The notes under the pieces: generated by a model
Told to the model about the DNA's origin: nothing
The model's input: the letters and a program-made list of their open reading frames with translations, nothing else
Databases searched by the model: none
Program-made: the position numbers and the translations under genes
DNA from: a bacterium
GTDB taxonomy: Bacteria > Zixibacteria > MSB-5A5 > GN15 > FEB-12
Length of the DNA: 64,000 bases
Reading direction: 5' to 3'
Assembly (NCBI GenBank): GCA_043811375.1
Contig: JBDRNJ010000084.1
Coordinates: 1 to 64,000, forward strand
Part shown: positions 1 through 64,000 of the stretch, in pieces
Position numbering within the stretch: position 1 is the first letter of the stretch
Layout of the letters: each line of letters opens with the position of its first letter

Positions 1-72
1 TGGCAAGTCAGAACTCTCCAGCAGGCGCACCGCATTGAGCTTGAAATCTCGGTCAAAATGACGTCGTAACAT
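1..72 (-). CDS. IS3-family transposase OrfA, N-terminus (partial)
   Basis: Manual translation MLRRHFDRDFKLNAVRLLESSDLP... matches the HTH_Tnp_1 start pattern (RRxFxxEFKxxAVxL). RBS at 81-87. Confidence 0.85.
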   Translation of the reverse strand, partial: MLRRHFDRDFKLNAVRLLESSDLP

Positions 73-140
73 TAAAAACACCTCCTCAGGTCAATCTAAC
101 ACGACCTTCGTAAAGTGTCCACTTTATTGGGGCAAGATCA
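1..140 (-). mobile_element. IS3-family insertion sequence, left end (runs off the window start)
   Basis: Minus strand from 140 reads TGATCTTGCCCCAATAAAGTGGACAC, close to the E. coli IS3 terminus TGATCTTACCCAGCAATAGTGGACAC. It is followed by a GAGGAGG RBS and the orfA start. Confidence 0.85.
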
Positions 141-159
141 AACCCCCTGCGGTTCCGAC
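141..159 (+). repeat. Truncated REP hairpin abutting the IS3 end
   Basis: AACCCCCTGCGGTTCCGAC is the 3' part of the REP GTAGGTCGGAACCCCTTGCGGTTCCGA seen at 8256-8282 (minus strand), with 1 mismatch. Confidence 0.65.
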
Positions 160-467
160 AACTCCGCATGCATCACCGAGATCTTCCCATCTACTACCTT
201 CAGGCGATCCCGGTGGTCAGGCCAAAATGGGTTTGTTTCGTAATTTTATGTTTTTTCGTTCTTTTTGGGACCCCCATCGTTTGCTGTTTGCGCATTTCGA
301 CCGTTGGCCTTGAGTTGTCTTTGGATGATTTTTGCTGCCATTTGTCTACACCAGTAAGCGACGATATCTACCCTCACTTAATGTGAAGGGCACCCGTAAC
401 AACACGGCAGTTGTAGGGAGAATGATCAGGTGATGCTGCGGTGTGGATGCGAGCGTAACGCGTCCGG

Positions 468-499
468 ATTCCCCTCCAAACAAGTTTGAAGGGGCCACC
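468..499 (-). repeat. GTGG-type REP-like palindrome
   Basis: ATTCCCCTCCAAACAAGTTTGAAGGGGCCACC. Near-identical copy at 2739-2771 and partial inverted copy at 11874-11890. Confidence 0.8.
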
Positions 500-565
500 C
501 GCCGATCTACGACCACCTGCACGAGGCGATGCTGGGGAGGAAGTAAGGCGAATGTGCGCAGAAAT

Positions 566-592
566 GTAGGGCAGGTCTGGAACAGACCTGCC
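566..592 (+). repeat. GTAG-type REP
   Basis: GTAGGGCAGGTCTGGAACAGACCTGCC. The copy at 25823-25849 differs by 1 loop base. Confidence 0.85.
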
Positions 593-623
593 AACAGATA
601 TGCCATAAGCCGGTAGAACACGC

Positions 624-1601
624 ATGGAGATTCTTCTTGACAACAGGGAGAATGCGAAATACATTACTGTCAGTGAGACAGAACTGATGATTATCACGTC
701 TATCCCCGCTGGACACCTTATACGGATTCTGAGTAAGCACAATTATGAAAGAGAATACCAAGTAGTCTGTTTTTTTCTTGTGCGCCAGATAACGGGAAAA
801 AAGCTGTTGCTGGACCTGTATAGAGAAATCGCGTCATTTGACAGCCTCAGCAGTAACATGATGCTTCTGGTGCTCTTCTATGGTGATCCGAACAGTTACG
901 ATGCTATCCGAGAAACCAGAGAGGACCTCTGGAAAACCGATCCCGAAATGATGGAGCGCCTTCATTACCACCATTGCAGGGAGTTGAAGATGCGCTTAAC
1001 AATAGAAATGGCAAGTTGGGAGAAGCCCGGTGAGGGTAGCGAGCATTCGATCTACAAACTTCTTAATCCTCATTATGAAACTGGAACACAGGAGCATTTC
1101 AAGGGGTACTTCGATGACGATTATTATCTGAAGAGCATGACTCAACAGACCGATGAGTTGAAGCGCGCACTGGAACTGTCGGAGGACGATTTGCCATGCC
1201 TTGCGTTCATCGATCGCAAGACCGGGGAAGTGTCGTTGCTCCACTGCCATTCTGAAGATGATGTGCTGGTCATCTATCAGGCCATTAGGACATTAGTCGT
1301 TCGAAATCTTGAACGAGGTTGGAAGCGAGAAAAGCTTGCTGAGAAGCTCGAGAAAAAACGAGAACGACTGCAAGAACTTAGCAAGCGTAAAGATATGTCC
1401 CCTAGAGGCATAGAGCAGTTTCGCGAAGACCTAGCCGCTTTAGAATCACAGTTTGCATCGATGCCGGAACCTGAGCCGATTGACTCTCTTCTGACAGAGA
1501 TCGAAAGGAACCGCAAGTTCCGTACGAGAGCGAAGAAGCTCATCAAAGGTGTCAGGACTGCTGAAAAGCTATTCCTGCGGGTGCTAAAGGTATTTGGCTA
1601 A
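624..1601 (+). CDS. Hypothetical protein (alpha/beta N-terminal part, charged coiled-coil C-terminus)
   Basis: 325-aa ORF with natural composition, a DDLPCLAFID segment and an E/K/R-rich helix. Sits between a REP and an IS remnant. Confidence 0.7.
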   Translation: MEILLDNRENAKYITVSETELMIITSIPAGHLIRILSKHNYEREYQVVCFFLVRQITGKKLLLDLYREIASFDSLSSNMMLLVLFYGDPNSYDAIRETREDLWKTDPEMMERLHYHHCRELKMRLTIEMASWEKPGEGSEHSIYKLLNPHYETGTQEHFKGYFDDDYYLKSMTQQTDELKRALELSEDDLPCLAFIDRKTGEVSLLHCHSEDDVLVIYQAIRTLVVRNLERGWKREKLAEKLEKKRERLQELSKRKDMSPRGIEQFREDLAALESQFASMPEPEPIDSLLTEIERNRKFRTRAKKLIKGVRTAEKLFLRVLKVFG

Positions 1602-1617
1602 CATAATCGCAATTATT

Positions 1618-1848
1618 TGTAGTAGTTAATACTTAACCTGACACCGCCTGTTCTGTCTGTACGGTCGAGTTTAGCATTTTCTCTTTTGCCAATTGCACCG
1701 AATCAATGAACGTTGCCATGGGAGTTTTTGCCGAAACAATACTCCCCCATATGGGGTCGTTGTTCGTTGTACTCTAACATCCAATTATCGACATCATCCT
1801 GCAATTCGTCAAGAGTGGTATAGACCTTTTTTGCGGAATGCGATCCGG
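1618..1848 (-). pseudogene. IS481-family transposase C-terminal remnant with right terminal repeat
   Basis: Minus strand encodes RIAFRKK/VYTTLDELQDDVDNWMLEYNEQRPHMGEYCFGK/TPMATFIDSVQLAKEK with two frameshifts in A-runs. It ends in TGTCAGGTTAAGTATTAACTACTACA (TGT...ACA IS481-type end at 1618). Confidence 0.8.
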
Positions 1849-1982
1849 CCGGGTCGCCCACAGCTCTGCTGTGGGAAGTCTGAACCATGGGATAGGATTC
1901 CAATTACGCCACCACCAGTGCCTACTCTTCGCATGTCCGCCCACCGAAGGGGGCTGCGGTACCGATGCCGGGCGGACATTGG

Positions 1983-2009
1983 GGCAGATGTGGACATCTG
2001 CCGCCCACA
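1983..2009 (-). repeat. GTGG-type REP
   Basis: Minus strand TGTGGGCGGCAGATGTCCACATCTGCC. Second copy at about 2794-2822. Confidence 0.8.
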
Positions 2010-2160
2010 GGCACACCCAGATTGGCGATTTTGGCCAATGAATCCATCTGTTTTTTAAGTTGCTTACGGGCGTAGCGATTAATAAGATTTCAGCTAATTG
2101 CAGCTATTGGTTCGGCTTTCATAGGAATTGGTTCAAAATTCGAGCACAGGGAGGTGCTAC

Positions 2161-2574
2161 ATGAATGTCCAGCGCTATGTAATTGGCAGTATCGTCGTCT
2201 TTGTCTTCCTTTTAGCTGCTGAACTGGTATTTCACAGGTTCATATTGGGCGGGTGTTATGGCGATTACACTCCCCTTATCCGGACCGGGTTCTTAAGCAG
2301 CTGGTATGCAATCTGGTTGTTTCTCGGATACCTTATATTCTCCTTTGGTTTCTGTTTTATTTTCACCAGGGGTTATGAGAACAAAGGTATCGGTGAAGGC
2401 ATCAGGTATGGTCTGTACATCGCATTTGCCTTTGCGGTTTCCTCCATCCTGATCGGATACGCAGTATGCTTGATACCCGTGAATTTAGTTCTGAGCTGGA
2501 TTGTAGGCTATTCAGTTATCATGATCCTGGCTGGTATCATCATAGCTGCCATCTATCGGAAACAGCAGCCCTAG
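2161..2574 (+). CDS. Small 4-TM integral membrane protein
   Basis: Four hydrophobic segments and a GxxEGxRYG motif. GGAGGTG RBS precedes ATG 2161, preferred over TTG 2128. Confidence 0.8.
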   Translation: MNVQRYVIGSIVVFVFLLAAELVFHRFILGGCYGDYTPLIRTGFLSSWYAIWLFLGYLIFSFGFCFIFTRGYENKGIGEGIRYGLYIAFAFAVSSILIGYAVCLIPVNLVLSWIVGYSVIMILAGIIIAAIYRKQQP

Positions 2575-2641
2575 GCAGGTATTGACAGAGAGTCCGGCAC
2601 CGATTACCGGATTGTAGGGGTGGTCGGTTGTGGAATGTTGT

Positions 2642-2840
2642 GCTGTCGGGCGACTCTGCCCGACAGCTCTAAATCGCTATAAGCAATCCCGCTGTATGAA
2701 AAAGGCGTCAGGCAGGGTCACCTGACGCCACACAAAAGATTCCCCTCCAAACAAGTTTGTAGGGGCCACACGTCGTAACCAAGGTTCAAAGACGGGTCAG
2801 ATGTGGACATCTGCCGCCCACAAACATCTGCCGCCCACAA
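2642..2840. repeat. Intergenic cluster of different REP-like hairpins between convergent genes
   Basis: Hairpins at 2642-2667, 2704-2733, 2739-2771 and 2794-2822, plus a 17-bp tandem duplication ACATCTGCCGCCCACAA (2807-2823, 2824-2840). Confidence 0.8.
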
Positions 2841-2861
2841 GAGTGGCGCAACGACACACTA

Positions 2862-4598
2862 CTACGCCGGGAATTGCACCCGCGCGAACCAGTCGAGTTC
2901 GATCTCCTCAAATAACCGGTCGCGGCGGCAACAGTCGTCGAAGTGCTGCCAGTCACCGTCTGAAATCGGCTCTCCCTTGATTTTCCGCTCGGCCATCGAT
3001 GCCAGCAGCTTGAAGTCCTGGTAATGTTCGCTAACGCGCAGTTCGGCGTAGTCACGGGCCGCCCAGGTCGAAATTAGAAACTGCCAGTCCGAGGCCGACA
3101 ACAGCATCAACTCCCTGGCCGCCTGCTGGAGTATTCGTTCCATCTCGTCGTCTCTGGCGTCGGGGTTTTCCTGCCAGTGACGAGCCAGTTCGCACATCCG
3201 CGCTTCGCATTCATAGATGTGCTTCCAGGTCCATTCGTTTTCCTGGTTAAGCCAGATATAATGGTGGTTGCCCTGTCCCCAGCTTCCTTCCGGAATTGAA
3301 ATCACGGTTGACGGTTGACAGCGGTCGAGATGTTCACTCAGAAAAGTGAGTTCAACTTCCGGGCTGCGGCTAAGTTGGATCAGTACCTCTTTGAGGAAGT
3401 GCGGACCCTCGAACCACCAGTGCCCGAAAAGCTCGGCGTCGTAGGGGGCGACCACGATACCCGAACGGTCGCTGTCCTGATTGTAGTCGGTCAGAATTTG
3501 TGTGACCTTGCCGGCGAAGTGGTTGGCGTTTTCCGGGATACGAGCCAGCGCCGACTGCCGGTTATATTCCACCTTGTCGGCCAGGTCCGCCTGGGTGGAA
3601 GTTACCGCCCAGTAGCGATGCCCGCCGGGGAAACGCTTCTTGTGGAAATCAAGGTAGTTGCCGTCGCCCGGATAACCGTGTTCTCCCGACCAGACCAGAA
3701 GCCCTGTTTCGGGATCGCGGGTAAAAATAGCGGTTGGTTTCTTACCCTCGGGAGAAGAAGAAACCAGGTATACTTCACGCGGCGTCTTGTTCTTTTCTTC
3801 ATCACGCGGCTGGTATTGCTTTTCAAACTGCCCCCACAGACGTTTCAGCGCCTCGAAACGGTCAATATACACACCCACCGATAGGCCACCCTTGAGCAAC
3901 ACCGAATCAATGATAAAGAAATCCACCCCATTTTCGGTCAGGAACTCTTCGGTGCCTTTTCTCGGATACGACTGCTGCTGCCCCCTTATCGGCACCGGCG
4001 GTTGCCAGTCATAGCGAGGTCGGTAAGCACACTCCGGCAGCCATAACCCGCGCGGCCGGCGGCCGAAATGCTTTTCGTAATTTTTTACGGCAGCTTTAGT
4101 CTGAGCCTGTAGCGATTCATCGCGTGACAGCAGCGGATAGTACCCGTGGGTAGCGCCGCAGGTGATGATCTCCAGATGACCGGCCTCCTGGAGTTTCTTG
4201 AACTCGTAGATGAGATCATGTCCGATATCATCAAAATACTCCAGCGTCCGGCCATAGAAACTCTCCCAAAAATGGGCGTTGGCCAGCATGTTCTGCTGCC
4301 CGTACTTGTAGAATTCCTCGCTGTCGTGCTGGGCCGCCTTGATTTTCTGGTTGAGATACTGCACGAATTCGTCTTTGAAGGCGTTGTCGGCCAATTGCTC
4401 GCACAGCACCGGAGACAGCCCGATAGTGAGTTTGGGGTGGCAACCCTCAGCCACCAGGTCATTGAGTGTTCTCAGGATCGGCAGGTAGGTCTCGGCGGCG
4501 GCCTCGTTGAGCCAGTCTGTTCCGTGCGGCCAGCGTCCGTGGGAGAGGACATAGGGAAGATGGCTGTGCAGGACAAAAGCGAAATATCCCCGGGGCAT
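2862..4598 (-). CDS. GH57 family 1,4-alpha-glucan branching enzyme (DUF1957 C-terminus)
   Basis: HSHLPYV, ETYLP, GLWLPECAY, APYDAELFGHWWFEG and SDWQF motifs. Confidence 0.93.
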   Translation of the reverse strand: MPRGYFAFVLHSHLPYVLSHGRWPHGTDWLNEAAAETYLPILRTLNDLVAEGCHPKLTIGLSPVLCEQLADNAFKDEFVQYLNQKIKAAQHDSEEFYKYGQQNMLANAHFWESFYGRTLEYFDDIGHDLIYEFKKLQEAGHLEIITCGATHGYYPLLSRDESLQAQTKAAVKNYEKHFGRRPRGLWLPECAYRPRYDWQPPVPIRGQQQSYPRKGTEEFLTENGVDFFIIDSVLLKGGLSVGVYIDRFEALKRLWGQFEKQYQPRDEEKNKTPREVYLVSSSPEGKKPTAIFTRDPETGLLVWSGEHGYPGDGNYLDFHKKRFPGGHRYWAVTSTQADLADKVEYNRQSALARIPENANHFAGKVTQILTDYNQDSDRSGIVVAPYDAELFGHWWFEGPHFLKEVLIQLSRSPEVELTFLSEHLDRCQPSTVISIPEGSWGQGNHHYIWLNQENEWTWKHIYECEARMCELARHWQENPDARDDEMERILQQAARELMLLSASDWQFLISTWAARDYAELRVSEHYQDFKLLASMAERKIKGEPISDGDWQHFDDCCRRDRLFEEIELDWFARVQFPA

Positions 4599-4930
4599 CA
4601 GTTTTCTTCTTTGCCGTTGGCGGTATTGGACTCAAAACCGATATTTTTGCCGGTCGCGTGCGACCCGCCATGTATCTTGACTTCGCCGAACTGGCTTTCG
4701 AATTTCTTTAAGTTGTCCGTTAATGCCTGCAGCATCAGCTTAGCATGCATGGGGGTCATTATGATCCGCGACAGTACCTTAGCCCTGGGCATGCGGGGCA
4801 TAACCCGTGCAAAATCCATGACAATCTCTGTCGGCGAGTGCATGATCATGGCCAGGTTGGCGTAAATCCCCTCGGCCTGCTCTTCGGGCAACTCGACGTT
4901 TATTTGCTGTTGTGGTGAGCCTTGTACCAT
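4598..4930 (-). CDS. DUF3467 domain protein
   Basis: AEGIYANLAMIMHSPTEIVMDF...RIIMTPMHAK signature. TGATG overlap with the GH57 gene. Confidence 0.9.
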   Translation of the reverse strand: MVQGSPQQQINVELPEEQAEGIYANLAMIMHSPTEIVMDFARVMPRMPRAKVLSRIIMTPMHAKLMLQALTDNLKKFESQFGEVKIHGGSHATGKNIGFESNTANGKEEN

Positions 4931-5058
4931 TTCCGGATCCCTTCAGCCTGGTAGTGTCAAATTCTCTACTTGTTTAGAGCAATGGATGTTAATATATTTA
5001 TCGGCTAAGTCAACCGTTTTCGCTGTCGGTTGAGTACAAATGAGTAACCGGAAAGAAC

Positions 5059-6093
5059 ATGACGTTACAGACTGACAGAATGCAGACCATCTCCGAAGGG
5101 ATAGGGCAATCCCGAATCCTGATTCTGGGTGATATTATGCTCGACGAGTACCTGTTCGGGGCTGTCAACCGTATCTCCCCGGAAGCGCCGGTGCCGATAG
5201 TGGAAATCACTTCCGGCCGCCAACTGCTGGGAGGGGCCGCTAACGTGGCGGCTAATATACGCGCCCTGGGCGATCAGCCGCTGCTGCTGGGTACTGTCGG
5301 TGAGGATGAAGCTTCCATCAAATTGACCCAGTTGCTCAAACAGAAGGGTATCTCCCCGGAATATATCGTCAATGATCGATCCCGCCAGACTACTATAAAA
5401 ACTCGAGTTATCGCCCACAGCCAGCAGGTTGTACGCGCCGACCGCGAGGACCGGCACGAACTTGACGACAAAACCGAACAAAGGGTGCTCAACAAGTTTC
5501 TGGCGGTGGCTGACAGTATCCAGGCGGTAATCATCTCCGACTACGGCAAAGGCGTTATTACGCAACCATTGCTGGAGAAAGTCATCGAAGTCTGCCTGCA
5601 AAAGGATATCTTCATTGCTGTCGACCCGCAGGATACCCGTTTCAATATCTATCGCCAGGTATCGCTTATCACGCCCAACCACCATGAGGCCGGGTTTGCC
5701 TATGGTCGGCGAATAAGCTCCGAGGCCGACCTGCTGGAAGTCGGCAACGGTCTGCTGAAAAAACTTCAGGCCCGGTCGATCCTGATTACGCGCGGCCCGG
5801 ACGGCATGTCGCTGTTTCAGCAAGGGGCGGAACCGACCCACATTCCGACCTTTGCCCGCCAGGTCTTTGATGTTACCGGTGCCGGTGACACCGTTATCGG
5901 CTGTTTTGTGTCTGCCGTCTGTGCCGGAGCCGACCTGGTGGAGGCCTCTATCGTCGCCAATGTAGGCGCCGGTATCACCGTAGCCGAGGTAGGCACGGCC
6001 ACGGTAACGTTGTCGAATCTGAAAAAAGAGCTTCAGCGGAATGTCAAAAACGGCAACCTGGCAGCGACCGGCCGTCAAACTCAGCAAGTGTAA
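5059..6093 (+). CDS. rfaE1: D-glycero-beta-D-manno-heptose-7-phosphate kinase (PfkB family)
   Basis: GDIMLDEY, RISPEAPVP, GGAANVA, SDYGKG and DVTGAGDT motifs. Confidence 0.93.
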   Translation: MTLQTDRMQTISEGIGQSRILILGDIMLDEYLFGAVNRISPEAPVPIVEITSGRQLLGGAANVAANIRALGDQPLLLGTVGEDEASIKLTQLLKQKGISPEYIVNDRSRQTTIKTRVIAHSQQVVRADREDRHELDDKTEQRVLNKFLAVADSIQAVIISDYGKGVITQPLLEKVIEVCLQKDIFIAVDPQDTRFNIYRQVSLITPNHHEAGFAYGRRISSEADLLEVGNGLLKKLQARSILITRGPDGMSLFQQGAEPTHIPTFARQVFDVTGAGDTVIGCFVSAVCAGADLVEASIVANVGAGITVAEVGTATVTLSNLKKELQRNVKNGNLAATGRQTQQV

Positions 6094-6156
6094 AGATCAC
6101 CGGACCGGTATTTCCGGTCGGGGTTACTGCGTTGTCAGCAGCACGGTATCTGTTCG

Positions 6157-6636
6157 ATGAAATCCAATCGACCCATAGCCAGAACCGGTATCGGCCGGTT
6201 ATCGGCCCGTCTCAGGCGGACTGGCAGGAAGATCGTATTCACCAACGGCGTTTTTGACATACTCCACCGCGGGCATGTCGATTACCTGCGCCAGGCTCGC
6301 TCGTTCGGTGACGTCCTGATCATCGGCCTCAACAGTGATGCTTCCGTGCGACGGCTTAAAGGCGCCGGAAGGCCCCTGCAAAGTCAGCGCGACCGGGCGG
6401 CCGTTCTGCTGGCGCTGGAGACGGTTGATTATGTCGTCATCTTCGGTGAGGACACACCCGACAAACTTATCCGCCAGATCAAACCGGCCGTTCTGGTCAA
6501 AGGCGCCGACTATAAGATTTCCGAGATTGTCGGCGCCGACATCGTCAGATCATACGGCGGTCAGGTGAAACGAGCCCGGCTGACCACCGGTCGCTCCACC
6601 AGCCGGATAGCACAATTGTTGAAGCGCAGCCGGTAG
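6157..6636 (+). CDS. rfaE2: D-glycero-beta-D-manno-heptose 1-phosphate adenylyltransferase
   Basis: FTNGVFDILHRGHVDYL, GLNSDASVRRLKG, LVKGADY and STS motifs. Confidence 0.95.
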   Translation: MKSNRPIARTGIGRLSARLRRTGRKIVFTNGVFDILHRGHVDYLRQARSFGDVLIIGLNSDASVRRLKGAGRPLQSQRDRAAVLLALETVDYVVIFGEDTPDKLIRQIKPAVLVKGADYKISEIVGADIVRSYGGQVKRARLTTGRSTSRIAQLLKRSR

Positions 6637-6728
6637 CTCTCTACCGAAATGATCCTTCAGCCGTCACCGACTGAGCCGATAACAGGAGAAAACAGCAACT
6701 AACAACTGAAAATGATGAGATTTCAACG

Positions 6729-8186
6729 ATGAACAGACAAAGTTATATCGCAATTATAATTGCCGCGCTCACTGTTTTCCTGCTTCTGTCTATCGCCTGC
6801 AGTGATGACAACCCGGCCGCTAACGGAAACGATCAACTCGGTACTGGCGATACTACCGGTGTCAATGACCCGCCTGCTGTGACCAGCCCGATTCCCGACA
6901 CGACGGTGTTCGAGGATAACGGTATCATTGACAACTACCGTGATCTCAACAGCGTGTTAACTGATGTCGAGGACGGTTCTGCCCTGAACTTCCAGGTCTC
7001 TGACAACAGCAACCCTTCTCTGGTTACGGTAGCCATTGATGTTGACAGCGCGGTGGACCTGTCGTTTACCGGCGATAGCCGCGGCACGGCGACGATAGTG
7101 ATCCGGGCCACCGACGGCGATGCGCTCTATGTTGAGGACACTTTCACGGTCACGGTGACGGCGGTCAACGATGCTCCGATGGTGAGTGATATCCCCGATC
7201 AGACGATTGCCGAGGGCGGCACTTTTGCGACCATCGATCTTGATGATTATGTCACCGACGTTGACCATGCCGACGCTGAGATGACCTGGAGTTACGGTGG
7301 TAACAGCCAGTTGACGGTTGATATCACGGCTCGGGTGGCGACCATAACGACGCCGGGAGTTGACTGGACCGGAACGGAGACAATCACTTTCCGGGCTACC
7401 GATCCGGGCAGTTTATATGATGAGGATGCGGCTACGTTTGAGGTTACCGGAGACACGATTATAGATACCACTGGCATAATTATCGCCGATCACCACGCCG
7501 CGGCTGCCTTCGGTTCTATCCCAACATCATATATAGATCAGGCTCGCACGACCTTCAAGATTTTCTACGTGCACACCTCCCACGGCAGCCAGATCGTGGC
7601 TGGTATGGGCATTTTGCAGGATTCCAACAGCACTCTTTATGGCTACAACAACGGTTCCGGCACACTGCAACTTACGGAGTATAGCGATGATCTCGGTCAG
7701 GCTGGCGACACTTCATGGGTGCCGATCACACGGCAGCGCCTTGACCAGACCGGCAACGACATCAACCTGGTCCTCTGGTCGTGGTGTGGCGGCTGTTCGG
7801 ACAACACCGAAACCGGCATCAATATCTATCTGACCGCGGTAGCGGAACTCCAGCAGGATTATCCGGGAGTGCATTTTGTCTACATGACCGGCCACCTGGA
7901 CGGTACCGGGCCGTCCGGCAATCTCTACACTCGCAACAACCAGATACGAGATTACTGCGCCGCCAACGGCAAGATACTGTTCGACTTCGCCGACATAGAA
8001 AGCTATGATCCCGACGGCAACTACTATCCCGACGGCAGCGACGCCTGCGAATGGTGTTACGACTGGTGCGCCTCGTATGGTTGCCCGTACTGCGGTTGCT
8101 CGCACTCGCAATGCTACAACTGCTGGCTGAAGGGGAAGGCTTTCTGGTGGATGCTGGCCCGATTGGCCGGCTGGGACGGCAACTGA
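6729..8186 (+). CDS. Lipoprotein with two cadherin/Ig-like (VNDxP) repeats and a Cys-rich, probably SGNH-like C-terminal domain
   Basis: Lipobox-like SIAC and VNDPP/VNDAP repeats. C-terminal HTSHGSQ, WSWCG, YMTGHLDG, FDFADIESYDPDG and CSHS motifs. Confidence 0.8.
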   Translation: MNRQSYIAIIIAALTVFLLLSIACSDDNPAANGNDQLGTGDTTGVNDPPAVTSPIPDTTVFEDNGIIDNYRDLNSVLTDVEDGSALNFQVSDNSNPSLVTVAIDVDSAVDLSFTGDSRGTATIVIRATDGDALYVEDTFTVTVTAVNDAPMVSDIPDQTIAEGGTFATIDLDDYVTDVDHADAEMTWSYGGNSQLTVDITARVATITTPGVDWTGTETITFRATDPGSLYDEDAATFEVTGDTIIDTTGIIIADHHAAAAFGSIPTSYIDQARTTFKIFYVHTSHGSQIVAGMGILQDSNSTLYGYNNGSGTLQLTEYSDDLGQAGDTSWVPITRQRLDQTGNDINLVLWSWCGGCSDNTETGINIYLTAVAELQQDYPGVHFVYMTGHLDGTGPSGNLYTRNNQIRDYCAANGKILFDFADIESYDPDGNYYPDGSDACEWCYDWCASYGCPYCGCSHSQCYNCWLKGKAFWWMLARLAGWDGN

Positions 8187-8210
8187 AGCGGTGGCATCAC
8201 CACTTTTATT

Positions 8211-8282
8211 GGCGGGGACAAGTCCCACCCTACGCGATTAAAGGTGGTTTACCGCTCGGAACCGCAAGGGGTTCCGACCTAC
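8211..8282 (-). repeat. Two GTAG-type REPs
   Basis: Minus strand GTAGGGTGGGACTTGTCCCCGCC (8211-8233) and GTAGGTCGGAACCCCTTGCGGTTCCGA (8256-8282). Confidence 0.8.
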
Positions 8283-8287
8283 TTTGA

Positions 8288-9172
8288 CTAAAATACAACC
8301 TCCGGGTATGTAGCTATCGGCTTCACTTGAGGGACTCCCAAACCTTGGTCTCGTGTCAGGTGGAGAGTGATCCGGTTGATCCCATAGCACCCAGAGAAGT
8401 GTAGTTCGCCTTCGTTGTTCCGGAATGTGATTTGGCCGGGCCTCTCACTCCAGACAGGACGTACATACCCACCTATAAAACCAAGTTCGTGTCGTCGAGC
8501 ATACAGCTCACTGAGTCTGTAAAGTGAATCGACATCATACTCGGAAACGCTAATCACGTTGTTCCCAAATAGATAACCCAAGAGTACTTTCAGGTTTGTG
8601 AAAGCTGTACTGTCTGGTATGCGATATCCGGTAGGGGGGAGAAGCCTGGAAAAGTTCTCGGTTATCAGCGTGCCGTCTTTGTTCGAAAGAGGAACCAACA
8701 CTGTGTCACCTTCAATCGTCTTGAAAGCAAACCGGCATTGGAATTGTGCATTCCGGATATGCAGTCTGGCCAGATGCCAGCTAAAAAAAAGGTCTTGCAC
8801 AATAGTGCCGGCTACTTGGTGGGACGACAGCACTTGAGAATCATTTCGAGCCCAGAAGAGAGTGAGGTCCATCAATTCCTCAGCCGTAGGTGGCCTCCCT
8901 TCAGGAGCGACAGTGTCGATCTGCCAGTACAATAGAGAATCGTAGAACCGGTTGTATAGCTGTCTGACTTGTGACAAGTCCGAGCATGGAACTGTTGTAA
9001 CGGAGACTACGCGCTGATCGAAACTGAGATCGTTCTTCGATCCGCATTCAGTCTGGCAAATGATCAGGAAAAGGCTGATGACAAGACACAGCACTCCCCG
9101 TAGCAGGCGGGATCTTTTCATCTGTAGCGAAAGTCCATACCTGCAGGCTGGACCTAGTTTTACAAATAGCAT
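8288..9172 (-). CDS. Hypothetical exported/membrane-anchored protein
   Basis: 294-aa ORF with an N-terminal hydrophobic stretch and no recognised family. The start could be the downstream MKRSR ATG. Confidence 0.65.
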   Translation of the reverse strand: MLFVKLGPACRYGLSLQMKRSRLLRGVLCLVISLFLIICQTECGSKNDLSFDQRVVSVTTVPCSDLSQVRQLYNRFYDSLLYWQIDTVAPEGRPPTAEELMDLTLFWARNDSQVLSSHQVAGTIVQDLFFSWHLARLHIRNAQFQCRFAFKTIEGDTVLVPLSNKDGTLITENFSRLLPPTGYRIPDSTAFTNLKVLLGYLFGNNVISVSEYDVDSLYRLSELYARRHELGFIGGYVRPVWSERPGQITFRNNEGELHFSGCYGINRITLHLTRDQGLGVPQVKPIATYPEVVF

Positions 9173-9288
9173 CTTATCTACCCCATCCGGTACAGTAATG
9201 ACAGGGGGCTGTCTTTCGACCTACTTCCCCTTCACCAACTTATTATAACAAAGTGTAACAAGCAACGAAAGCTCATTGCAGAAAGAAA

Positions 9289-9315
9289 GTCGGAACCCCT
9301 GTGGTTCCGACCTAC
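9289..9315 (-). repeat. GTAG-type REP
   Basis: Minus strand GTAGGTCGGAACCACAGGGGTTCCGAC, same stem as 8256-8282. Confidence 0.8.
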
Positions 9316-9412
9316 CACCACAAACAAAACAATTTCACGTTGCATTGACGGCTACCGTGTAGCTACCTTTTGCTTGATTGTCGTAACCACGATTTGACGA
9401 AAGGTAGACAAT

Positions 9413-10654
9413 ATGGCGGAGTTTTTGATAAAATGGCTGACGGAACAAGGCATTAGCGAGGGACCGGCCGTCTGGCTGGGCTGGGCCGGACTGGCGCTGG
9501 CAGTTACCATTCTGGCCTTCCTGTCGAACTTTGTTGCCAAACACATACTCCTGGTGGCGGTTCGTTATGTCGTAAGGAAAAGTCGCACCCGGTGGGATGA
9601 TGCCCTGCTGGAACACCATGTCTTCACCCGCCTGTCGCACCTGGCGCCGGTGCTGGTGATATACTCGGCCGCATCGTTGTTCCCCCCGGCAGAGTCACTC
9701 ATACTGCGGTTCTCGATGGTCTATATGCTGTTGGTTGGACTGCTGGTGTTTAATGCCTTCCTCAAAACGGTGCTGGCTATCTACCGTACTTTCGATGTTT
9801 CCCGCCAGCGACCGATCAAGGGCTATGTCCAGATCGTCCAGATAGTAGTTTTTGTCTTTGTGGGAATTATCGCAGTGTCGCAGGTCATGGGTCAGAAACC
9901 ATGGCTCCTGCTCAGCGGTATGGGCGCCATGACCGCTATCCTGCTGCTGGTGTTCAAGGACTCGATCCTCGGCCTGGTGGCCAGTATTCAGCTAACCAGC
10001 AACGACATGGTCCGTATCGGCGACTGGATCGAGATGCCGAAATACGGTGCTGACGGCGATGTGGTCGATGTTACCCTGCACACCGTCAAAGTGCAGAACT
10101 GGGACAAAACGATCACCACTATCCCGGCCTATTCGCTAATTTCCGATTCCTTCAAAAACTGGCGCGGGATGGCCGAGTCCGGCGGGCGACGGATCAAACG
10201 AGCCATACACATCGACCTGGCCAGCATAAAGTTCTGCACCTCGGAAATGTTGGGCCGCTTCGAGAAGTTCCAACTAATCACCGATTACATCCGGACCCGG
10301 AAAGCAGAAATTTCAGAGTACAACCGGGAACATCAGGTGGATACGTCGGAACTGATCAACGGCCGCAACCTGACGAATGTGGGCATTTTCCGCGCTTACT
10401 TAGTTGCCTACCTGCGTCACCACCCTAAAATCCACCAGGATCTGACTTTCCTCATCCGGCACCTGCCGCCCGGTGAGCAGGGTTTGCCGATTGAGATTTA
10501 CGTCTTCAGTAATGACCAGGAGTGGGTCAGCTACGAGGCGATCCAGGCCGATATCTTCGACCACATAATGGCGGTGGTGCCTATGTTCGACCTGCGGCTG
10601 TTCCAGAATCCCACCGGCGCTGATTTTCGGGAGTTCGCTGCAACCGGTGAATAG
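9413..10654 (+). CDS. MscS-family mechanosensitive channel (YbdG/MscM-like)
   Basis: FKDSILGLVASIQL, GDWIEMPKYGADGDV, NWRGMAESGGRRIKR and EAIQADIFDH motifs. Confidence 0.93.
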   Translation: MAEFLIKWLTEQGISEGPAVWLGWAGLALAVTILAFLSNFVAKHILLVAVRYVVRKSRTRWDDALLEHHVFTRLSHLAPVLVIYSAASLFPPAESLILRFSMVYMLLVGLLVFNAFLKTVLAIYRTFDVSRQRPIKGYVQIVQIVVFVFVGIIAVSQVMGQKPWLLLSGMGAMTAILLLVFKDSILGLVASIQLTSNDMVRIGDWIEMPKYGADGDVVDVTLHTVKVQNWDKTITTIPAYSLISDSFKNWRGMAESGGRRIKRAIHIDLASIKFCTSEMLGRFEKFQLITDYIRTRKAEISEYNREHQVDTSELINGRNLTNVGIFRAYLVAYLRHHPKIHQDLTFLIRHLPPGEQGLPIEIYVFSNDQEWVSYEAIQADIFDHIMAVVPMFDLRLFQNPTGADFREFAATGE

Positions 10655-10813
10655 GCGGGCCGCTAAAACCGTTACAAGCGTCGCTGCCGGCGCAGCTCTG
10701 AAAATTCTCCGTGACCGGTTAATCCTGTTTCGGTCTCCAGTTGTCTTACCATGTGAATGTTGCAAGACACGTATTATCTATAACCGTCCGGTTTGGAGAA
10801 ATAGGAGAGTGCG

Positions 10814-11497
10814 ATGACAAACTCCAGGAAAAACTTCATTGTAGACTTGCTCGCTTACGTGGGCTTTGTATTCCTGATCGGGACCGGTCTGATCCTGAAA
10901 TACATTCTGCCCCATGGTAGCGGCCGCGTTGTCGGCGGCGGTACCGGCCACCTGTCGGCGGAGAAATTGATTACTACCTTGTGGGGATTGACCCGTGATC
11001 AGTGGGGCCAGATTCATTTCTGGATAGCTGTCGTGATACTGGCGTCGCTGTTGCTGCACCTGGTCCTTCACTGGAAATGGATTACCTGCATGCTGGGCGG
11101 GAGGAAAAGACCGGACGATGCCAATGGCGGACGGGCAGCCCTGGGGATCGCAGGCATGTTTGGTATCCTGGCTTTGATTCTACTGCCTTTTCTGACCCCC
11201 ACTGACGTAGCTACCCGCGGTCAACTGCTGGAGCTTGGGGAAACTCAAAATTTACCTGTCAGTGAAGACGTTGCGGAACCGGGTACTCACGGAACGGAAA
11301 TTCATGACGAATCAATTGTCGGAAGCATGAGCCTGATACAGGTTCAGAAAAAGACCGGTATTCCGTACACGTACATTCTCAAAGAACTCGGCCTCTCCGA
11401 ACAGATATCTCCCGATACGAAGCTGGGCCAGCTCAGGAAAACACACGGTTTCTCAATGGAAGACGTGCGCATGATAGTCAGTCAATACAAACCCTGA
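10814..11497 (+). CDS. DUF4405 domain membrane protein
   Basis: TGLILKYILPHGSG...LWGLTRDQWGQIHFW...HLVLHWKWI (His-bearing TM helices). AGGAG RBS. Confidence 0.85.
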   Translation: MTNSRKNFIVDLLAYVGFVFLIGTGLILKYILPHGSGRVVGGGTGHLSAEKLITTLWGLTRDQWGQIHFWIAVVILASLLLHLVLHWKWITCMLGGRKRPDDANGGRAALGIAGMFGILALILLPFLTPTDVATRGQLLELGETQNLPVSEDVAEPGTHGTEIHDESIVGSMSLIQVQKKTGIPYTYILKELGLSEQISPDTKLGQLRKTHGFSMEDVRMIVSQYKP

Positions 11498-11520
11498 CGG
11501 GCGGCAAGCCGCTTTCCTGC

Positions 11521-11890
11521 GCCGTCACGAATACTTTCGTGACGGCAGCCTTCGGCTGATTTATGAGGTTTCCAACTTCAGTCTCACATCCATTGTGCAA
11601 AAGAGAATGTGTGGAAATGCCAATAAATGTGGCGATGCCACCGGTCAGGAAAGGATTCCTGACCGTGCGTAACCTCGCCAGGAGGCGAGCCAAGACCTGA
11701 CCGAACAGTGAACTTATGGCACAACCTCTCCTCGTGCGTCCACTTCTACCGCAACTCATGTAGGTCAGGAGTCTTATACTCCTGACTTCTGTTTTAAGCT
11801 GAGTGTCAGGACCGCAAGGGTCCTGACCTACTTGACTATTTAGCGTCAGGTGATCCTGCCTGACCACGCATAAAAACTTGTTTGGAGGGG
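11521..11890. repeat. Cluster of REP-like hairpins including an inverted GTAG pair (REPIN-like)
   Basis: Hairpins at 11521-11546 and 11642-11665. GTAGGTCAGGAGT..ACTCCTGAC (11760-11786) faces GTCAGGACC..GGTCCTGACCTAC (11805-11831). Further hairpins at 11843-11864 (matches 2704-2733) and 11874-11890. Confidence 0.8.
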
Positions 11891-11895
11891 TATCG

Positions 11896-13485
11896 TTATT
11901 TCACCAGAGCCAGCTTATTGACTTTGCCGGTCTGGTACTTGGGGAGGGTATCGACAAACACGACTTGTTTGGGCGTCTTGTGCGGCGCCAGTTCCAGCCG
12001 ACAGAAGTCCTGGATTTCCCGCTCGTCGGCAGTCCGACTATCATGGAGCACAACCACCGCCCTGATAGCTTCGCCGAGGACATCGTCCTCGATGCCTACC
12101 ACCGCCACCTCCAGCACTTTTTCATTCAGAAGAATCCGGTCTTCGATTTCTTTGGCGCTGACTCGATTGCCGCCGACCTTGATAATTTCCTTCTTGCGCG
12201 ACACGATATACAGATAGCCGTCCTGATCGCGACGGGCCAGGTCCCCGGTGAAGAGCCAGCCGTCGATGAGCACCTGCTTTTCTTCATCGGGCTGGTTAAA
12301 ATATCCCAGCATGACGTTGTCGCCGAACACGGCGATTTCCCCTACCTGCCCCACCGGAACTTCCCGGCCGTCCGGTCCGGCAACTTTTATCGTTACACCC
12401 GGCAGGGGAATGCCAATCGAGCCGACTTTTTCAGGCAAACGCTCCGGCGGCAGCCAGGTGACGCGCGGTGAGGCCTCGGTTTGGCCGTACATGATATAGA
12501 TTTCCCGGTCGGGGAAAGCCGCCATGACTTTCCTGATAACCTCCGGCGCCATCGAACCGCCGGCCTGCGTCAGGTAGCGCAGGTGAGGCAGCTTCTCAGA
12601 CACGAAGGTAGCATTCCTCAACAGCAGCATGAAGTTGGAGGGAACGCCCGAAAAACCGGTTACCTGCTTCTCGATCATCGTTTTCAGCACCGCGTGCGGG
12701 AAAGCAAAGCGGTTGTCGATAACCAGCCGACCACCGACCATAACGTGAGTCAGCAACAGTGAATTGCCATATATGTAATGAAACGGCAGGATGACTATTA
12801 CCGAATCAGCAGGTGTCAACTTGAGATACTCCACCGTGGCCACCGTATTAGAGACCAGGTTGCGGTGCGACAACATGACTCCCTTGGGAGTGCCGGTGCT
12901 GCCGGAGGTATAGTAGATGGCCGCCAGGTCGGTGGGGCAATCGGGGAGGTTGGCGTACATCAGATCGCCGGGTGACGCCGTCTGATCAATGTCCGCGACC
13001 AGATTGTCGAATTCGGTATCTGAGTCGACCTGTTTCAGAATTTCCGGCAGATTGGCAACCGTCACGCCGGTCTGCTCCGGCTCAACAGCTACATCGGTAA
13101 TCACCAGCTTGACCGATGACTGCTCACCTAGTATCCGGGGCAGATGGCGGGTATGCTTCGCCTGCATCAACAGCACGCCGGCGTCACAGTCGTTGAGTAT
13201 GAAGCCCAGTTTGTCAGGATTGAGAGAAGTGTCGAGCGGGACTACCGTATATCCGGCCCGGGAAACAGCAAAAAAGAATATGACATACTCGACCGAATTC
13301 TCACTCAGAATCGCCATCGGCGAACCGGACGGCAGATCCAGTCGGTCCAGATAGTCAGCCAGCCGAGCCGATCTCACCAGCAGTTCGCGATATGACAGGC
13401 TCTGCCCGCCATGCACGACAGCGATGCTGTCAGGGGAAATGGCGGCGCCTCTTATCAGTAAATCAAACAGTTTCATGTCAGTCAA
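11896..13485 (-). CDS. AMP-dependent acyl-CoA ligase (adenylate-forming family)
   Basis: YTSGSTGTPKG, MYGQTEAS, TGDLA, RKKEIIKVGG and GKVNK motifs. Confidence 0.93.
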   Translation of the reverse strand: MTDMKLFDLLIRGAAISPDSIAVVHGGQSLSYRELLVRSARLADYLDRLDLPSGSPMAILSENSVEYVIFFFAVSRAGYTVVPLDTSLNPDKLGFILNDCDAGVLLMQAKHTRHLPRILGEQSSVKLVITDVAVEPEQTGVTVANLPEILKQVDSDTEFDNLVADIDQTASPGDLMYANLPDCPTDLAAIYYTSGSTGTPKGVMLSHRNLVSNTVATVEYLKLTPADSVIVILPFHYIYGNSLLLTHVMVGGRLVIDNRFAFPHAVLKTMIEKQVTGFSGVPSNFMLLLRNATFVSEKLPHLRYLTQAGGSMAPEVIRKVMAAFPDREIYIMYGQTEASPRVTWLPPERLPEKVGSIGIPLPGVTIKVAGPDGREVPVGQVGEIAVFGDNVMLGYFNQPDEEKQVLIDGWLFTGDLARRDQDGYLYIVSRKKEIIKVGGNRVSAKEIEDRILLNEKVLEVAVVGIEDDVLGEAIRAVVVLHDSRTADEREIQDFCRLELAPHKTPKQVVFVDTLPKYQTGKVNKLALVK

Positions 13486-13572
13486 AGTTGTAATTTGTCG
13501 TTAAACACTCGGTTCACAGCAAGTATCGGCAGGCGTGCGCCCGGCTTGATGATTCCCGCCGCAAGCCAGATC

Positions 13573-13857
13573 TCAACCGATAAGCTGCGAGAAGTCTTCG
13601 TACGGAATAACCGGCCAGGTTTCCGTTTCCAGAATCCCCTGGGTGTTGATTTCCGAAGCTACCTTGAAAGCGATCTTCTGATCGGAAGCGTCAAAGACGG
13701 CCAGCAGATCGTAGCGACCCAGTGTGGCAAACAGGTTCTGCACCTTGACGCCGTTGGCAGGAAAGACGTCAAGAGAATCGTTGATCTTTTTCTGCAGATC
13801 CTGATGCAGTTTCTTGGCAGCCGGATTGATCGTCATCGCCATCATGAATAATGCCAT
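13573..13857 (-). CDS. GYD domain-containing protein
   Basis: 94 aa with the TLGRYD motif. AAGGAG RBS. Confidence 0.8.
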   Translation of the reverse strand: MALFMMAMTINPAAKKLHQDLQKKINDSLDVFPANGVKVQNLFATLGRYDLLAVFDASDQKIAFKVASEINTQGILETETWPVIPYEDFSQLIG

Positions 13858-13973
13858 GATTGCTCCTTTTCCCTGGAGGTTACACCTGTACTATAGCAGA
13901 CCAGAGAGCGACAGGCAATCGGTTTTGTACCTGATCCGGGCGAGGGGTCGTTTACGTCCGGTTTAACACGATT

Positions 13974-15155
13974 TCAGTAATTCACGTACACTCCCCGCTC
14001 CCGCAGGGCCGGGATATGTTCGTTGATGGATTGGTCGGACAGTGGATTGCCCCGCAGAGTGACCTCGTCATGACGCCCCAAGCCACGGTTTCGCACTAAT
14101 GGATAGATGTCGGTGATCTGGTTGGCGTCGAGATGCAGTGAAGTCAGTTTGGTGAGTCGTCTGAGCGGTTCAATATTGCGGATCTGATTGTGAGACAGCC
14201 CTAGGTTGCTGAGCTTGGCCATACCGGCCAGCGGATCGATGTCCGTGATGTGACAGGACCACACTTGCAGTTGAGTAAGATTCACCAGGGTGGTGATTGG
14301 CGCAAGGTCATTGATCGGGTTGCCGGCCAGAACTAGCACGTCGAGATCGGTCAGACGGGAGAGCGGCGCAGTGCTCTCAATCAAGTTGTGATATGCGAGA
14401 AGAACTCTCAGACTGTCCATACCGGCCAGAGGCGCCAGGTCAGTCACTTGGTTCCGGTGGATATCCAGCCACTTGAGACGATAAAGACCTGTCAGCGGCC
14501 CAAGGTCCGCAATCTGGTTCTCACTGATGACAAGTTGCTCCAAACCGGTGAGTCTCGCTAGTTGAGAGATATCGACAATCTCACTATTCGGCATCCAGAG
14601 TGCCTTCAGATTGTCCAAACCGGTCAGGTCAGGTGCACTGACAAATTGGTTGCCTCCCAAATAGAGAAACTCCAACCGGGACAGGTTGCGTATCGGGCCC
14701 ACGTCAGTTATCGGGTTGCCATACAGGAAAAGGTGCTGCAGGTGTTCCAGTTGACTCAGTGCAGATACATCAATGATCTGGTTGTGGCCTAAGAAGAGGA
14801 ATTGCAGGTTGCTCAGGTACTTCAGTGGATCGATACTGCTAATGTTATTTCCATTCAGCACCAGAAAGGTGACATTGACCAGAGATGAAATCCCGGTCAG
14901 GTCCGAAATGCCTTTGTGTATGGCCCACAGCGTATCGATCTCATGTAGGTCCGACAGATAGAGATCACCGACCGGCTTATCCAGTTCGTTACGGATAGCT
15001 GCTTCCAGACCGGCATCGGGGAAAACTACAACAGAATCCCCGAATGGTGTGCTGGCGGATCCGGTAACTTTGTCGTCATCACACGCGGCCAGCATGGCCG
15101 CCAGCATGACACCCAGACACAACACCCGGATCAGACCAATACGATTCGTCTTCAT
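13974..15155 (-). CDS. Leucine-rich-repeat (internalin-like) lipoprotein
   Basis: Lipobox LAAC, FPDAGLEAAIR cap and about 12 22-aa LxxLxxLxLxxNxIxD repeats. MKTNR start chosen. Confidence 0.9.
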   Translation of the reverse strand: MKTNRIGLIRVLCLGVMLAAMLAACDDDKVTGSASTPFGDSVVVFPDAGLEAAIRNELDKPVGDLYLSDLHEIDTLWAIHKGISDLTGISSLVNVTFLVLNGNNISSIDPLKYLSNLQFLFLGHNQIIDVSALSQLEHLQHLFLYGNPITDVGPIRNLSRLEFLYLGGNQFVSAPDLTGLDNLKALWMPNSEIVDISQLARLTGLEQLVISENQIADLGPLTGLYRLKWLDIHRNQVTDLAPLAGMDSLRVLLAYHNLIESTAPLSRLTDLDVLVLAGNPINDLAPITTLVNLTQLQVWSCHITDIDPLAGMAKLSNLGLSHNQIRNIEPLRRLTKLTSLHLDANQITDIYPLVRNRGLGRHDEVTLRGNPLSDQSINEHIPALRERGVYVNY

Positions 15156-15226
15156 CTTAATCTCGTACCTGCCATACAATGATCTGTCGCCACCGTCCCC
15201 CTGCAGTACCCGTCTTACAGGGTAAG

Positions 15227-16309
15227 TTACTTGAATTTCAGTTGTAAGTCAAGCTGCAGGCGGGTGTAATCCAATCGCCTGTCGGAAAGGTTAATGGTAT
15301 TGGAAAACAGAGTTGCCTTGACCGCAGCCTTGTCTGCCACCTGCACGGCGGCATTAATTTCGTGACCACGACCGTCGGTGCCGCCGCCGCGAAAATCAGA
15401 ATCCGTGAAGGTACCCACGACCGCATCTTTTTTGACATCGCGATAGATATAGCGGACAGCCCACGAGCCGACATTATTGATTTCGCCGATCCTTGTCCCT
15501 GTCAGCCAGCCGTAGCCCAGGCTGTCGATGGCGGTATTGTTGACATAGTCACCAAAGACCAGCACGGGGACATTGCCGATATAGTGCGTGAATCCGGCGA
15601 AAAGTTGCAGCAACTCGTACTCGTTGACATATCGATTGGCGACGCTGTTGCCCATCGGCCGGCTCGGATTGAAGAACGGTAGAAAACCAGCCGTGTTGAA
15701 GTAATTGAAAAAGCCGACACCGGCGAAGGCGCTGTTGTTTGTGTGGTCAGAGTGATGTTGCAGCATGATCTGTCCGGCGGCCAGCCAGGAGTCATCATCA
15801 TCAGCCCGCTCCTCGATCCAGAGACCAGCGCCAACCGCGGTCAATGTAAGACGGCCGATCTCTCTGTTGTAATTGAAAGCACCACCTTCCGGATTCCAAT
15901 CGTCATCCCATAGAAGTTCCGACTTTCCCGGCTTGATAAACGGGTTTTTGAACTTGCCGCCGGTTATCGACAGTTTCGGCACGGCTGCAAACTTAAATTC
16001 GGCATAGGCCAAATCCAGCATGAGACTCTTGGTGGAGAAACTACCACTCAGGGTCTGGTTGGTAGATACCGGGTCCTCTGTGCCGGTCGCCATCTGCACC
16101 ACCACTTTCGTGTATGGTGAGACCGCTCCCTCTACGGCTACCCTTGCCCGGATGCGATGCCGATGGCGCGGTTGAGCACCCTCTTCGTCGATCATCTCGT
16201 GCCGGTAACGCAGGTCACCGGAGACCTTGACACTGCTTTGCGACTCATCAGCAATTGCGGTGGCGTTTAACATAACTGCACAGAGACATGTAATCAGAGT
16301 TGTTTTCAT
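15227..16309 (-). CDS. Putative porin (Porin_5-like outer-membrane beta-barrel)
   Basis: Signal peptide MKTTLI..., GDLRYRHE, RHRIRAR and DPVSTNQTL motifs, C-terminal RLQLDLQLKF. Confidence 0.85.
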   Translation of the reverse strand: MKTTLITCLCAVMLNATAIADESQSSVKVSGDLRYRHEMIDEEGAQPRHRHRIRARVAVEGAVSPYTKVVVQMATGTEDPVSTNQTLSGSFSTKSLMLDLAYAEFKFAAVPKLSITGGKFKNPFIKPGKSELLWDDDWNPEGGAFNYNREIGRLTLTAVGAGLWIEERADDDDSWLAAGQIMLQHHSDHTNNSAFAGVGFFNYFNTAGFLPFFNPSRPMGNSVANRYVNEYELLQLFAGFTHYIGNVPVLVFGDYVNNTAIDSLGYGWLTGTRIGEINNVGSWAVRYIYRDVKKDAVVGTFTDSDFRGGGTDGRGHEINAAVQVADKAAVKATLFSNTINLSDRRLDYTRLQLDLQLKFK

Positions 16310-16401
16310 TGGCTGATGTTTCCTGCCATGTTGATTCTTGTCGTACCTGTGGGGCAATTCACGCAGAGACCTGCCGGGAGTTACATGCGTCATTCCAGAT
16401 A

Positions 16402-17010
16402 TCACAAGGCCAATAAACCAGTTCGAAATGTCTGGAAACTCCTGGAAGTGTTGCGTTCCGGCACCATATACTTTGAAATATTCCTTGCCGTCCGGATCTT
16501 GGGGAGGCCTGAGCGATAGTAGCCGGCATTTTGAAGAACCCTCTCAAGAGTCTCCCAGGTTCCACCCTGTATCGCATCAGGATCACTGAATCTTGGGCGG
16601 AGCAAAAGGCGTTCAGAAACATTCGGGTAGGCTTTCCGTAAGGCCTCAGTGTCGCCAAAAAACCAAGCCTCCAATTCCTCAACTACAATTCTATTCAATA
16701 CGTGAAACGACTGCTGTTTTCCTGAGGCCATAGTTTTCGTAGTCAGTCCGGCGTTGGCAGCAGTTTCCTCCAACCGTTGTTTCAGATCAAAGCAGCCCTG
16801 TCTGTCCTCATCGATTAATACCACCAACTTATAGTTATCGGACAACCACTTTGAGTATGTCTTTAATCTGTTCGGGAGTTTCTTGAGTAAATCGTGTTTC
16901 CCATTGTAAATCAGGAATCTGTAGGTATGGTCAGTTGTGAGAATGCGAGGAACGATGTTTCTTAGGGCTTCCTCGGCAGACGGCTCCTCCAGGTGAAAAT
17001 CTATATGCAT
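16402..17010 (-). CDS. DUF4276 family (TOPRIM-like) protein
   Basis: N-terminal EEPSAE, LIDED, EELEAWFFGD and NTSRSFQTF motifs. Lies directly downstream of the AAA ATPase. Confidence 0.88.
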   Translation of the reverse strand: MHIDFHLEEPSAEEALRNIVPRILTTDHTYRFLIYNGKHDLLKKLPNRLKTYSKWLSDNYKLVVLIDEDRQGCFDLKQRLEETAANAGLTTKTMASGKQQSFHVLNRIVVEELEAWFFGDTEALRKAYPNVSERLLLRPRFSDPDAIQGGTWETLERVLQNAGYYRSGLPKIRTARNISKYMVPERNTSRSFQTFRTGLLAL

Positions 17011-17016
17011 GCGGCA

Positions 17017-18273
17017 CTACCTTTTAGTGCGAGATCGCATGAACAGGTCGGTTTGTACTTCGTCACCGGCATTCCGAAGCGGATCCCCTACGTTGAACTG
17101 GCCTTCCGTCCACAGATCGCCGAGCTTGGCTCCATCGTTGACTAAGTCGGTAATACCAGATAGCTTGGAGGTTTGGCGAGCCTTGGTGTACCCATGCTTA
17201 TCGCGATACAGTACCCAGAGTTCCTCTGGACGAAGCTCATTGATAAAATGCGATGAATGTGATGTAACGAGAACCTGCGAGCGGTTGGCAGCATGCCGGC
17301 ACTCCTCTGTCATGCCGGGCAGGAGCCGCGGATGGAGTTGATTCTCGGGTTCTTCGATACCAATAAGTTGAGGGGGATTGGGATCATAGAGGATGATCAG
17401 ATACGCGAGCATCTTGAGTGTTCCGTCAGATGTGTACTTGGCGAGGATAGGACGTTCAAAGGGAGTATCCTTTATCTGAAGCAGGAGGCGCCCATCTGCC
17501 ATGACGCTCGTGTCGACCTTTTCCAGTCGGGGGATTCGCCGGGATAACGCCACCTTTATCCGTTCCAACCTGTCTTTGTGCTGTTCACTCAGGTATTGTA
17601 TCACATTCGGCAAATTGTCACCAGTCTGTGATAACCGCTCCTGTGGTCCGGCTTCCTGCAAGCGCCTGGCACTCTCAGACGAGAGATATGACAGATACCA
17701 GTCCGTGATGAATCTGCGAAGTGCCACAACACGTGGATGTTTAGACAGCTGCCCGAGAGTATTGACGGCCAGCATGTCGGGAGATTCCAGCTTCTCGGGT
17801 GATCGCTTGTCGTTCTCTTCAGGCATTTCCGTGCTGATTACCTCCCCGATACCTTTCTTAAAATCAAGAAAGTGGAAAGGCCGTCCGTGCGAACCGCGCT
17901 TCCACTGAAGCCACTCTTCTGCCACGAAAGGACGGTTGTTCTCTTCGTCAATTGCAAGGTGGTAGGTTATAAGAGGCTTATCCGGAGCTTCACGATACTT
18001 CAACTCGAAAACAACAAATCCCGTCGCGCCACGAGTGCGGAGTTCCACGAACCGTCCACGTTTGTCCCAGGCCTTACGCAAGCCCACCGAGAAACACTCT
18101 GAGAGAAAAGCAAACACATCGAATATCGTGGATTTGCCGCTTCCGTTGGGTCCAAGAAACACTGTTAAAGGCGTCAGTCCCCGGAGTTCCAGATTTTGCA
18201 AAGCCCGGTAGTTTTGAACTTTCAGAAATTCGATACGTGCAACAGAATGTGTATTCCGGGTGGTCGCTTTCAT
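17017..18273 (-). CDS. AAA_21/ABC-type (SMC-like) ATPase
   Basis: Walker A GPNGSGKS, signature SDGT, Walker B IGIEEPEN, His-switch TSHS. AGGAGG RBS. Confidence 0.92.
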
Positions 18274-18507
18274 ACGTCCTCCTTAGAATCTTCGTAGAGG
18301 CGCGACGCGCCACATGAACGTTTCAGATTTGCACCCACAAGTAAATCCTCTAAAATGCTCTGGGGCCACATATTGGAATACGGTAGCGGCCTTTTTTATA
18401 CACATTCAAGTCAATATAGCCATCTATATCAAGCGCAAAATAAAGTCCTGCCGATTATCGATTTACACACTGAATCTATCGCCGATCCTGAAGCGATTTT
18501 ACTCTCT

Positions 18508-20529
18508 TCACCTCCCTAAATATCTCCTAAACCACTTCTCGATCCACTCCAGCCGGGCGATACGGCGGTCGGGGCGGCCGTGACGCGACAGGCCGTGCGG
18601 TTCTTCCGGGAACCGGACCATCTCGACCTTGCGCCGCAGCACCTTGAGCATGACAAACATCTGCTCCGCCTGCTCGATATTGCAACGTAAATCCCGCTCA
18701 CTGTGGATTATCAGTACCGGTGTGCGGACGTTCTTGAAATAAGTGATCGGCGAGCACTTCTCGTAGTTGTCGCGGTTGGTCCAGGGCCAGCCGGCAAATT
18801 CACGGTTGAGATCGTAGCCGATATCGGACGACCCGACAAACGACTTCAGGTCGACTACCGAACGCTGGGTCACCGCCGCGGCGAAGCGGTTGGTGTGGCC
18901 GATGATCCAGTTGGTCATGTAACCGCCATACGAGCCGCCGGTGACGCCCATCTTTTTCGGATGAATAAACTTTTGCTTTTCCAGATAATCCGCCGCCGCC
19001 ATGCAGTCCTTATAGTCAAGTTCGCCCCAGCCGCCGGCGATAGCCGCCGCCCAGGTTTCGCCCCGTCCGGCGCCGCCGCGTGGATTGGTGTAAAACACGA
19101 CATAGCCTTTAGCGGCCAGGTACTGCATCTCGTGGAAGAAAGTGTGGGCGTACTGCACGCGCGGGCCGCCGTGGATTTCCAGTATTGAGGGATATTTCCG
19201 TCGCGGTTTGAAGTTCGGCGGTAGCACCAGCCAGCCCTGCACCCGCGTACCGTCAAACGAGCGAAACATAACGTCCCGCGTCCGGCCCAGTTTCAACTCC
19301 GTGCGCAGGAATTTGTTCAGATCAGTATGCCGCACTGCTTTCTTTTCCGCACCGTAGGTAGTGGGGCAGGTCATGATATCGCCCGGGTTGTTCAGGTCGG
19401 CATAGATCAGCGCCGCCGTCTTCGTTTTGCCGTTCAGCGAAACACCCTTCAGGTGGCACTTGCCCCGGAAAACGCAGGTCGGTTTGCCGCCCGAGGCCGG
19501 CACGTAGTAAAAGTTGGTGGCTCCGGTATCGGATGCGGAGAAATACACTCGCTTGCCGTCGGCCGACCATATCAGCGCTGACACGAAGTGTGCGTCGCTG
19601 CTGTCGGTGATCGACTGGTCGTAAACCATGCGGTCAAACTTCGGCATCAGGTCCCTGGCTTTCGGCCGACCGGACAGGCCCACTTTCCAGACATGGATAT
19701 TGGTAACGCCCCATTCATCGTTCGGGTTGTCATGGCCGATGTATACGATACTCTTGCTGTCAGGGGAAAAGACCGGGCAATAAACCGGCCCGGCTACAGT
19801 GGGGACCCGTCGCTCTTTACCTCCCTTGAGTGGGACTACAAAAAGATCACCCCGCAGCGAATCGAGATCAGGGTCTTTGGCACGGTTGGAGGCATAAGCG
19901 ACCCACTGGCCGTTGGATGATACGGCAGCGAAGAAATTGTCGCGCTTGCCGTGAGTCAATTGGGTCAGCTTGCCGGTGGCGATTTCCATCCGGTACACCT
20001 GCCATCGATCTTTGGGAAGGTAACCCATCCCGTCCAGGCGATACCACAGCCGTGTAATGTGGCGATAGACCGGCGGCTTTTTCTTTTCTTTCTCGTCCTT
20101 GATGTAATGCGAGTCGTTGTAACGCAGGCAGAAGACAAGCTGTTTGCCGTCCGGTGTCCATTGCAGGCAATCAACGGCCGCTTCCAACTCAACGAGTTGT
20201 TTCTCGGCGCCACCGGAGGCGGGGATCAGGTAGATTCCCAGCTTCTTGTCGCGAACGGAGACAAACGCCAGTTGGCTTCCGTCGGGCGACCAGACCGGTC
20301 GACTGTCACTTACCGAGCCATGGGTGAACGGCTGTGACTCGCCGGAGGTAATATCCAGCAGGTGAAGGTTGGCATAGTACTTGTTGTCCTTTTTATCCAT
20401 CTGCTCGACAGTGTAAGCAATCTTCTTTTCGTAGGGTGACATTGCCACCGAGGTGGGCATTCTGAGTTTGAAAAGGTCTTCAGCCCTGATGGCGCGTTTC
20501 TTTGCGGGTTTGATGGTAGCTTTTGGCAT
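18508..20529 (-). CDS. S9 family (acylaminoacyl/prolyl oligo-) peptidase
   Basis: PD40-type propeller repeats (WSPDG), IHGGP, GGSYGG nucleophile, HSERDLRC and EEPHG. Confidence 0.93.
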   Translation of the reverse strand: MPKATIKPAKKRAIRAEDLFKLRMPTSVAMSPYEKKIAYTVEQMDKKDNKYYANLHLLDITSGESQPFTHGSVSDSRPVWSPDGSQLAFVSVRDKKLGIYLIPASGGAEKQLVELEAAVDCLQWTPDGKQLVFCLRYNDSHYIKDEKEKKKPPVYRHITRLWYRLDGMGYLPKDRWQVYRMEIATGKLTQLTHGKRDNFFAAVSSNGQWVAYASNRAKDPDLDSLRGDLFVVPLKGGKERRVPTVAGPVYCPVFSPDSKSIVYIGHDNPNDEWGVTNIHVWKVGLSGRPKARDLMPKFDRMVYDQSITDSSDAHFVSALIWSADGKRVYFSASDTGATNFYYVPASGGKPTCVFRGKCHLKGVSLNGKTKTAALIYADLNNPGDIMTCPTTYGAEKKAVRHTDLNKFLRTELKLGRTRDVMFRSFDGTRVQGWLVLPPNFKPRRKYPSILEIHGGPRVQYAHTFFHEMQYLAAKGYVVFYTNPRGGAGRGETWAAAIAGGWGELDYKDCMAAADYLEKQKFIHPKKMGVTGGSYGGYMTNWIIGHTNRFAAAVTQRSVVDLKSFVGSSDIGYDLNREFAGWPWTNRDNYEKCSPITYFKNVRTPVLIIHSERDLRCNIEQAEQMFVMLKVLRRKVEMVRFPEEPHGLSRHGRPDRRIARLEWIEKWFRRYLGR

Positions 20530-20789
20530 CTTAATCCATCCCTTTCATCTTTTCGTTGTTTGAAAGAGACAAGTTACGCCAAATCGCCCGCCAGACAAGC
20601 GCAAAATGGATGTGGTGGTGGATGCCCGGAGGTCAGTTGTTGAGGCCTGTGGCGGGGGCGGGGATACGGCCGCCGCGAAACAAGTCCGCCAAAAGCGGAC
20701 GCCTCATGCGGACGACTTAGTGATATCACCCATGAGCGTATCTGCTTTGTTGTTCGCTGTTCAGTATTTGCGGATCTCGGATAGAGAGC

Positions 20790-20818
20790 TTGACAATCCC
20801 CTCTTATCCATACATAAT
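20790..20818 (+). promoter_or_regulatory. sigma70-type promoter of the caspase-kinase gene
   Basis: TTGACA-17 nt-CATAAT. GGAGGAG RBS before ATG 20914. Confidence 0.7.
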
Positions 20819-20913
20819 ACGACGAGTTCGTGAACGAGTACACAAAAGTGTAACAGAAAGAGCCTTCTTCGGCTCATAGCCTGATAGGACTGCTGTCTGG
20901 GGAGGAGCAAACC

Positions 20914-23139
20914 ATGACCAGAAGGAAAGCTTTGGTCATCGGGATTGACAAATATCCCGAAAGCCCTTTAAGAAACTGCGAAAGCGATGCTCAAGAGGTG
21001 GGCGATATACTTGGTTTTCCCGAATATAACTTCGAGGTGAAAACTCTACTGAATGCAAATGCTACTAGGCGAGAGATCCTGGGGCACCTAAATGAGCTTT
21101 TTGAAGATGAACCGGAGTTTGCGGTCTTTTATTTCGCAGGACACGGAATGACAAATGAGTTAACTACTTACCTTGTTTCTGTAGACACCGATGACATAGA
21201 TCCGGGCATTGATTTGGACTACTTGAGGCGGTTAGTAAAAAGTAGGGCCGGGCTTGGTCGCTCCATAATCATACTGCTAGATTGCTGTCATTCTGGATCT
21301 GCCAATATACGTAGTTCAAGAAACACTAATCTGAGATTTGCAAGTAACCAAGACATTGACTCACTTATGCATTCTCTAGGATCAAGTACTGTGGTTATTG
21401 CAGCATGCCAGCCACAGGAGTTGGCCTATGAAGAACCTTCGTTGGAGCATGGTGTGTTTACATTTTATTTGTTGGAGGGTATGTATGGCGATGCAGCTGA
21501 TCATAACGGCAGCATTACCGCTCTGAATCTTTATGAGTATGTTTCTCAAAGACTTGAAAAGGTTACAAATCAGACGCCGGTCTTCAAGGGTGATATAATA
21601 GGTCGGAATGTGTTGGCAACCGGTCTGAAACCTCGCGACGCTACTGTACTTCCTAGCGATGAAGCCAGGAGAATCGAGATCACCGCGGAGAACATGATCA
21701 ATGAATACATTCAGCTAACATCCGTAGATCTATCGTCCTGGGATAGGAATGTATACAAACATGCCAGTTCCGCTCTAGAGCCCAAGTTGCGTTGGTTTAA
21801 CAAGCAGCTTCTAAAGTATCCGAGTTTATCGAAAAGCCAGATATTCAAATCTGCTTTTTCGACCGCACAGGCAAAACGAGCAGATTTGGGCCATCTGAAA
21901 GAAGGACTTAACGCCGGAATCGGTACCATTGGAGCCAAGCTGGGTTCCGGGACTTTCGGCACAGTCTGGCAGGTGAAGACTGACGAAAATTATGATCTTG
22001 CTTATAAAGTTTATCACCCGATGGATCTGGAAAATCAAGAAAAATTGGCGCGTTTTTACCGCGGTTACCGAGCTATGCAGCAGCTGGACCATCCTCATGT
22101 CGTCAAAGTATATAGTTATACCGAATGCCCAATCGGCTTTACGATGCAGCTGATAAAAGGTCCTAATCTGAGAGACTTTGTGTACATGGATGCGAATCCT
22201 GAGGAGATCATACACCAACTCTTGGACGTGGGCGAAACGCTAAAGCATGCGCATTCCAGGGGGGTTATTCATAGAGATGTAAAACCGGAAAACATAATAG
22301 TGAGCTCTGAAAAAGAAGAGGGTGATACGGCCAATCGCCCATACTTAACTGACTTCGACTTGGCATGGTTTAGCACCGCGACTCAGTTTACGAAAGAAGG
22401 AGTAGGTAGCCTCATCTATGCGGCCCCTGAGCAATTGTCCAAACCACAATCAAATGTAGCACATGCTGTAACAACAGATGTTTACGCTTTTGGGCAGCTA
22501 TGTTTTTTCTTCTTGTGCAGGAGGGATCCAGTTCCTGGGCTTGCCGATAACTCACGCGCTCTGAGAGAATCTGTGATAACCTGGAGTACTGAAGAGCCGG
22601 CCCAGAAAATGGTGCAACTCTATGAACAGTGCACCCAGATAAAACCAGGGAACCGAATCCAGGATTTCCGAGACCTTTGCGATCAACTCTTTGAAATCCA
22701 TCAGCTCATTACGGAACATGACCACAGGAGAATAATCGGCTTCGATCGGTTTGCAAAGCAACTCATGTTCTCAATTATAGGTTTGTCTCCTGATTGGAAG
22801 ATTTCGGACACCGTGTTTTTCACTAAAACTAGACACTATAGAGTGTCTATGAACTATTCTGATGCGTCGCGGGGGAAATGCACTATTGGACTGGAGATAT
22901 TTGCTGAGGTACCACATATGGGAGATGGGAGTATTACCTATCAGCAACGCCGCAGGAAGTTGAACAGGAGGATTGATTCGGTTTTGAAATCATATCAGAA
23001 CCGGGTAGTCCGACGGGCGGGGAAGGTGGCACCGTTCTCTATCACTCTATTCATTAACAAAATACAATTGAACACGGACGGTGTTGAATTCTGCCGCCAA
23101 ATCCTCATGAGGGTCATAAACTGTTTAGAAGGCAATTAA
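20914..23139 (+). CDS. Caspase-like (peptidase C14) protease fused to a Ser/Thr protein kinase domain
   Basis: ALVIGIDKY, FAGHG (His), LDCCHSG (Cys) and GVFTFYLLEG. Kinase motifs GSGTFG, LAYK, HRDVKPEN, DFD and YAAPE. Confidence 0.9.
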   Translation: MTRRKALVIGIDKYPESPLRNCESDAQEVGDILGFPEYNFEVKTLLNANATRREILGHLNELFEDEPEFAVFYFAGHGMTNELTTYLVSVDTDDIDPGIDLDYLRRLVKSRAGLGRSIIILLDCCHSGSANIRSSRNTNLRFASNQDIDSLMHSLGSSTVVIAACQPQELAYEEPSLEHGVFTFYLLEGMYGDAADHNGSITALNLYEYVSQRLEKVTNQTPVFKGDIIGRNVLATGLKPRDATVLPSDEARRIEITAENMINEYIQLTSVDLSSWDRNVYKHASSALEPKLRWFNKQLLKYPSLSKSQIFKSAFSTAQAKRADLGHLKEGLNAGIGTIGAKLGSGTFGTVWQVKTDENYDLAYKVYHPMDLENQEKLARFYRGYRAMQQLDHPHVVKVYSYTECPIGFTMQLIKGPNLRDFVYMDANPEEIIHQLLDVGETLKHAHSRGVIHRDVKPENIIVSSEKEEGDTANRPYLTDFDLAWFSTATQFTKEGVGSLIYAAPEQLSKPQSNVAHAVTTDVYAFGQLCFFFLCRRDPVPGLADNSRALRESVITWSTEEPAQKMVQLYEQCTQIKPGNRIQDFRDLCDQLFEIHQLITEHDHRRIIGFDRFAKQLMFSIIGLSPDWKISDTVFFTKTRHYRVSMNYSDASRGKCTIGLEIFAEVPHMGDGSITYQQRRRKLNRRIDSVLKSYQNRVVRRAGKVAPFSITLFINKIQLNTDGVEFCRQILMRVINCLEGN

Positions 23140-23392
23140 CCCAGCATACATTCGTGTCGCATCTATTTGGATTGACTTTTAGCAGCTTGAACCTGCATGG
23201 ATTTAAGAACGGATAGCGGCGCATCCGCAAGTGATTAACAATCAACGTATTGCGCCCTGAACCAAACGTCTGGCGCGGATTAGTGCACTTGTTACTTTGA
23301 CTCTTTTTTGATCGTTTTGGACAGTTCATGCTCAAGAATTGGCGGCATCGAACTGAACAAATCTAAGAATATGTTACACTTTCTCCCGCTTG

Positions 23393-24622
23393 TTAGTGTG
23401 TTTCTTTGTACTTCTTCAGCACACCGATTACGTAGTCGATGTCGGCTTCAGTATGAGAGGCGCTGACCTGGAATCTGATCTCTTCGTCGCCTTTGGGAAC
23501 TACCGGGAAATTCAAGCCCGTGGCCAACACGCCATTTTGCGTCAGAAATTTCACAAGATCGGTAGTTTTTTGTGTATCTCTGACCATCAGCGGTACCACC
23601 GGATGAGGGCCTTCAATAGTTTCATAACCGGCGTCTTTCAAACCGGTTTCGAACCTCAGGGTCATCTTGCCGAGATGCTCCAGTATTTTGAGGCCTTCCG
23701 GGCTGTCGAGGATGTTAATGGCCTTCATGGCGGCAGATGCTTCCGAAACGGTTATCGGGTTGGAGTAGATGTACATGGGGGCCGTCTCACGCAGGTACTC
23801 AATTATGGTTGCCGACGACGTCACAAAGCCACCATTCACACCGAAGGCCTTACCCAACGTGCCGATCATTATGTCAACCCTGGTATTCAGGTACTCTTCC
23901 GTCCCTCTACCCGTCTTTCCTAAAGCGCCAATACCATGAGAATCATCCACAATAGAAATCACGCCTTCTTCAAACTCACTGTCATACTTTTTGCAGATTT
24001 CGACCAGCTTGTCCAGTGGAGCATAATCACCTCTCATGCTGAAAATGCCGTCCGTAACAACCAGGGCTCTTTTTCCTTTACCAATGCTGTCTTTCAGCTT
24101 GGCCTCAAAATCCGCCATGTCGTTGTGTTTGTATATGAACTTACCGGCCGGTCGGGAAAGTCTCATTGACTGGATGATGCAGTTGTGGTTCAGTTCATCG
24201 CTGACGAAGACGGTTTCTTTTGTCGTCAATGGTACGATAACGCCCATGCTCGTTACGTAAGCTGAGCTAAAGAGCATGGCTGCTTCCCGATCAAGGAACG
24301 TCGATATTTTCTTTTCCAATTCAATGTGTGCTTGATACGTACCGCTGATAAACCGGACAGATCCCGGTCCGACGCCGAACTGCCTGGCGGCTTCTTCTTC
24401 CGCTTCGATGACATCTTTACGAAGGGACATCCCCAGATAGGAATTGGCATTCATCTTGATGAATTCTTTATCCCCCTCACCTTCGATAAAGTAGCGAGCT
24501 CCGTTTTTGCCTCCTGCCAGCTTCACGCCGGTGATGACCATCTCTTTACCTTTGGCGGTGCCTTTTGCCTTGAGTTCATTTAAGTCTCGGTCTAAAGCAC
24601 TGTTTAATTTTGTTACTGACAT
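23393..24622 (-). CDS. kbl: Glycine C-acetyltransferase (2-amino-3-ketobutyrate CoA ligase)
   Basis: ANSYLG, VRFISGT, SDELNHNCI, DGIFSMRG, DDSHG, GTLGKA and IRFQVSA motifs. Adjacent to threonine dehydrogenase. Confidence 0.88.
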   Translation of the reverse strand: MSVTKLNSALDRDLNELKAKGTAKGKEMVITGVKLAGGKNGARYFIEGEGDKEFIKMNANSYLGMSLRKDVIEAEEEAARQFGVGPGSVRFISGTYQAHIELEKKISTFLDREAAMLFSSAYVTSMGVIVPLTTKETVFVSDELNHNCIIQSMRLSRPAGKFIYKHNDMADFEAKLKDSIGKGKRALVVTDGIFSMRGDYAPLDKLVEICKKYDSEFEEGVISIVDDSHGIGALGKTGRGTEEYLNTRVDIMIGTLGKAFGVNGGFVTSSATIIEYLRETAPMYIYSNPITVSEASAAMKAINILDSPEGLKILEHLGKMTLRFETGLKDAGYETIEGPHPVVPLMVRDTQKTTDLVKFLTQNGVLATGLNFPVVPKGDEEIRFQVSASHTEADIDYVIGVLKKYKETH

Positions 24623-24684
24623 TACGGCTCCTGTAGATTTATCCGTTACAAAACATTTTGTTCATTTTCGTGGTTTGAATATTC

Positions 24685-25635
24685 TTATTTAAGCTTCTTC
24701 GAAAGCACCTCTATCATATCCTTTGTCATTTCGGGGAGTGTGTATTCAGGTTTCCACCCCCATTCTTCCCTGGCTGCGGAATCGTCCATATTGTTGGGCC
24801 AGCTATTTGCTATCGCCTGCTTGACAGGGTCGACATCGTAATCAATTGTGAATTCCGGTATTATCTTTTTGATCTCAGCCGCGAGAATCTCCGGATCAAA
24901 ACTCATGGCAGTAACATTGAATGCATTTCTGTGCTTTAATTTGCCCGGGTCCGCTTCCATTAAATCAATGGCAGCCTTGATGGCATCCGGCATGTACATC
25001 ATATCCAGGAATGTTCCGGCACCAAGATTACAGGTATATTTCTTATTCTTAATGGCTTCGTAGTATATTTCCACCGCGTAGTCCGTGGTACCGCCCCCCG
25101 GTAACGTTTCATTGGATATAATTCCGGGGTAGCGAACTCCGCGTGTATCGACACCAAATCTCTTGTGATAATAATCACAGAGCAATTCCCCTGCGACCTT
25201 GGTCACACCATACATTGTATTAGGACGCTGAATCGTGTCCTGGGGTGTGTCATCCATAGGAGTAGATGGACCGAAGGCGCCAATTGAACTTGGGACGAAA
25301 ACCGCACATTCATTCTCGCGAGCCACTTCCAGGACATTGTAAAGTCCGTTGATATTCACATCCCATGCAAGCTGCGGATTGGCTTCTGCAACTGCCGAGA
25401 GTATCGCGGCAAGATGAAAGATGGTATCTACGTCGTATTTCTTGACGACACTTCTTAACGTATCCATGTCCGTGCAGTCGACAACTTCAAATGGTCCTGA
25501 ATCCAGCAGTTTTTCACTTGGTTTGGTTTTTCTTCCTCCGGCTACAACATTGTCATTGCCGTACCTTTTGCGCAATTCCATTGTCAGCTCAGACCCGATC
25601 TGTCCGACTGACCCCGTTACTAAGATTTTTTTCAT
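24685..25635 (-). CDS. tdh: L-threonine 3-dehydrogenase (SDR/epimerase type)
   Basis: TGSVGQIG, PSSIGAFGP, MYGVTK, PGGGTTDYAV and MMYMPDA motifs. Confidence 0.88.
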   Translation of the reverse strand: MKKILVTGSVGQIGSELTMELRKRYGNDNVVAGGRKTKPSEKLLDSGPFEVVDCTDMDTLRSVVKKYDVDTIFHLAAILSAVAEANPQLAWDVNINGLYNVLEVARENECAVFVPSSIGAFGPSTPMDDTPQDTIQRPNTMYGVTKVAGELLCDYYHKRFGVDTRGVRYPGIISNETLPGGGTTDYAVEIYYEAIKNKKYTCNLGAGTFLDMMYMPDAIKAAIDLMEADPGKLKHRNAFNVTAMSFDPEILAAEIKKIIPEFTIDYDVDPVKQAIANSWPNNMDDSAAREEWGWKPEYTLPEMTKDMIEVLSKKLK

Positions 25636-25724
25636 CTCGCATTACCTCAATATGTTTCAATACAACTATTCAATTTACAGTATCGCGATCCTCACAGGTA
25701 AAGTACATGAGAACACGTTGAGTA

Positions 25725-25753
25725 ATCGTAATCAATAGAGCAGAGATTGTCAA
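25725..25753 (-). promoter_or_regulatory. sigma70-type promoter for tdh-kbl
   Basis: Minus strand TTGACA-17 nt-TACGAT. Confidence 0.65.
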
Positions 25754-25822
25754 ACGGAAAGCAGGCGAATCCGGGCGATTCGAGTGGGGGTTTACTCATA
25801 GTATAGCAATCAGTTAGGTGTT

Positions 25823-25887
25823 GTAGGGCAGGTCTGGCACAGACCTGCCATCTGTCACACCTGGATTCCTGCTTTCGCAGGAATGAC
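25823..25887. repeat. GTAG REP plus a GTCATTCC..GGAATCCAG-type palindrome
   Basis: GTAGGGCAGGTCTGGCACAGACCTGCC (25823-25849) and CTGGATTCCTGCTTTCGCAGGAATGAC (25861-25887). Confidence 0.75.
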
Positions 25888-25962
25888 CCCACTGGTTCTG
25901 ACATGCTGCACCCAGCCCCAGCCCAGACTAAGATTGGATTCGGAACCCGACCTTAGTTTTAT

Positions 25963-26121
25963 TCAACTTGAATCTGAATCACCGTCTTCGTCGTCGCGGC
26001 AGGACAATCGCTCGCGGAAGTTACCACTTGTGATGTAAAGCACTGCCGCTGCGACCAGCGCCAGGCCGCAGACAATCAATACCACATGGTACCATCTGAT
26101 TTCACGTACGCTTATTATCAC
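25963..26121 (-). CDS. Small single-pass membrane protein (52 aa, not in the ORF track)
   Basis: GGAGGTG RBS then GTG. Translation MIISVREIRWYHVVLIVCGLALVAAAVLYITSGNFRERLSCRDDEDGDSDSS. A hairpin follows the stop. Confidence 0.7.
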   Translation of the reverse strand: MIISVREIRWYHVVLIVCGLALVAAAVLYITSGNFRERLSCRDDEDGDSDSS

Positions 26122-26351
26122 GCTTACACCTCCAGTGTTTTCTTTCTATTTTAATCGTAGAAACCCACCTGAAAGATGTGCCACCCCGGAGTTTTGAGTT
26201 TCGATGAGTCTGAGAGCGTTTCTGGACATAGATTAAAAATAATCGATCGATGGACAAAAGCAAATCGATTTGAGCGGTACCGCCATAAACACATCAGCAA
26301 TCAGCCGGTCCCTGTAACCAAATGGCCGCTCGATGGAGTACCTTGCCGGGT

Positions 26352-26402
26352 AAATTAAAATGAGACGCCGCTCACACTCCCCTCGAATGTGAGGCGGCGT
26401 CT
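26352..26402 (-). terminator. Probable intrinsic terminator of the putative sRNA
   Basis: AGACGCCGC-C-TCACA...TGTGA-GCGGCGTCT stem followed by CATTTTAATTT on the minus strand. Confidence 0.65.
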
Positions 26403-26460
26403 GCCAAAGAGAAAGAATAAAACCAAGCACCAACAACAGCGCTGGAGCAAAAATGACACT
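26352..26460 (-). ncRNA. Putative sigma54-dependent small RNA (~105 nt)
   Basis: Bounded by a sigma54 promoter and a terminator. U-rich, low-structure 5' half with no RBS-led ORF inside. Confidence 0.5.
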
Positions 26461-26469
26461 ATACGTTGT

Positions 26470-26485
26470 AGCAATGTCGGTGCCG
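26470..26485 (-). promoter_or_regulatory. sigma54 (-24/-12) promoter
   Basis: Minus strand CGGCACCGACATTGCT: GG-N10-GC with GGCAC and TTGCT consensus blocks, adjacent to a bEBP gene. Confidence 0.75.
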
Positions 26486-26583
26486 CTTGTCTCAGTGGAC
26501 CCGTCCAATGGTGTTATCTAATTGTGCTGCAATGGATTGGTTTGTAACTGTCGGGCTCTCGGGGTAGTAAAAGAGTCGGTGAG

Positions 26584-26599
26584 TCGTATGATTATACGA
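26584..26599. promoter_or_regulatory. Candidate upstream activator sequence (bEBP binding site)
   Basis: Perfect dyad TCGTAT-GATT-ATACGA centred about 130 bp upstream of the predicted sigma54 start site. Confidence 0.4.
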
Positions 26600-26609
26600 A
26601 ACCTGTCGC

Positions 26610-26651
26610 AAAAAAAGACGGTAAACGCTTGTTTGTCAAACGTTTACCGTT
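26610..26651 (-). terminator. Intrinsic terminator downstream of the activator gene
   Basis: ACGGTAAACG...CGTTTACCGT stem followed by C and T7 on the minus strand. Confidence 0.7.
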
Positions 26652-26818
26652 ATTGCACAGCAACTCGTACACATCGTATCCGCTCACGACCGGCAAGATC
26701 AGCGATACTATCACCCACAGCCAACAAGTGCTGATCCGGCCGTACGGCCAGCTACCGGTTACCACACGGTGTCAAGACTGCTGATTGCAGTTGTCCGCTT
26801 TTCAATTAGAGAACCGTC

Positions 26819-29074
26819 TCAGTGGACGACACCTCCTTCCAGATTGATCTGGTACCGTCTCACTTTTGTTCGAATAGTCGCCTCGTGGATTCCCAACATG
26901 CGGGCCGCCTCGGACTTGTTGCCGCGGCTGGCCAGCAAAGCTTCGACTATCATCCGACGTTCCAGTTGCTCGACCCGCTCGAACAGTGATTGGGCAACCT
27001 GCTCCCGTTCGGGCGAAAAGATTGATCGTGACAACTCGACCAGGTCGCCTTCTTTCACCAGTTCAACCATGACTTCCAGTTGTCTGACCTTGTTGAGCAG
27101 TTCGCGGGTGTTGCCGGGCCAGTTATGCTCGATAAACTGGTGCACCAGTTCGGTCGGAGGCGGGCCGTTGCTTTTAAGCAGCCGGCTGTTTGCCATGAAG
27201 TGTGCCAACAGAAGCGGGATATCCTCTTTCCGCTCGCGCAGGGCCGGGAGATGGAAAGCGAATCCGCTCAGTCGGTAGAACAGGTCGCGTCTGAACTCGC
27301 CCCGATCGACCTTCTCTTCGAGATTATTGTTGGTGGCCACAACCAGCTTGATATCAAGCTGTACTTCCTCGGTGGAGCCCAGCGGCATAACTCGGCGCGT
27401 TTCCAACACTCCCAGCAGTTTGGCCTGAAGTACCAACGGCATATCGCCAATCTCATCCAGGTAGAGAACACCTTGATTGGCGGTCACGAACAGGCCCGGT
27501 TTGTCGCTATCGGCTCCAGTGAAGGCGCCCCGACGGTAACCGAACAGTTCCGATTCCAGAAGCGTTTCCGGAAAGGAAGCACAATTGACCGCAACCAGGG
27601 GAGCCTGTGGACGCACCAGTGAATGATAGTGGCGAGCCAGATGATCCTTGCCGACGCCGGTTTCTCCGGTCAAGAGCAACGGCAGATCGGATCGGCCGAT
27701 GGCCGGCAATTGCGACAGGAAACGCTTGATGACCGGGCAGGCCGTCAGGTAATCGTTCGAGTTGACCCGGCCAACAGAACCTGTGGTCGGATCAGCAACT
27801 GAAGAGGTAAGCGGATAATCGATCCCGTTGATTATCTTCTCCACCTCTTGAATTCCGGCCGTCAGAGCATGACGACGGTAGAACTCTTCGGCTCGGAAGA
27901 GGTAGACCAGCCGCTGTCTGTCAGGGAAGAGATTCGATTGACCGGCCTGGACCAGCGTCCGGGCCAGTTCGAAGCGTACTCCGCTCTCACGAATGAGTTC
28001 CAGGGCTTGAGCAAAGTACTCCCGTCCTTCGGACTCGTTACCGTCGGCTTCGGCTATGACAGCCTTGATTCTCAGTAGAGCGCCGATCTCAACGCTGTTG
28101 CCGGCCCGGTCCATGATAGCCATGGCTTTGGAAGCGCACTGTCGGGCAGCCGAAAATTCCTGCTTCAGCAGGTGCAGTTCGGCCAGGTGTCTCAGCACGC
28201 GTGCCGTCAGAGTCGTGTTGGGAGTTATTTCCTCCGCCAGTCGGCGGGCGCTGTCCAGCGCCTGCTGCGCCTCCGGCAAGCGACCCCAGCGATAGTAGAG
28301 CTCACCCCGGTAGGTCAGGCTGATTACTTCGTTGCGTCGCCCGTTAAGGGCAGCTATCTGCCGGTCGGCTTTGTCAAGCATTTGCTCGGCCTCACTGAAC
28401 CGGTCCTGCCGGATATAGACATATCCCAGAGCAATGCCGGCCCGGATCGTTTCCGAGGTGTCGCCCAGTTCCCCGGAGAGATCAACATTCATCTGAAGAT
28501 GTTCTTCAGCTTTGCTGAAATCTCCCAGGAAAGTATGGATGCGACCGATATTACCCATCATGTACGCCAGTTTCCGTTCATCGCCCAGTTTCCGAATAAT
28601 TTCCACGGCGTCGGTCAGCACCGAAAGCGCGTTGCGGTAGTCGGACTGTTTGTAAAACAGACCGGCCAGCAAATTCAGCGCCCGGCTCTGACCTTCAGGA
28701 GAGTCCTGACGTCGGAAGATTGATTCGGCATCCCGGAAAGCCTTTTCCGCCTCTTTGAACTCGCACATGTCGCGCAGGATGCCGCCGAGCGTAAGGAACG
28801 TCTCGGCCAGATCCCGGCTGTCGCCTTCCTGCGCCACCCGATTCTGCGCCAGTCGCGCTGTTTTCAAAGCGGTCGGGTAGTTCGAGAGAGAAGCGTAGGC
28901 TTCGGCTGCATGACGAAGAACTGATCCGGCCGGCGCACCAGCCGCGGCCTCAAGCTCTACCCGGTTGTCTTCGTAGAACTTGACGGCGGCGGTGAAGTCC
29001 CGCTTCTGGATCAGACACGCCATGTAGTGATTCATGGCGTGGCGGAAGTCACAACCTTTATGTGCCTTCTTCAT
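26819..29074 (-). CDS. sigma54-dependent enhancer-binding protein with N-terminal TPR array and Fis-type HTH
   Basis: About 400 aa of TPR-like helical repeats (e.g. ALNLLAGLFYKQSDYRNAL, MGNIGRIHTFLGDFSKAEEH). AAA+ motifs GETGVGK, ESELFG..GAFTGA, LDEIG, FRRDLFYRL and WPGNTREL. HTH GNKSEAARMLGI. Confidence 0.95.
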   Translation of the reverse strand: MKKAHKGCDFRHAMNHYMACLIQKRDFTAAVKFYEDNRVELEAAAGAPAGSVLRHAAEAYASLSNYPTALKTARLAQNRVAQEGDSRDLAETFLTLGGILRDMCEFKEAEKAFRDAESIFRRQDSPEGQSRALNLLAGLFYKQSDYRNALSVLTDAVEIIRKLGDERKLAYMMGNIGRIHTFLGDFSKAEEHLQMNVDLSGELGDTSETIRAGIALGYVYIRQDRFSEAEQMLDKADRQIAALNGRRNEVISLTYRGELYYRWGRLPEAQQALDSARRLAEEITPNTTLTARVLRHLAELHLLKQEFSAARQCASKAMAIMDRAGNSVEIGALLRIKAVIAEADGNESEGREYFAQALELIRESGVRFELARTLVQAGQSNLFPDRQRLVYLFRAEEFYRRHALTAGIQEVEKIINGIDYPLTSSVADPTTGSVGRVNSNDYLTACPVIKRFLSQLPAIGRSDLPLLLTGETGVGKDHLARHYHSLVRPQAPLVAVNCASFPETLLESELFGYRRGAFTGADSDKPGLFVTANQGVLYLDEIGDMPLVLQAKLLGVLETRRVMPLGSTEEVQLDIKLVVATNNNLEEKVDRGEFRRDLFYRLSGFAFHLPALRERKEDIPLLLAHFMANSRLLKSNGPPPTELVHQFIEHNWPGNTRELLNKVRQLEVMVELVKEGDLVELSRSIFSPEREQVAQSLFERVEQLERRMIVEALLASRGNKSEAARMLGIHEATIRTKVRRYQINLEGGVVH

Positions 29075-29436
29075 CTCGTGTTACCCTTGTTGTTATCAGT
29101 CGGATTCGAATCTTCCTCCTGATTTCCTCCGTTGGGAATGATGTAAAAGTGGGTTTTCCGGTTCATACTCCTGTTCCAGGAGTCACCGTAGAACCAATCA
29201 CCAAAAACGATGTTGATCAGCAAATCCAGGTGTGTGAAACTCGATCCCACCGGGACAAAACCTCCGCTGCCGGGGGCCAGATCGATACTGCCATCCCAGC
29301 GCTGTTCGCCTCCCCAGGTGTGATCATCACCCCGGGACGGGTCCTTGTAGTTGTAAGGCTGTTCTCTGGAGAACGAGACGTCCGACACGACCAGGACCAG
29401 CAACAGCGCAATTGCAATTGTAAACACGCGCTTCAT
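29071..29436 (-). CDS. Small secreted protein / candidate signalling pre-propeptide
   Basis: Sec signal MKRVFTIAIALLLVLVVSDVSFS followed by a G/D/N-rich region with GDDHTWGGEQ. AAGGAG RBS. ATGA overlap with the activator start. Confidence 0.8.
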   Translation of the reverse strand: MKRVFTIAIALLLVLVVSDVSFSREQPYNYKDPSRGDDHTWGGEQRWDGSIDLAPGSGGFVPVGSSFTHLDLLINIVFGDWFYGDSWNRSMNRKTHFYIIPNGGNQEEDSNPTDNNKGNTR

Positions 29437-29541
29437 AAGAGCACTCCTTGTATTATGTTTATTACATCATATTTTTATTCGTGAGTGTGGTGAAAGCTTC
29501 AAAGCATGGTCGGGTTCTACGGACACCTCGACCGCAACTTA

Positions 29542-29570
29542 AAAATAGCAGTTTTCTCGTTGTTTGTCAA
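29542..29570 (-). promoter_or_regulatory. sigma70-type promoter of the peptide-activator operon
   Basis: Minus strand TTGACA-17 nt-TATTTT with extended -10 TG and an A-tract upstream. Confidence 0.65.
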
Positions 29571-29780
29571 CCGTTTTTTTGCTCTACCGACGATCACACG
29601 ACACCGCTGCACGGTACAGAGAAACAAGTGTGTTGTGCGTCTGGCTTCGAATGGAGAAAATATTTCCCAACCTCCTCTGATGCTGCGTTCAGCTCCAACC
29701 GTTTATAGTATTCGATATGCGACAGGGGGAAAACACTGAGCGCGGCTGCGAGTGTGATTGAAAACTCGTCGATACCACCA

Positions 29781-31082
29781 TCAATACGGGTAGAATATGA
29801 AAAACAGCAGCGACATTCCTCCCAGAACCCACAATCCCGGGCGAATTTCACGCGCTCGGCCGGCCAGCAGTTTTAGCAGAGGGTATGTCACAAAACCGGC
29901 AGTCATGCCGATGCCGAGGTTGTAAGTGAAACTCATCAGCGTGATAATACAGAATACCGGTACCACCTCGGTCAGATCGTTAAATTTGACGTGGGCAATC
30001 GGCGATAACATCAACATACCGACCACCATTAATGCCGGTCCGTAGGCGCAGGATGGTATCGCCGCCACGAACGGCGCTACAAACAAAGCCAGCAGAAACA
30101 AAAAAGCGGTGAACACCGACGTCAGACCCGTCCGGCCGCCGGCCTCGATGCCGGTGGCTGATTCCAGGTAGGTGCCGGAGGTAGTGGTCCCCAGCACGGA
30201 GGCGACGATTGTCGAGACAGAATCGCATAGCATCGGTTTCTCGACCTCGGGGAGATTGCCGTTTTCGTCAAGAAGGTTGGCTTTATACGACAGACCGATC
30301 AGGGTACCGGTGGTATCGACAAAGTCCATGATCAGGATGGTCAGGATAACGGCAAAAAACCCCCAGTGCAGAGCGCCAAAGATATCCAGTTGACAAAAAA
30401 TCGGAGCTAAACCTGGCGGCAGACTAACCCATTCCTGCGGCAGTTGAGCGATTCTGGACAGGAAGGCGGCCAGTGTGACTGCCAGGATACCAATAAGAAT
30501 AGCTCCTTTGACTTTGCGGATCATCAGGAAGCTGATCAACAGAAAGCCGGCGATGGCCAGTATCACCGAACCTTCGTGAAAATCGCCCACATGGACCGGA
30601 GCACCGGCCACACCCACCGTGACGATGCCGGAAGCATTCAGACCGATAAAAGTCAGGAACAATCCCATACCGACGGCAAACCCGATCTTAAGTCCCTCCG
30701 GGATGGCATTGGCCAGCCAGCTGCGAATTTTCAGTATGGTGATCAGCGTAAACAGCACGCCGCTGATAAAAATCGCCCCCAGCGCCGTCTGCCAACTGTA
30801 ACCCAACACTCCCACTACCGTGTACGCAATGAAGGCGTTTTCTACCATATAGGGTGCGATTGCGAAGGGCCGGTTAGCGTAGATTCCCATTGCCAGGGTA
30901 CCGAAAAAAGCACTCAGTATGGTGGCCACCATCGACGGTCCGAAAGGAATCCCGGCTGCTTCGAGGATTTTGGGATTGACGATAATGATGTAGGCCATGG
31001 TAACAAAGGTGGTGGTCCCGGCAATGGCTTCCTGACGAACCGATGACCCCAGTTCGTCGAGTTTGAAGTATTCTCTCAACAT
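29781..31082 (-). CDS. NCS2 family (AzgA/PbuG-like) purine permease
   Basis: AGTTTFVTMAYIIIVNP, DFVDTTGTL and ESATGIEAGGRTGL motifs; multi-TM. Confidence 0.93.
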   Translation of the reverse strand: MLREYFKLDELGSSVRQEAIAGTTTFVTMAYIIIVNPKILEAAGIPFGPSMVATILSAFFGTLAMGIYANRPFAIAPYMVENAFIAYTVVGVLGYSWQTALGAIFISGVLFTLITILKIRSWLANAIPEGLKIGFAVGMGLFLTFIGLNASGIVTVGVAGAPVHVGDFHEGSVILAIAGFLLISFLMIRKVKGAILIGILAVTLAAFLSRIAQLPQEWVSLPPGLAPIFCQLDIFGALHWGFFAVILTILIMDFVDTTGTLIGLSYKANLLDENGNLPEVEKPMLCDSVSTIVASVLGTTTSGTYLESATGIEAGGRTGLTSVFTAFLFLLALFVAPFVAAIPSCAYGPALMVVGMLMLSPIAHVKFNDLTEVVPVFCIITLMSFTYNLGIGMTAGFVTYPLLKLLAGRAREIRPGLWVLGGMSLLFFIFYPY

Positions 31083-31136
31083 ATTTTCATTATCCCCGTC
31101 TGACAGTCGATGGGAGATTCGCTGGTTGGGACCGGA

Positions 31137-32714
31137 CTACCACCACTTCTGCCGGCCGTTTTCGAGCGTGAAGATCCGCTCCTCCTTTCTGGAATCTTTC
31201 GCCACCAGCCAGTACAGACCGCCATCAGGTACATCACACCACTGCAGCGGCTTCTCCCCGGTTATCATGGTACCCAGCGATTGCCAGCCATCATTGAAGA
31301 AAAACAACTCGTACTCGATCCCCACCGACAAATGCGACACTGCCGTCTCCCCGCTATCGCCCGCGCACGACTGCGGATCGGTGGCGGTCAGATTTACTGT
31401 CGCTGTTCGCAGCGTATCTGCCGGCAGGGTCGTGATACGGCCGTCCGGCCCCAGTATGAACGGTGCCGCCAAAGGGATCAGTTTTTCATCGAAATAAATC
31501 GTCGGTAGGTAGACGATATCGGTGCCCATATCGGTAAATGTTACCTGCCCGTCGTTGATCCGTCCCCAGTGAATTGCTCGCCACTCTCCCGAATTGAACA
31601 CGGCCAGATAGGCAAAATTCCGGCCGGCGGCAGCTGTACTGTCGCAGGTGATAGTGACGTCGCTGACGTCGACATAGTCGGCAGTAACATCGATATAGCT
31701 CCTGCCTCCCAGCCAGGGGGGAACGTCTTCATCTTCGTTTTTAAGAAAGGCCAGGTTGCCCGGCTGATGTGCAAACATTTTGCGATATACCTTAGCGATA
31801 CGATGACCCAGCCGGTACTCACCGGGGTTGGCTTCGGCGCCCATAAACGGTATGGCCCGACCGTCCGGTGTCAGGATGGCATTCCAGGCATGGTTGTTGC
31901 CGGCGTTGGCCCAGGCGGGAGTGTAATCGCTGGTGACGGCCAGCCCGTTGGCCCTCATGGCATATATGGTCAGGTTGGTCATGTCCTCACAGCGCCCCAT
32001 CTGATTGGTCACCATTTCACTCAGACCCTGGTCGGTAGGATGGCAGTAGAACCGCTCATCGAATCTGAACCAGGACTTGATATCGCTGTTTATCAACTGA
32101 GCGGCTTCGACAGGATCGTGCGGGTCTTGCATCTGCTGTTTTAGTCCTTCGTAGCGCTGCCAGCAGGATTGACGCCAGGACTGAAGCGGCTCGCCGCTGC
32201 CGCGATACGGCAGAACGTAGGCGCAAAAATCATTAAATGACAGATGGCGGCTCCATGGTTTCTCATGCCAGGCTTTAAGCGCCCAGGTGATATTCTCGAT
32301 GAGGTACTGCGAGGTGATGACATCGATATCCATTATCGAATCTTTTTTCTTAAAATCGAGCTCACCTCGTCGGCTTTCGATATCATCCAGAGCCTTAATC
32401 AATGTTTGATAATCGGGGTAGTCCAGGACATCCAGAGAGACTTCGGAGTGGCTGCTGTCATAGAGAGCATACACCGTATAGCGGTGTCCTTCCAGGTTAC
32501 CGATCAGATATTGGGCAGAGGCCAGCCCCATCGAATCGCCTTGCTGTTGAAAATAGGTCAGGGTTTTCTGAAGTTCACCCCGGTTGTCTCTTGCCTTTTC
32601 AAGCACTTTTTCAATTTCCGCCGGGTACTCCGCAGAGCGGGTCTGAACGCAGGCGGTACCGAAAACTACTGCCAGAAACAGCAGAACGGGCGCCATTTGT
32701 ATTCGATTTGCCAT
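31137..32714 (-). CDS. Transglutaminase-like domain lipoprotein
   Basis: Lipobox-like GTAC, F..YVLPYR, GRCEDM (Cys), NHAWN (His) and AKVYR. Confidence 0.85.
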   Translation of the reverse strand: MANRIQMAPVLLFLAVVFGTACVQTRSAEYPAEIEKVLEKARDNRGELQKTLTYFQQQGDSMGLASAQYLIGNLEGHRYTVYALYDSSHSEVSLDVLDYPDYQTLIKALDDIESRRGELDFKKKDSIMDIDVITSQYLIENITWALKAWHEKPWSRHLSFNDFCAYVLPYRGSGEPLQSWRQSCWQRYEGLKQQMQDPHDPVEAAQLINSDIKSWFRFDERFYCHPTDQGLSEMVTNQMGRCEDMTNLTIYAMRANGLAVTSDYTPAWANAGNNHAWNAILTPDGRAIPFMGAEANPGEYRLGHRIAKVYRKMFAHQPGNLAFLKNEDEDVPPWLGGRSYIDVTADYVDVSDVTITCDSTAAAGRNFAYLAVFNSGEWRAIHWGRINDGQVTFTDMGTDIVYLPTIYFDEKLIPLAAPFILGPDGRITTLPADTLRTATVNLTATDPQSCAGDSGETAVSHLSVGIEYELFFFNDGWQSLGTMITGEKPLQWCDVPDGGLYWLVAKDSRKEERIFTLENGRQKWW

Positions 32715-32962
32715 CAGGAACTCCGGTTATCAGTTAATGGTTACTCAATATAGGACAACGAATTGGGCAATCCAACAGGGAAATTGCCCCGGCCGGCTGA
32801 GACCGATTCTGACCCGGCCCGGTCATTAAACTAAACACCACCGGCCGATGATACGTTTATAATATACTGGTGGGCCGGGTGTTGTTGTGGTCTGCCCGGT
32901 TCCCCGTGTCTAACAAACAGCAGCGCTGTCCGGATTGCTTAGGCTGGGGGAGGTTGGCGTAA

Positions 32963-34459
32963 TTGTTGCGAACAGTTGCAGAAACAGGTGAGGTCGCTGT
33001 GTGTTGTTTTAGACGGTGGTTGAGGTATTCGGCGAGCCTGGGGTTCTTATTGTACCTGGTATCGTGCAGCGGGGATATCAATGTTACCACCGCTCCGGAA
33101 GTTGTATGGACCGATCCCTCTAACGGTGCTCAGAATGTCTCGCTCTCCACGCCAATCCGGGTCGGTTTCTCAAGAGTCATGGACCCGGCCACCATTAGCG
33201 TGACCACGTTCACGCTCGACAACAACGCCTACGGGGTGGTGGAACAGTTGGGAACGACGGCCACTTTCACACCGATCAAGAGATTCAAGCTGAACACGAC
33301 CTATACCGTAACGATTACCACCGGAGTACGTGATCGGGATGGAAATCCGCTGGAAGTGGCCCATGTCTGGCATTTCCACACGGTACCGCCGGCCCCGGCA
33401 GTGAGCCGTTTCAATCCTGACAGCGGCCGCGCCGGTTGCATCATTACGATCTACGGCGCCAATTTTTCAGACAATCCGGTGGGTAACAGTGTTCGCTTTA
33501 ATGGGGTCCAGGCGACGATTATCTCAGCATCTCCCACAGAGATCAGGGCCGAGGTACCCCTTGGCGCCGCCACCGGTCCGATCACCGTGGCTACAGCCGG
33601 GGGACGCACCGTTTCGGGAATCTTCTATGTGATCCGGCCCGGTGAGATATGGGAAGCGGTGTCGTCCGGCGTCATCAGTTCACTGGCTGGTGTGACCTGG
33701 ACGGGTTCGCGGTTTATTGCCGTTGGGGTTGCCGGCACTATCCTGACGTCGCCGGATGGCGTCACGTGGACAAAACAGGTATCCGGGACTCTTCATGGTC
33801 TGAATGATGTCTCCCGGTCGGGTGATCGGGTGGTAGCTGTTGGCGATGTCGGTGAGGTTCTTTCCTCCCCAGATGGCATCGAATGGGAGCGGAGTGAGTC
33901 ACCGACTCGTTCTTCTCTGTTTGCAGTAACCTGGACCGGTAAAGTATTCCTGGCTGTTGGGGCTGACGGTGCTATTCTGGCCTCGGAACAGGGGCGGGAA
34001 TGGGTATCCCTGTATTCGCAAACTTATGACTGGCTGTACGATGTGGCTGTCCGGGGTGATTTGCTGGCGGTTTGTGGACACTCCGGTGTTATCCGTACGT
34101 CCCGCGATGGTATTCTGTGGGTTCCGCGTGAGTCCGGCACTAGGGCCACTCTGCTGGGGGTAACTGTAACTGAAACCGTCCTGGCGGTGGTCGGACATAA
34201 CGGCACCATTCTGACATCAACGGATGGCCAGGTTTGGGTGGCGCGCCAGTCACAAACATCCAGCCATCTGGGCGGTCTGGCCTGGTCGGGAGAGATGTTT
34301 GCAACCGTTGGGCTTGGCGGAATCGTGCTGACGTCACCTGAAGGGATCAACTGGACTGCTCGCATTTCGCCTACCACCGCCGATCTGACCGATCTGGCCT
34401 GGTCCGGTACCAGGTTTGTGGCAGTCGGCTACCACGGCGCCATTATCACTTCTTATTGA
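32963..34459 (+). CDS. Surface lipoprotein: Ig-like (Big_5) + IPT/TIG + Asp-box beta-propeller
   Basis: LVSC lipobox, P.NGA.NV...I.V.FS..MD, ITIYGANF...V.FNG, and repeats of VAVGxxGTILTSPDGxxW. Start codon uncertain. Confidence 0.82.
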   Translation: MLRTVAETGEVAVCCFRRWLRYSASLGFLLYLVSCSGDINVTTAPEVVWTDPSNGAQNVSLSTPIRVGFSRVMDPATISVTTFTLDNNAYGVVEQLGTTATFTPIKRFKLNTTYTVTITTGVRDRDGNPLEVAHVWHFHTVPPAPAVSRFNPDSGRAGCIITIYGANFSDNPVGNSVRFNGVQATIISASPTEIRAEVPLGAATGPITVATAGGRTVSGIFYVIRPGEIWEAVSSGVISSLAGVTWTGSRFIAVGVAGTILTSPDGVTWTKQVSGTLHGLNDVSRSGDRVVAVGDVGEVLSSPDGIEWERSESPTRSSLFAVTWTGKVFLAVGADGAILASEQGREWVSLYSQTYDWLYDVAVRGDLLAVCGHSGVIRTSRDGILWVPRESGTRATLLGVTVTETVLAVVGHNGTILTSTDGQVWVARQSQTSSHLGGLAWSGEMFATVGLGGIVLTSPEGINWTARISPTTADLTDLAWSGTRFVAVGYHGAIITSY

Positions 34460-34596
34460 ACCAAACAAGCATCCCGGTATTGGATTTCAATTGAACCTGA
34501 TTAACACTCAAGCTATATTCGGTCGGTAGAGATTTGTGATTTGTTGCAGCCCGGTGCCGCAGCCGAAACTTCGGCACCGCGCAGAAGGAGATTTTT

Positions 34597-36402
34597 ATGT
34601 TCCCCACCAGACGATTATTGACCGGGTTGGCCGTGCTCGTTTTGTTGCTGATGATCGGCTCATGTGATAGTGATGAGACTACCGAACCGACCGTTGTTGA
34701 GGCTGGAGATTACTGGTATCTCAACGCCACCGGCACCAGCGCCTATCTCTTCGATTTGGCATACTCGGGCAATCGCTATGTTTGCGTGGGAGAAGGCGGA
34801 GTCATTGTGACCTCGCCCGACGGCACGGTCTGGACGATGCGACCCTCGCCCACTACCGAGGATATGCTGGGAATCACCTGGGCCGATTCATTATTCGTTG
34901 CTGTCGGTGACGGCGGGACTATTATCACTTCACCAGACGGCCTCACCTTCGCGGAAGTATCATCGCCGACCTCCAAGTGGCTGTATCGTATCGCCGCTTC
35001 TGAAGCCGGGTTGGTGGCGGTGGGCCAGGACGGAACCATTATTACATCCGCCGATGGCCTGAGTTGGGACTCCGTGATTACGGTCCGGGACACTTTTGTT
35101 TTCGGAGACGTCACGGTGGACACGGCCATCAACTCCAATCTCTATGGCGTCACCTGGGCTGACAGCCATTTTGTGATAGTCGGCGGTGGTGTGGCGCTGC
35201 AGTCACCCGACGGTGAGAGTTTCAGCGTCGTCAACTCCGACCTGGGGCGCTACTTCTATGGTGTCGCCCGGTCTGACACCCAGTATGTCATCGCCGGGCA
35301 GGATGGGTCTATCCTCAGTTCTCCTGATCTGAGCCTGCCGGATTCCATCCGCTGGAAGAAGCAGATGCTCGGCTTGCGTATCAACTTTCTTGATGCTGCC
35401 GCGACTGATTCACAGTTCGTGGTGGTCGGCGAGCATGGCGCTATCGTGTCCTCACCCGACGGCGAAACCTGGACCTGGAGCGACTCTCCGTATCCCTTCC
35501 ACCTGCGCGGCGTGGAATGGACCGACGATCATTTCACTGCCGTGGGATTGGATGGAACAATCCTCACATCGCCCGACGGCCGCGCGTGGACCCGTTGGCC
35601 CTCCGGACCGACGACAATGCTCTACAATGCTACAGCTTCTGATTCGCTGCTGGTGGCGGTCGGTGACAGCGGTACTATCATGACCTCGGCCGATGGCTCC
35701 GTCTGGACCCGGCAAACGCCGGTCACCGGCGATTCACTGATGGGAGTGGCCTGCTCTTCAGATCGCTACCTGGCGGTGAGTGCCGGTGGTTTAATTGTTT
35801 CCTCGCTCGACGGGGTGGACTGGACGGTTGTCGATTCCCTGGTCGGCGGCCAGCTAAACGACATTGTCTGGTCGGGATCAGAGTTTATGTCGGTGGGGGG
35901 GCAGGGCACGGTAGTCACTTCGGGCGATGGTATTACCTTCGACAGCGCCAACGCCGGAACGTCACTAAACCTCTACGATGTTATCTGGTCCGACACTCAA
36001 TACGTAGCTGTTGGTGCTGACGGTATTATCATGACTTCACCCGACGGCAATACCTGGATCGAGTGGATCAGGCCGGCCGTTCTGCCCGATTTGCATGGTG
36101 TGGCGGCGGCTCCCGGGAAGCTGGTGGCGGTGGGTGACAGCGGCACGGTGCGTCTTTCCGTCGACCAGGGTATCAGTTGGAATTTGCAGGCAGTGCCCAC
36201 GGCGGAGAACCTCCGGGCGGTTACCTGGTCCGGCAGCAGATTTGTGGCTGTGGGAGCGCTGGGAACGGTTCTGGTGTCGTCCGACGGTATAAACTGGGTG
36301 GTGAAAACATCGGCGGTGACTGTCAGGCTGAATGATGTCATCTGGACTTCCGAACGGTTCCTGGCTGTCGGAGCCTACAATGTTATTTTATCCTCTCAGT
36401 AG
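34597..36402 (+). CDS. Lipoprotein made of ~14 Asp-box (BNR/YCF48-like) repeats, likely a double beta-propeller
   Basis: IGSC lipobox and ~40-aa repeats of VAVGxxGTIxTSxDGxxW. AAGGAG RBS. Confidence 0.88.
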   Translation: MFPTRRLLTGLAVLVLLLMIGSCDSDETTEPTVVEAGDYWYLNATGTSAYLFDLAYSGNRYVCVGEGGVIVTSPDGTVWTMRPSPTTEDMLGITWADSLFVAVGDGGTIITSPDGLTFAEVSSPTSKWLYRIAASEAGLVAVGQDGTIITSADGLSWDSVITVRDTFVFGDVTVDTAINSNLYGVTWADSHFVIVGGGVALQSPDGESFSVVNSDLGRYFYGVARSDTQYVIAGQDGSILSSPDLSLPDSIRWKKQMLGLRINFLDAAATDSQFVVVGEHGAIVSSPDGETWTWSDSPYPFHLRGVEWTDDHFTAVGLDGTILTSPDGRAWTRWPSGPTTMLYNATASDSLLVAVGDSGTIMTSADGSVWTRQTPVTGDSLMGVACSSDRYLAVSAGGLIVSSLDGVDWTVVDSLVGGQLNDIVWSGSEFMSVGGQGTVVTSGDGITFDSANAGTSLNLYDVIWSDTQYVAVGADGIIMTSPDGNTWIEWIRPAVLPDLHGVAAAPGKLVAVGDSGTVRLSVDQGISWNLQAVPTAENLRAVTWSGSRFVAVGALGTVLVSSDGINWVVKTSAVTVRLNDVIWTSERFLAVGAYNVILSSQ

Positions 36403-36414
36403 CGATTTGTTATT

Positions 36415-37200
36415 ATGATCCGGATGCAAATGATAATCCTGCTGTTGATATGGTTCGGTGGCAGGACACTGGTGTTTGGTGTCGAAACCGAACCGTCTAC
36501 CGCTGTAAGGGATACTCTGGTTGCGGCCGATGAAGGCCGCCCGCCGTACGTCATTAGTATTGGGCACAGAAAAATTTCACAGGGAACGATTGAGGATACA
36601 ATTGGTGTCCGGCTCAAATCGGGCAGTCGGGAACTGGCTGCCTTTGACCTGAAGCTGGCTTTAAGCAGCCGCCTGATCAATATCGACACGGTACTACCGG
36701 GAGAGATTCCCGACTCCTGTGGCTGGGAGCTTTTCCGTGCCCGTCGTCTTGAAAATACCCCCGATACCGACTTTCCGCAACAGGTCTGGAGGATTGTGGC
36801 GCTGGCTCGGACGAGCCCATCAGGTGACGGACCGAACTGTTTGGGTCTCGACAGGGATGCCTCCCTGCTGAGATTGGTGATATCCAGTCCGCCTCTGGCG
36901 ATGGTGCCCGATACCGTCATAGAGATTTTCTTTTTCTGGGAAAACTGCTCCGATAACACCATCGCCGGCCCGGACGGTGATACGCTGGCTGTCTCGGTCG
37001 CTGTCTTTGATAACCAGGACGGCAATAATCAGGAGGAATTGGCGGATTTTCCCTGCCGAACCGGAACACCCCGGCACTGTATCGATCCCACCGTTCGCAA
37101 CCAGCCCCAACGCTGGATCAATTTCCATAACGGTGCCGTTGAATTTCGATTCGACTTTGGCCAAAGCGGAGCAGATACGTCCGACACGACAGATCGTTAG
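36415..37200 (+). CDS. Secreted hypothetical protein (cohesin-like beta-sandwich, Cys pairs)
   Basis: Signal peptide, LAAFDLKL, DSCGWELF, FFWENCSDNTI and INFHNGAV segments. Confidence 0.7.
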   Translation: MIRMQMIILLLIWFGGRTLVFGVETEPSTAVRDTLVAADEGRPPYVISIGHRKISQGTIEDTIGVRLKSGSRELAAFDLKLALSSRLINIDTVLPGEIPDSCGWELFRARRLENTPDTDFPQQVWRIVALARTSPSGDGPNCLGLDRDASLLRLVISSPPLAMVPDTVIEIFFFWENCSDNTIAGPDGDTLAVSVAVFDNQDGNNQEELADFPCRTGTPRHCIDPTVRNQPQRWINFHNGAVEFRFDFGQSGADTSDTTDR

Positions 37201-37280
37201 ACGGTCCCGAGGGCCGATAACATCAGACGCTGTCGCTTTTTTCACTTGCACAGTATCAACCGCGCCGATTACTTGTCGTT

Positions 37281-37646
37281 ATGCCTCGTCGTGTCAGACA
37301 GTCCCGGTCTCTGCTGACTCCTCTGGCGGAGAACCTGGTGCGCCGGTTCGCCTCGACGGACACCCGACTGCGGCGTCAGGTGGTCAGGTATGCCTTCTGG
37401 ATGCTGGGACTGTTGTTCGGATGTTCGCTGATGATCGGTTCCTACAGCCTGCCGAGAATTGTCCGCCTGGAACTTGAGAAAAGATCGTTGGTAACGGCCA
37501 ACCGCCAACTGACGATTGAGCTCGTTGATTCCCATCGTATAAAAAGAATGCTTCAGTACGATCCCGTCTACCTGGAGTATGTCGCCCGCACCCGGTATCG
37601 GATGGCTCGACCCGGCGAAACAATATATCGATACCGCGGTCAGTAA
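37281..37646 (+). CDS. ftsB: Septum formation initiator (FtsB/DivIC family)
   Basis: Single TM, coiled coil and DPVYLEYVARTRYRMARPGETIY. Confidence 0.8.
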   Translation: MPRRVRQSRSLLTPLAENLVRRFASTDTRLRRQVVRYAFWMLGLLFGCSLMIGSYSLPRIVRLELEKRSLVTANRQLTIELVDSHRIKRMLQYDPVYLEYVARTRYRMARPGETIYRYRGQ

Positions 37647-37650
37647 GACC

Positions 37651-38466
37651 ATGGCTCTGCAAAAAACCGAGGCGGTCATCCTGAGGTCCGTCAACTACTC
37701 GGAATCATCTCGCATGGTGGAAGTGTTCAGTTGCCACCACGGCAAGATGACTCTGGTCGATAAGGGCGGCCGACGATTGGCTTCCAAAAGAGGTCGTCTG
37801 GTGCCGTTTGCCCGAATGGAGATCACTTACTACAAATCCCGCGCTGCCTCGGCCGGATACATCTCAGACTCGGAACTGCTGGAACTTTTTGGTTTCGAAA
37901 AGGAAGGCACTATGGGGCGCCTGGCCTACGCCTCGGCCGCCTGCGAGTTGCTGCATCACCTGCTCTCCGAAGGTCAGCCCCAGCCAACTTTATATAATTT
38001 CTTTATCGTTTTTTTGAAACTTACCGAGGCAGCCGACAAGAGTTCGCTGCCGCCGTTGTTCCTGGCCTTCTTTCTGCAATTGCTGGTGCACCTGGGATAC
38101 GGCCCCGCCGTGGCCAACTGCGTGGGATGTGGCCAATCAGCGGCAATCGCCGGTGAGGGAAACCAGCCGTTAGGGTTCTGTTCGCAACGTGGCGGCTTTG
38201 TCTGTGATACTTGCCAAAACCCCGGTGATGACTATATTGCCATTCCCGGTGAGGCTATGTCGCGGTTAGCGGTGCTGCAACAGACATCGCTTGCCCAGGC
38301 AGCTGCCATGCCGATGGGTTACAATGAGGTAAGCTACCTTCTGGAGGTACTGGTCAAGTTTATAAACTACCAGACCGGTACGGTTTCCCGTTTGAAGTCG
38401 CTGGAGTTTCTTCAGAAACTTAGAGACCACGTCCGGAAGCATGAAAAAGGAAACACTCAGACATGA
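37651..38466 (+). CDS. recO: DNA repair protein RecO
   Basis: MALQKTEAVILRSVNYSESS, LGYGP and CVGC...CDTC zinc finger. Start reassigned to ATG 37651. Confidence 0.9.
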   Translation: MALQKTEAVILRSVNYSESSRMVEVFSCHHGKMTLVDKGGRRLASKRGRLVPFARMEITYYKSRAASAGYISDSELLELFGFEKEGTMGRLAYASAACELLHHLLSEGQPQPTLYNFFIVFLKLTEAADKSSLPPLFLAFFLQLLVHLGYGPAVANCVGCGQSAAIAGEGNQPLGFCSQRGGFVCDTCQNPGDDYIAIPGEAMSRLAVLQQTSLAQAAAMPMGYNEVSYLLEVLVKFINYQTGTVSRLKSLEFLQKLRDHVRKHEKGNTQT

Positions 38467-39803
38467 GCGCAAAGAAAAACTCCAACGATCTCATGGACAA
38501 ACTCGTCTCGCTGTGCAAGCGGCGCGGATACGTTTTTCCATCATCCGAAATCTATGGTGGCCTGACCTCCTGCTGGGACTATGGCCCGCTGGGAGCCGAG
38601 TTGAAACGCAACCTGAAGAACTTCTGGTGGGATGCCATGACCAACCGGCGGGACGACATCGAGGGACTGAATGCCGCCATTTTGATGCATCCCCAGGTGT
38701 GGCATACCTCCGGCCACGTCACGGAGTTTAACGATCCGATGGTCGACTGCAAAACCTGTAAGGCGCGTTTTCGGGCCGACCGGCTGGAGCAGAGCCGTTG
38801 TCCGCAAAAGCCCTCCAAGTCGCCCCTTGAATGTGGTGGTGAACTTACCGAGGCCCGGCAGTTTAACCTGATGTTCAAGACCTTCATGGGACCGGTCGAG
38901 GACAGCACCAACGTGATTTTCCTGCGTCCTGAGACGGCCCAGGGTATCTATGTCAATTTTCTCAACGTGAAAAACTCTTCACGGCAGAAAATTCCTTTTG
39001 GTATCGCCCAGATCGGCAAGGCTTTCCGCAACGAAATCACACCGGGCAATTTTATTTTTCGTACCCGGGAGTTCGAACAGATGGAGATGCAGTTCTTCGT
39101 GCACCCCTCTGAAGACGAGAAATGGTATGACTACTGGCGGGAACAACGTTGGCAGTGGTACCAGGACCTGGGCATCAATTCCGACAAACTGCGCTGGCAT
39201 GAGCACGGCCCGGACGAACTGGCCCATTATGCCAGGGCGGCTTTTGATATCGAATATCAATTCCCGTTCGGCTGGGATGAACTGGAAGGTGTCCACAACC
39301 GGACCGACTTCGACCTCAGCCGCCACATCGAAGCCACCGGCAAGGACATGAGCTACCGGGATGACCGCTTCCCGGAGAAGTTCATCCCTTTCATTATCGA
39401 GACCTCGGCCGGTTGTGACCGGACACTGCTGACGCTGCTGATAGATGCTTACGATGAGGTGGAGATCAAGGGTGAAAAGCGCGTTTTCCTGCGCCTGTCA
39501 CCAAAAATCGCCCCCATCAAGGTGGCGGTTTTCCCACTGGTCAAAAAAGACGGCATGCCCGAATTCGCTCAGAAGACCTATCAGGAACTCAAACGCCGTT
39601 TCAAGACTTTCTATGACATATCGGGCGCCATCGGTCGCCGCTATGCCCGGATGGACGAGGCCGGCTGCCCCTTCTGCGTGACGGTCGACGGACAGACCCT
39701 CCAGGACGAAACGATGACCGTCCGTGACCGCGACAGCATGGAGCAGTCGCGAATGAAGCTGCCTCAGTTGATTACTTTTCTGGAGGAGAAAATCCGAGGA
39801 TAG
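38463..39803 (+). CDS. glyQS: Glycine--tRNA ligase (alpha2 type)
   Basis: CKRRGYVF, DYGPLG, LRPETAQG, FRNEITP, REFEQME and IGRRYAR motifs. Confidence 0.97.
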   Translation: MSAKKNSNDLMDKLVSLCKRRGYVFPSSEIYGGLTSCWDYGPLGAELKRNLKNFWWDAMTNRRDDIEGLNAAILMHPQVWHTSGHVTEFNDPMVDCKTCKARFRADRLEQSRCPQKPSKSPLECGGELTEARQFNLMFKTFMGPVEDSTNVIFLRPETAQGIYVNFLNVKNSSRQKIPFGIAQIGKAFRNEITPGNFIFRTREFEQMEMQFFVHPSEDEKWYDYWREQRWQWYQDLGINSDKLRWHEHGPDELAHYARAAFDIEYQFPFGWDELEGVHNRTDFDLSRHIEATGKDMSYRDDRFPEKFIPFIIETSAGCDRTLLTLLIDAYDEVEIKGEKRVFLRLSPKIAPIKVAVFPLVKKDGMPEFAQKTYQELKRRFKTFYDISGAIGRRYARMDEAGCPFCVTVDGQTLQDETMTVRDRDSMEQSRMKLPQLITFLEEKIRG

Positions 39804-40047
39804 CCACGTAGATGTCGTCTCAAAAGGTGATGATTCAGCCCGCGCAGAGTGGGGGCTTGTCTCCCACCAATAGAAGTGGCGATGCCGGCAGCGAACACAA
39901 TAAATGTGCCCTCGGCACCCGCTTAGCGATATAGAGCAGTAGTGGCTTGTCACCCTGCTGCTACACGGGGTTGGCTAATCGCAGTTTCGTATAGTGTGAG
40001 TAGTGAAATGGCCGGGAATCTACTTTTAAGACAGCTTCAGGCTGGTT

Positions 40048-42723
40048 CTACCAGCCGAGAATCTGTTCCAGGTTACGGTTAATCTTCTCGCTACGCTCCT
40101 GGTAATCCTGCTTCTTGGTCTTCTCACGTTCGATTACTTCCTGAGGTGCATTGGCGAGAAAATCGGCATTGGCCAGCTTTTTTGAGGTTTTTTCAAGTTG
40201 TGTCTTGATATTGGCCAACTCCTTTTCCAGGCGTTTCTTCTCGACCTCGATATCGATCAGCCCGGCCAGGGGTACAAATATCTCGGCTCCGGAGATAACG
40301 GTCGAGGCCGATAAGGGCGGTTTTTTTATATCGGTGCCGGTGTAGAGTTTCTCAACTCTGGCCAGGGAGCGGAAATATTCAATATGATCCTGCAGCAACT
40401 GGCCGAAAGACGGGTCGCTCACACGAACATAGAGGTCCGATTTCTTTCCCGGATTGACGTTAAGTTCCGCACGAATGGTCCGGACAGCGGAAACAACAGC
40501 TTGTATCTGTTGCAGTCTCTGTTCCAATTCGTCATCCTGGTGCCGACCGTCGGTCTCGGGCCAGCGTTGAAAGCTGATAGTGGAGCTGCTGTCCTGTTCG
40601 CGCCCCAGCAAATCCAGGTTGATGCGTTCAGTGACAAAAGGCACAAACGGGTGCAGCAGCTTGAGTATCTGTTGCAGGACGTAAGTAGCGACGTTCAGAG
40701 AACCCTCTCTGATAGGTGCTGCCGGCTGGTCCGGTTTGATCAACTCGATGTACCACGAGCAATAGTCGTTCCAGACGAAGTTGTAAAGTGCCTTGGCGGC
40801 AGCCGACAGCCGGAACTCGTCAAAAGCGCGATCAACCGTCCCTATGGTTCGCTCCAGCCGCGAGAGTATCCAACGGTCGAATATCACCAAATCGTTATCG
40901 TCGACACTATCAACAACAGCCGGTCGTCCTTCCAGGCGCATCATGACAAAACGCGAAACCTGGTGCAGCTTGTTGACGAAGTTGCGGCCGATCTCGAAGG
41001 TATTCTTGCCGATCCAGGGGTCCTGCCCGTCGGGAGTCGCCAGCACCAGCGACACCCGCAGGGCATCAGCGCCATACTTATTAATGATTTCCAGCGGATC
41101 AATCCCGTTGCCGAGCGATTTGGACATCTTGATTCCGTTGGTGTCACGGACGGTACCGTGAATGTAAACGTCACTGAAGGGGGCTTCCCCCATGAATTCG
41201 TAACCGGCCATGACCATTCGGGCCACCCACAGGAAAATTATTTCGGAGGCCGTGCTCAGCACTCGTGTCGGATAGAAATCCTGTAGTTCGGGCGTCTTTT
41301 CCGGCCAGCCCAGAGTCGAAAACGGCCACAGCCAGGATGAAAACCAGGTGTCCAGGACATCCTCATCCTGCACCAGACTTTCCGGATCATAGCCGGGGCA
41401 CTGCTCGGCCGTCGGGCGCTGAGAGGAGACAAACATGGTGCCGTCATCGGCATACCAGACCGGTATCCGGTGCCCCCACCAAAGCTGGCGGGAAATGCAC
41501 CAGTCACGAATGTTTTCCATCCAGTGCAGGTATGTTTTAGACCAGTATTCGGGGTGGAATCGCACCTGGCCGGTTTTGACCGCTTCGATCGCCGGTTGGG
41601 CCAGTTCGCTCATCTTGACGAACCACTGTTGTGACAGATACGGTTCGATAACGTTGTGGCAACGGTAACAGGTGCCGGCCGAAAGCTCGTACTTCTCGGT
41701 CTTCTCCAGCAGCCCTTTTTTATCCAGTTCCTCCACCAGTTGCTTGCGGCCTTCATAGCGATCGAGCCCCTTGAGCTTGCCCGCATTCTCATTGAGGGTA
41801 CCATCGGTATTAAGGATATTGATCTCCGGCAGGTCATGTCGGCGACCAATCTCAAAGTCGTTGGGGTCGTGGGCCGGGGTGACTTTCACCACGCCGGTGC
41901 CGAACTCGGCATCGACGAAGCTGTCGGCCACGATCGGTATCTCTCTCTCAAGAATGGGCAGGATAACCGTCTTACCGACAAATTTCTTGTACCGGGCATC
42001 CTTGGGTGAAACCGCCAGTGCCGTGTCGCCCAGCATTGTTTCCGGCCGGGTAGTGGCCACCGTGAGGTATTCGTCCGATCCCTTGATCTTGTACCTGATA
42101 TACCAGAGATGGCTGTTGAAGGTCTGGTGTTCTACCTCATCATCCGACAGAGAGGTTCGACAGGAGGGGCACCAGTTTACGATTCGATGGCCGCGGTATA
42201 TCCAGCCCTTGCGATACAGATGCTCAAAGACCTCGGCAACCGCCTGAGACAGGCCTTCATCCAGTGTGAAACGGGTGCGTTCCCAGTCACACGAACAACC
42301 CAACTTCTTCAGTTGGTTCAGTATCAGTTCCTTGTTGCGGTAGGCCCACCGGGAGGTTCGTTCGACAAATTTCTCCCGCCCCAGTTCACGCCGGGTCAGA
42401 CCCTCCCCGGTCAATTGCTTTTCCACCACCACCTGGGTGGCAATGCCGGCGTGGTCGGCTCCCGGTATCCAGCTTACCTCGAAACCATCCATGCGGTGCT
42501 TGCGGATAAGAATATCCTGGATTGAGTTGTTCAGAGCGTGACCAAGATGCAGCACGTCGGTCACATTCGGCGGCGGGATTACAATAGTATATATCTTGCG
42601 GTCACTACCGACGCGGCCGTGAAAGACGTTGTTATCCAGCCACCTTTGATACAACTGGTCTTCAACATCGGCCGGACAGTAAGCGCCGGGTTTGCCGGAT
42701 GTATTTTTCTTTTCCTTGCTCAT
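40048..42723 (-). CDS. valS: Valine--tRNA ligase
   Basis: PPPNVT..LHLGH, DHAGIATQ, DWCISRQLWWGH, DTWFSS and KMSKS motifs; C-terminal coiled coil. Confidence 0.98.
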   Translation of the reverse strand: MSKEKKNTSGKPGAYCPADVEDQLYQRWLDNNVFHGRVGSDRKIYTIVIPPPNVTDVLHLGHALNNSIQDILIRKHRMDGFEVSWIPGADHAGIATQVVVEKQLTGEGLTRRELGREKFVERTSRWAYRNKELILNQLKKLGCSCDWERTRFTLDEGLSQAVAEVFEHLYRKGWIYRGHRIVNWCPSCRTSLSDDEVEHQTFNSHLWYIRYKIKGSDEYLTVATTRPETMLGDTALAVSPKDARYKKFVGKTVILPILEREIPIVADSFVDAEFGTGVVKVTPAHDPNDFEIGRRHDLPEINILNTDGTLNENAGKLKGLDRYEGRKQLVEELDKKGLLEKTEKYELSAGTCYRCHNVIEPYLSQQWFVKMSELAQPAIEAVKTGQVRFHPEYWSKTYLHWMENIRDWCISRQLWWGHRIPVWYADDGTMFVSSQRPTAEQCPGYDPESLVQDEDVLDTWFSSWLWPFSTLGWPEKTPELQDFYPTRVLSTASEIIFLWVARMVMAGYEFMGEAPFSDVYIHGTVRDTNGIKMSKSLGNGIDPLEIINKYGADALRVSLVLATPDGQDPWIGKNTFEIGRNFVNKLHQVSRFVMMRLEGRPAVVDSVDDNDLVIFDRWILSRLERTIGTVDRAFDEFRLSAAAKALYNFVWNDYCSWYIELIKPDQPAAPIREGSLNVATYVLQQILKLLHPFVPFVTERINLDLLGREQDSSSTISFQRWPETDGRHQDDELEQRLQQIQAVVSAVRTIRAELNVNPGKKSDLYVRVSDPSFGQLLQDHIEYFRSLARVEKLYTGTDIKKPPLSASTVISGAEIFVPLAGLIDIEVEKKRLEKELANIKTQLEKTSKKLANADFLANAPQEVIEREKTKKQDYQERSEKINRNLEQILGW

Positions 42724-42886
42724 TTTCGACAGGTTCTTTATATTCCCCAGTCAATGCAGTGAAGCCCGGACACGGCTATTTTTTGGTTAAACAGTATACC
42801 GGCGCCTTTCCCGCTTGTCAAGGTGGGAAAGATTGCCACCGGCGTCCGAACATGACCGGCAACCATAAGTATTATGATCGTCAACA

Positions 42887-43678
42887 ATGTCTGATTTCAA
42901 AAGCTCTGTATTTGACCGCTCCCTGACGCCGTTTGAGAGGCTGACGGCGTTGATGGAGGTCCTGCGTTCACCCGAGGGCTGTTCCTGGGATCGCCGGCAG
43001 GACCACCGTAGCCTCTTACCCTGCCTGATCGAAGAAACCTACGAGGTTGTGGAAGCTGTTGAGGCCGATGACTTACCGGCCCTGCGGGAAGAGTTGGGGG
43101 ATCTGTTGTGCCAGGTAGTTTTCCATGCCCAACTGGCCCGGGAAGCAGGAAGTTTTGATATCAACGACTCAATTAACAGTATCGTTGACAAGCTTGTCCG
43201 ACGACACCCACACATATTTGAACAAAAGAAGGACCTGACACCTCGACAGGTACGTGATCAGTGGGAGAAAATCAAAGTTGATTCGGGTGAAAAAAAATCG
43301 GTTCTGTCCGGTATTCCACGGTCGATGCCGGCTCTGACGATGGCCTTTCGGATTGGACAGAAAGCCGGCGGTGCCGGCTTTGACTGGCGACAACCGGCCG
43401 ACGTGATGGACAAACTTCGCGAAGAGACGGATGAAGTCAGCCGCGCCCTGCAGGCCGATGATCACCGGGCGCTGACAGAAGAGATCGGCGATCTGCTGTT
43501 TGCCGTTTCGTCGCTGGCGCGTAAGCTTGAGATTGATCCGGAACAGGCATTGCGGCAAGCGCTGGACAAGTTTCGGAGTCGCTTTGAGAGACTGGAACAT
43601 AGAGTTCATGAGAGCAACCGAGGGTTTGACGACTTCACCCTCGAACAACTTGAGGAAATCTGGCAGAGCATTAAGTAG
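42887..43678 (+). CDS. mazG: Nucleoside triphosphate pyrophosphohydrolase
   Basis: LRSPEGCSWDRRQ, EETYEVVE, EELGDLL, RRHPHIF and EEIGDLLF motifs. Confidence 0.95.
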   Translation: MSDFKSSVFDRSLTPFERLTALMEVLRSPEGCSWDRRQDHRSLLPCLIEETYEVVEAVEADDLPALREELGDLLCQVVFHAQLAREAGSFDINDSINSIVDKLVRRHPHIFEQKKDLTPRQVRDQWEKIKVDSGEKKSVLSGIPRSMPALTMAFRIGQKAGGAGFDWRQPADVMDKLREETDEVSRALQADDHRALTEEIGDLLFAVSSLARKLEIDPEQALRQALDKFRSRFERLEHRVHESNRGFDDFTLEQLEEIWQSIK

Positions 43679-44096
43679 ACCGACCGGTATCCGTGACAGC
43701 ATGAACTCGAATAGCGACGTCAACAATGACACTGTTGTTTACCTGATGAAGTTAATTAATGTGCGAAAATCTAACAGCAAACAACGGGCCAACTCGATAC
43801 GGGGCCGGTTTTAAGGCCGGAAGAAAACTCATTTTTTTTGTTGCTTTTGGTGTTGACGAAATTTAGGTTTGGCACAGTTTGGATAACCCAGTAGGGTGGA
43901 GTGTGCTTTAGTTGAAGAAGAAACTTAAAGCTGAAATAGTTGAACATAGAGTAACGAAGTTATGTGGCTGGAAGTAAAATGCCAAGGAGGGACGCCTATG
44001 ACGTGAGAGATTGCACGGATGCTTTCGCAACACGTTGAATTATGCAAATGGCTTTTGCGAAAAAAAGAGAGAAACCCTTATACAGGATTAGAAAAG

Positions 44097-45413
44097 ATGA
44101 AGAAACTATTGATCATTACGTTTTCTCTGTTGCTGCTGATGAGCGCCAGTTTGATGGCAACCGGAACCCGCGTGGGAACCATGGGTAACAACAACATGAT
44201 TCTGCTGGATGATGCCAACATCTGGATGTTCCCGTCCCGCATCAACGACTACCCCAAGATGGCGGTGGCCGAGTTCTCCGACAATTACAACACTGACTTC
44301 GGCGAGTTTGGCATTCACTGGCAATTCAATGAAGAGAACCCCTGCGTGCTGGGCACCTACTTCTATGATGCCACCACAATGGGTCCGATGTACAGCCCCT
44401 TCAGTTCGCCCTTTAGATATGACTGGCGGTTTGTGCCGTTTGATCACTCCCTGTGGTCGAACCAGAGAATCGATCTCTTCTACGGTCGGATAATGTCGGG
44501 CAATCCTTTCGGTCTCCACCTCAGTCTGATCAATTCTTCGCAGAAAGAAGAAGATCCGGCTGACCTGGACGAAGAAGGCTTTTCAGTCTACGACTTCAGC
44601 TTCGGCTGGACACTCAGCGGCAATACCGACGTCGCCGCCGGTTTGGAGTTTATGAGTTGGACTCACAAGGACACTTACAAGCCCGACACAATCACTGCCA
44701 CCTCTTATACTACTTACGACAAGACCAAAGCCAAAGGAAACATGGCTCTGTGGGCCGGGGTTCGTCACTTCATGCCGACCGGGGATCCCGATTACACCCT
44801 AGTTCCGCACGCCATGCTCTACTATGGCAAGAATAAAGCTGAATACTACGGGAAATACTCCTTCAATGTTGACGAGGACACTGTCATTCTTCAAAATCAG
44901 ACCGATGAGTACGGGTGGCTGAGTTTTGACCTTGGTGCCGGACTGCAGTATGCGCCGTCGAGTGATATCATGGCCGTGCTCGATTTTGGCATCATGTATG
45001 AAAAGGTTGACGGTGACTTCGCTACGAATACCTATACGATATCGGGTGGTACCGCCGCCGCCGGTGCGGACTCAATCTCTGATGCGTCAGCCAAGACCTT
45101 TACTCTGCCGTATTTCAAAGCCGGTCTGGATGCCAAGGTGTTCAACTGGATGGATGTCCGCTTTGGCGCCACGACCTATTGGGACCGGGAGACTTTCGAA
45201 GGCAACTGGTGGAATGCTTCGAAGACGAAGAACAGCGCGAACTGGGCCAATAACGACACCTATCTCGGCTTCGGTTTCCACTGGGGTGACCTGCATGTTG
45301 ACACCTATACCGACCCGCACCTGTTCCTGAGAGGTTTCGACTTCATCAGCGGTTCAGGTGAAGGCGGCAGCGACATGAACTTCGGTCTCTCTGCTCTTTA
45401 CGAGTTCGAGTAG
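44097..45413 (+). CDS. Outer-membrane beta-barrel protein
   Basis: Signal MKKLLIITFSLLLLMSASLMA, ATxTRVxTMG start, aromatic beta-strand composition and C-terminal LYEFE. Start reassigned from 44019. Confidence 0.8.
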   Translation: MKKLLIITFSLLLLMSASLMATGTRVGTMGNNNMILLDDANIWMFPSRINDYPKMAVAEFSDNYNTDFGEFGIHWQFNEENPCVLGTYFYDATTMGPMYSPFSSPFRYDWRFVPFDHSLWSNQRIDLFYGRIMSGNPFGLHLSLINSSQKEEDPADLDEEGFSVYDFSFGWTLSGNTDVAAGLEFMSWTHKDTYKPDTITATSYTTYDKTKAKGNMALWAGVRHFMPTGDPDYTLVPHAMLYYGKNKAEYYGKYSFNVDEDTVILQNQTDEYGWLSFDLGAGLQYAPSSDIMAVLDFGIMYEKVDGDFATNTYTISGGTAAAGADSISDASAKTFTLPYFKAGLDAKVFNWMDVRFGATTYWDRETFEGNWWNASKTKNSANWANNDTYLGFGFHWGDLHVDTYTDPHLFLRGFDFISGSGEGGSDMNFGLSALYEFE

Positions 45414-45434
45414 ACACTTCTTGCGTCAATTAGC

Positions 45435-45464
45435 AAGCCCGGTCGGGATCGGCCGGGCTTTTTT
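45435..45464 (+). terminator. Intrinsic terminator
   Basis: AAGCCCGGTCG-GGAT-CGGCCGGGC followed by T6. Confidence 0.85.
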
Positions 45465-45542
45465 ATATTGGCGAGACATGCGGCACGTTGGCCGGTGCCG
45501 GTTTTTGTTGTCTGCTCAATCGTTGGCAGATTAAATTAAGCA

Positions 45543-45605
45543 GTAGGTCAAGCCTACTTGGGGCTTGACATAAATTTCGTCACGCCGCGAGTCGGCGTGA
45601 CCTAC
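45543..45605. repeat. Inverted pair of GTAG REPs (REPIN-like)
   Basis: GTAGGTCAAGCC..GGCTTGAC (45543-45569) faces GTCACGCCG..CGGCGTGACCTAC (45579-45605). Confidence 0.8.
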
Positions 45606-45616
45606 TAAATTAAATA

Positions 45617-47284
45617 ATGGTAGAAGAGCGAAAACAAGCAGATCACGGGGCAAATATCTACTCGGCTTTTGAACAGGCCGCCCGGCGATACCCGGAGCAG
45701 GTGGCTCTCAAGGCCGACGGTGGTCGGGGACGAAGCTATACTTATAGGGACGTTGTTACCGCCGTTGGAAAACTGTCGAAGGTGCTGTTCCACGATAAGT
45801 TTGCCGCAAGTCGTGAGATCGGCCTTCTCTCAGAGAATCGACCGGAGTGGGGTATCGCCTACCTGGGCATCCTGGCCGCCGGTCGCACGGTGGTGCCGAT
45901 TGATGCCAATCTTAAAAGCGAAGAAATTGCTTTCATCATCAGGGACGCCCGTCTGCGGCTGGTATTCGCATCACGGCGTTCCGAGGCGTTGTTGTCGGAG
46001 ATGAATATCGATATCGACATAATCTCCCTGGAGGAAGACTCACCGCACAGTTGGCGAAACTTGTCGGAGACACCGGCGCCACCGGCCGAATACGCCATCA
46101 ACGAGACAGCCGTTCTCATATATACTTCCGGTACCACCGGGGCGCCGAAAGCGGTGGAGTTAACCCATCGCAATATCCTGGCCAACATGGAAGGTATCGC
46201 CGGATCGTTACAGTTTGACGAAAACGACACCTTCCTGTCGGTCCTGCCGCTGCACCATACCTTCGAGTCCACCTGTGGTTTTCTGACGCCGCTGTTTTCC
46301 GGTTGCACTATCGTCTATGCCCGCTCCCTGAAATCAAAGGAACTGCTGGAGGACTTGCGTTTCAATGGCGCCACCCTGATGTGCGGGGTGCCGCTGTTGT
46401 TTGAAAAGATGTATGGATCTCTGCGACGAAAAATAGCCTCGGCGTCGTTCGGAAAGCGGGTGCTGTTTCATACTTTGTATACACTTTCGTCTCTGGGCTG
46501 GTTGTTTGGTCGTCGGTGGGGGAAGGCTTTGTTTCATGGTCTGCGCGATAAAGCCGGCCTGGGGTCGATCCGTATGTTTGTCTCCGGCAGTGCCGCCCTG
46601 CCGCCGGTTATCGCCCGCTTCTATCATCTGCTCGGTTGCGATTTAGTACAAGGCTACGGCATGACCGAATGCTCGCCCGTCATCTCGGTGGTGCGCCCCG
46701 ACGACATCCAGTTTGGCTCCGTCGGCCCGCCGCTTAACAATGTCGAGGTGAAAATTGCCGGGGCCGATCCGGAAACAGGCGTGGGGGAAATTATCGTCAA
46801 AGGTGACAGCATCACCCCCGGCTACCGCAACAATGCCGAACAGACGGCGGAATTGATCGTCGACGGATGGTTGCACACCGGCGATCTGGGTAAACTGGAA
46901 CATAATCACCTGTGGATCACCGGGCGCAAAAAGAACCTGATTGTTTCGGCCGCCGGTAAGAATATCTACCCCGAAGAACTGGAAGAGAAACTGATGGAGT
47001 CGGACTGCATTCTGGAGGCGGTAGTATTCGGTCGCCCCAAACAGAACCGGCAGGGAGAACAGGTCTGTGCCCTGCTGGTGCCGGATATGGAACAGATAGC
47101 GACCATATTATCAGAGCCGTCGGACCGTGCCGACCAGGAAAAAATCAGGCAACTACTGTCAGCCGAGATCGAGCAAGTCAACGGCCGGATCGCGGGGTAT
47201 AAGCGGATTGTTAGTTTTGATTTTCAGCTTGAGGAGTTGGAAAAAACATCCACTAAGAAAGTTAAACGATTCTTATATAAATGA
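45617..47284 (+). CDS. Long-chain fatty acid--CoA ligase (AMP-binding)
   Basis: YTSGTTGAPK, LPLHHTFE, QGYGMTE, LHTGDLG and GKNIYPEELE motifs. Confidence 0.92.
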   Translation: MVEERKQADHGANIYSAFEQAARRYPEQVALKADGGRGRSYTYRDVVTAVGKLSKVLFHDKFAASREIGLLSENRPEWGIAYLGILAAGRTVVPIDANLKSEEIAFIIRDARLRLVFASRRSEALLSEMNIDIDIISLEEDSPHSWRNLSETPAPPAEYAINETAVLIYTSGTTGAPKAVELTHRNILANMEGIAGSLQFDENDTFLSVLPLHHTFESTCGFLTPLFSGCTIVYARSLKSKELLEDLRFNGATLMCGVPLLFEKMYGSLRRKIASASFGKRVLFHTLYTLSSLGWLFGRRWGKALFHGLRDKAGLGSIRMFVSGSAALPPVIARFYHLLGCDLVQGYGMTECSPVISVVRPDDIQFGSVGPPLNNVEVKIAGADPETGVGEIIVKGDSITPGYRNNAEQTAELIVDGWLHTGDLGKLEHNHLWITGRKKNLIVSAAGKNIYPEELEEKLMESDCILEAVVFGRPKQNRQGEQVCALLVPDMEQIATILSEPSDRADQEKIRQLLSAEIEQVNGRIAGYKRIVSFDFQLEELEKTSTKKVKRFLYK

Positions 47285-47709
47285 GACGGCCTATGGTTAT
47301 TACCAGCGAAATTCAACTGAAGACGGGCGGGCCGGGAGAGATAGTCGATATTACCGACAGGCTTCAGGAAGCGATCAGCGACTCAGGAATGAACGCCGGT
47401 ACGGTAACGGTGTTCGTGCCCGGCTCGACCGGCGGTATTACCACGATTGAATACGAACCGGGACTGCTGAAGGATGTACCGGAACTGATGGAGAAGCTTG
47501 TCCCCTCCGACCGCGACTACGAACATGACAACACCTGGCACGACGGCAACGGCTTTTCGCATCTGCGAGCAGCCCTGGTGGGGCCGGACATTACCGTGCC
47601 GTTTATCGAAAGCCGGTTGACCCTCGGCACCTGGCAACAGGTGGTCTTTCTCGAATTCGACAACCGCCCCCGGCAGCGGCGGATCGTGCTGCAGATCATG
47701 GGAGAGTAG
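47281..47709 (+). CDS. yjbQ: YjbQ (UPF0047) family protein
   Basis: GSTGGITTIEYEPG, HD...NGFSHLRA and LGTWQQV.F.EFD motifs. ATGA overlap. Confidence 0.92.
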   Translation: MRRPMVITSEIQLKTGGPGEIVDITDRLQEAISDSGMNAGTVTVFVPGSTGGITTIEYEPGLLKDVPELMEKLVPSDRDYEHDNTWHDGNGFSHLRAALVGPDITVPFIESRLTLGTWQQVVFLEFDNRPRQRRIVLQIMGE

Positions 47710-47717
47710 CGACGGCA

Positions 47718-48722
47718 ATGAAATTCACACCTCTTAAGCGGGTGGGCGACAAGCTGCGCCTGCTTAACCAGACCAAACTGCCGGGCGAGGTTGAGTACCG
47801 CGAACTGGATGACTACCGGGATATCATTGAAGCGATCAAACAGCTCCAGGTACGCGGCGCCCCGGCGATCGGTATCGCTGCGGCTTATGGCCTGGCGGTC
47901 GCGGTTGAACAGGGCGGGGATTGCTCAAAGACATATCTCGAGGGAGTCGCGGGCGAGTTGAAAGCGGCGCGTCCGACCGCCGTTAATCTCGGTTGGGCTG
48001 TAGATCGGGTCCTGGCCCGGCTCGATGCCGGTGATACCCGGTCATTGGAGAAGACATTGTCTTTACTGTGGGCCGAGGCGGAAGCGATCCATGAGGAAGA
48101 CCGTCGCCTGTGCGAAAACATCGGCCGCCACGGAGCGGAACTGATTCATGATGGTGACTCTATTTTGACCCATTGTAATGCCGGAGCATTAGCCACCGGC
48201 GGTATCGGTACCGCCCTGGCGGTGGTGTACACCTGTCGCGACCAGGGCAAACGGATCAGTGTCTATGCCGATGAAACGCGGCCGCTGCTTCAGGGAGCTC
48301 GCCTGACCACCTGGGAGCTGATGCAGGAGGGGATCGACGTTACCCTAATCTGCGACAACATGGCCGGCACGTTGATGCGCCAGGGAAAGGTGGATCATGT
48401 CATTGTGGGTGCCGATAGAATCGCCCGCAACGGCGATGTGGCCAACAAGATCGGCACTTATCCATTAGCTGTGCTGGCCCGTGAACACCGGTTGCCGTTT
48501 TATGTGGCGGCGCCCTATTCGACTTTTGATAACGAACTCGAGTCCGGACGGCAGATTCCGATTGAAGAACGGTCCCCGGTTGAAGTCACCGAAGGTTTCG
48601 GCAATCGTACGGCTCCGGAGGGAGTCAAAGTTTACTCACCGGCATTTGACATAACCCCGCATGAACTGGTTATCTGTTATATCACCGATCGGGGAACCAG
48701 GCCCGGCGGCAGGTCGGCCTGA
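47718..48722 (+). CDS. mtnA: S-methyl-5-thioribose-1-phosphate isomerase
   Basis: VRGAPAIG, RPTAVNL, THCNAGALAT, ETRPLLQGARLT and NKIGT motifs. Confidence 0.96.
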   Translation: MKFTPLKRVGDKLRLLNQTKLPGEVEYRELDDYRDIIEAIKQLQVRGAPAIGIAAAYGLAVAVEQGGDCSKTYLEGVAGELKAARPTAVNLGWAVDRVLARLDAGDTRSLEKTLSLLWAEAEAIHEEDRRLCENIGRHGAELIHDGDSILTHCNAGALATGGIGTALAVVYTCRDQGKRISVYADETRPLLQGARLTTWELMQEGIDVTLICDNMAGTLMRQGKVDHVIVGADRIARNGDVANKIGTYPLAVLAREHRLPFYVAAPYSTFDNELESGRQIPIEERSPVEVTEGFGNRTAPEGVKVYSPAFDITPHELVICYITDRGTRPGGRSA

Positions 48723-48791
48723 AATGAACTTAAGAACGTCTGCCGTCACACCGATATGCAATAACATCACGGTAAACGGCGCTTTAGTGAT

Positions 48792-49430
48792 ATGATCAGG
48801 ATGAAACGACAAAAAAAGGCTCTGGCGGCTCTGAATTACGATCTCTTTCCTCTGGCTGATCGCTGCCCACCGGCTCCCGCCACCATTTACAGCAAGATTC
48901 AAATGCAAACGCACCGTCAGCAGGTGCCGGCCGTCGTCGAAGCAATGTCACTGACCTCATCGCAGTTGCCGGCCGAGACGGAACTTTATCGTTCATACGA
49001 CGTCTACAACTGGACCTATTTCGCCGGACAGTTGCCGAAGGTGAGTATCGAGTATTCCCATCGGATGATGTCGGCCGGGGCTTACCTGCCCCAGCAGAAA
49101 CTGATCAGGATCAGCCGTCGCTATCACGAGATTTTCCCGGATGAGATTGGTGATACTCTCAAGCACGAGATGATCCATATTCTTCATTTGGGGCACGGGG
49201 CCGCTTTCAAACGAGAGGCTGCCAGGATTGGGGCATCGCTGAGGGCGAGGTCTCACCCCTCACTTCGCAAACCGCCGCGGTACGTATATGAATGCCCCGG
49301 TTGCGGCCGCCGGTATCCCCGCCAGAGACAACTTAGAATGGCATCCTGCGGTGACTGTTCACCAGGCCGCAAGTTTGATCTGCGCTTTAAGCTAAAATTG
49401 GTCAGGAATCGCTGCCGTCCAGGGACTTGA
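48792..49430 (+). CDS. SprT-like zinc metalloprotease with zinc ribbon
   Basis: TLKHEMIH...HG..FK and YECPGC...CGDC. The true start may be downstream. Confidence 0.85.
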   Translation: MIRMKRQKKALAALNYDLFPLADRCPPAPATIYSKIQMQTHRQQVPAVVEAMSLTSSQLPAETELYRSYDVYNWTYFAGQLPKVSIEYSHRMMSAGAYLPQQKLIRISRRYHEIFPDEIGDTLKHEMIHILHLGHGAAFKREAARIGASLRARSHPSLRKPPRYVYECPGCGRRYPRQRQLRMASCGDCSPGRKFDLRFKLKLVRNRCRPGT

Positions 49431-49734
49431 GCGCGGCTTTGGTTTCTTCAGTCTGCCCGTAGTTCCGGAGAATGTGGTTGATAAGCGGCATACACTCAAC
49501 CAGTGCCGGGAAATTAGCACCCTCGGTAAAATTCCTGATCAGGCGCAGCAGCACCACCTGGGGGTTACCGGTACAACTGACGATATGCCCTTCTGGTGAA
49601 ACCCCCAGCCCGGCCTTTTTTGCCTGGCGGAAAGCGGCTTTTTCGCCGACCAACTCAGCCTGCTTCTTGATGGCTTGTTCGAAGAGTTTCAGATACTTTT
49701 CCATACTCGATTCCGTAATGGCTTTGTTTACCAT
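49402..49734 (-). CDS. Hypothetical small protein
   Basis: 110 aa: helical N-terminus (AIKKQAELVG), GLGVSPEGHIV hairpin, GNPQVVL. Overlaps the SprT 3' end by 29 bp. Confidence 0.7.
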   Translation of the reverse strand: MVNKAITESSMEKYLKLFEQAIKKQAELVGEKAAFRQAKKAGLGVSPEGHIVSCTGNPQVVLLRLIRNFTEGANFPALVECMPLINHILRNYGQTEETKAALKSLDGSDS

Positions 49735-49821
49735 TGTGTTACTTGTATCGGTCGAGACCGGCGGCTACTGAAGCGGGGATAATTTCCTGCCGGATGACCT
49801 GAAGATCACCCCACCACAATA

Positions 49822-49960
49822 GGCCTGTTGATAAACCTAACAAACGTCATAGGGAGGGGACAAGTCCCCTTTATTGCCGTGGCTATCTCGTTAACATTCA
49901 ATATCCGAGATTGCCACGCTGTCGCTCGCAATGACGAGAATGGGACTTTTTCAACAAGCC
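49822..49960. mobile_element. MITE-like nested inverted-repeat element
   Basis: Terminal IRs GGCCTGTTGATAAA / TTTTTCAACAAGCC (12/14 match) enclose inner arms GTCAT..GTGGCTATCTC and GAGATTGCCAC..ATGAC. Confidence 0.6.
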
Positions 49961-50178
49961 ACAACAGGTGTGTATGTTCTCTCCAGGGTAATACATAAAG
50001 CACGTTAACTCCATGTGGGACAACAGGAATCACTCCCCGGCCGCACCGATTAAACCAATTTCTGGTGATAATAGGTTTTCGGCTCCAAGACGGAAGATCA
50101 TTGGTCAAACAGTGTTTGCTTTTTCTTATGCTGCAACGCCTAATTCCTGTTGAAAAACCGAATCATCAGGAGGCAAGA

Positions 50179-52380
50179 ATGCACTTTGCAGGCATCGTGA
50201 CGGCAATACTCTTAATGGCGACACCCGTAACAGCCGGACAGGATACTGATGTTCTCGAAAAAGCCCTGGGTGAAGCGGGCTTCACCCGCGCGGACCTAGG
50301 CTATCGACCGGCCGGGTACTGGAACCGGTTCCCGCTGGATATCCCACATCGCCTGACATCGTTTGACGCACTTTTTGCCGAGCCGCTCAAACTCTATGAC
50401 TACGCTACCGTCATGGCCAACACCGTCGAACTCTACCTTGACCCGGCTTACGCCGACAGCAGCCACGACGGACTGTACAAACTGGTGTACAACCTTGGTG
50501 TGGACAAAAAACTCGGCGGCTTTAGATCGTATTCGGCCAACCTGCTCCCGGCTCCCGATGGACCCGAACCGCTAGTGTCTGCAATTGAGCAGTTGTTTCA
50601 ACTGGCTGACCGACAGATCGAGTTCAATACCTTCGGTGCCCGCGCTGTGTGGCCGGACATCAAGAAGGAGATACGTGACGGCATCGTCGATCTGCCCGAT
50701 TCAGTGAGATTGATTCTGGCCCAACTGATCGTCAATCTACGCGAGGCAATTAAGTGGCGCGATCTGGCGTTCCGCAACTGCGATCCGAGCGATATGCAGA
50801 AAGCCTACGAAATTCGCGATCTGGGCAGCACCCAGTCGGATGGGATGATCTACTACCCGGAGCTGGACGATATCGCCGCCGTTATTGACTGGGCTTCGTT
50901 GCACTATGCTGCTCTCAAGGTTGCGGCCACAGCCGAGAAAGCCGAGGCGGCGCTGATGCCGTTTAAGAAACAGGTACCGAAAGATTTTCAATGGGAACTA
51001 CCGACTCCTTTCGGCAAGATTGCCGTTTTCTCATCAGTGTACAAAACGGAGAAGATTCCTCCGCCGAAAATGTTTTCAATGCTGCGAGCCTCGATCCCCG
51101 ACTGGATGGAATACGACGCCGACAATTCGCTGCTGATAATCGACTTCGGTCGCAACATCATCTATCAGGGAACACCCGGCGCGACGGCATCGCTGTCGAA
51201 TCCGATTTCAGTGCTGATTGACCTGGGCGGGGACGACTACTACGGCTATCAACGTCACAGTTATCCCCCATCGGCCGGTGTGGGACTGCTCGGGGTGGGC
51301 CTGGTGATCGACAGTGAAGGTGACGACCGGTACACCGGTTCCGTCTGCACGCAGGGAATGGGGATGTTCGGTGTCGGTGTCCTCCTTGACAGAAACGGTA
51401 ATGACAAGTACCAGGCGGACCTGTCCGCGCAGGGATGCGGTTATTTCGGCATCGGTCTCTGCCTTGACGGCACCGGTAAAGACGACTACTACCTGTGCGG
51501 CAGCGGCCAGGGGCTGGGCGGAGTCGGCGGCGGCGTTGGTGTTTGTGCGTCATTCGACGGCGATGACAAGTACACCGCTGAACCGTATGCCGAGGTGTAC
51601 AATCGCGGCGACTACCACAGCGAGCACAAGATCAACGGCAACGAGGCCCAGGGGGCCGGGTTCGGGCGGCGCGGCGATGGTTCCGACGGTCACGCTTGGG
51701 CCGGTGGGCTGGGGGCGATTATCGACATCAATGGCAACGACCACTACTACTCCGGCAACTGGACATTGGGTGTCGGTTACTGGTTTTCTACCGGTATCGC
51801 GGTTGACCGCAGCGGTGACGATGTTTACGAATCATGTTACTTCACCCAGGGTTCCGGTGCTCACTTCTGCAATGGGATACTGATCGACGAGTCCGGTGAT
51901 GATCGCCACGAACTGTATGAAACCGCCGGGGCCGGACTGGGCTTCGGCTGGGATTTCACCAACGCTTTCCTGATTAACAAGGGTGGCAATGACACCTACC
52001 GCGCCAAAATCATCTCGATGGGCCTGGCGCAGATACGCTCCAATGCTTTCCTGATCGATATCGGCGGCGATGACCGATATTTCCTCGGCGACGGCACACC
52101 CGGCCTGGGCGAAGCCAGCTACCGTCAAGGGTACGACAAACCGGGACGTCTGACCAGCTACTACAGCTATGCCAAGTCATTCGGTGGCCTTATCGATATC
52201 GGAGGTAGCGACAGGTACTACCTGGTTAAGGATGACGAAGAATCAACACATCCGGGAGCGAAGGACAATCATACCTGGTTTAAGCCCGCCAAAACTGATT
52301 CACTCTATGGCTTTGACAACTACGGGGTCGGTATCGACATCGACAGCGGCACCATCCCTGAGTTTTTCAAGTGGGAGTGA
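50179..52380 (+). CDS. Large secreted protein with Gly/Asp-rich DxxGDDxY repeats
   Basis: AGGAGG RBS before ATG 50179, signal peptide, and about 10 repeats of QGxG..GxGxLxDxxGxDxY. Confidence 0.85.
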   Translation: MHFAGIVTAILLMATPVTAGQDTDVLEKALGEAGFTRADLGYRPAGYWNRFPLDIPHRLTSFDALFAEPLKLYDYATVMANTVELYLDPAYADSSHDGLYKLVYNLGVDKKLGGFRSYSANLLPAPDGPEPLVSAIEQLFQLADRQIEFNTFGARAVWPDIKKEIRDGIVDLPDSVRLILAQLIVNLREAIKWRDLAFRNCDPSDMQKAYEIRDLGSTQSDGMIYYPELDDIAAVIDWASLHYAALKVAATAEKAEAALMPFKKQVPKDFQWELPTPFGKIAVFSSVYKTEKIPPPKMFSMLRASIPDWMEYDADNSLLIIDFGRNIIYQGTPGATASLSNPISVLIDLGGDDYYGYQRHSYPPSAGVGLLGVGLVIDSEGDDRYTGSVCTQGMGMFGVGVLLDRNGNDKYQADLSAQGCGYFGIGLCLDGTGKDDYYLCGSGQGLGGVGGGVGVCASFDGDDKYTAEPYAEVYNRGDYHSEHKINGNEAQGAGFGRRGDGSDGHAWAGGLGAIIDINGNDHYYSGNWTLGVGYWFSTGIAVDRSGDDVYESCYFTQGSGAHFCNGILIDESGDDRHELYETAGAGLGFGWDFTNAFLINKGGNDTYRAKIISMGLAQIRSNAFLIDIGGDDRYFLGDGTPGLGEASYRQGYDKPGRLTSYYSYAKSFGGLIDIGGSDRYYLVKDDEESTHPGAKDNHTWFKPAKTDSLYGFDNYGVGIDIDSGTIPEFFKWE

Positions 52381-53120
52381 GTGATGGTTGGCGGGTTGTG
52401 ATCAGCATGTCCGGTACGGTCCATGCAGACGTAAAAACCCGGATCAACATAGAGATAAGGGAAGTCATCCGGATGTTCTAGCAGGATTTCTTTTACCACG
52501 TCATAGACTTGCCATACCGGGTACGGGTTGAACACAGGTATTCTGTATCTGACGATAGTCCAGTCAGAGTACTGAGATTCAGTCACCGTCCGGACCGCCC
52601 AATTGGGAGCAATCATAACGTGACTTATCAGATCAGTAACTCCGTTAATGTAGTCCCGCTCGGTCTGCTCGGTGAAGGTGTCACCCGGGTAAAAGAAAAC
52701 GAAATCAATCGAGTCCGTAAGCGTATAGTCGTACACGATCCTTAGCGGCAAGGACGTGTCTCGCGCGACATAAACATTCTGGAATGTGTCCGGTCGGGTG
52801 TGGGCAGTGTTGACAACAACCCAATACGGTCCGGGATCAAGCAGTATGTCAAAGCCGGACGAGTCATCGGTCTCGAATGTGTAGGACAGACCACTGAGCC
52901 GCACAAACGAGACGGTTGCCTTCTTGCCGGTCCAGACTGTATATCTGGGGTCGACACCGGAGTTGTTCCACATGTCGCATACACCACAGTAATACGCCTC
53001 TACTTGTCCCGTTATGTGGATTGTATTATCCGGACAGATAACTGTCCGCTGTGTATCGCAGCACCCGGTTAGCACTACGATCGCGCTGACGACCAGCACG
53101 ATTCTAATTCGACTCACCAT
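52320..53120 (-). CDS. Hypothetical lipoprotein (carboxypeptidase-regulatory-like Ig domain)
   Basis: GGAGGG RBS before ATG 53120, LTGC lipobox and ETDDSSGF.I.L.PG.Y. Overlaps the opposing gene's 3' end by 61 bp. Confidence 0.72.
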   Translation of the reverse strand: MVSRIRIVLVVSAIVVLTGCCDTQRTVICPDNTIHITGQVEAYYCGVCDMWNNSGVDPRYTVWTGKKATVSFVRLSGLSYTFETDDSSGFDILLDPGPYWVVVNTAHTRPDTFQNVYVARDTSLPLRIVYDYTLTDSIDFVFFYPGDTFTEQTERDYINGVTDLISHVMIAPNWAVRTVTESQYSDWTIVRYRIPVFNPYPVWQVYDVVKEILLEHPDDFPYLYVDPGFYVCMDRTGHADHNPPTITHSHLKNSGMVPLSMSIPTP

Positions 53121-53336
53121 AATCCCCTCCATTGATCGCCTGTTGCCACCCTTCCGGGTGACAGTCGGTTTATAGTCCAAATCCGCAGAAAACACCACTT
53201 GTATAGACGCGGGCCTGCAATTTGTGTTTAATGCCCCCCTCACAAACACGGTGCCGGGCCGGGATCACCCATGAATATGTTAGCGACACAGTTGCTTGTA
53301 CACACAATTAGTTCCTTGTGCCGGACCTGCCGGTAT

Positions 53337-54713
53337 TTACGGCTTCAACCTCCGCCGCAGGCGGGCGCAGAAAGTGCCGTCCATTCCCTGTAGATCGGGA
53401 TAGGTTTTTACAAAACCGCGCTCGCTGACCAATTCATCATCAAAATAATCACTGGCGGAATCAATCTCGAAATCGTCGTGGCGCAACAGGAACTCTTCTA
53501 CGACCTGGTCGTTCTCGTCACGAATAATGGTACAGGTCGAGTACACCAGCACGCCGCCGGGCTTAACCAGGGTGGCTGCCTTGCGCAGCATTTTACCCTG
53601 AATACGGACCAGATTGGCAATGTCCTCTGGTGTCTTGACCCAGCGCAGGTCGGAGTGTTTACCGGCCGTGCCCCACCCGGAACATGGCGGGTCCAGCAAG
53701 ACCCGATCGAAGGGTCCACCGGAGAAATTCAGCATGTCGGTTACGACGGGCGATATGATCTTGATTCCCAGGCGGTTGGCGTTCTCCTCCAGTAACTGAA
53801 GGCGTTGACGCGATTTGTCCACTGCCGTTACCCGCCCGCGATTGCGCATTCGGACGGCAATATGCGTAGCTTTGCCGCCCGGGGCGGCCGTCAGATCGAT
53901 GACGTTGCCGTTGGGTCGCGGATTCAGCAGCCGCACCGGCAAACCGGCGGACTCGTCCTGGACCATGACTTTGCCCGTTTTCAACAACTCTTCTTCCAGC
54001 GGCAGGCCGCTGTCGTTGATGTGAATGAATTCCGGCAGATAACGACCGACGGAGCAGGAAATATCGTGGCTGCGAAGAATCTCCAGCACTTCCTCCGGCT
54101 TGGCTTTCACGTAATTGACGCGATAGGTGACGTGAGGTGGTTCGTTGAACCGGATCAGAAGCTGTTCGGTTTTGTCGAAGCCGAATTCCTTCAGACAGTG
54201 ATTGACAAAGTAATCGGGCTGGCTGTAGTAATCAGCCAGGTACTTGGCGGGATTGTCCCGGCGGGAAACAAATCTGACCCGGTCCGGTTCGCGCAGACAG
54301 GTTCGCATCACGGCGTTAACCAGATTGGCGCGCCGACGGTCGGTCATGTGCAGGGCCAGGTTGACCGATTCCGAAACAGCCGCTGCATCCGGAATGCGAT
54401 CGGTGAAATGAAGCTGGTAGAAGCCTAACCTCAGGATAGTGTTGAGAATGAGCGGCAGCTTCTGTGATGGTCGGGCCAGGTAGAACTTTATCTCGTGGTC
54501 CAGGCGGCGCTGCATCTTGGTGGTGCCATTGACCAGTTGCAGCAGGAAGCGTCGGTCGAGTGAGCGGAAATTTTTCCCCTCAGTGACATGCCGCACCGCT
54601 TCATCCGGCTGCTCACCCTGCTGTATCAGGATAAGGGCTTCCACGGCCGCAGCCCGTACGGGATCGAACGGGGATGTCCGGGGAGTCGCGGCTGATGACG
54701 TTTCGTCGTTCAT
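53337..54713 (-). CDS. rsmB: 16S rRNA m5C967 methyltransferase
   Basis: NusB-like N-terminus (LVNAVMR), VQDES, AAPGGKA, LDPPCSG and YSTCT. Confidence 0.93.
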   Translation of the reverse strand: MNDETSSAATPRTSPFDPVRAAAVEALILIQQGEQPDEAVRHVTEGKNFRSLDRRFLLQLVNGTTKMQRRLDHEIKFYLARPSQKLPLILNTILRLGFYQLHFTDRIPDAAAVSESVNLALHMTDRRRANLVNAVMRTCLREPDRVRFVSRRDNPAKYLADYYSQPDYFVNHCLKEFGFDKTEQLLIRFNEPPHVTYRVNYVKAKPEEVLEILRSHDISCSVGRYLPEFIHINDSGLPLEEELLKTGKVMVQDESAGLPVRLLNPRPNGNVIDLTAAPGGKATHIAVRMRNRGRVTAVDKSRQRLQLLEENANRLGIKIISPVVTDMLNFSGGPFDRVLLDPPCSGWGTAGKHSDLRWVKTPEDIANLVRIQGKMLRKAATLVKPGGVLVYSTCTIIRDENDQVVEEFLLRHDDFEIDSASDYFDDELVSERGFVKTYPDLQGMDGTFCARLRRRLKP

Positions 54714-57211
54714 TAGATATCCATAGCGCTTATCTTTTGTTCCTGCTCATCAAGACGATAAAGCTCCCGACGATGGATGCAATAAGACAACTGTTTGATG
54801 TCCCGACCGGTGTCGAGTAATTGCAGTACTTCCACCGGGCGCACATAGCCGCCATCGCCAATCCCCAGGATCATCACCAGATTCTCGTCCTCAGCAATAA
54901 TGTCGTAGAGCGCGGGACGGATATCAACGGTTTTGGTTCCACTCTTTCCGATCCGCTCCACAAAGAGCCGATTCTCCCTTAGCAATCGGCTGAAATCGAT
55001 GTCACTACCGTCATTGAGTGCTGCCAACGGCAGAGAATAGACGACACGATTGAGTGCCGATGAGAGCGACCGGCTTTTTGCCAGAACGGTCCTGGCCTCG
55101 AAGACCTCCATCCCGTCGGGCAGAGCCTGTTTCAGTTTATCGATCATATCGGGTATCAAATTGGTCTCCAGCGTAATATCGACCAGTTCCGCCTCCGAGG
55201 TAAACCCCAGCGGCAGGGGTGGCCCAAAAGACAGTTTCATGCCGGGATTGAAACCCTGGCTGTAAGCAACCGGAAGACCGGCCCGCCTCAGGGCGCGCTC
55301 AAAAGCACGGATATTGTCCAGGTGCGACATAAAGCGATAGCTCCGGTCCTTTCCCCAGCGAATGCGGACGCGGTTTTTTGTCGGCGCCACCGGACTGCGG
55401 TCGGCTGCCTTTTTCTTGCCCCGACCAAACTCCATCTGCGGCGTGGGTCGGCCGGTTTCAACTGTCGGCGGAGATGGCTCCGGTGACGGCTGACCCGATT
55501 CCGAAAGGTGACGTTGCCGCTCCTTCAGCAGATGTGCCGGTGACGGGCCTTTTTCGATGTGCGACCAGGGCAACTCAGCGGTGAAGGGGATTTCTTTTAA
55601 TGTCTGCTCCATCTCGATCTTGTTTTCCTGCAGGGCGGTCAGCCATTTGGACGGCTCGAATTCCTCGCTCCAGGCATCGAAGCGGCAGCCGTCACGGTTG
55701 GCGGACAGGATAACGTTGCCCATTTCACGTCCGCCGCGTACCAGCAGCATCTGCAGCATGGCTGATTCGCAGGAGTTGTGCTTGAAATGCACCGGTCGGT
55801 GACGACAGCGTCTCTTGACAAAACTCAGTCGGCGCAGGATCTCCTCCGGGCGCAACATCTCATCCCATTGAAATGGCGTGTGCGGTTCCGGAATGAACGG
55901 AGACAGGGTGACTTTGATTGATTTCTTGCCCTGACCGGCGCGACCGATATCGCTCACCGCCTCAATGATCTTGACTATCCCCTGTAAATCTTCTTCGGTT
56001 TCGGTGGGCAGGCCAATCATGAAATACAGCTTGACCGAGGTCCAGCCCTTCTGAAAAGCCATCTGCACCGTCTCATAGATTTCTTCGTCAGAAATATCTT
56101 TGCGAATGAATCGTCGCAGCCGCCGGGTGCCCGCCTCGGGCGCTATCGTCAGTCCTGCTCGACGCACGCGCCGGATGGCATCCAGCAACGGGGCTTTGAT
56201 CGTGCCCGGCCGCAGGGAAGGCATTGAAATCGAGACTCGCGATGGTTCCAGACGCCGGGACAAAGTGGTGGCGAGTTGCTCGATATTGGGATAATCCGAT
56301 GTCGACAGAGACACCAGGGAAACTTCGTCGTAGCCGGATGCAGCGAGTTGCTGTGTAATCTGGTTGATTACATCGTGCTGCGGTCGCGGTCGCACCGGTC
56401 GGTAAATCGGCCCCGCCTGGCAGAAACGGCAACCGCCGGGACAACCGCGCATAATCTCCACGCTGAGATGGTTGTGCACCGTCTCGATCAAAGGCACCAG
56501 TGGTTGATCGGGGAAGTACTCCGGTTTCAGTTCTTTTATAACGCGCGCGCGAATCCGCTCCGGGGCAAAATCAACCAGGGGTCGCCGGTCCGCGTCATAA
56601 AACCGGGGTACGTAGACTGACTCCACCTGCCGGACGATCTGCTCCAACTTGTCCTGCCGCGAGGCTGATTTCATATTATAGAGAATCTGAAGGATTTCCG
56701 GCAGCCCTTCCTCGGCGTCCCCAATGAAAAACAGATCTACAAAATCAGCTATCGGTTCCGGGTTGTACACGGCCGGACCTCCAGCCAGAATCAGCGGTTG
56801 TTCGTCAGTGCGGTCTAAACTGCATAACGGAATACCGGCCAGGTCGAGCATAGCCAGCAGGTTGGTAAAAACCAGCGGATAGGTCAGACTGAAACCGATG
56901 GCGTCAAATTCTGCCGCCGGACGCTTTGACTCCAGTGAGAACAGTCGGATGTTCTCCCGGCGCATGATCTGTTCGGCATCGCGGTCGACGGCAAAAACCC
57001 GCTCGCATAAAAATCTATCATCCTTGTTTATAATGTGATACAGGCTCTGCAAGCCGATAAAGGAATGGCCGATTTCATACTTGTCGGGGAAGGCGTGTAA
57101 GTAGCTGAGGCGATCGGTCGGATCTTTTACGATCTGTCCCGGTTCACCACCGGCATAGCGGCCCGGTTTTATGACAAACGGGAAAAACTTCTTCTCCAGC
57201 AGGTCTTTCAT
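54713..57211 (-). CDS. B12-binding radical SAM protein (TIGR03960-type) fused to a radical SAM-linked DUF2344 (TIGR03936-type) domain
   Basis: KPGRYAGGE, EIMRGCPGGCRFC and APEAGT. C-terminal SHLD..R..ERALRRAGLPVAYSQGFNP. Start MKDLL chosen. Confidence 0.9.
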   Translation of the reverse strand: MKDLLEKKFFPFVIKPGRYAGGEPGQIVKDPTDRLSYLHAFPDKYEIGHSFIGLQSLYHIINKDDRFLCERVFAVDRDAEQIMRRENIRLFSLESKRPAAEFDAIGFSLTYPLVFTNLLAMLDLAGIPLCSLDRTDEQPLILAGGPAVYNPEPIADFVDLFFIGDAEEGLPEILQILYNMKSASRQDKLEQIVRQVESVYVPRFYDADRRPLVDFAPERIRARVIKELKPEYFPDQPLVPLIETVHNHLSVEIMRGCPGGCRFCQAGPIYRPVRPRPQHDVINQITQQLAASGYDEVSLVSLSTSDYPNIEQLATTLSRRLEPSRVSISMPSLRPGTIKAPLLDAIRRVRRAGLTIAPEAGTRRLRRFIRKDISDEEIYETVQMAFQKGWTSVKLYFMIGLPTETEEDLQGIVKIIEAVSDIGRAGQGKKSIKVTLSPFIPEPHTPFQWDEMLRPEEILRRLSFVKRRCRHRPVHFKHNSCESAMLQMLLVRGGREMGNVILSANRDGCRFDAWSEEFEPSKWLTALQENKIEMEQTLKEIPFTAELPWSHIEKGPSPAHLLKERQRHLSESGQPSPEPSPPTVETGRPTPQMEFGRGKKKAADRSPVAPTKNRVRIRWGKDRSYRFMSHLDNIRAFERALRRAGLPVAYSQGFNPGMKLSFGPPLPLGFTSEAELVDITLETNLIPDMIDKLKQALPDGMEVFEARTVLAKSRSLSSALNRVVYSLPLAALNDGSDIDFSRLLRENRLFVERIGKSGTKTVDIRPALYDIIAEDENLVMILGIGDGGYVRPVEVLQLLDTGRDIKQLSYCIHRRELYRLDEQEQKISAMDI

Positions 57212-57394
57212 CAGTTCCGAAGTGCTACGGGTTCTTGTTAACCGCTTTATGTTAAGATAGGCGTTCTTACCGTGATCGGCAAGCAAGTCATGCAACGGAT
57301 ACCGATTGGGTAGTTAAGGACGATTCTTCCCCACCCTTGCCGATTGCCGTTGGTCGGAGTCAAGTTCTGCCGGGAGATACCGTTATAAAAGTAT

Positions 57395-58339
57395 ATGGAC
57401 TATGCCCATTGCCAACACCTGCTACACTATGCCATTATCGAGCAGCTCGGCGAAGGACCCAGCGGGGTGGTGTTTCGAGCCTGGGATACGGTGCAGCAGC
57501 GTTTTGTGGCCGTAAAACAACTGCGGCCGGAGCTGACGGCCGAGGTGGCTTTCCGTGCTCACTGCTTGACGGCCATCCGGACCTTGAAGCATTGCACTCA
57601 CCCCGGCATAAGCCCGGTTTACGATATTCAAACCGATAACGACCCCTATCTAATTGTCACAGAATACATTAAGGGCGACTCATTGCGGGGAATAATCGAA
57701 CGCGGCCCACTGGATAATCACCGCTTTCTCTATTATGCCGGACAGATAGCCGAGGCGCTCACTTTTGCCCATCGACAACTGATCCCCCATGGCAACATCA
57801 AGCCGTCCAATATCATCGTGGCTGCCGACGGACGCCTGTGGTTGACCGATTTTGGGCTGAACTGCGGCACAGTCGGCGGCAATGCCGATCTCAGTCGACT
57901 TACCCCACAGACAGCCTGCTATCTGGCGCCGGAGCAGATAACCGGTGAACAGACTACACCACTGACGGATTTCTTTTCGTTGGGTACGCTCGCATATGAA
58001 ATGTTGACCGGGCTCAACCCATTTGCCGCCGACACTGTCGAAACCGTCCACGAGAATATCCTCCGGGCAGAGCCTGATATCCAGGCACTGAGAGCCCGGA
58101 AGGTTCCGGGCGACACGATACTGATGATAGAAAAACTGCTGGCCAAAGACCCGTCCGAACGCTTCGGCAGCGGCGGTGAATTGACCGTGACCCTGCAGGT
58201 TATGCGCTCCTACGAGCGGCAATCACCCGATCAACCGTTCCTGAAAGTCAAACCAAATACCCCCCGCCAATACCTGATGTTATCAATGCTGGCGGCCTTG
58301 TTGATTATTCTGTGGTTAGTGATAACCACTTACCGGTAG
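57395..58339 (+). CDS. Ser/Thr kinase-like protein with C-terminal TM helix (probable pseudokinase)
   Basis: LGEGPSGVV, VAVK, HGNIKPSN, DFG and YLAPE motifs; C-terminal hydrophobic helix. Confidence 0.88.
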   Translation: MDYAHCQHLLHYAIIEQLGEGPSGVVFRAWDTVQQRFVAVKQLRPELTAEVAFRAHCLTAIRTLKHCTHPGISPVYDIQTDNDPYLIVTEYIKGDSLRGIIERGPLDNHRFLYYAGQIAEALTFAHRQLIPHGNIKPSNIIVAADGRLWLTDFGLNCGTVGGNADLSRLTPQTACYLAPEQITGEQTTPLTDFFSLGTLAYEMLTGLNPFAADTVETVHENILRAEPDIQALRARKVPGDTILMIEKLLAKDPSERFGSGGELTVTLQVMRSYERQSPDQPFLKVKPNTPRQYLMLSMLAALLIILWLVITTYR

Positions 58340-58390
58340 CTGAGTCCGCTCGGACACTCTGAAATCAGCTTGTTAGTTTTGTAGCCCCGA

Positions 58391-59014
58391 GTAGGGCGGG
58401 TCCGTCTGCGAACCCGCCTTCTCGGGTGACCGGTCATTCACCGAATTCGTCATCTCCAACCGTAATCTGGTTCTCTCCCCAATCGGCATTATAAACGCCT
58501 GCCCGCTGGAATCGCCGAAACGAAGAGAGACGCCACTTTCTCGGGGAATCCATCAATCCATGTCTAACGGGATTGTAATGAACGTAATCCACGTGTCGCT
58601 TCATGTCTTTCTCTGAACGGATGATGTGATCCCAATACCGTGGTTGCCATATGGGACCGTTTCTCCGCGACCGTCGTTGCCATTGCAGCGAGAATGAGAG
58701 TCTCACCCGCTGAACGATCCTGGAAATGTCTCCGTCCGGGCTGTCAATAATGGCATGGAGATGGTCGGGGAGAACCACCCAGGCGATCAGGGCAAACCGC
58801 GATTGCCTTACCGCCCTTCGTACGGCCCGAAGGAGTAACTCGGCATGTTGATCAAGAACCGGTTGCCTTCTGGCGGTAACAGCCGTTATGAAACAGCTTT
58901 GGCCCGGAGCGAAGTATCGGAGAAGTTTTGACATGGAGTCAGGATAAGGTTCGACACTGACAGCAGGAGTCAGTCAATTTGACGATGGCGGGTTCGAAGA
59001 CGGACCCGCCCTAC
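58391..59014. mobile_element. REPtron: RAYT gene flanked by inverted GTAG REPs
   Basis: GTAGGGCGGGTCCGTCTGCGAACCCGCC (58391-58418) and its inverted copy (58987-59014, 1 mismatch) bracket the RAYT gene. Confidence 0.88.
58434..58934 (-). CDS. REP-associated tyrosine (HUH/Y1) transposase RAYT
   Basis: FITAVT, AWVVLPDHLH (HUH), IWQPRYWDHIIR, YVHYNPVRHGL and W..SSF motifs. Confidence 0.93.
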   Translation of the reverse strand: MSKLLRYFAPGQSCFITAVTARRQPVLDQHAELLLRAVRRAVRQSRFALIAWVVLPDHLHAIIDSPDGDISRIVQRVRLSFSLQWQRRSRRNGPIWQPRYWDHIIRSEKDMKRHVDYVHYNPVRHGLMDSPRKWRLSSFRRFQRAGVYNADWGENQITVGDDEFGE

Positions 59015-59031
59015 TGATGTGGTTTTCCAAG

Positions 59032-59568
59032 TTATCTGTTCGTGGTCTCGAAGTCTGAGAGTAGATCAGGATTGAGAATGCGCTTAAGGCAATCTTTGGC
59101 AGAATGATAAGATTCATCCAATCCGCCCCAATCCAGAGTCTTCACCTCCGGAGGGTAGGATGACTTATTCACGTTGGTTAGTTCTTCATCGGGCAAATGA
59201 AACCATATTGCTTGCGATGCTCTTCTAAAAGAACCAAGTGCACCTTTCAACCCAAGCATCTGACCGTCATTAAGGTAGATAGATGCTGCGATCTTTGCCC
59301 TTTTGAATGAATCCACTTTTGCCCCGACGTTCTTGTTGTATTCACTCTTAGTCTCCGGTGGTGTGTTGCCGAAATCGACAAGTGCTTCATAGCAATCATT
59401 GAGGGTTGAATAAAGGTTAATCAGCGCTTCGGATTTTTTCCCCATGAAGAACTCAGCATACCAGCGTCTATCCTCCCGCTTTTGTCTCTCCAGTGCGAAA
59501 TGGTGTTGAAAATAGGATCCAGCCAATGCTGAAGCAGCAGTAAGTACTCCCACAAGTAATTCGTTCAC
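59032..59568 (-). CDS. Hypothetical protein with N-terminal membrane anchor
   Basis: GGAG RBS before GTG; hydrophobic N-terminus then helical body. Visibly AT-richer than its neighbours. Confidence 0.72.
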   Translation of the reverse strand: MNELLVGVLTAASALAGSYFQHHFALERQKREDRRWYAEFFMGKKSEALINLYSTLNDCYEALVDFGNTPPETKSEYNKNVGAKVDSFKRAKIAASIYLNDGQMLGLKGALGSFRRASQAIWFHLPDEELTNVNKSSYPPEVKTLDWGGLDESYHSAKDCLKRILNPDLLSDFETTNR

Positions 59569-59604
59569 AACTTATTCTCCATTTCTACGTCTCGAACGTT
59601 ATTC

Positions 59605-60375
59605 TTACCCCCGATTCATCTCCCCGATCAAGCGCAGGCCCACCAGTGTCAACATCGGCTCGATCTGCCGGATATGGCGGGAGTGCTCTGCGATCTTCAC
59701 CGCGAAACCACCGGTGGCCACGGTCCGGCACTCTTGAAAACCGGTTTCGTCGAGAATGCGATCGATGATGTAATCGACCTGGCCCACCGTTCCGTAAAAC
59801 AAGCCCGATTTTAACGCCGCCTCAGTGGATTTGCCGATCACCGTTGCCGGTGGCTCGAGAGGGACTTCAAACAGTCGGGCGGCTCTATCGGCCAGGGCGG
59901 CCATGGCCGTCTCCGGACCGGCAGTGATAGCGCCCCCAAGATAAACACCACTTTCATCGACAACTTCAAACTTGGTCGCGGTGCCCAGATCGACGACAAT
60001 AACCGGCCCGCCGAACATGGAAAAGCCGGCCACAGCGTTGGCGATACGGTCAGCGCCGAGTTGCTCGGGATAGTCGTAGGCGATAGTGATCGGCAGTTTT
60101 ACTGCCGGTGATACGATTACCGGACGGCAACCGAACCGGCTTTCGCCGGCTTGCTCGAAGATACCGGTCAGTTCCGGCACCACTGAACCGATGACCCCCT
60201 CGGTAACATCATGATTCTTGATTTTCTGCTTGTCCAGTGATCCGTCCAGCAGGGAGCGGCATTCATCCGCAGTTAGTTGCGATGGAGTGGAAAGGTGAAT
60301 ATGCTTCGACAGGGTGTTTCCGTCGAAAACCCCCAGTGCTATACTGGTGTTGCCGATATCAATAGCCAGCAACAT
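59605..60375 (-). CDS. coaX: Type III pantothenate kinase
   Basis: LAIDIGNT, SVVP, LGADR, VDLGTAT, GGAI and ATGG motifs. Confidence 0.95.
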   Translation of the reverse strand: MLLAIDIGNTSIALGVFDGNTLSKHIHLSTPSQLTADECRSLLDGSLDKQKIKNHDVTEGVIGSVVPELTGIFEQAGESRFGCRPVIVSPAVKLPITIAYDYPEQLGADRIANAVAGFSMFGGPVIVVDLGTATKFEVVDESGVYLGGAITAGPETAMAALADRAARLFEVPLEPPATVIGKSTEAALKSGLFYGTVGQVDYIIDRILDETGFQECRTVATGGFAVKIAEHSRHIRQIEPMLTLVGLRLIGEMNRG

Positions 60376-60382
60376 TTGCGAT

Positions 60383-60682
60383 CTAATTCACCGGCGGTCC
60401 GGATTGGACACCAGCACCACGGGCCAGGTCGGCATTGATCTTCACGGCCGATTTGTAGGCATCGTACATGCCGTAGATGAACATAATCGGTGTTGTAATA
60501 ATACCGATCACGGTGAAAATTATCGATACTAGCATGACAATTGAAATGGAATAGAGAACGATAAAAAATATCCCCTTGGCAATCTGGCCATTATAGATCT
60601 GTCCCAGGCCCATGTAGAAAAACGACAGCACTGCTGCCAGGCCGGGGTTTTTGTAGAAAACCGGTGGGGTCGGATTGGTCAT
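60383..60682 (-). CDS. TM2-like small membrane protein
   Basis: KNPGLAAVLSFFYMGLGQIYNGQIAKG and YDAYKSA. AGGAGG RBS. Confidence 0.85.
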   Translation of the reverse strand: MTNPTPPVFYKNPGLAAVLSFFYMGLGQIYNGQIAKGIFFIVLYSISIVMLVSIIFTVIGIITTPIMFIYGMYDAYKSAVKINADLARGAGVQSGPPVN

Positions 60683-60829
60683 GGCATTCCTCCTGATGAG
60701 AGACTGATTATTACCTATATATACGGGACCAACTGTGCAAAATTCAATCGTTTTCTCTCCGACAACTGCGCCCCGACGGCCCGACTCCCGATAATTCCGG
60801 CAGAGTCCGAGTCAAACACGGGAGACCCG

Positions 60830-61357
60830 ATGGGAAAACTTGCCACCATACTGCTGACAGCAGCGCTGTTATTGACTGCAGCGCTGCTTTTTGCCTGCAC
60901 TCAGAGAATCGCCGTTGTCAGAGGGCGGTCCAGTAACCAACAGCCCGCCGCGGAAAACAGACCGGCCCAGCCGGATAACCACCCGGCCTACCAGGACTGT
61001 CTCGACGAAGGCTTGATACTGCTGCGTCAGGAGAAATATGAGGCTGCCCGTTTTCTGTTGCGGCAAGCCACTAAACTCAACCCCGAGAGCTGGCAGTCCT
61101 ACTACTATCGTTCACTGGCCTTAAGCCACGACGACCTGTACGCCCGGGCGCACGACCTGCTGGACTCCGCCCTGATTTATGCTCCCCGCGACAACCGCAC
61201 CCGGGGTCGCATATACCTGCTGCTGGCCCAGACCTGGGAAGAGCGGGGCCGGTTGGGGCAGGCGCAATTGAATTACATAACCGCTCTCAATCTCTGTCCC
61301 GACTCCTCTCCCGCCGCCTCCGCTCTTAAGCGTCTGCGGCAACTCCAACAGGAGTAA
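60830..61357 (+). CDS. TPR-repeat lipoprotein
   Basis: LFAC lipobox and three TPR-like motifs. Confidence 0.8.
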   Translation: MGKLATILLTAALLLTAALLFACTQRIAVVRGRSSNQQPAAENRPAQPDNHPAYQDCLDEGLILLRQEKYEAARFLLRQATKLNPESWQSYYYRSLALSHDDLYARAHDLLDSALIYAPRDNRTRGRIYLLLAQTWEERGRLGQAQLNYITALNLCPDSSPAASALKRLRQLQQE

Positions 61358-61442
61358 TCGGCCGGGTTTTGATTTCCCCTCGGAAAGACGCCGGTCTATA
61401 TTGTCTCGGCAAGACAAACCTGTGGCATGATGGAAGGAAACT

Positions 61443-61877
61443 GTGGCTGATTTGTTACGTCGCCTGACAATCGATGACTACGATGAATTGATAAGAGTGT
61501 GGGGTATGGCTGGTCTGCCCTATCGCCCCAGTGGCCGGGACCGTCGCGATCGTATCGAGCGGGAGATGGCGCGCCCCGACACGGAGTTTTTCGGCATCTT
61601 TGAAAACGATCGCCTTGTCGCCGTCGGGCTGGCCACCTTCGATGGCCGCAAGGGATGGATCAACCGGGTGGGGGTCGATCCCGACTGCCGTCTTCGGGGG
61701 CTGGCGGCGCGGATAATCGCCGAATGCGAAACTTTCCTCGAGGAGTGCGGTGCCGAGATCATTGCCTGCCTGATCGAGGAATACAACACCCCCTCGATGG
61801 CCCTGTTTCAAAAGCACGGCTACCTCTACACCGAGGGCGTCTACTACTTCTCCAAACGCAAGTCAGAGGATACGTAG
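61443..61877 (+). CDS. GNAT family N-acetyltransferase
   Basis: DGRKGWINRVGVDPDCRLRGLA and N.PS..LF.KHGY motifs. Confidence 0.9.
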   Translation: MADLLRRLTIDDYDELIRVWGMAGLPYRPSGRDRRDRIEREMARPDTEFFGIFENDRLVAVGLATFDGRKGWINRVGVDPDCRLRGLAARIIAECETFLEECGAEIIACLIEEYNTPSMALFQKHGYLYTEGVYYFSKRKSEDT

Positions 61878-61990
61878 GTTGCTGTTTGCACCACAAGCAT
61901 ACAGAGATATGCAGAGTAAAGAAATAGCTGTAAAGTCAGAATCTTTGAAGTCAGAGAACAGATTTACTACCCAAAGAGCATATTTTATGA

Positions 61991-62018
61991 TTGACAACTG
62001 ATCAGAGGATGTTACATT
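61991..62018 (+). promoter_or_regulatory. sigma70-type promoter for the Panacea gene
   Basis: TTGACA-16 nt-TACATT with extended -10 TG. Confidence 0.55.
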
Positions 62019-62048
62019 GATTAATGGATACTGGATCTGAGGGATGCC

Positions 62049-62609
62049 GTGACCCATATGCAGTTTGACGAACAGAAATTCAAAGAATTGGTCTTGTACA
62101 TTGCGGGAAAGTGCCAAGGGCACTCAAAGTATGGTAAGACCAAGCTCAACAAGATATTATTCTTCTCCGATTTCATAGCTTATGCCAAGTGGGGATGTGC
62201 TATCACAGGCGCGGAGTATTTTCACCTACCAAAGGGCCCTGCACCTCAACAAATGTTACCGATTATGGAGCAGATGGTGAGCGATCACGAATTAGCGATT
62301 GTTCCGCGTCAGATATTCGCAAAGACTCAAGAGAGACCGACTAATCTCAGAAACGCTAATCTGAGTGAATTCAGCGCGGATGAGCTCTCTTTGGTGGACT
62401 CAGTAATTGAGGAACTGCGAGAAAAGTCTGCGGAGGAGGTCAGTTCACTTTCACACTATTACATTGGTTGGCAGTTAACTCAGGAAGGCGAGACAATCCC
62501 GTACTACAGTGTGCACTGTCGACATCCTAAGGCTACCGACATCACCAAGGAAGATATTGAAGAAGGCATGAGGACAGCTCGCGAGTTTGGTCTTCTTGAT
62601 GCTGAGTAA
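62049..62609 (+). CDS. Panacea (DUF4065/SocA-like) antitoxin-domain protein
   Basis: KELVLYI, KTKLNKILFFSDF..Y...G..ITG..Y....GP and SLSH..W motifs. Confidence 0.88.
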   Translation: MTHMQFDEQKFKELVLYIAGKCQGHSKYGKTKLNKILFFSDFIAYAKWGCAITGAEYFHLPKGPAPQQMLPIMEQMVSDHELAIVPRQIFAKTQERPTNLRNANLSEFSADELSLVDSVIEELREKSAEEVSSLSHYYIGWQLTQEGETIPYYSVHCRHPKATDITKEDIEEGMRTAREFGLLDAE

Positions 62610-62906
62610 TCACTCTGCGAGAAATTTCTTCACTCTTAGTTCACATATCTCGACTTCACCCGGTTTTACAAATATGTGGGCAATGAACTGGTAACCTCTC
62701 GGGTGTCGCTTAGCTTTGTAGAACCTCACGTTAGTTCCTTCAAGTATCGGGCACAAGTCAGCATTTCGTTCAAGGTAGAATATTATCGATCCAACAATAT
62801 CGTCAACTGCTTTAACATCTTCAATCTCCTCTTTGGCATTCTGGATGTCGCTATTGCATCGGTCGGATAGCCGAACACGTCTAAACCTTGCCAGGAAATC
62901 ATTCAT
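62610..62906 (-). CDS. Small hypothetical protein, possibly RelE/ParE-fold toxin
   Basis: About 98-101 aa. Beta-helix-helix then IFYLERNADLCPILEGTNVRFYK and terminal beta strands. Start uncertain (62906 ATG or 62915 TTG). Confidence 0.55.
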   Translation of the reverse strand: MNDFLARFRRVRLSDRCNSDIQNAKEEIEDVKAVDDIVGSIIFYLERNADLCPILEGTNVRFYKAKRHPRGYQFIAHIFVKPGEVEICELRVKKFLAE

Positions 62907-63025
62907 GAAGAACAAGCCGGTTGTTAAGAGTGCACACCTTCTTTATCGCTATTGGCTTGTAATTGGCGTTGTAAAGTTGTCCTGTCGCATACCGCCACTG
63001 TTACCACCTTTTGCTTTTTTTAGGA

Positions 63026-63060
63026 GGCTCCGGGTCGCAAGCAACCCGGAGCCCGTTTTT
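63026..63060 (+). terminator. GC-rich hairpin terminator (U-tract on plus strand; possibly bidirectional)
   Basis: GGCTCCGGGT-CGCAAGCA-ACCCGGAGCC followed by CG and T5, located just past the nrdJ stop. Confidence 0.6.
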
Positions 63061-63097
63061 CCTTCATCCCTGAAGGTAGTCGTGGCGTCCTGCCTGT

Positions 63098-64000
63098 TTA
63101 GCTGCACCCACTGGTGGCGCCGCAGGTGTCGCACTTGAGACAGGTGCCGTTTCTAATCATGGTAAACTGGCCGCACTCGCCACACATGTCGCCTTCGTAA
63201 CCCTTCAGTCGCGCGGTTTGGATTTGACGCCGAAGTCGGTTAGCTCCCTGTTGGCCGTCGGTTCCGGTCGGCGCGGTAACATACTCATACAGCGCCTCCG
63301 GCGTTTCAGGTTTCGCAGTTGCAGTGTTACTCTCCAGCGGTTGACCATCGCCGTTACCTCCTGGTTCCTTCCGATCACCATTGCCGTTGCCGTTCCCAAC
63401 CTTGAGGTGGGGTGTCTGAATGTCCGTGGCCGTGCGACTTCCATTGGTGATCCCCTCAGGCGTCAGCGGTTGTGCCGGTTCTTCGGATTCATACTCCATC
63501 GACTCACCGGCCGGCTCGCCCAGGGTATCCCCGCGGAGGTCATCTTCGGAAACGTGGGCCAGGTCATCGCGATCCAGATAAGTGATGGCCAGTTCCCGGA
63601 AGATGTAATCTATGATGGATGTAGCACGTTTGATCGATTTGTTGCCGCGCACCATTCCGTTGGGTTCAAAGCGGCTGAACAGGAAGGCTTCCACGAACTC
63701 CTCCAGCGGCACACCGTGCTGGAGTCCCAGTGATATGGCGATGGCAAAGCTGTTCATCAGAGAACGGAAAGCGGCACCTTCGCGGTGCATGTCCAGAAAG
63801 ATTTCGCCCAGCGTACCGTCAGAGTAATCGCCGGTGCGCAGGTATAACTTGTGCCCGCCGACCACTGCTTTCTGCGTGTACCCGGCGCGACGATATGGCA
63901 GCTTGCGTCGCTTGGCGATATAGCGGTAGACCAGCTTCTCGGCCATTTTCTCCGAAGCACTCTCAATTGTGAGGCTCTCCCCGTCATCATCCTCATCCAA
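63098..64000 (-). CDS. nrdJ: Class II (B12-dependent) ribonucleotide reductase, C-terminal part (truncated by window)
   Basis: [55 protein letters not shown] and C-terminal [22 protein letters not shown]. Confidence 0.93.

Follow-up and report, generated by a model that had tools for sequence, protein, structure and literature searches.

A conserved small RNA, predicted to be transcribed from its own sigma-54 promoter directly behind the gene of its putative activator, probably blocks synthesis of an anti-sigma factor and thereby frees the partner ECF sigma factor. It lies on the minus strand at positions 26352-26460 of the window, the 64,000-nt stretch of Zixibacteria contig JBDRNJ010000084.1 analysed here. 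That the element is an sRNA we hold with high confidence, and only slightly less firmly that the junction between the sigma and anti-sigma genes is its target. The first-pass annotation had proposed a sigma-54-dependent sRNA aimed at translation initiation regions, a reading now supported by the conservation of promoter and enhancer sites, a covarying terminator, the variety of downstream genes and compensatory changes in the target.

The sigma-54 -24/-12 promoter occupies positions 26470-26485, where CGGCACCGACATTGCT reads from 26485 to 26470 on the minus strand. This is the sole exact match to YGGCAC-N5-TTGC in the window; with 0.35 such matches expected by chance and one present in 31 of 100 shuffles, the motif by itself is not significant, and it is conservation that gives it significance. 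Its GG, C, A, T13, G14 and C15 positions are invariant among 28 aligned homologues, and a conserved GTC(A/G)T block starts 14 nt past the -12 C in 48 of 59 homologues. Given the GC at -13/-12, the predicted +1 falls at 26459, which agrees with the start at about 26459-26460 named in the first-pass annotation, whose quoted transcript matches the sequence letter for letter. The genome encodes rpoN.

The predicted RNA is about 105-109 nt long. The 109-nt form (26460-26352) folds with z = -4.14, none of 200 shuffles folding equally well. Its middle hairpin (26423-26445, minus strand), present in both fold and alignment, has 84% of its alignment cells paired and three of six pairs changed on both sides among homologues. 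A conserved 3' pyrimidine tract follows (26404-26422, minus strand) and leads into the terminator hairpin with its U tail (26352-26402, minus strand), the hairpin proper spanning 26402-26363 with GAGGGG at the loop (26384-26379). The 12 pairs of the terminator are 97% paired, nine of them changed on both sides, against only 31-54% for slid controls; GAGGGG is kept at the loop in 70 of 77 homologues although the stem covaries freely, and the loops of family f3 are mostly GAGGGGUG. The long 3' hairpin seen in the earlier reading is thus upheld, and two of its companion features need correction. The U-rich tail is a U run directly 3' of the stem in most homologues and is weak in the window's own genome, where CA stands ahead of UUUUAAUUU and a terminator scan made no call. 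The 5' half of the RNA is not unstructured throughout, as it contains the middle hairpin. The 5' end is accessible, with a mean unpaired probability of 0.73 over nucleotides 3-16 in 57 f1 RNAs. A pseudoknot between tract and loop is rejected by reasoning, on geometry. Public RNA data are uninformative either way: among the seven runs listed, none held half of the words, and no contig lay over 26285-26635. Comparison across genomes confirms promoter, predicted transcript and hairpin as a real and conserved element.

A covariance model built from 20 sequences matched the element at 26349-26458 (E 2.8e-23), the sole strong match in its genome. The homologue set comprises 77 sequences, one per genome, all from a single Zixibacteria order and falling into four families (57 f1, 10 f3, 6 f4 and 4 f2); model matches in G047 (two), G121 and G112 stand outside all homologue counts. 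One strong copy per genome was found in 51 of 54 f1, 10 of 10 f3 and 3 of 3 f2 genomes, together with weak matches in 6 of 15 f4 genomes, and all 77 homologues have both the -24/-12 promoter and the terminator hairpin. Outside the order, model matches were no better than E 4e-5 and matches to the TPR protein reached only paralogue level, so that a diverged homologue there is possible. Counting the window's own genome, the element lies behind the activator in 33 of 39 loci; two of the others are cut by contig ends and four are f4 loci without it. The layout at the 33 loci is promoter, GTCAT block, variable hairpin, pyrimidine tract and terminator with GAGGGG loop. Those weak f4 matches that were inspected proved to be sRNAs relocated together with their enhancer sites and promoter to places not adjacent to the activator; G030 has such a relocated sRNA, and no activator orthologue was found there. 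Within the window's own genome, the only further model matches were two weak ones, antisense to a 5' UTR (C74) and in a leader hairpin (C6), and paralogous copies, which the first-pass annotation had thought worth seeking behind other activator genes, did not turn up: nothing sRNA-like lies behind the 21 other sigma-54 activator matches. Rfam gave no gathering-score match in the window, only two chance matches nearby (E 3.8 and 6.4) that lie off the element, and the covariance models of Pxr, Qrr, CrcZ and GlmY/Z do not match it.

The gene preceding the sRNA encodes a 751-aa enhancer-binding protein with TPR, sigma-54 AAA and HTH_8 domains (26819-29074, minus strand; assigned by Pfam, with the GAFTGA motif read directly), for which 38 of 40 relatives have an orthologue at E<1e-150. 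Two palindromes of the TCGTA-N6-TACGA type lie between this gene and the promoter, the distal one at 26674-26689 (204 bp before the -24 element) and the proximal one at 26584-26599 (114 bp before it). The distal site recurs in 70 and the proximal site in 75 of the 77 homologous promoters, as against a mean of 12 of 75 for any such site in shuffled regions. Proximal offsets group at 104-107, 112-118 and 125-126, a spacing of about one helical turn, and the sRNA promoter is the only sigma-54 motif in its genome with two such palindromes, which are putative enhancer sites of the activator. An IHF-like site occurs in 20 of 75 homologues (shuffled mean 9, maximum 17), a weak signal. Between the two enhancer sites sits the intrinsic terminator of the activator operon, called by a terminator scan (26618-26650, minus strand), and a hairpin below -12 kcal/mol falls within the corresponding interval in 67 of 75 homologues; this terminator would shield the sRNA from read-through. 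Just 5' of it, an anti-SD-like CTCCTTGG occurs in 35 of 55 f1 and 3 of 4 f2 genomes (41 of 75 overall; shuffled mean 5), lying between the enhancer sites in relatives such as L005, L009 and L016 and absent from the window at 26650-26670. CTCCTTGG looks like the last part of the tract in the sRNA itself. It may represent a sibling seed in the 3' UTR, the origin of the sRNA or a feedback site.

The start of the activator gene is overlapped by the stop codon of an ORF (29071-29436, minus strand) whose 121-aa product has an H-x-W-G-G motif, begins with a signal-peptide-like stretch and matched no Pfam or NCBIfam family. Of the 55 loci that extend far enough upstream, some of them duplicates, 54 have a similar small ORF directly 5' of the activator, and H39, W41 and G42 are invariant across 41 of the small proteins. 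For the input side we used the RRNPP-like family description of peptide sensing as a comparison, and the layout agrees with it in that a TPR regulator adjoins a predicted exported pro-peptide gene. The exported H-x-W-G-G protein is a likely candidate for the activator's signal.

What follows the sRNA differs from genome to genome: the downstream gene may be BMC-like, short-chain-dehydrogenase-like or transporter-like, or lie on the opposite strand. In many f1 genomes (L005, L008, L009, L012, L014, L017, L018 and L020-L023) it was recognised by eye as starting like a BMC shell protein. In the window it is a 52-aa hydrophobic ORF outside the element (25963-26121, minus strand), 230 nt downstream, and a small ORF with a [KR]WY[HY] motif and without family assignment follows the sRNA in 5 of the 33 first-set loci, that is, in four genomes besides the window's own. 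Since downstream genes vary and neither strand keeps an ORF, the element is best read as a standalone sRNA and not as a leader or a small gene. Near the 52-aa ORF, a sequence of about 30 bp at approximately 26159-26189 has further copies on at least five other contigs, in two cases close to a contig end, and is probably a small repeat element. Elsewhere in the window, a caspase-like (Peptidase_C14) domain is fused to a Ser/Thr kinase at 20914-23139, near an AAA_21 ATPase at 17017-18273, and the region might be a defence or conflict locus.

The first 16 nt of the predicted transcript (26444-26459, minus strand) form a seed that is the reverse complement of an SD sequence, a 5-nt spacer, ATG and ACA as codon 2. 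The corresponding site lies outside the window, on contig C68 of the same genome (G000:C68 around 13594-13608). It is the start of a gene that encodes a membrane protein of 191 aa with a zf-HC2 domain, and the ATG of this gene overlaps the stop codon of an ECF sigma gene. The middle hairpin contributes a second pairing segment with its 5' arm (26432-26443, minus strand), which pairs inside the sigma ORF with its last codons, about 25-37 nt before the anti-sigma AUG, with a mean of -10.8 kcal/mol in 57 f1 genomes versus -6.6 kcal/mol for shuffled targets. A 15-nt form of the seed has only two perfect complements in the genome besides itself, both at gene starts, those of the anti-sigma factor and of an M4 peptidase. 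Among 3061 starts taken from crude gene calls, the anti-sigma start came second by seed, in a ranking for which the M4 start was mis-called, and first by seed plus second segment; with self-structure penalties it came third of 3061. Of the eight ECF-downstream junctions in the genome only the one on C68 pairs (-30.7 vs -8.7 to -17.9). The operon has the make-up of an ECF/zinc-binding anti-sigma pair, the first protein having sigma regions 2 and 4 and the next a zf-HC2 domain and a membrane helix; a hydrophobic 19-residue window is present in 79 of 82 anti-sigma proteins, and the NCBIfam anti-sigma models score below their own cut-offs on the target protein. From its domain and the gene order, the target protein would bind and inhibit the partner sigma. 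Searches recovered the ECF from 35 of 40 relatives, from all 50 further f1, f3 and f4 genomes and from none of five f2 genomes.

Comparison of the two partners across genomes shows that compensatory changes preserve the complementarity between the predicted seed and the sigma/anti-sigma junction. Cognate duplexes reached -20.4 in the 25 genomes compared first, as against -16.4 for non-cognate ones, in a permutation-type comparison that ignores kinship; in 34 held-out f1 genomes the values were -24.05 and -19.69, a difference matched by none of 100000 permutations, kinship again being ignored. Pairing at -17 kcal/mol or better was found in 49 of 57 f1 genomes, and in 40 of the 57 the anti-sigma start fell in the top 1% of 600 background starts; pairing was weak in the other 8 f1 genomes and in 6 of 10 f3 genomes. 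Position tables were drawn from 46 in-register f1 rows, 11 of the 57 having been left out for bulges or loss. At position -5 these rows hold T:A in 29 cases, C:G in 8, T:G in 3 and C:A in none, and at position -2 A:T in 37, G:C in 7, G:T in 1 and A:C in none. On a tree of 86 sigma and anti-sigma proteins, about seven independent paired changes fall at four positions, with none in the opposite direction. An independent-pairs test found no single position significant; tree-aware simulation gave p values of about 0.008 (-5), 0.0006 (-2), 0.02 (-1) and 0.28 (-3), combined 3e-5, for positions picked after looking. Conservation of the target is partly due to constraints on SD, stop and start. The duplex covers the sigma stop, and in 31 of 61 f1 genomes the -5 base is the first T of its TAA.

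Natural variants provide further controls. In f4 the anti-sigma start differs in sequence, and the relocated sRNA pairs with it via another segment, the 3' tract in four genomes (14-16 bp) and a neighbouring stretch in two; for none of the six do more than 2 of 70 background starts pair better. The pyrimidine tract named as the pairing segment in the first-pass annotation thus has this part in f4 only, f1 pairing using the 5'-most 16 nt. Three f1 genomes from two genera (G017, G127 and G155) have neither an sRNA match nor an activator orthologue and have kept the ECF operon; between f1 seeds and the anti-sigma starts of these genomes, pairing is poor (-12 to -13).

Among other matches of the seed and of the remaining RNA, the two that were compared with orthologues did not prove conserved. 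The start of the M4 peptidase with dockerin (G000:C19:84668-84683) matches the seed in 16 of 16 nt, and the match is lost in the one orthologue found, so that it was rejected as a conserved target. The start of a C25 peptidase (C11 near 57487-57496) matches in 15 of 16 nt plus a wobble; both matches are starts of large secreted peptidases. With the leader of an 805-aa secreted protein (G000:C74:62476-62575, L272; rank 4 of 3061), the sRNA shows complementarity over about 55 of its nucleotides. This leader was likewise rejected as a conserved target, the complementarity being absent in two close orthologues, while a third, distant homologue pairs through the tract; the leader is a possible species-specific target.

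These elements suggest a relay. Two phased enhancer sites, the promoter and the terminator delimit a unit of about 105 nt beside the TPR activator gene; the activator would bind the enhancer sites and fire the promoter. The transcript, whose seed is kept complementary to the junction by paired changes, would then form a duplex of 15-18 bp, joined by the second segment, that either blocks initiation at the anti-sigma AUG or removes the downstream mRNA, sigma translation being spared much as upstream cistrons are with Spot 42 at galK. Since a duplex over SD and AUG is the classical means of blocking initiation, as with OmrA/B on flgM, and Spot 42 spares upstream cistrons, the relay would most likely lower anti-sigma and leave sigma free. 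The pairing would need no Hfq, and the long duplex would suit chaperone-free pairing: Hfq (PF17209) was found in none of 61 genomes of the order, and a search of the window's own genome, which encodes CsrA, found neither ProQ nor Jag_N. An Hfq-dependent sRNA of the OmrA/B, Spot 42 or Qrr type is rejected because of this absence. C. jejuni too is not known to have Hfq; Spot 42 is Hfq-dependent and not known to be sigma-54 driven; and the hosts of Qrr1, GlmY/GlmZ and CrcZ, the last a sigma-54 and enhancer-binding-protein dependent sRNA encoded behind cbrB, have Hfq.

Freed sigma would amplify itself at its own AAC/CGTC promoter and turn on a few, mostly exported proteins. In 72 of 86 genomes, against a shuffled mean of 0.6, the sigma gene is preceded by an AAC-N16-CGTC-type motif, and AAC/CGT promoters are described as a hallmark of autoregulated ECFs (PMC8103513). 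With such a promoter the sigma factor would be autoregulated, and a small shift would therefore be amplified. A conserved TTGACA ... CCATA ... GTCAA arrangement was noticed ahead of the ECF promoter, within the intergenic region that the operon has in common with a divergent MFS gene (L040 around 2700-2830 and orthologues). In the window's own genome, 10 upstream regions score at least 16 with the ECF motif and none of the reversed controls does; most of these candidate targets have signal-peptide-like N-termini, and promoters of an OmpA-family and a DsbD-like protein score just under 16, which points to an envelope response as the predicted output. The full relay, in which an exported H-x-W-G-G peptide would be sensed by the TPR activator, the sRNA would be that activator's sole output and would, without a chaperone, separate a translationally coupled ECF sigma from its anti-sigma, the ECF would be switched on by RNA and not by anti-sigma proteolysis, and the target would have been kept order-wide while the sRNA moved and changed its pairing segment, is put forward only tentatively.

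Several other readings were weighed. The duplex could have the opposite sign and, by lying over the stop and last codons of sigma, trigger cleavage or stalling that shuts the whole ECF operon. In most f1 genomes the seed does extend over the sigma stop, pairing of the second segment falls within the sigma ORF, and binding of Spot 42 at a junction causes cleavage and Rho termination (PMC8577784). With the stop inside the duplex, a terminating ribosome might displace the sRNA, or the sigma message might be lost to cleavage. The covarying core is nevertheless centred on the anti-sigma SD and AUG, pairing persists where the sigma stop sits 12-28 nt upstream (f3, f4 and some f1), the start of the sigma gene itself does not pair (rank 3037 of 3061) and upstream gal cistrons persist as galET mRNA (PMC8577784); we consider this reading unlikely. 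Somewhat less likely still is an older main role exerted through the 3' tract or the GAGGGG loop, on other mRNAs or a CsrA-like protein, with anti-sigma pairing as a secondary, lineage-specific addition. All four families, f2 included, retain tract and loop; since f2 has the sRNA core and searches of its genomes did not find the ECF, the sRNA must do more than act on the anti-sigma. A protein partner could be the CsrA of the window's own genome, and in two f2 genomes (L325 and L333) the ECF junction that best matches the tract is the start of another small zinc-finger anti-sigma gene (83-88 aa), which follows a different ECF, a weak sign because U/C tracts pair with any purine run. Against such a role, pattern searches for the f1 3' tract and the f2 tract in 5 + 5 genomes gave no common gene and no conserved second target was found for the tract, f3 loops mostly read GAGGGGUG, and the f4 tract itself pairs with the same anti-sigma start. 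The RNA holds a single GGA, and a protein sponge of the CsrB/RsmZ type, which needs many GGA in loops, was rejected on that account.

Far less probable is a sigma-54-driven 5' leader or attenuator of the 52-aa gene, to which the weak U tail, the same-strand position of the next ORF and the similar small ORF in four other relatives might point. Read-through into that gene, which the first-pass annotation had named as a rival to its own proposal, is not favoured: downstream genes differ among relatives, the element relocates in f4, the terminator covaries and no conserved antiterminator was seen; a riboswitch or attenuator leader more generally was rejected as there is no fixed downstream gene function. 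Equally hard to credit, or slightly more so, is a chance coincidence, in which a promoter-like motif and a terminator would merely be joined by generic complementarity to SD sequences. Chance would account for the promoter motif taken alone, an anti-SD/anti-AUG seed will luckily match some starts, and two other strong matches in the window's own genome are lost in orthologues; chance is contradicted, however, by order-wide conservation, phased enhancer sites, a covarying stem, and compensatory, cognate-specific pairing with one orthologous gene. The least credible reading takes the conserved SD and ATG for an opposite-strand small gene, the plus strand having an SD, an ATG and a 22-codon ORF, or takes a same-strand 91-aa ORF, which has a hydrophobic stretch and spans the element, for a real gene. 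This reading is contradicted: antisense ORFs in 55 homologues range from 2 to 64 codons and have no common sequence, promoter-to-loop distances vary by non-multiples of three, and there was no Pfam match.

The preferred reading, an sRNA acting on the anti-sigma start, has precedents for its parts. Its layout is that of Pxr behind nla19 in Myxococcus xanthus (PMC5568312), which like the present sRNA lies directly 3' of a sigma-54 activator gene, has its own sigma-54 promoter and measures about 108 nt; Nla19, however, is a response regulator, whereas the activator here has a TPR sensor, and Pxr is a processed triple stem-loop, whereas the present element has a predicted anti-sigma target. Its logic recalls CJnc230/FlmE of Campylobacter jejuni (PMC11187230), an RpoN-dependent RNA whose anti-SD seed represses the anti-sigma FlgM and frees the next sigma. 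FlmE is processed from flgE mRNA in a flagellar cascade and acts on an anti-sigma-28 (PMC11187230), unlike the RNA described here, a predicted primary transcript with a dedicated promoter, directed at a membrane-bound zinc-finger anti-sigma in an ECF operon. OmrA and OmrB of E. coli likewise use a 5' seed to stop ribosome loading on the flgM mRNA and so liberate sigma (PMC7549644), differing in that they are Hfq-dependent, have many targets, pair in the early coding sequence and act on an anti-sigma-28. SrbA of Pseudomonas aeruginosa is reported to lower translation of MucA, an ECF anti-sigma co-transcribed with its sigma (algU), on the evidence of a predicted 8-nt match and reporters; neither a link to a sigma-54 activator nor cross-species covariation was seen in the excerpted text (PMC12203948). 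Spot 42 of E. coli binds where the galT and galK cistrons meet; the downstream part is lost and the mRNA upstream of it survives (PMC8577784), and so it serves as a model for uncoupling sigma from anti-sigma, although it acts on a metabolic operon. Qrr1 of Vibrio (PMC10162802) and GlmY/GlmZ (PMC3045617) are, as here, sRNAs that depend on sigma-54 and an enhancer-binding protein; in addition to the lack of covariance-model matches, these and CrcZ differ from the present RNA in their targets. With Pxr, Qrr and CrcZ the element shares promoter spacing, enhancer sites 100-200 bp off, an intact adjacent activator and an rpoN gene in the genome; with trans-acting sRNAs it shares its own terminator, independence from the downstream gene, and an accessible conserved seed with compensatory changes.

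In the literature searched on small RNAs and sigma-54 in Zixibacteria and on sRNA-controlled ECF anti-sigma factors, neither the RNA nor the relay is described, though supplementary genome-wide ncRNA lists could hold the motif. The element is judged to be a real and new sRNA family, combining the layout of nla19-pxr with the logic of FlmE and OmrA/B on flgM and of SrbA on mucA. Release of an ECF sigma is usually thought to follow the destruction or inactivation of the anti-sigma protein. In the present case, the route to an ECF sigma appears to run from a dedicated sigma-54 activator through an RNA aimed at the sigma/anti-sigma junction. A duplex of 15-18 bp with natural compensatory variants makes the claim testable without culturing Zixibacteria, and the pair would represent a chaperone-free sRNA and target from a phylum without a described sRNA in the literature searched, as well as a natural example of a seed that has switched while its target stayed fixed.

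Follow-up and report, generated by a model that had tools for sequence, protein, structure and literature searches.

A signal-bearing small protein paired with a TPR-containing sigma-54 activator across Zixibacteria, with a small RNA as its predicted output

Organization of the locus

The locus lies in a contig of a bacterium from the phylum Zixibacteria (JBDRNJ010000084.1, assembly GCA_043811375.1), the first 64,000 nt of which we analysed as a whole and refer to as the window. A two-gene unit on the reverse strand, in which a small ORF precedes a gene for a large sigma-54 activator, is followed by a pair of palindromes, a terminator-like hairpin, a sigma-54 promoter-like site and a small RNA gene (Table 1). 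The ribosome-binding site of the small ORF lies 8 nt upstream of its ATG, and its stop codon overlaps the ATG of the activator gene in the sequence ATGA (29071–29074). The sigma-70-type site upstream of the unit agrees with the consensus at 10 of 12 positions and has an extended −10 TG; a TTGAC-type −35 element occurs at a similar position in most homologous loci inspected. Four RNA runs were compared with the window, with shares of only 0.05–0.09. Two 151-nt contigs identical to the window (28837–28987 and 29059–29209) were present in one RNA library, which is not proof of transcription, and no contig in the four runs covered the small RNA.

Table 1. Features of the locus (strand given relative to the window; a dot marks features that have no strand)
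Feature	Position	Strand	Basis
Sigma-70-type promoter-like site, TTGACA, 17 nt, TATTTT, upstream of the two-gene unit	29542..29570	-	Consensus match only
AAGGAG ribosome-binding site of the 121-aa ORF	29444..29449	-	Sequence; AAGGAG-type site also in homologous loci
ORF for a 121-aa exported-type pro-protein (the finding)	29071..29436	-	ATG start; gene order, alignment, profile search
Predicted Sec/SPase I signal peptide, residues 1–23	29368..29436	-	Hydrophobic core and small −3/−1 residues conserved; modelled helix 2–18
Conserved core G-D-D-H-T-W-G-G-E, residues 36–44	29305..29331	-	Conservation over 151 sequences
Second element, T-G-x-x-x-hydrophobic-D followed by an amphipathic helix, residues 65–83	29188..29244	-	T 71%, G 73%, D 86%; model
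751-aa enhancer-binding protein: TPR, sigma-54 AAA+ (GAFTGA) and Fis-type HTH, no receiver domain	26819..29074	-	Pfam; model
Distal palindrome TCGT-N8-ACGA, likely enhancer site	26674..26689	.	Two copies at kept spacing
Intrinsic terminator-like hairpin, end of the two-gene transcript	26618..26650	-	14-pair stem and U run; hairpin shared by 21 loci
Proximal palindrome TCGTA-N6-TACGA, likely enhancer site	26584..26599	.	115 nt before the −24 element
Sigma-54 promoter-like −24/−12 site, GG-N10-GC	26470..26485	-	Sequence; position conserved across loci; rpoN present
Small RNA gene of ~100 nt: 5′ seed against a start region, short hairpin, U/C-rich stretch, terminator hairpin	26357..26459	-	Fold, covariation

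The small protein is conserved in short windows

The original prediction described the ORF as encoding a protein with a canonical signal peptide and a short, G/D/N/S-rich mature part unlikely to fold as an enzyme. The ORF is real, and the pattern of a cleavable signal is kept in its family. Judged by its n-, h- and c-regions and the −3/−1 rule, the signal is of the Sec/SPI type in the window copy, with a basic N-terminus, a hydrophobic helix and predicted cleavage after residue 23; the family keeps all three regions, and the −1 residue is S, A or G in 130 of 142 homologues when these are anchored on a conserved Pro. A lipoprotein reading was rejected (a lipobox occurs in 0 of 151 homologues). 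G, D, N and S make up 41 of the 98 mature residues (42%; 33% in the family). The 121-aa protein has no Pfam or NCBIfam match and no usable match in the ESM Atlas, and it is modelled by AlphaFold as two helices in a disordered chain with a pTM of 0.24 (0.17 in the ESM Atlas). It is predicted to have no stable fold.

A search with the single sequence yielded only one relative, so that a profile was needed; this gave 320 clusters at 50% identity (E ≤ 0.001). H-x-W-G is present in 144 of the best 150 profile matches and near variants of it in the other six, at a median identity of 23%. Over 151 sequences the core residues are conserved at 97% (H), 99% (W), 99% and 99% (the two G) and 96% (D/E), but because the profile rewards the motif, counts over the best 150 or 151 matches are biased and the sets selected by their activator are the unbiased ones. 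Among 30 aligned activator-selected sequences, with a mean column identity of 24%, only M1, H39, W41 and G42 are invariant. The family core reads D-D-H-P/T-W-G-G-D/E with the five-residue centre H-P/T-W-G-G, the short conserved window that an alignment of syntenic homologues had been expected to reveal. A second element lies 24–40 residues C-terminal of the core His and includes a helix modelled at residues 68–83; the third kept element is a Pro, the fourth residue of the predicted mature protein. Linkers of variable length separate the three. Conservation is confined to such short windows, in a protein with no stable predicted fold, which is the opposite of the uniform full-length conservation with a stable fold that would have spoken against the original prediction.

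Two segments had been singled out in the original prediction, an H/W motif (residues 34–46) flanked by Arg residues as possible cleavage sites, and an amphipathic segment (residues 69–83). The motif holds up, its H, W and G being invariant, and so does the amphipathic segment, which coincides with the modelled helix and is preceded by the kept T, G and D. The Arg residues are peculiar to the window copy: R or K precedes the His by four positions in 2 of 144 homologues and follows it by seven in 5 of 144, and no conserved cleavage residues flank the core in these 144 sequences. Outside the neighbours of TPR activators, H-x-W-G-G was found in no other small signal-type ORF (2 of 695 in the window genome, both in that position). 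By these sequence comparisons, the H/W motif and the amphipathic segment exceed chance. We also rejected an arrest-peptide reading; conservation is mid-protein, and the only C-terminal conservation is a K/R-G, which homologues share because of the ribosome site of the next gene.

The small gene and the activator gene form a pair

One full-length orthologue of the activator is present in 38 of 40 relatives. All 29 activator-selected loci with upstream DNA (30 were fetched, the window included) have a small ORF directly ahead of the activator, of 110–137 aa, signal-type and containing H-P/T/N-W-G. Named public loci, a set of 80 that overlaps the other locus set and from which three were dropped as too short, gave the same arrangement in 76 of the 77 whose upstream DNA was long enough; most are titled Zixibacteria or GN15, and some were deposited under other names. 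Conversely, 69 of 70 profile matches in 121 genomes directly precede a TPR activator, as matched by coordinates, the single exception having an E value of 3e-4 and no TPR match nearby. Homologues of the small gene occurring mostly away from the activator, the situation that the original prediction named as contrary to it, are therefore not what the genomes hold. For the orthologue in genome G039 and at locus L137, the search yielded no peptide gene upstream.

The window genome contains 25 activator-like ORFs picked by pattern, among which the two intact TPR-type ones alone are preceded by a gene of this kind. The second pair, on contig C36, includes a 976-aa TPR activator and has its own core, x-P-W-D, which in 27 of 30 loci stands immediately behind the signal; a third pair, on contig C46, has a Trp-acidic core and is broken by an in-frame stop. 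Across the phylum Zixibacteria, the TPR-activator profile matches 110 of 121 genomes, with 2–7 TPR matches in each. In orders other than that of the window genome, an upstream signal-type ORF is present at 39 of 41 activators, 31 of them with a strict H-P/T-W, and in a more divergent paralogue group, where the Trp-acidic cores are variable, the filter used recovered an upstream ORF in only 11 of 20 loci. No conserved third gene lies near the pair, and in the loci inspected it has neither a transporter nor a protease gene linked to it. At the level of sequence the case for the pair is strong, and we regard it as a real, undescribed gene pair of the ligand–receptor type that spans the phylum and has a traceable RNA output.

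The activator has a TPR domain of the peptide-binding type

Pfam matches in the 751-aa protein are PF00158 (E = 1.9e-57), HTH_8, TPR_12 and TPR_MalT. The GAFTGA motif, the Walker A and B motifs and the C-terminal HTH are all those of a sigma-54 enhancer-binding protein, and rpoN is present in the genome; scores for the named NCBIfam subfamilies (NtrC, NifA, PspF, LuxO, RtcR and others) are all below cut-off. The TPR domain is modelled as a superhelix with a pLDDT of 93.6. Its best profile matches are LGN/Pins and kinesin light chain, followed by the Rap phosphatases (RapI, RapJ and RapF, E values of 1e-9 to 4e-6), with LGN/Pins above any RRNPP protein; by fold, it matches MalT domain III and NprR.

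In TPR superhelices, alternate helices line the groove. Over residues 126–324 of the activator, 13 conserved polar residues fall on five alternate helices, including N134, N175, R178, R211, Y218, Y255, E258, R292 and R295, compared with 2 on the intervening five. The predicted groove residues are mostly basic or Asn and the core of the small protein is acidic, so the groove appears to match the core in charge. Complex predictions for the TPR domain (residues 1–425) with residues 24–90 of the small protein, both supplied as alignments, gave 0.33, 0.00 and 0.20 in separate runs against a mark of 0.32, a result that weighs neither for nor against binding.

Downstream sites and a small RNA with a predicted anti-sigma target

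Whereas the original prediction held for the short-window conservation and the link to the activator, and failed for the Arg sites, it missed the output side of the locus, that is, the sigma-54 promoter, the small RNA and its predicted anti-sigma target. The two palindromes, between which the terminator hairpin sits, are 87–93 nt apart in 18 of 30 loci, and the proximal one is 105–126 nt from the promoter in 23 loci (114–118 nt in 19 of those). A loose form of the palindrome pattern occurs 24 times in the genome, so it is the spacing and not the word that constitutes evidence. The 3′ end of the two-gene transcript can pair with the ribosome site of the small gene in 15 of 21 loci.

Compared with 200 shuffled versions of itself, the small RNA folds better than every one, and 13 of its 17 pairs show two-sided changes. 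There is no Rfam 15 match at gathering score in the window or in 10 further loci. The gene is single-copy and sits beside the activator in 54 of 121 genomes. It is present in 42 of 44 genomes of the family to which the window genome belongs, in two further families (8 of 8 and 2 of 2) and in 1 of 11 genomes of family f4. In these 121 genomes it is absent beside the activator in the orders other than that of the window genome. Conserved structure, its own promoter and terminator, and a seed that covaries with its target (in family f1, more weakly in f3) are features of a base-pairing small RNA; Hfq was not found in the genome.

The 5′ end of the RNA, when reverse-complemented, reads as a ribosome site with a start codon. 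Of the 5,658 candidate start regions in the genome, its best partner is that of a zf-HC2 anti-sigma gene (G000:C68:13024-13599), with which it can form 16 straight pairs. The start of this gene overlaps with the stop codon of a gene for an ECF sigma factor, and this sigma factor resembles SigW-type ECFs at scores below cut-off. In 25 genomes for which both sides were extracted, from 50 anti-sigma loci, pairing of the RNA with the target of its own genome averages −23.9 kcal/mol compared with −19.0 kcal/mol for swapped partners (0 of 20,000 permutations), although kin are not independent and the permutation values therefore overstate the signal. Matching base changes on RNA and target occur in at least six lineages (G047; G012, G013 and G019; G011 and G081; G023; G010; and a C/T switch after GGAG). 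A stricter ungapped test in 20 family-f1 genomes, with 14 of 38 genomes left out where one side was not extracted, gave 13.5 for own and 11.8 for swapped partners, the own partner ranking first, alone or jointly, in only 7 of 20; it agrees in direction and discriminates weakly. In family f3, only one of four tested anti-sigma orthologues matches the small RNA.

Two other readings of the RNA region were tried and rejected. Pairing with the start region of the pro-peptide gene itself is no better for own (−17.0 kcal/mol) than for swapped partners (−17.9 kcal/mol), with shuffles at −16.1 ± 0.6 kcal/mol, and ranks poorly. A small ORF antisense to the RNA keeps its start, but the frames that follow it are unrelated in length and sequence (5–24 codons).

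Candidate transport routes

An exported core and a cytoplasmic TPR domain do not meet unless the core returns or is bound before export. The Opp/Dpp binding protein (PF00496) is not in the window genome and was not found in 33 of 41 genomes; it is present in the other 8, weakly in six of them. PTR2, CstA, SbmA/BacA and oligo_HPY importers were likewise not found in the window genome. An OPT-family transporter is present in the window genome and in 119 of 121 genomes, making it a candidate import route for the peptide, but OPT also occurs in genomes in which no member of the TPR family was detected, and its presence therefore offers a route without tying OPT to the system. According to the accessible text of PMC3061005, characterised OPTs carry peptides of 3–8 residues and the prokaryotic ones were uncharacterised.

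Discussion

The reading that we favour, and to which we give slightly better than even chances, is that an exported HTWGG pro-peptide is trimmed, re-imported and gates the TPR sigma-54 activator, which acts through the small RNA to silence the anti-sigma gene. In the course of events that we infer, from export, cleavage, re-import and binding to the sign of the regulation, the 121-aa pro-peptide would be exported by Sec and, once beyond the cytoplasm, cut down to a short peptide that contains H-T-W-G-G. This peptide would re-enter the cell, with the OPT-family transporter as candidate carrier, and bind in the TPR groove of the activator, whose gene directly follows that of the pro-peptide. From the two palindromes, the activator would then act on the sigma-54 promoter, which lies 330 nt downstream, and drive synthesis of one small RNA, and pairing of this RNA over the ribosome site and start codon of the zinc-finger anti-sigma gene would silence that gene and free its ECF sigma factor. 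The signal may pass from cell to cell, or it may report only on the periplasm of the cell that makes it.

Several observations stand against this reading. The core is nearly constant across the whole order, unlike that of strain-specific peptide pheromones. The second motif, 24–40 residues from the core, and the Pro at mature position 4 suggest a role for more of the protein than a short peptide. Opp and conserved cleavage residues are missing, and the presence of OPT is unspecific. The RNA is absent in other orders and rare in f4, its target match is poor in f3, and no peptide gene was found upstream in G039 or at L137.

Some of these points are met if the ligand is the whole, unexported precursor, bound by the TPR domain in the cytoplasm. 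Sec would remove the precursor in healthy cells, and under export stress the RNA would free an envelope-type ECF sigma factor, as the SigW-like character of the target sigma, below cut-off as it is, would suit. A constant core, the missing Opp and the lack of conserved cleavage sites are then expected, three spaced elements suit an intact disordered ligand of the kind that lies along LGN-type TPRs, and the stop–start overlap would couple production of the two proteins one to one. However, a general Sec block would trip all 2–7 paralogues at once, so it is hard to explain why the paralogues sampled have their own precursors and their own cores. FlgM and ExsE are exported anti-activators, small proteins whose export changes the activity of a transcription factor as proposed here, but they leave through dedicated type III secretion machines and have no Sec signals, whereas the Zixibacteria protein is Sec-type; the comparison is one of function, not of sequence. 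We rank this possibility second and consider it unlikely.

Third in our ranking, and also improbable, is an indirect route in which the mature protein stays periplasmic, perhaps held at the membrane by its amphipathic helix, and the core binds an unlinked partner that relays to the activator while the TPR domain is never touched. The core does lie outside the cytoplasm in any exported topology, the helix is conserved and the cassette has no linked transporter or protease gene in the loci inspected; the same loci, however, have no conserved third gene near the pair, and since each paralogous activator keeps its own small gene and core, direct recognition is the simpler account. It is more doubtful still, indeed very improbable, that the small gene has no ligand role and is a co-regulated exported product or a leader tuning translation of the activator. 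The tight stop–start coupling would fit, and pairing of the transcript 3′ end with the ribosome site of the small gene would indicate control of the unit at the RNA level, but a leader needs neither an invariant Trp core 40 residues from its start nor a cleavable signal, and the conservation is at the amino-acid level and mid-protein, whereas arrest peptides conserve their C-terminus.

Peptide re-import as in our preferred reading invites comparison with the RRNPP(A) systems of Bacillota and phages (Rap-Phr, NprR-NprX, PlcR-PapR and AimR-AimP), in which, as here, the gene for a small Sec-type pro-protein lies beside that for a cytoplasmic TPR receptor. In the accessible text of PMC10075063, these systems are delimited by a pro-peptide of 10–100 aa with a Sec/SPI signal, a receptor of 250–500 aa with C-terminal TPRs, and neighbouring genes; that of PMC9765709 gives a C-terminal mature peptide, import by Opp and occurrence in Bacillota. 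The Zixibacteria pair shares the Sec/SPI-type signal, TPRs of the peptide-binding type and direct gene neighbourhood. It differs in that the pro-peptide is 121 aa (110–137 aa in relatives); the receptor is 751 aa, with its TPRs N-terminal and fused to sigma-54 AAA+ and HTH domains; the core, at about residue 40, is internal and near-constant and not a variable C-terminal peptide; no Opp is present in the window genome; and Zixibacteria are a diderm phylum. The pair would thus work like an RRNPP system, as far as the proposed binding and route are concerned, but it is not a member; the features just listed, from pro-peptide length to phylum, set it apart.

On the output side, LuxO-Qrr and CbrB-CrcZ are likewise sigma-54 activators with a small RNA gene right behind. 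In Myxococcus nla19-pxr, as described in the accessible text of PMC5568312, the activator gene, enhancer sites, sigma-54 promoter and a ~100-nt stem-loop RNA follow in one run, as they do here. The activators of all three are receiver-type and switched by phosphorylation, whereas the input domain here is a TPR superhelix; the Zixibacteria RNA further differs from these systems in having no Rfam match, in a genome where Hfq was not found, and in its predicted target, the start region of an anti-sigma gene. Our search of titles and abstracts found no paper on such a Zixibacteria system or on a peptide-gated sigma-54 activator; the supplements of PMC12316311, a cross-phylum survey of sigma-54 promoters, could hold the promoter. 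A signalling chain that runs from a peptide through a sigma-54 activator and an RNA to an anti-sigma factor is likely to be undescribed in double-membraned bacteria.

A broader view, which we advance tentatively and hold to be somewhat doubtful, is that Zixibacteria as a phylum use peptide signals unrelated to Gram-positive pheromones, with several Trp-acidic pro-peptides per genome that would be imported by OPT and would each gate their own TPR sigma-54 activator. The copy described here would then feed a four-step path from peptide and activator through an Hfq-independent small RNA to an anti-sigma/ECF sigma pair, and since an entire order has the core in common, action across species in sediments would be possible. 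In the accessible texts of PMC10075063 and PMC9765709, the sensing of peptide signals by TPR receptors in the cytoplasm is presented as a Bacillota trait. A counterpart in an uncultured diderm phylum that is wired to sigma-54 would, if true, be a new type of input for enhancer-binding proteins, and it would provide the first candidate signalling role for bacterial OPT transporters. The chain can be tested without culturing the organism, as the core is a short synthetic peptide and E. coli can serve as host for reconstructing the activator, enhancer, promoter, RNA and target. Should growth or dormancy be controlled by this signal, Zixibacteria might also become easier to cultivate with its help.

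Predicted pairing between the transcript's 3' end and the pro-peptide ribosome site

Among the relatives' cassette loci (L003-L030), the 20 nt lying 5' of the activator's terminator are complementary to the ribosome site of the pro-peptide gene in 15 of 21 loci, with predicted energies of -14 to -23 kcal/mol. Matching changes on both sides of this pairing are found in loci L011, L029 and L030. Judged from sequence, the terminator-proximal segment could act either through a 5'-3' fold-back of the transcript or as a 3'-derived antisense RNA. The window's own cassette lacks this pairing with the ribosome site (-3.3 kcal/mol). In L029 and L030, which belong to another family of relatives (f2), the promoter and terminator of the cassette's small RNA flank a much longer RNA, about 200-240 nt, and its 5' end differs.

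Genomic surroundings

A solitary microcompartment shell-domain gene often lies 3' of the cassette's small RNA (L005, L008, L009, L012, L014, L017, L018, L021-L023), sometimes accompanied by a vertex-protein-like gene; the shell-domain identity is presumed from a sequence pattern. No such shell-domain gene follows the cassette in the window. In several genomes, the OPT transporter gene, a candidate peptide importer, often lies 10-25 kb from the predicted anti-sigma/ECF sigma target on the same contig (e.g. G020:C1, G048:C1, G012:C1 and G014:C10), a proximity that may be plain synteny. Elsewhere in the window, the peptidase C14-kinase fusion resembles defence or programmed-death modules, and the intergenic inverted repeat is likely a repeat element.

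Features of the window and of its genome (G000)
Feature	Location	Strand	Remark
Equivalent of the 20-nt pairing segment	window, about 26650-26670		directly 5' of terminator behind activator
Caspase-like peptidase C14 fused to Ser/Thr kinase	window, 20914-23139	+	stretch of lower GC
Short inverted repeat	window, 25820-25860		intergenic gap; GG-GC spacing one base too short for sigma-54 site
Secreted transglutaminase-like protein	window, 31137-32714	-	
Two exported proteins rich in short repeats	window, 32963-36402	+	
Second pro-peptide/TPR-activator pair (L031) and downstream genes	G000:C36:36000-47346		
Third pro-peptide/TPR-activator pair (L032)	G000:C46:4160-6560		adjoins tRNA-like gene

Additional pro-peptide/activator pairs

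The small gene of the third pair carries an in-frame TGA immediately ahead of its Trp-acidic core, and a sigma-54-like site lies 3' of the activator. The second pair is followed by genes for a lipoate-ligase-like protein, a TonB-dependent receptor of 1120 aa and a protein resembling PorV, which possibly form an exported-protein operon controlled by this pair.
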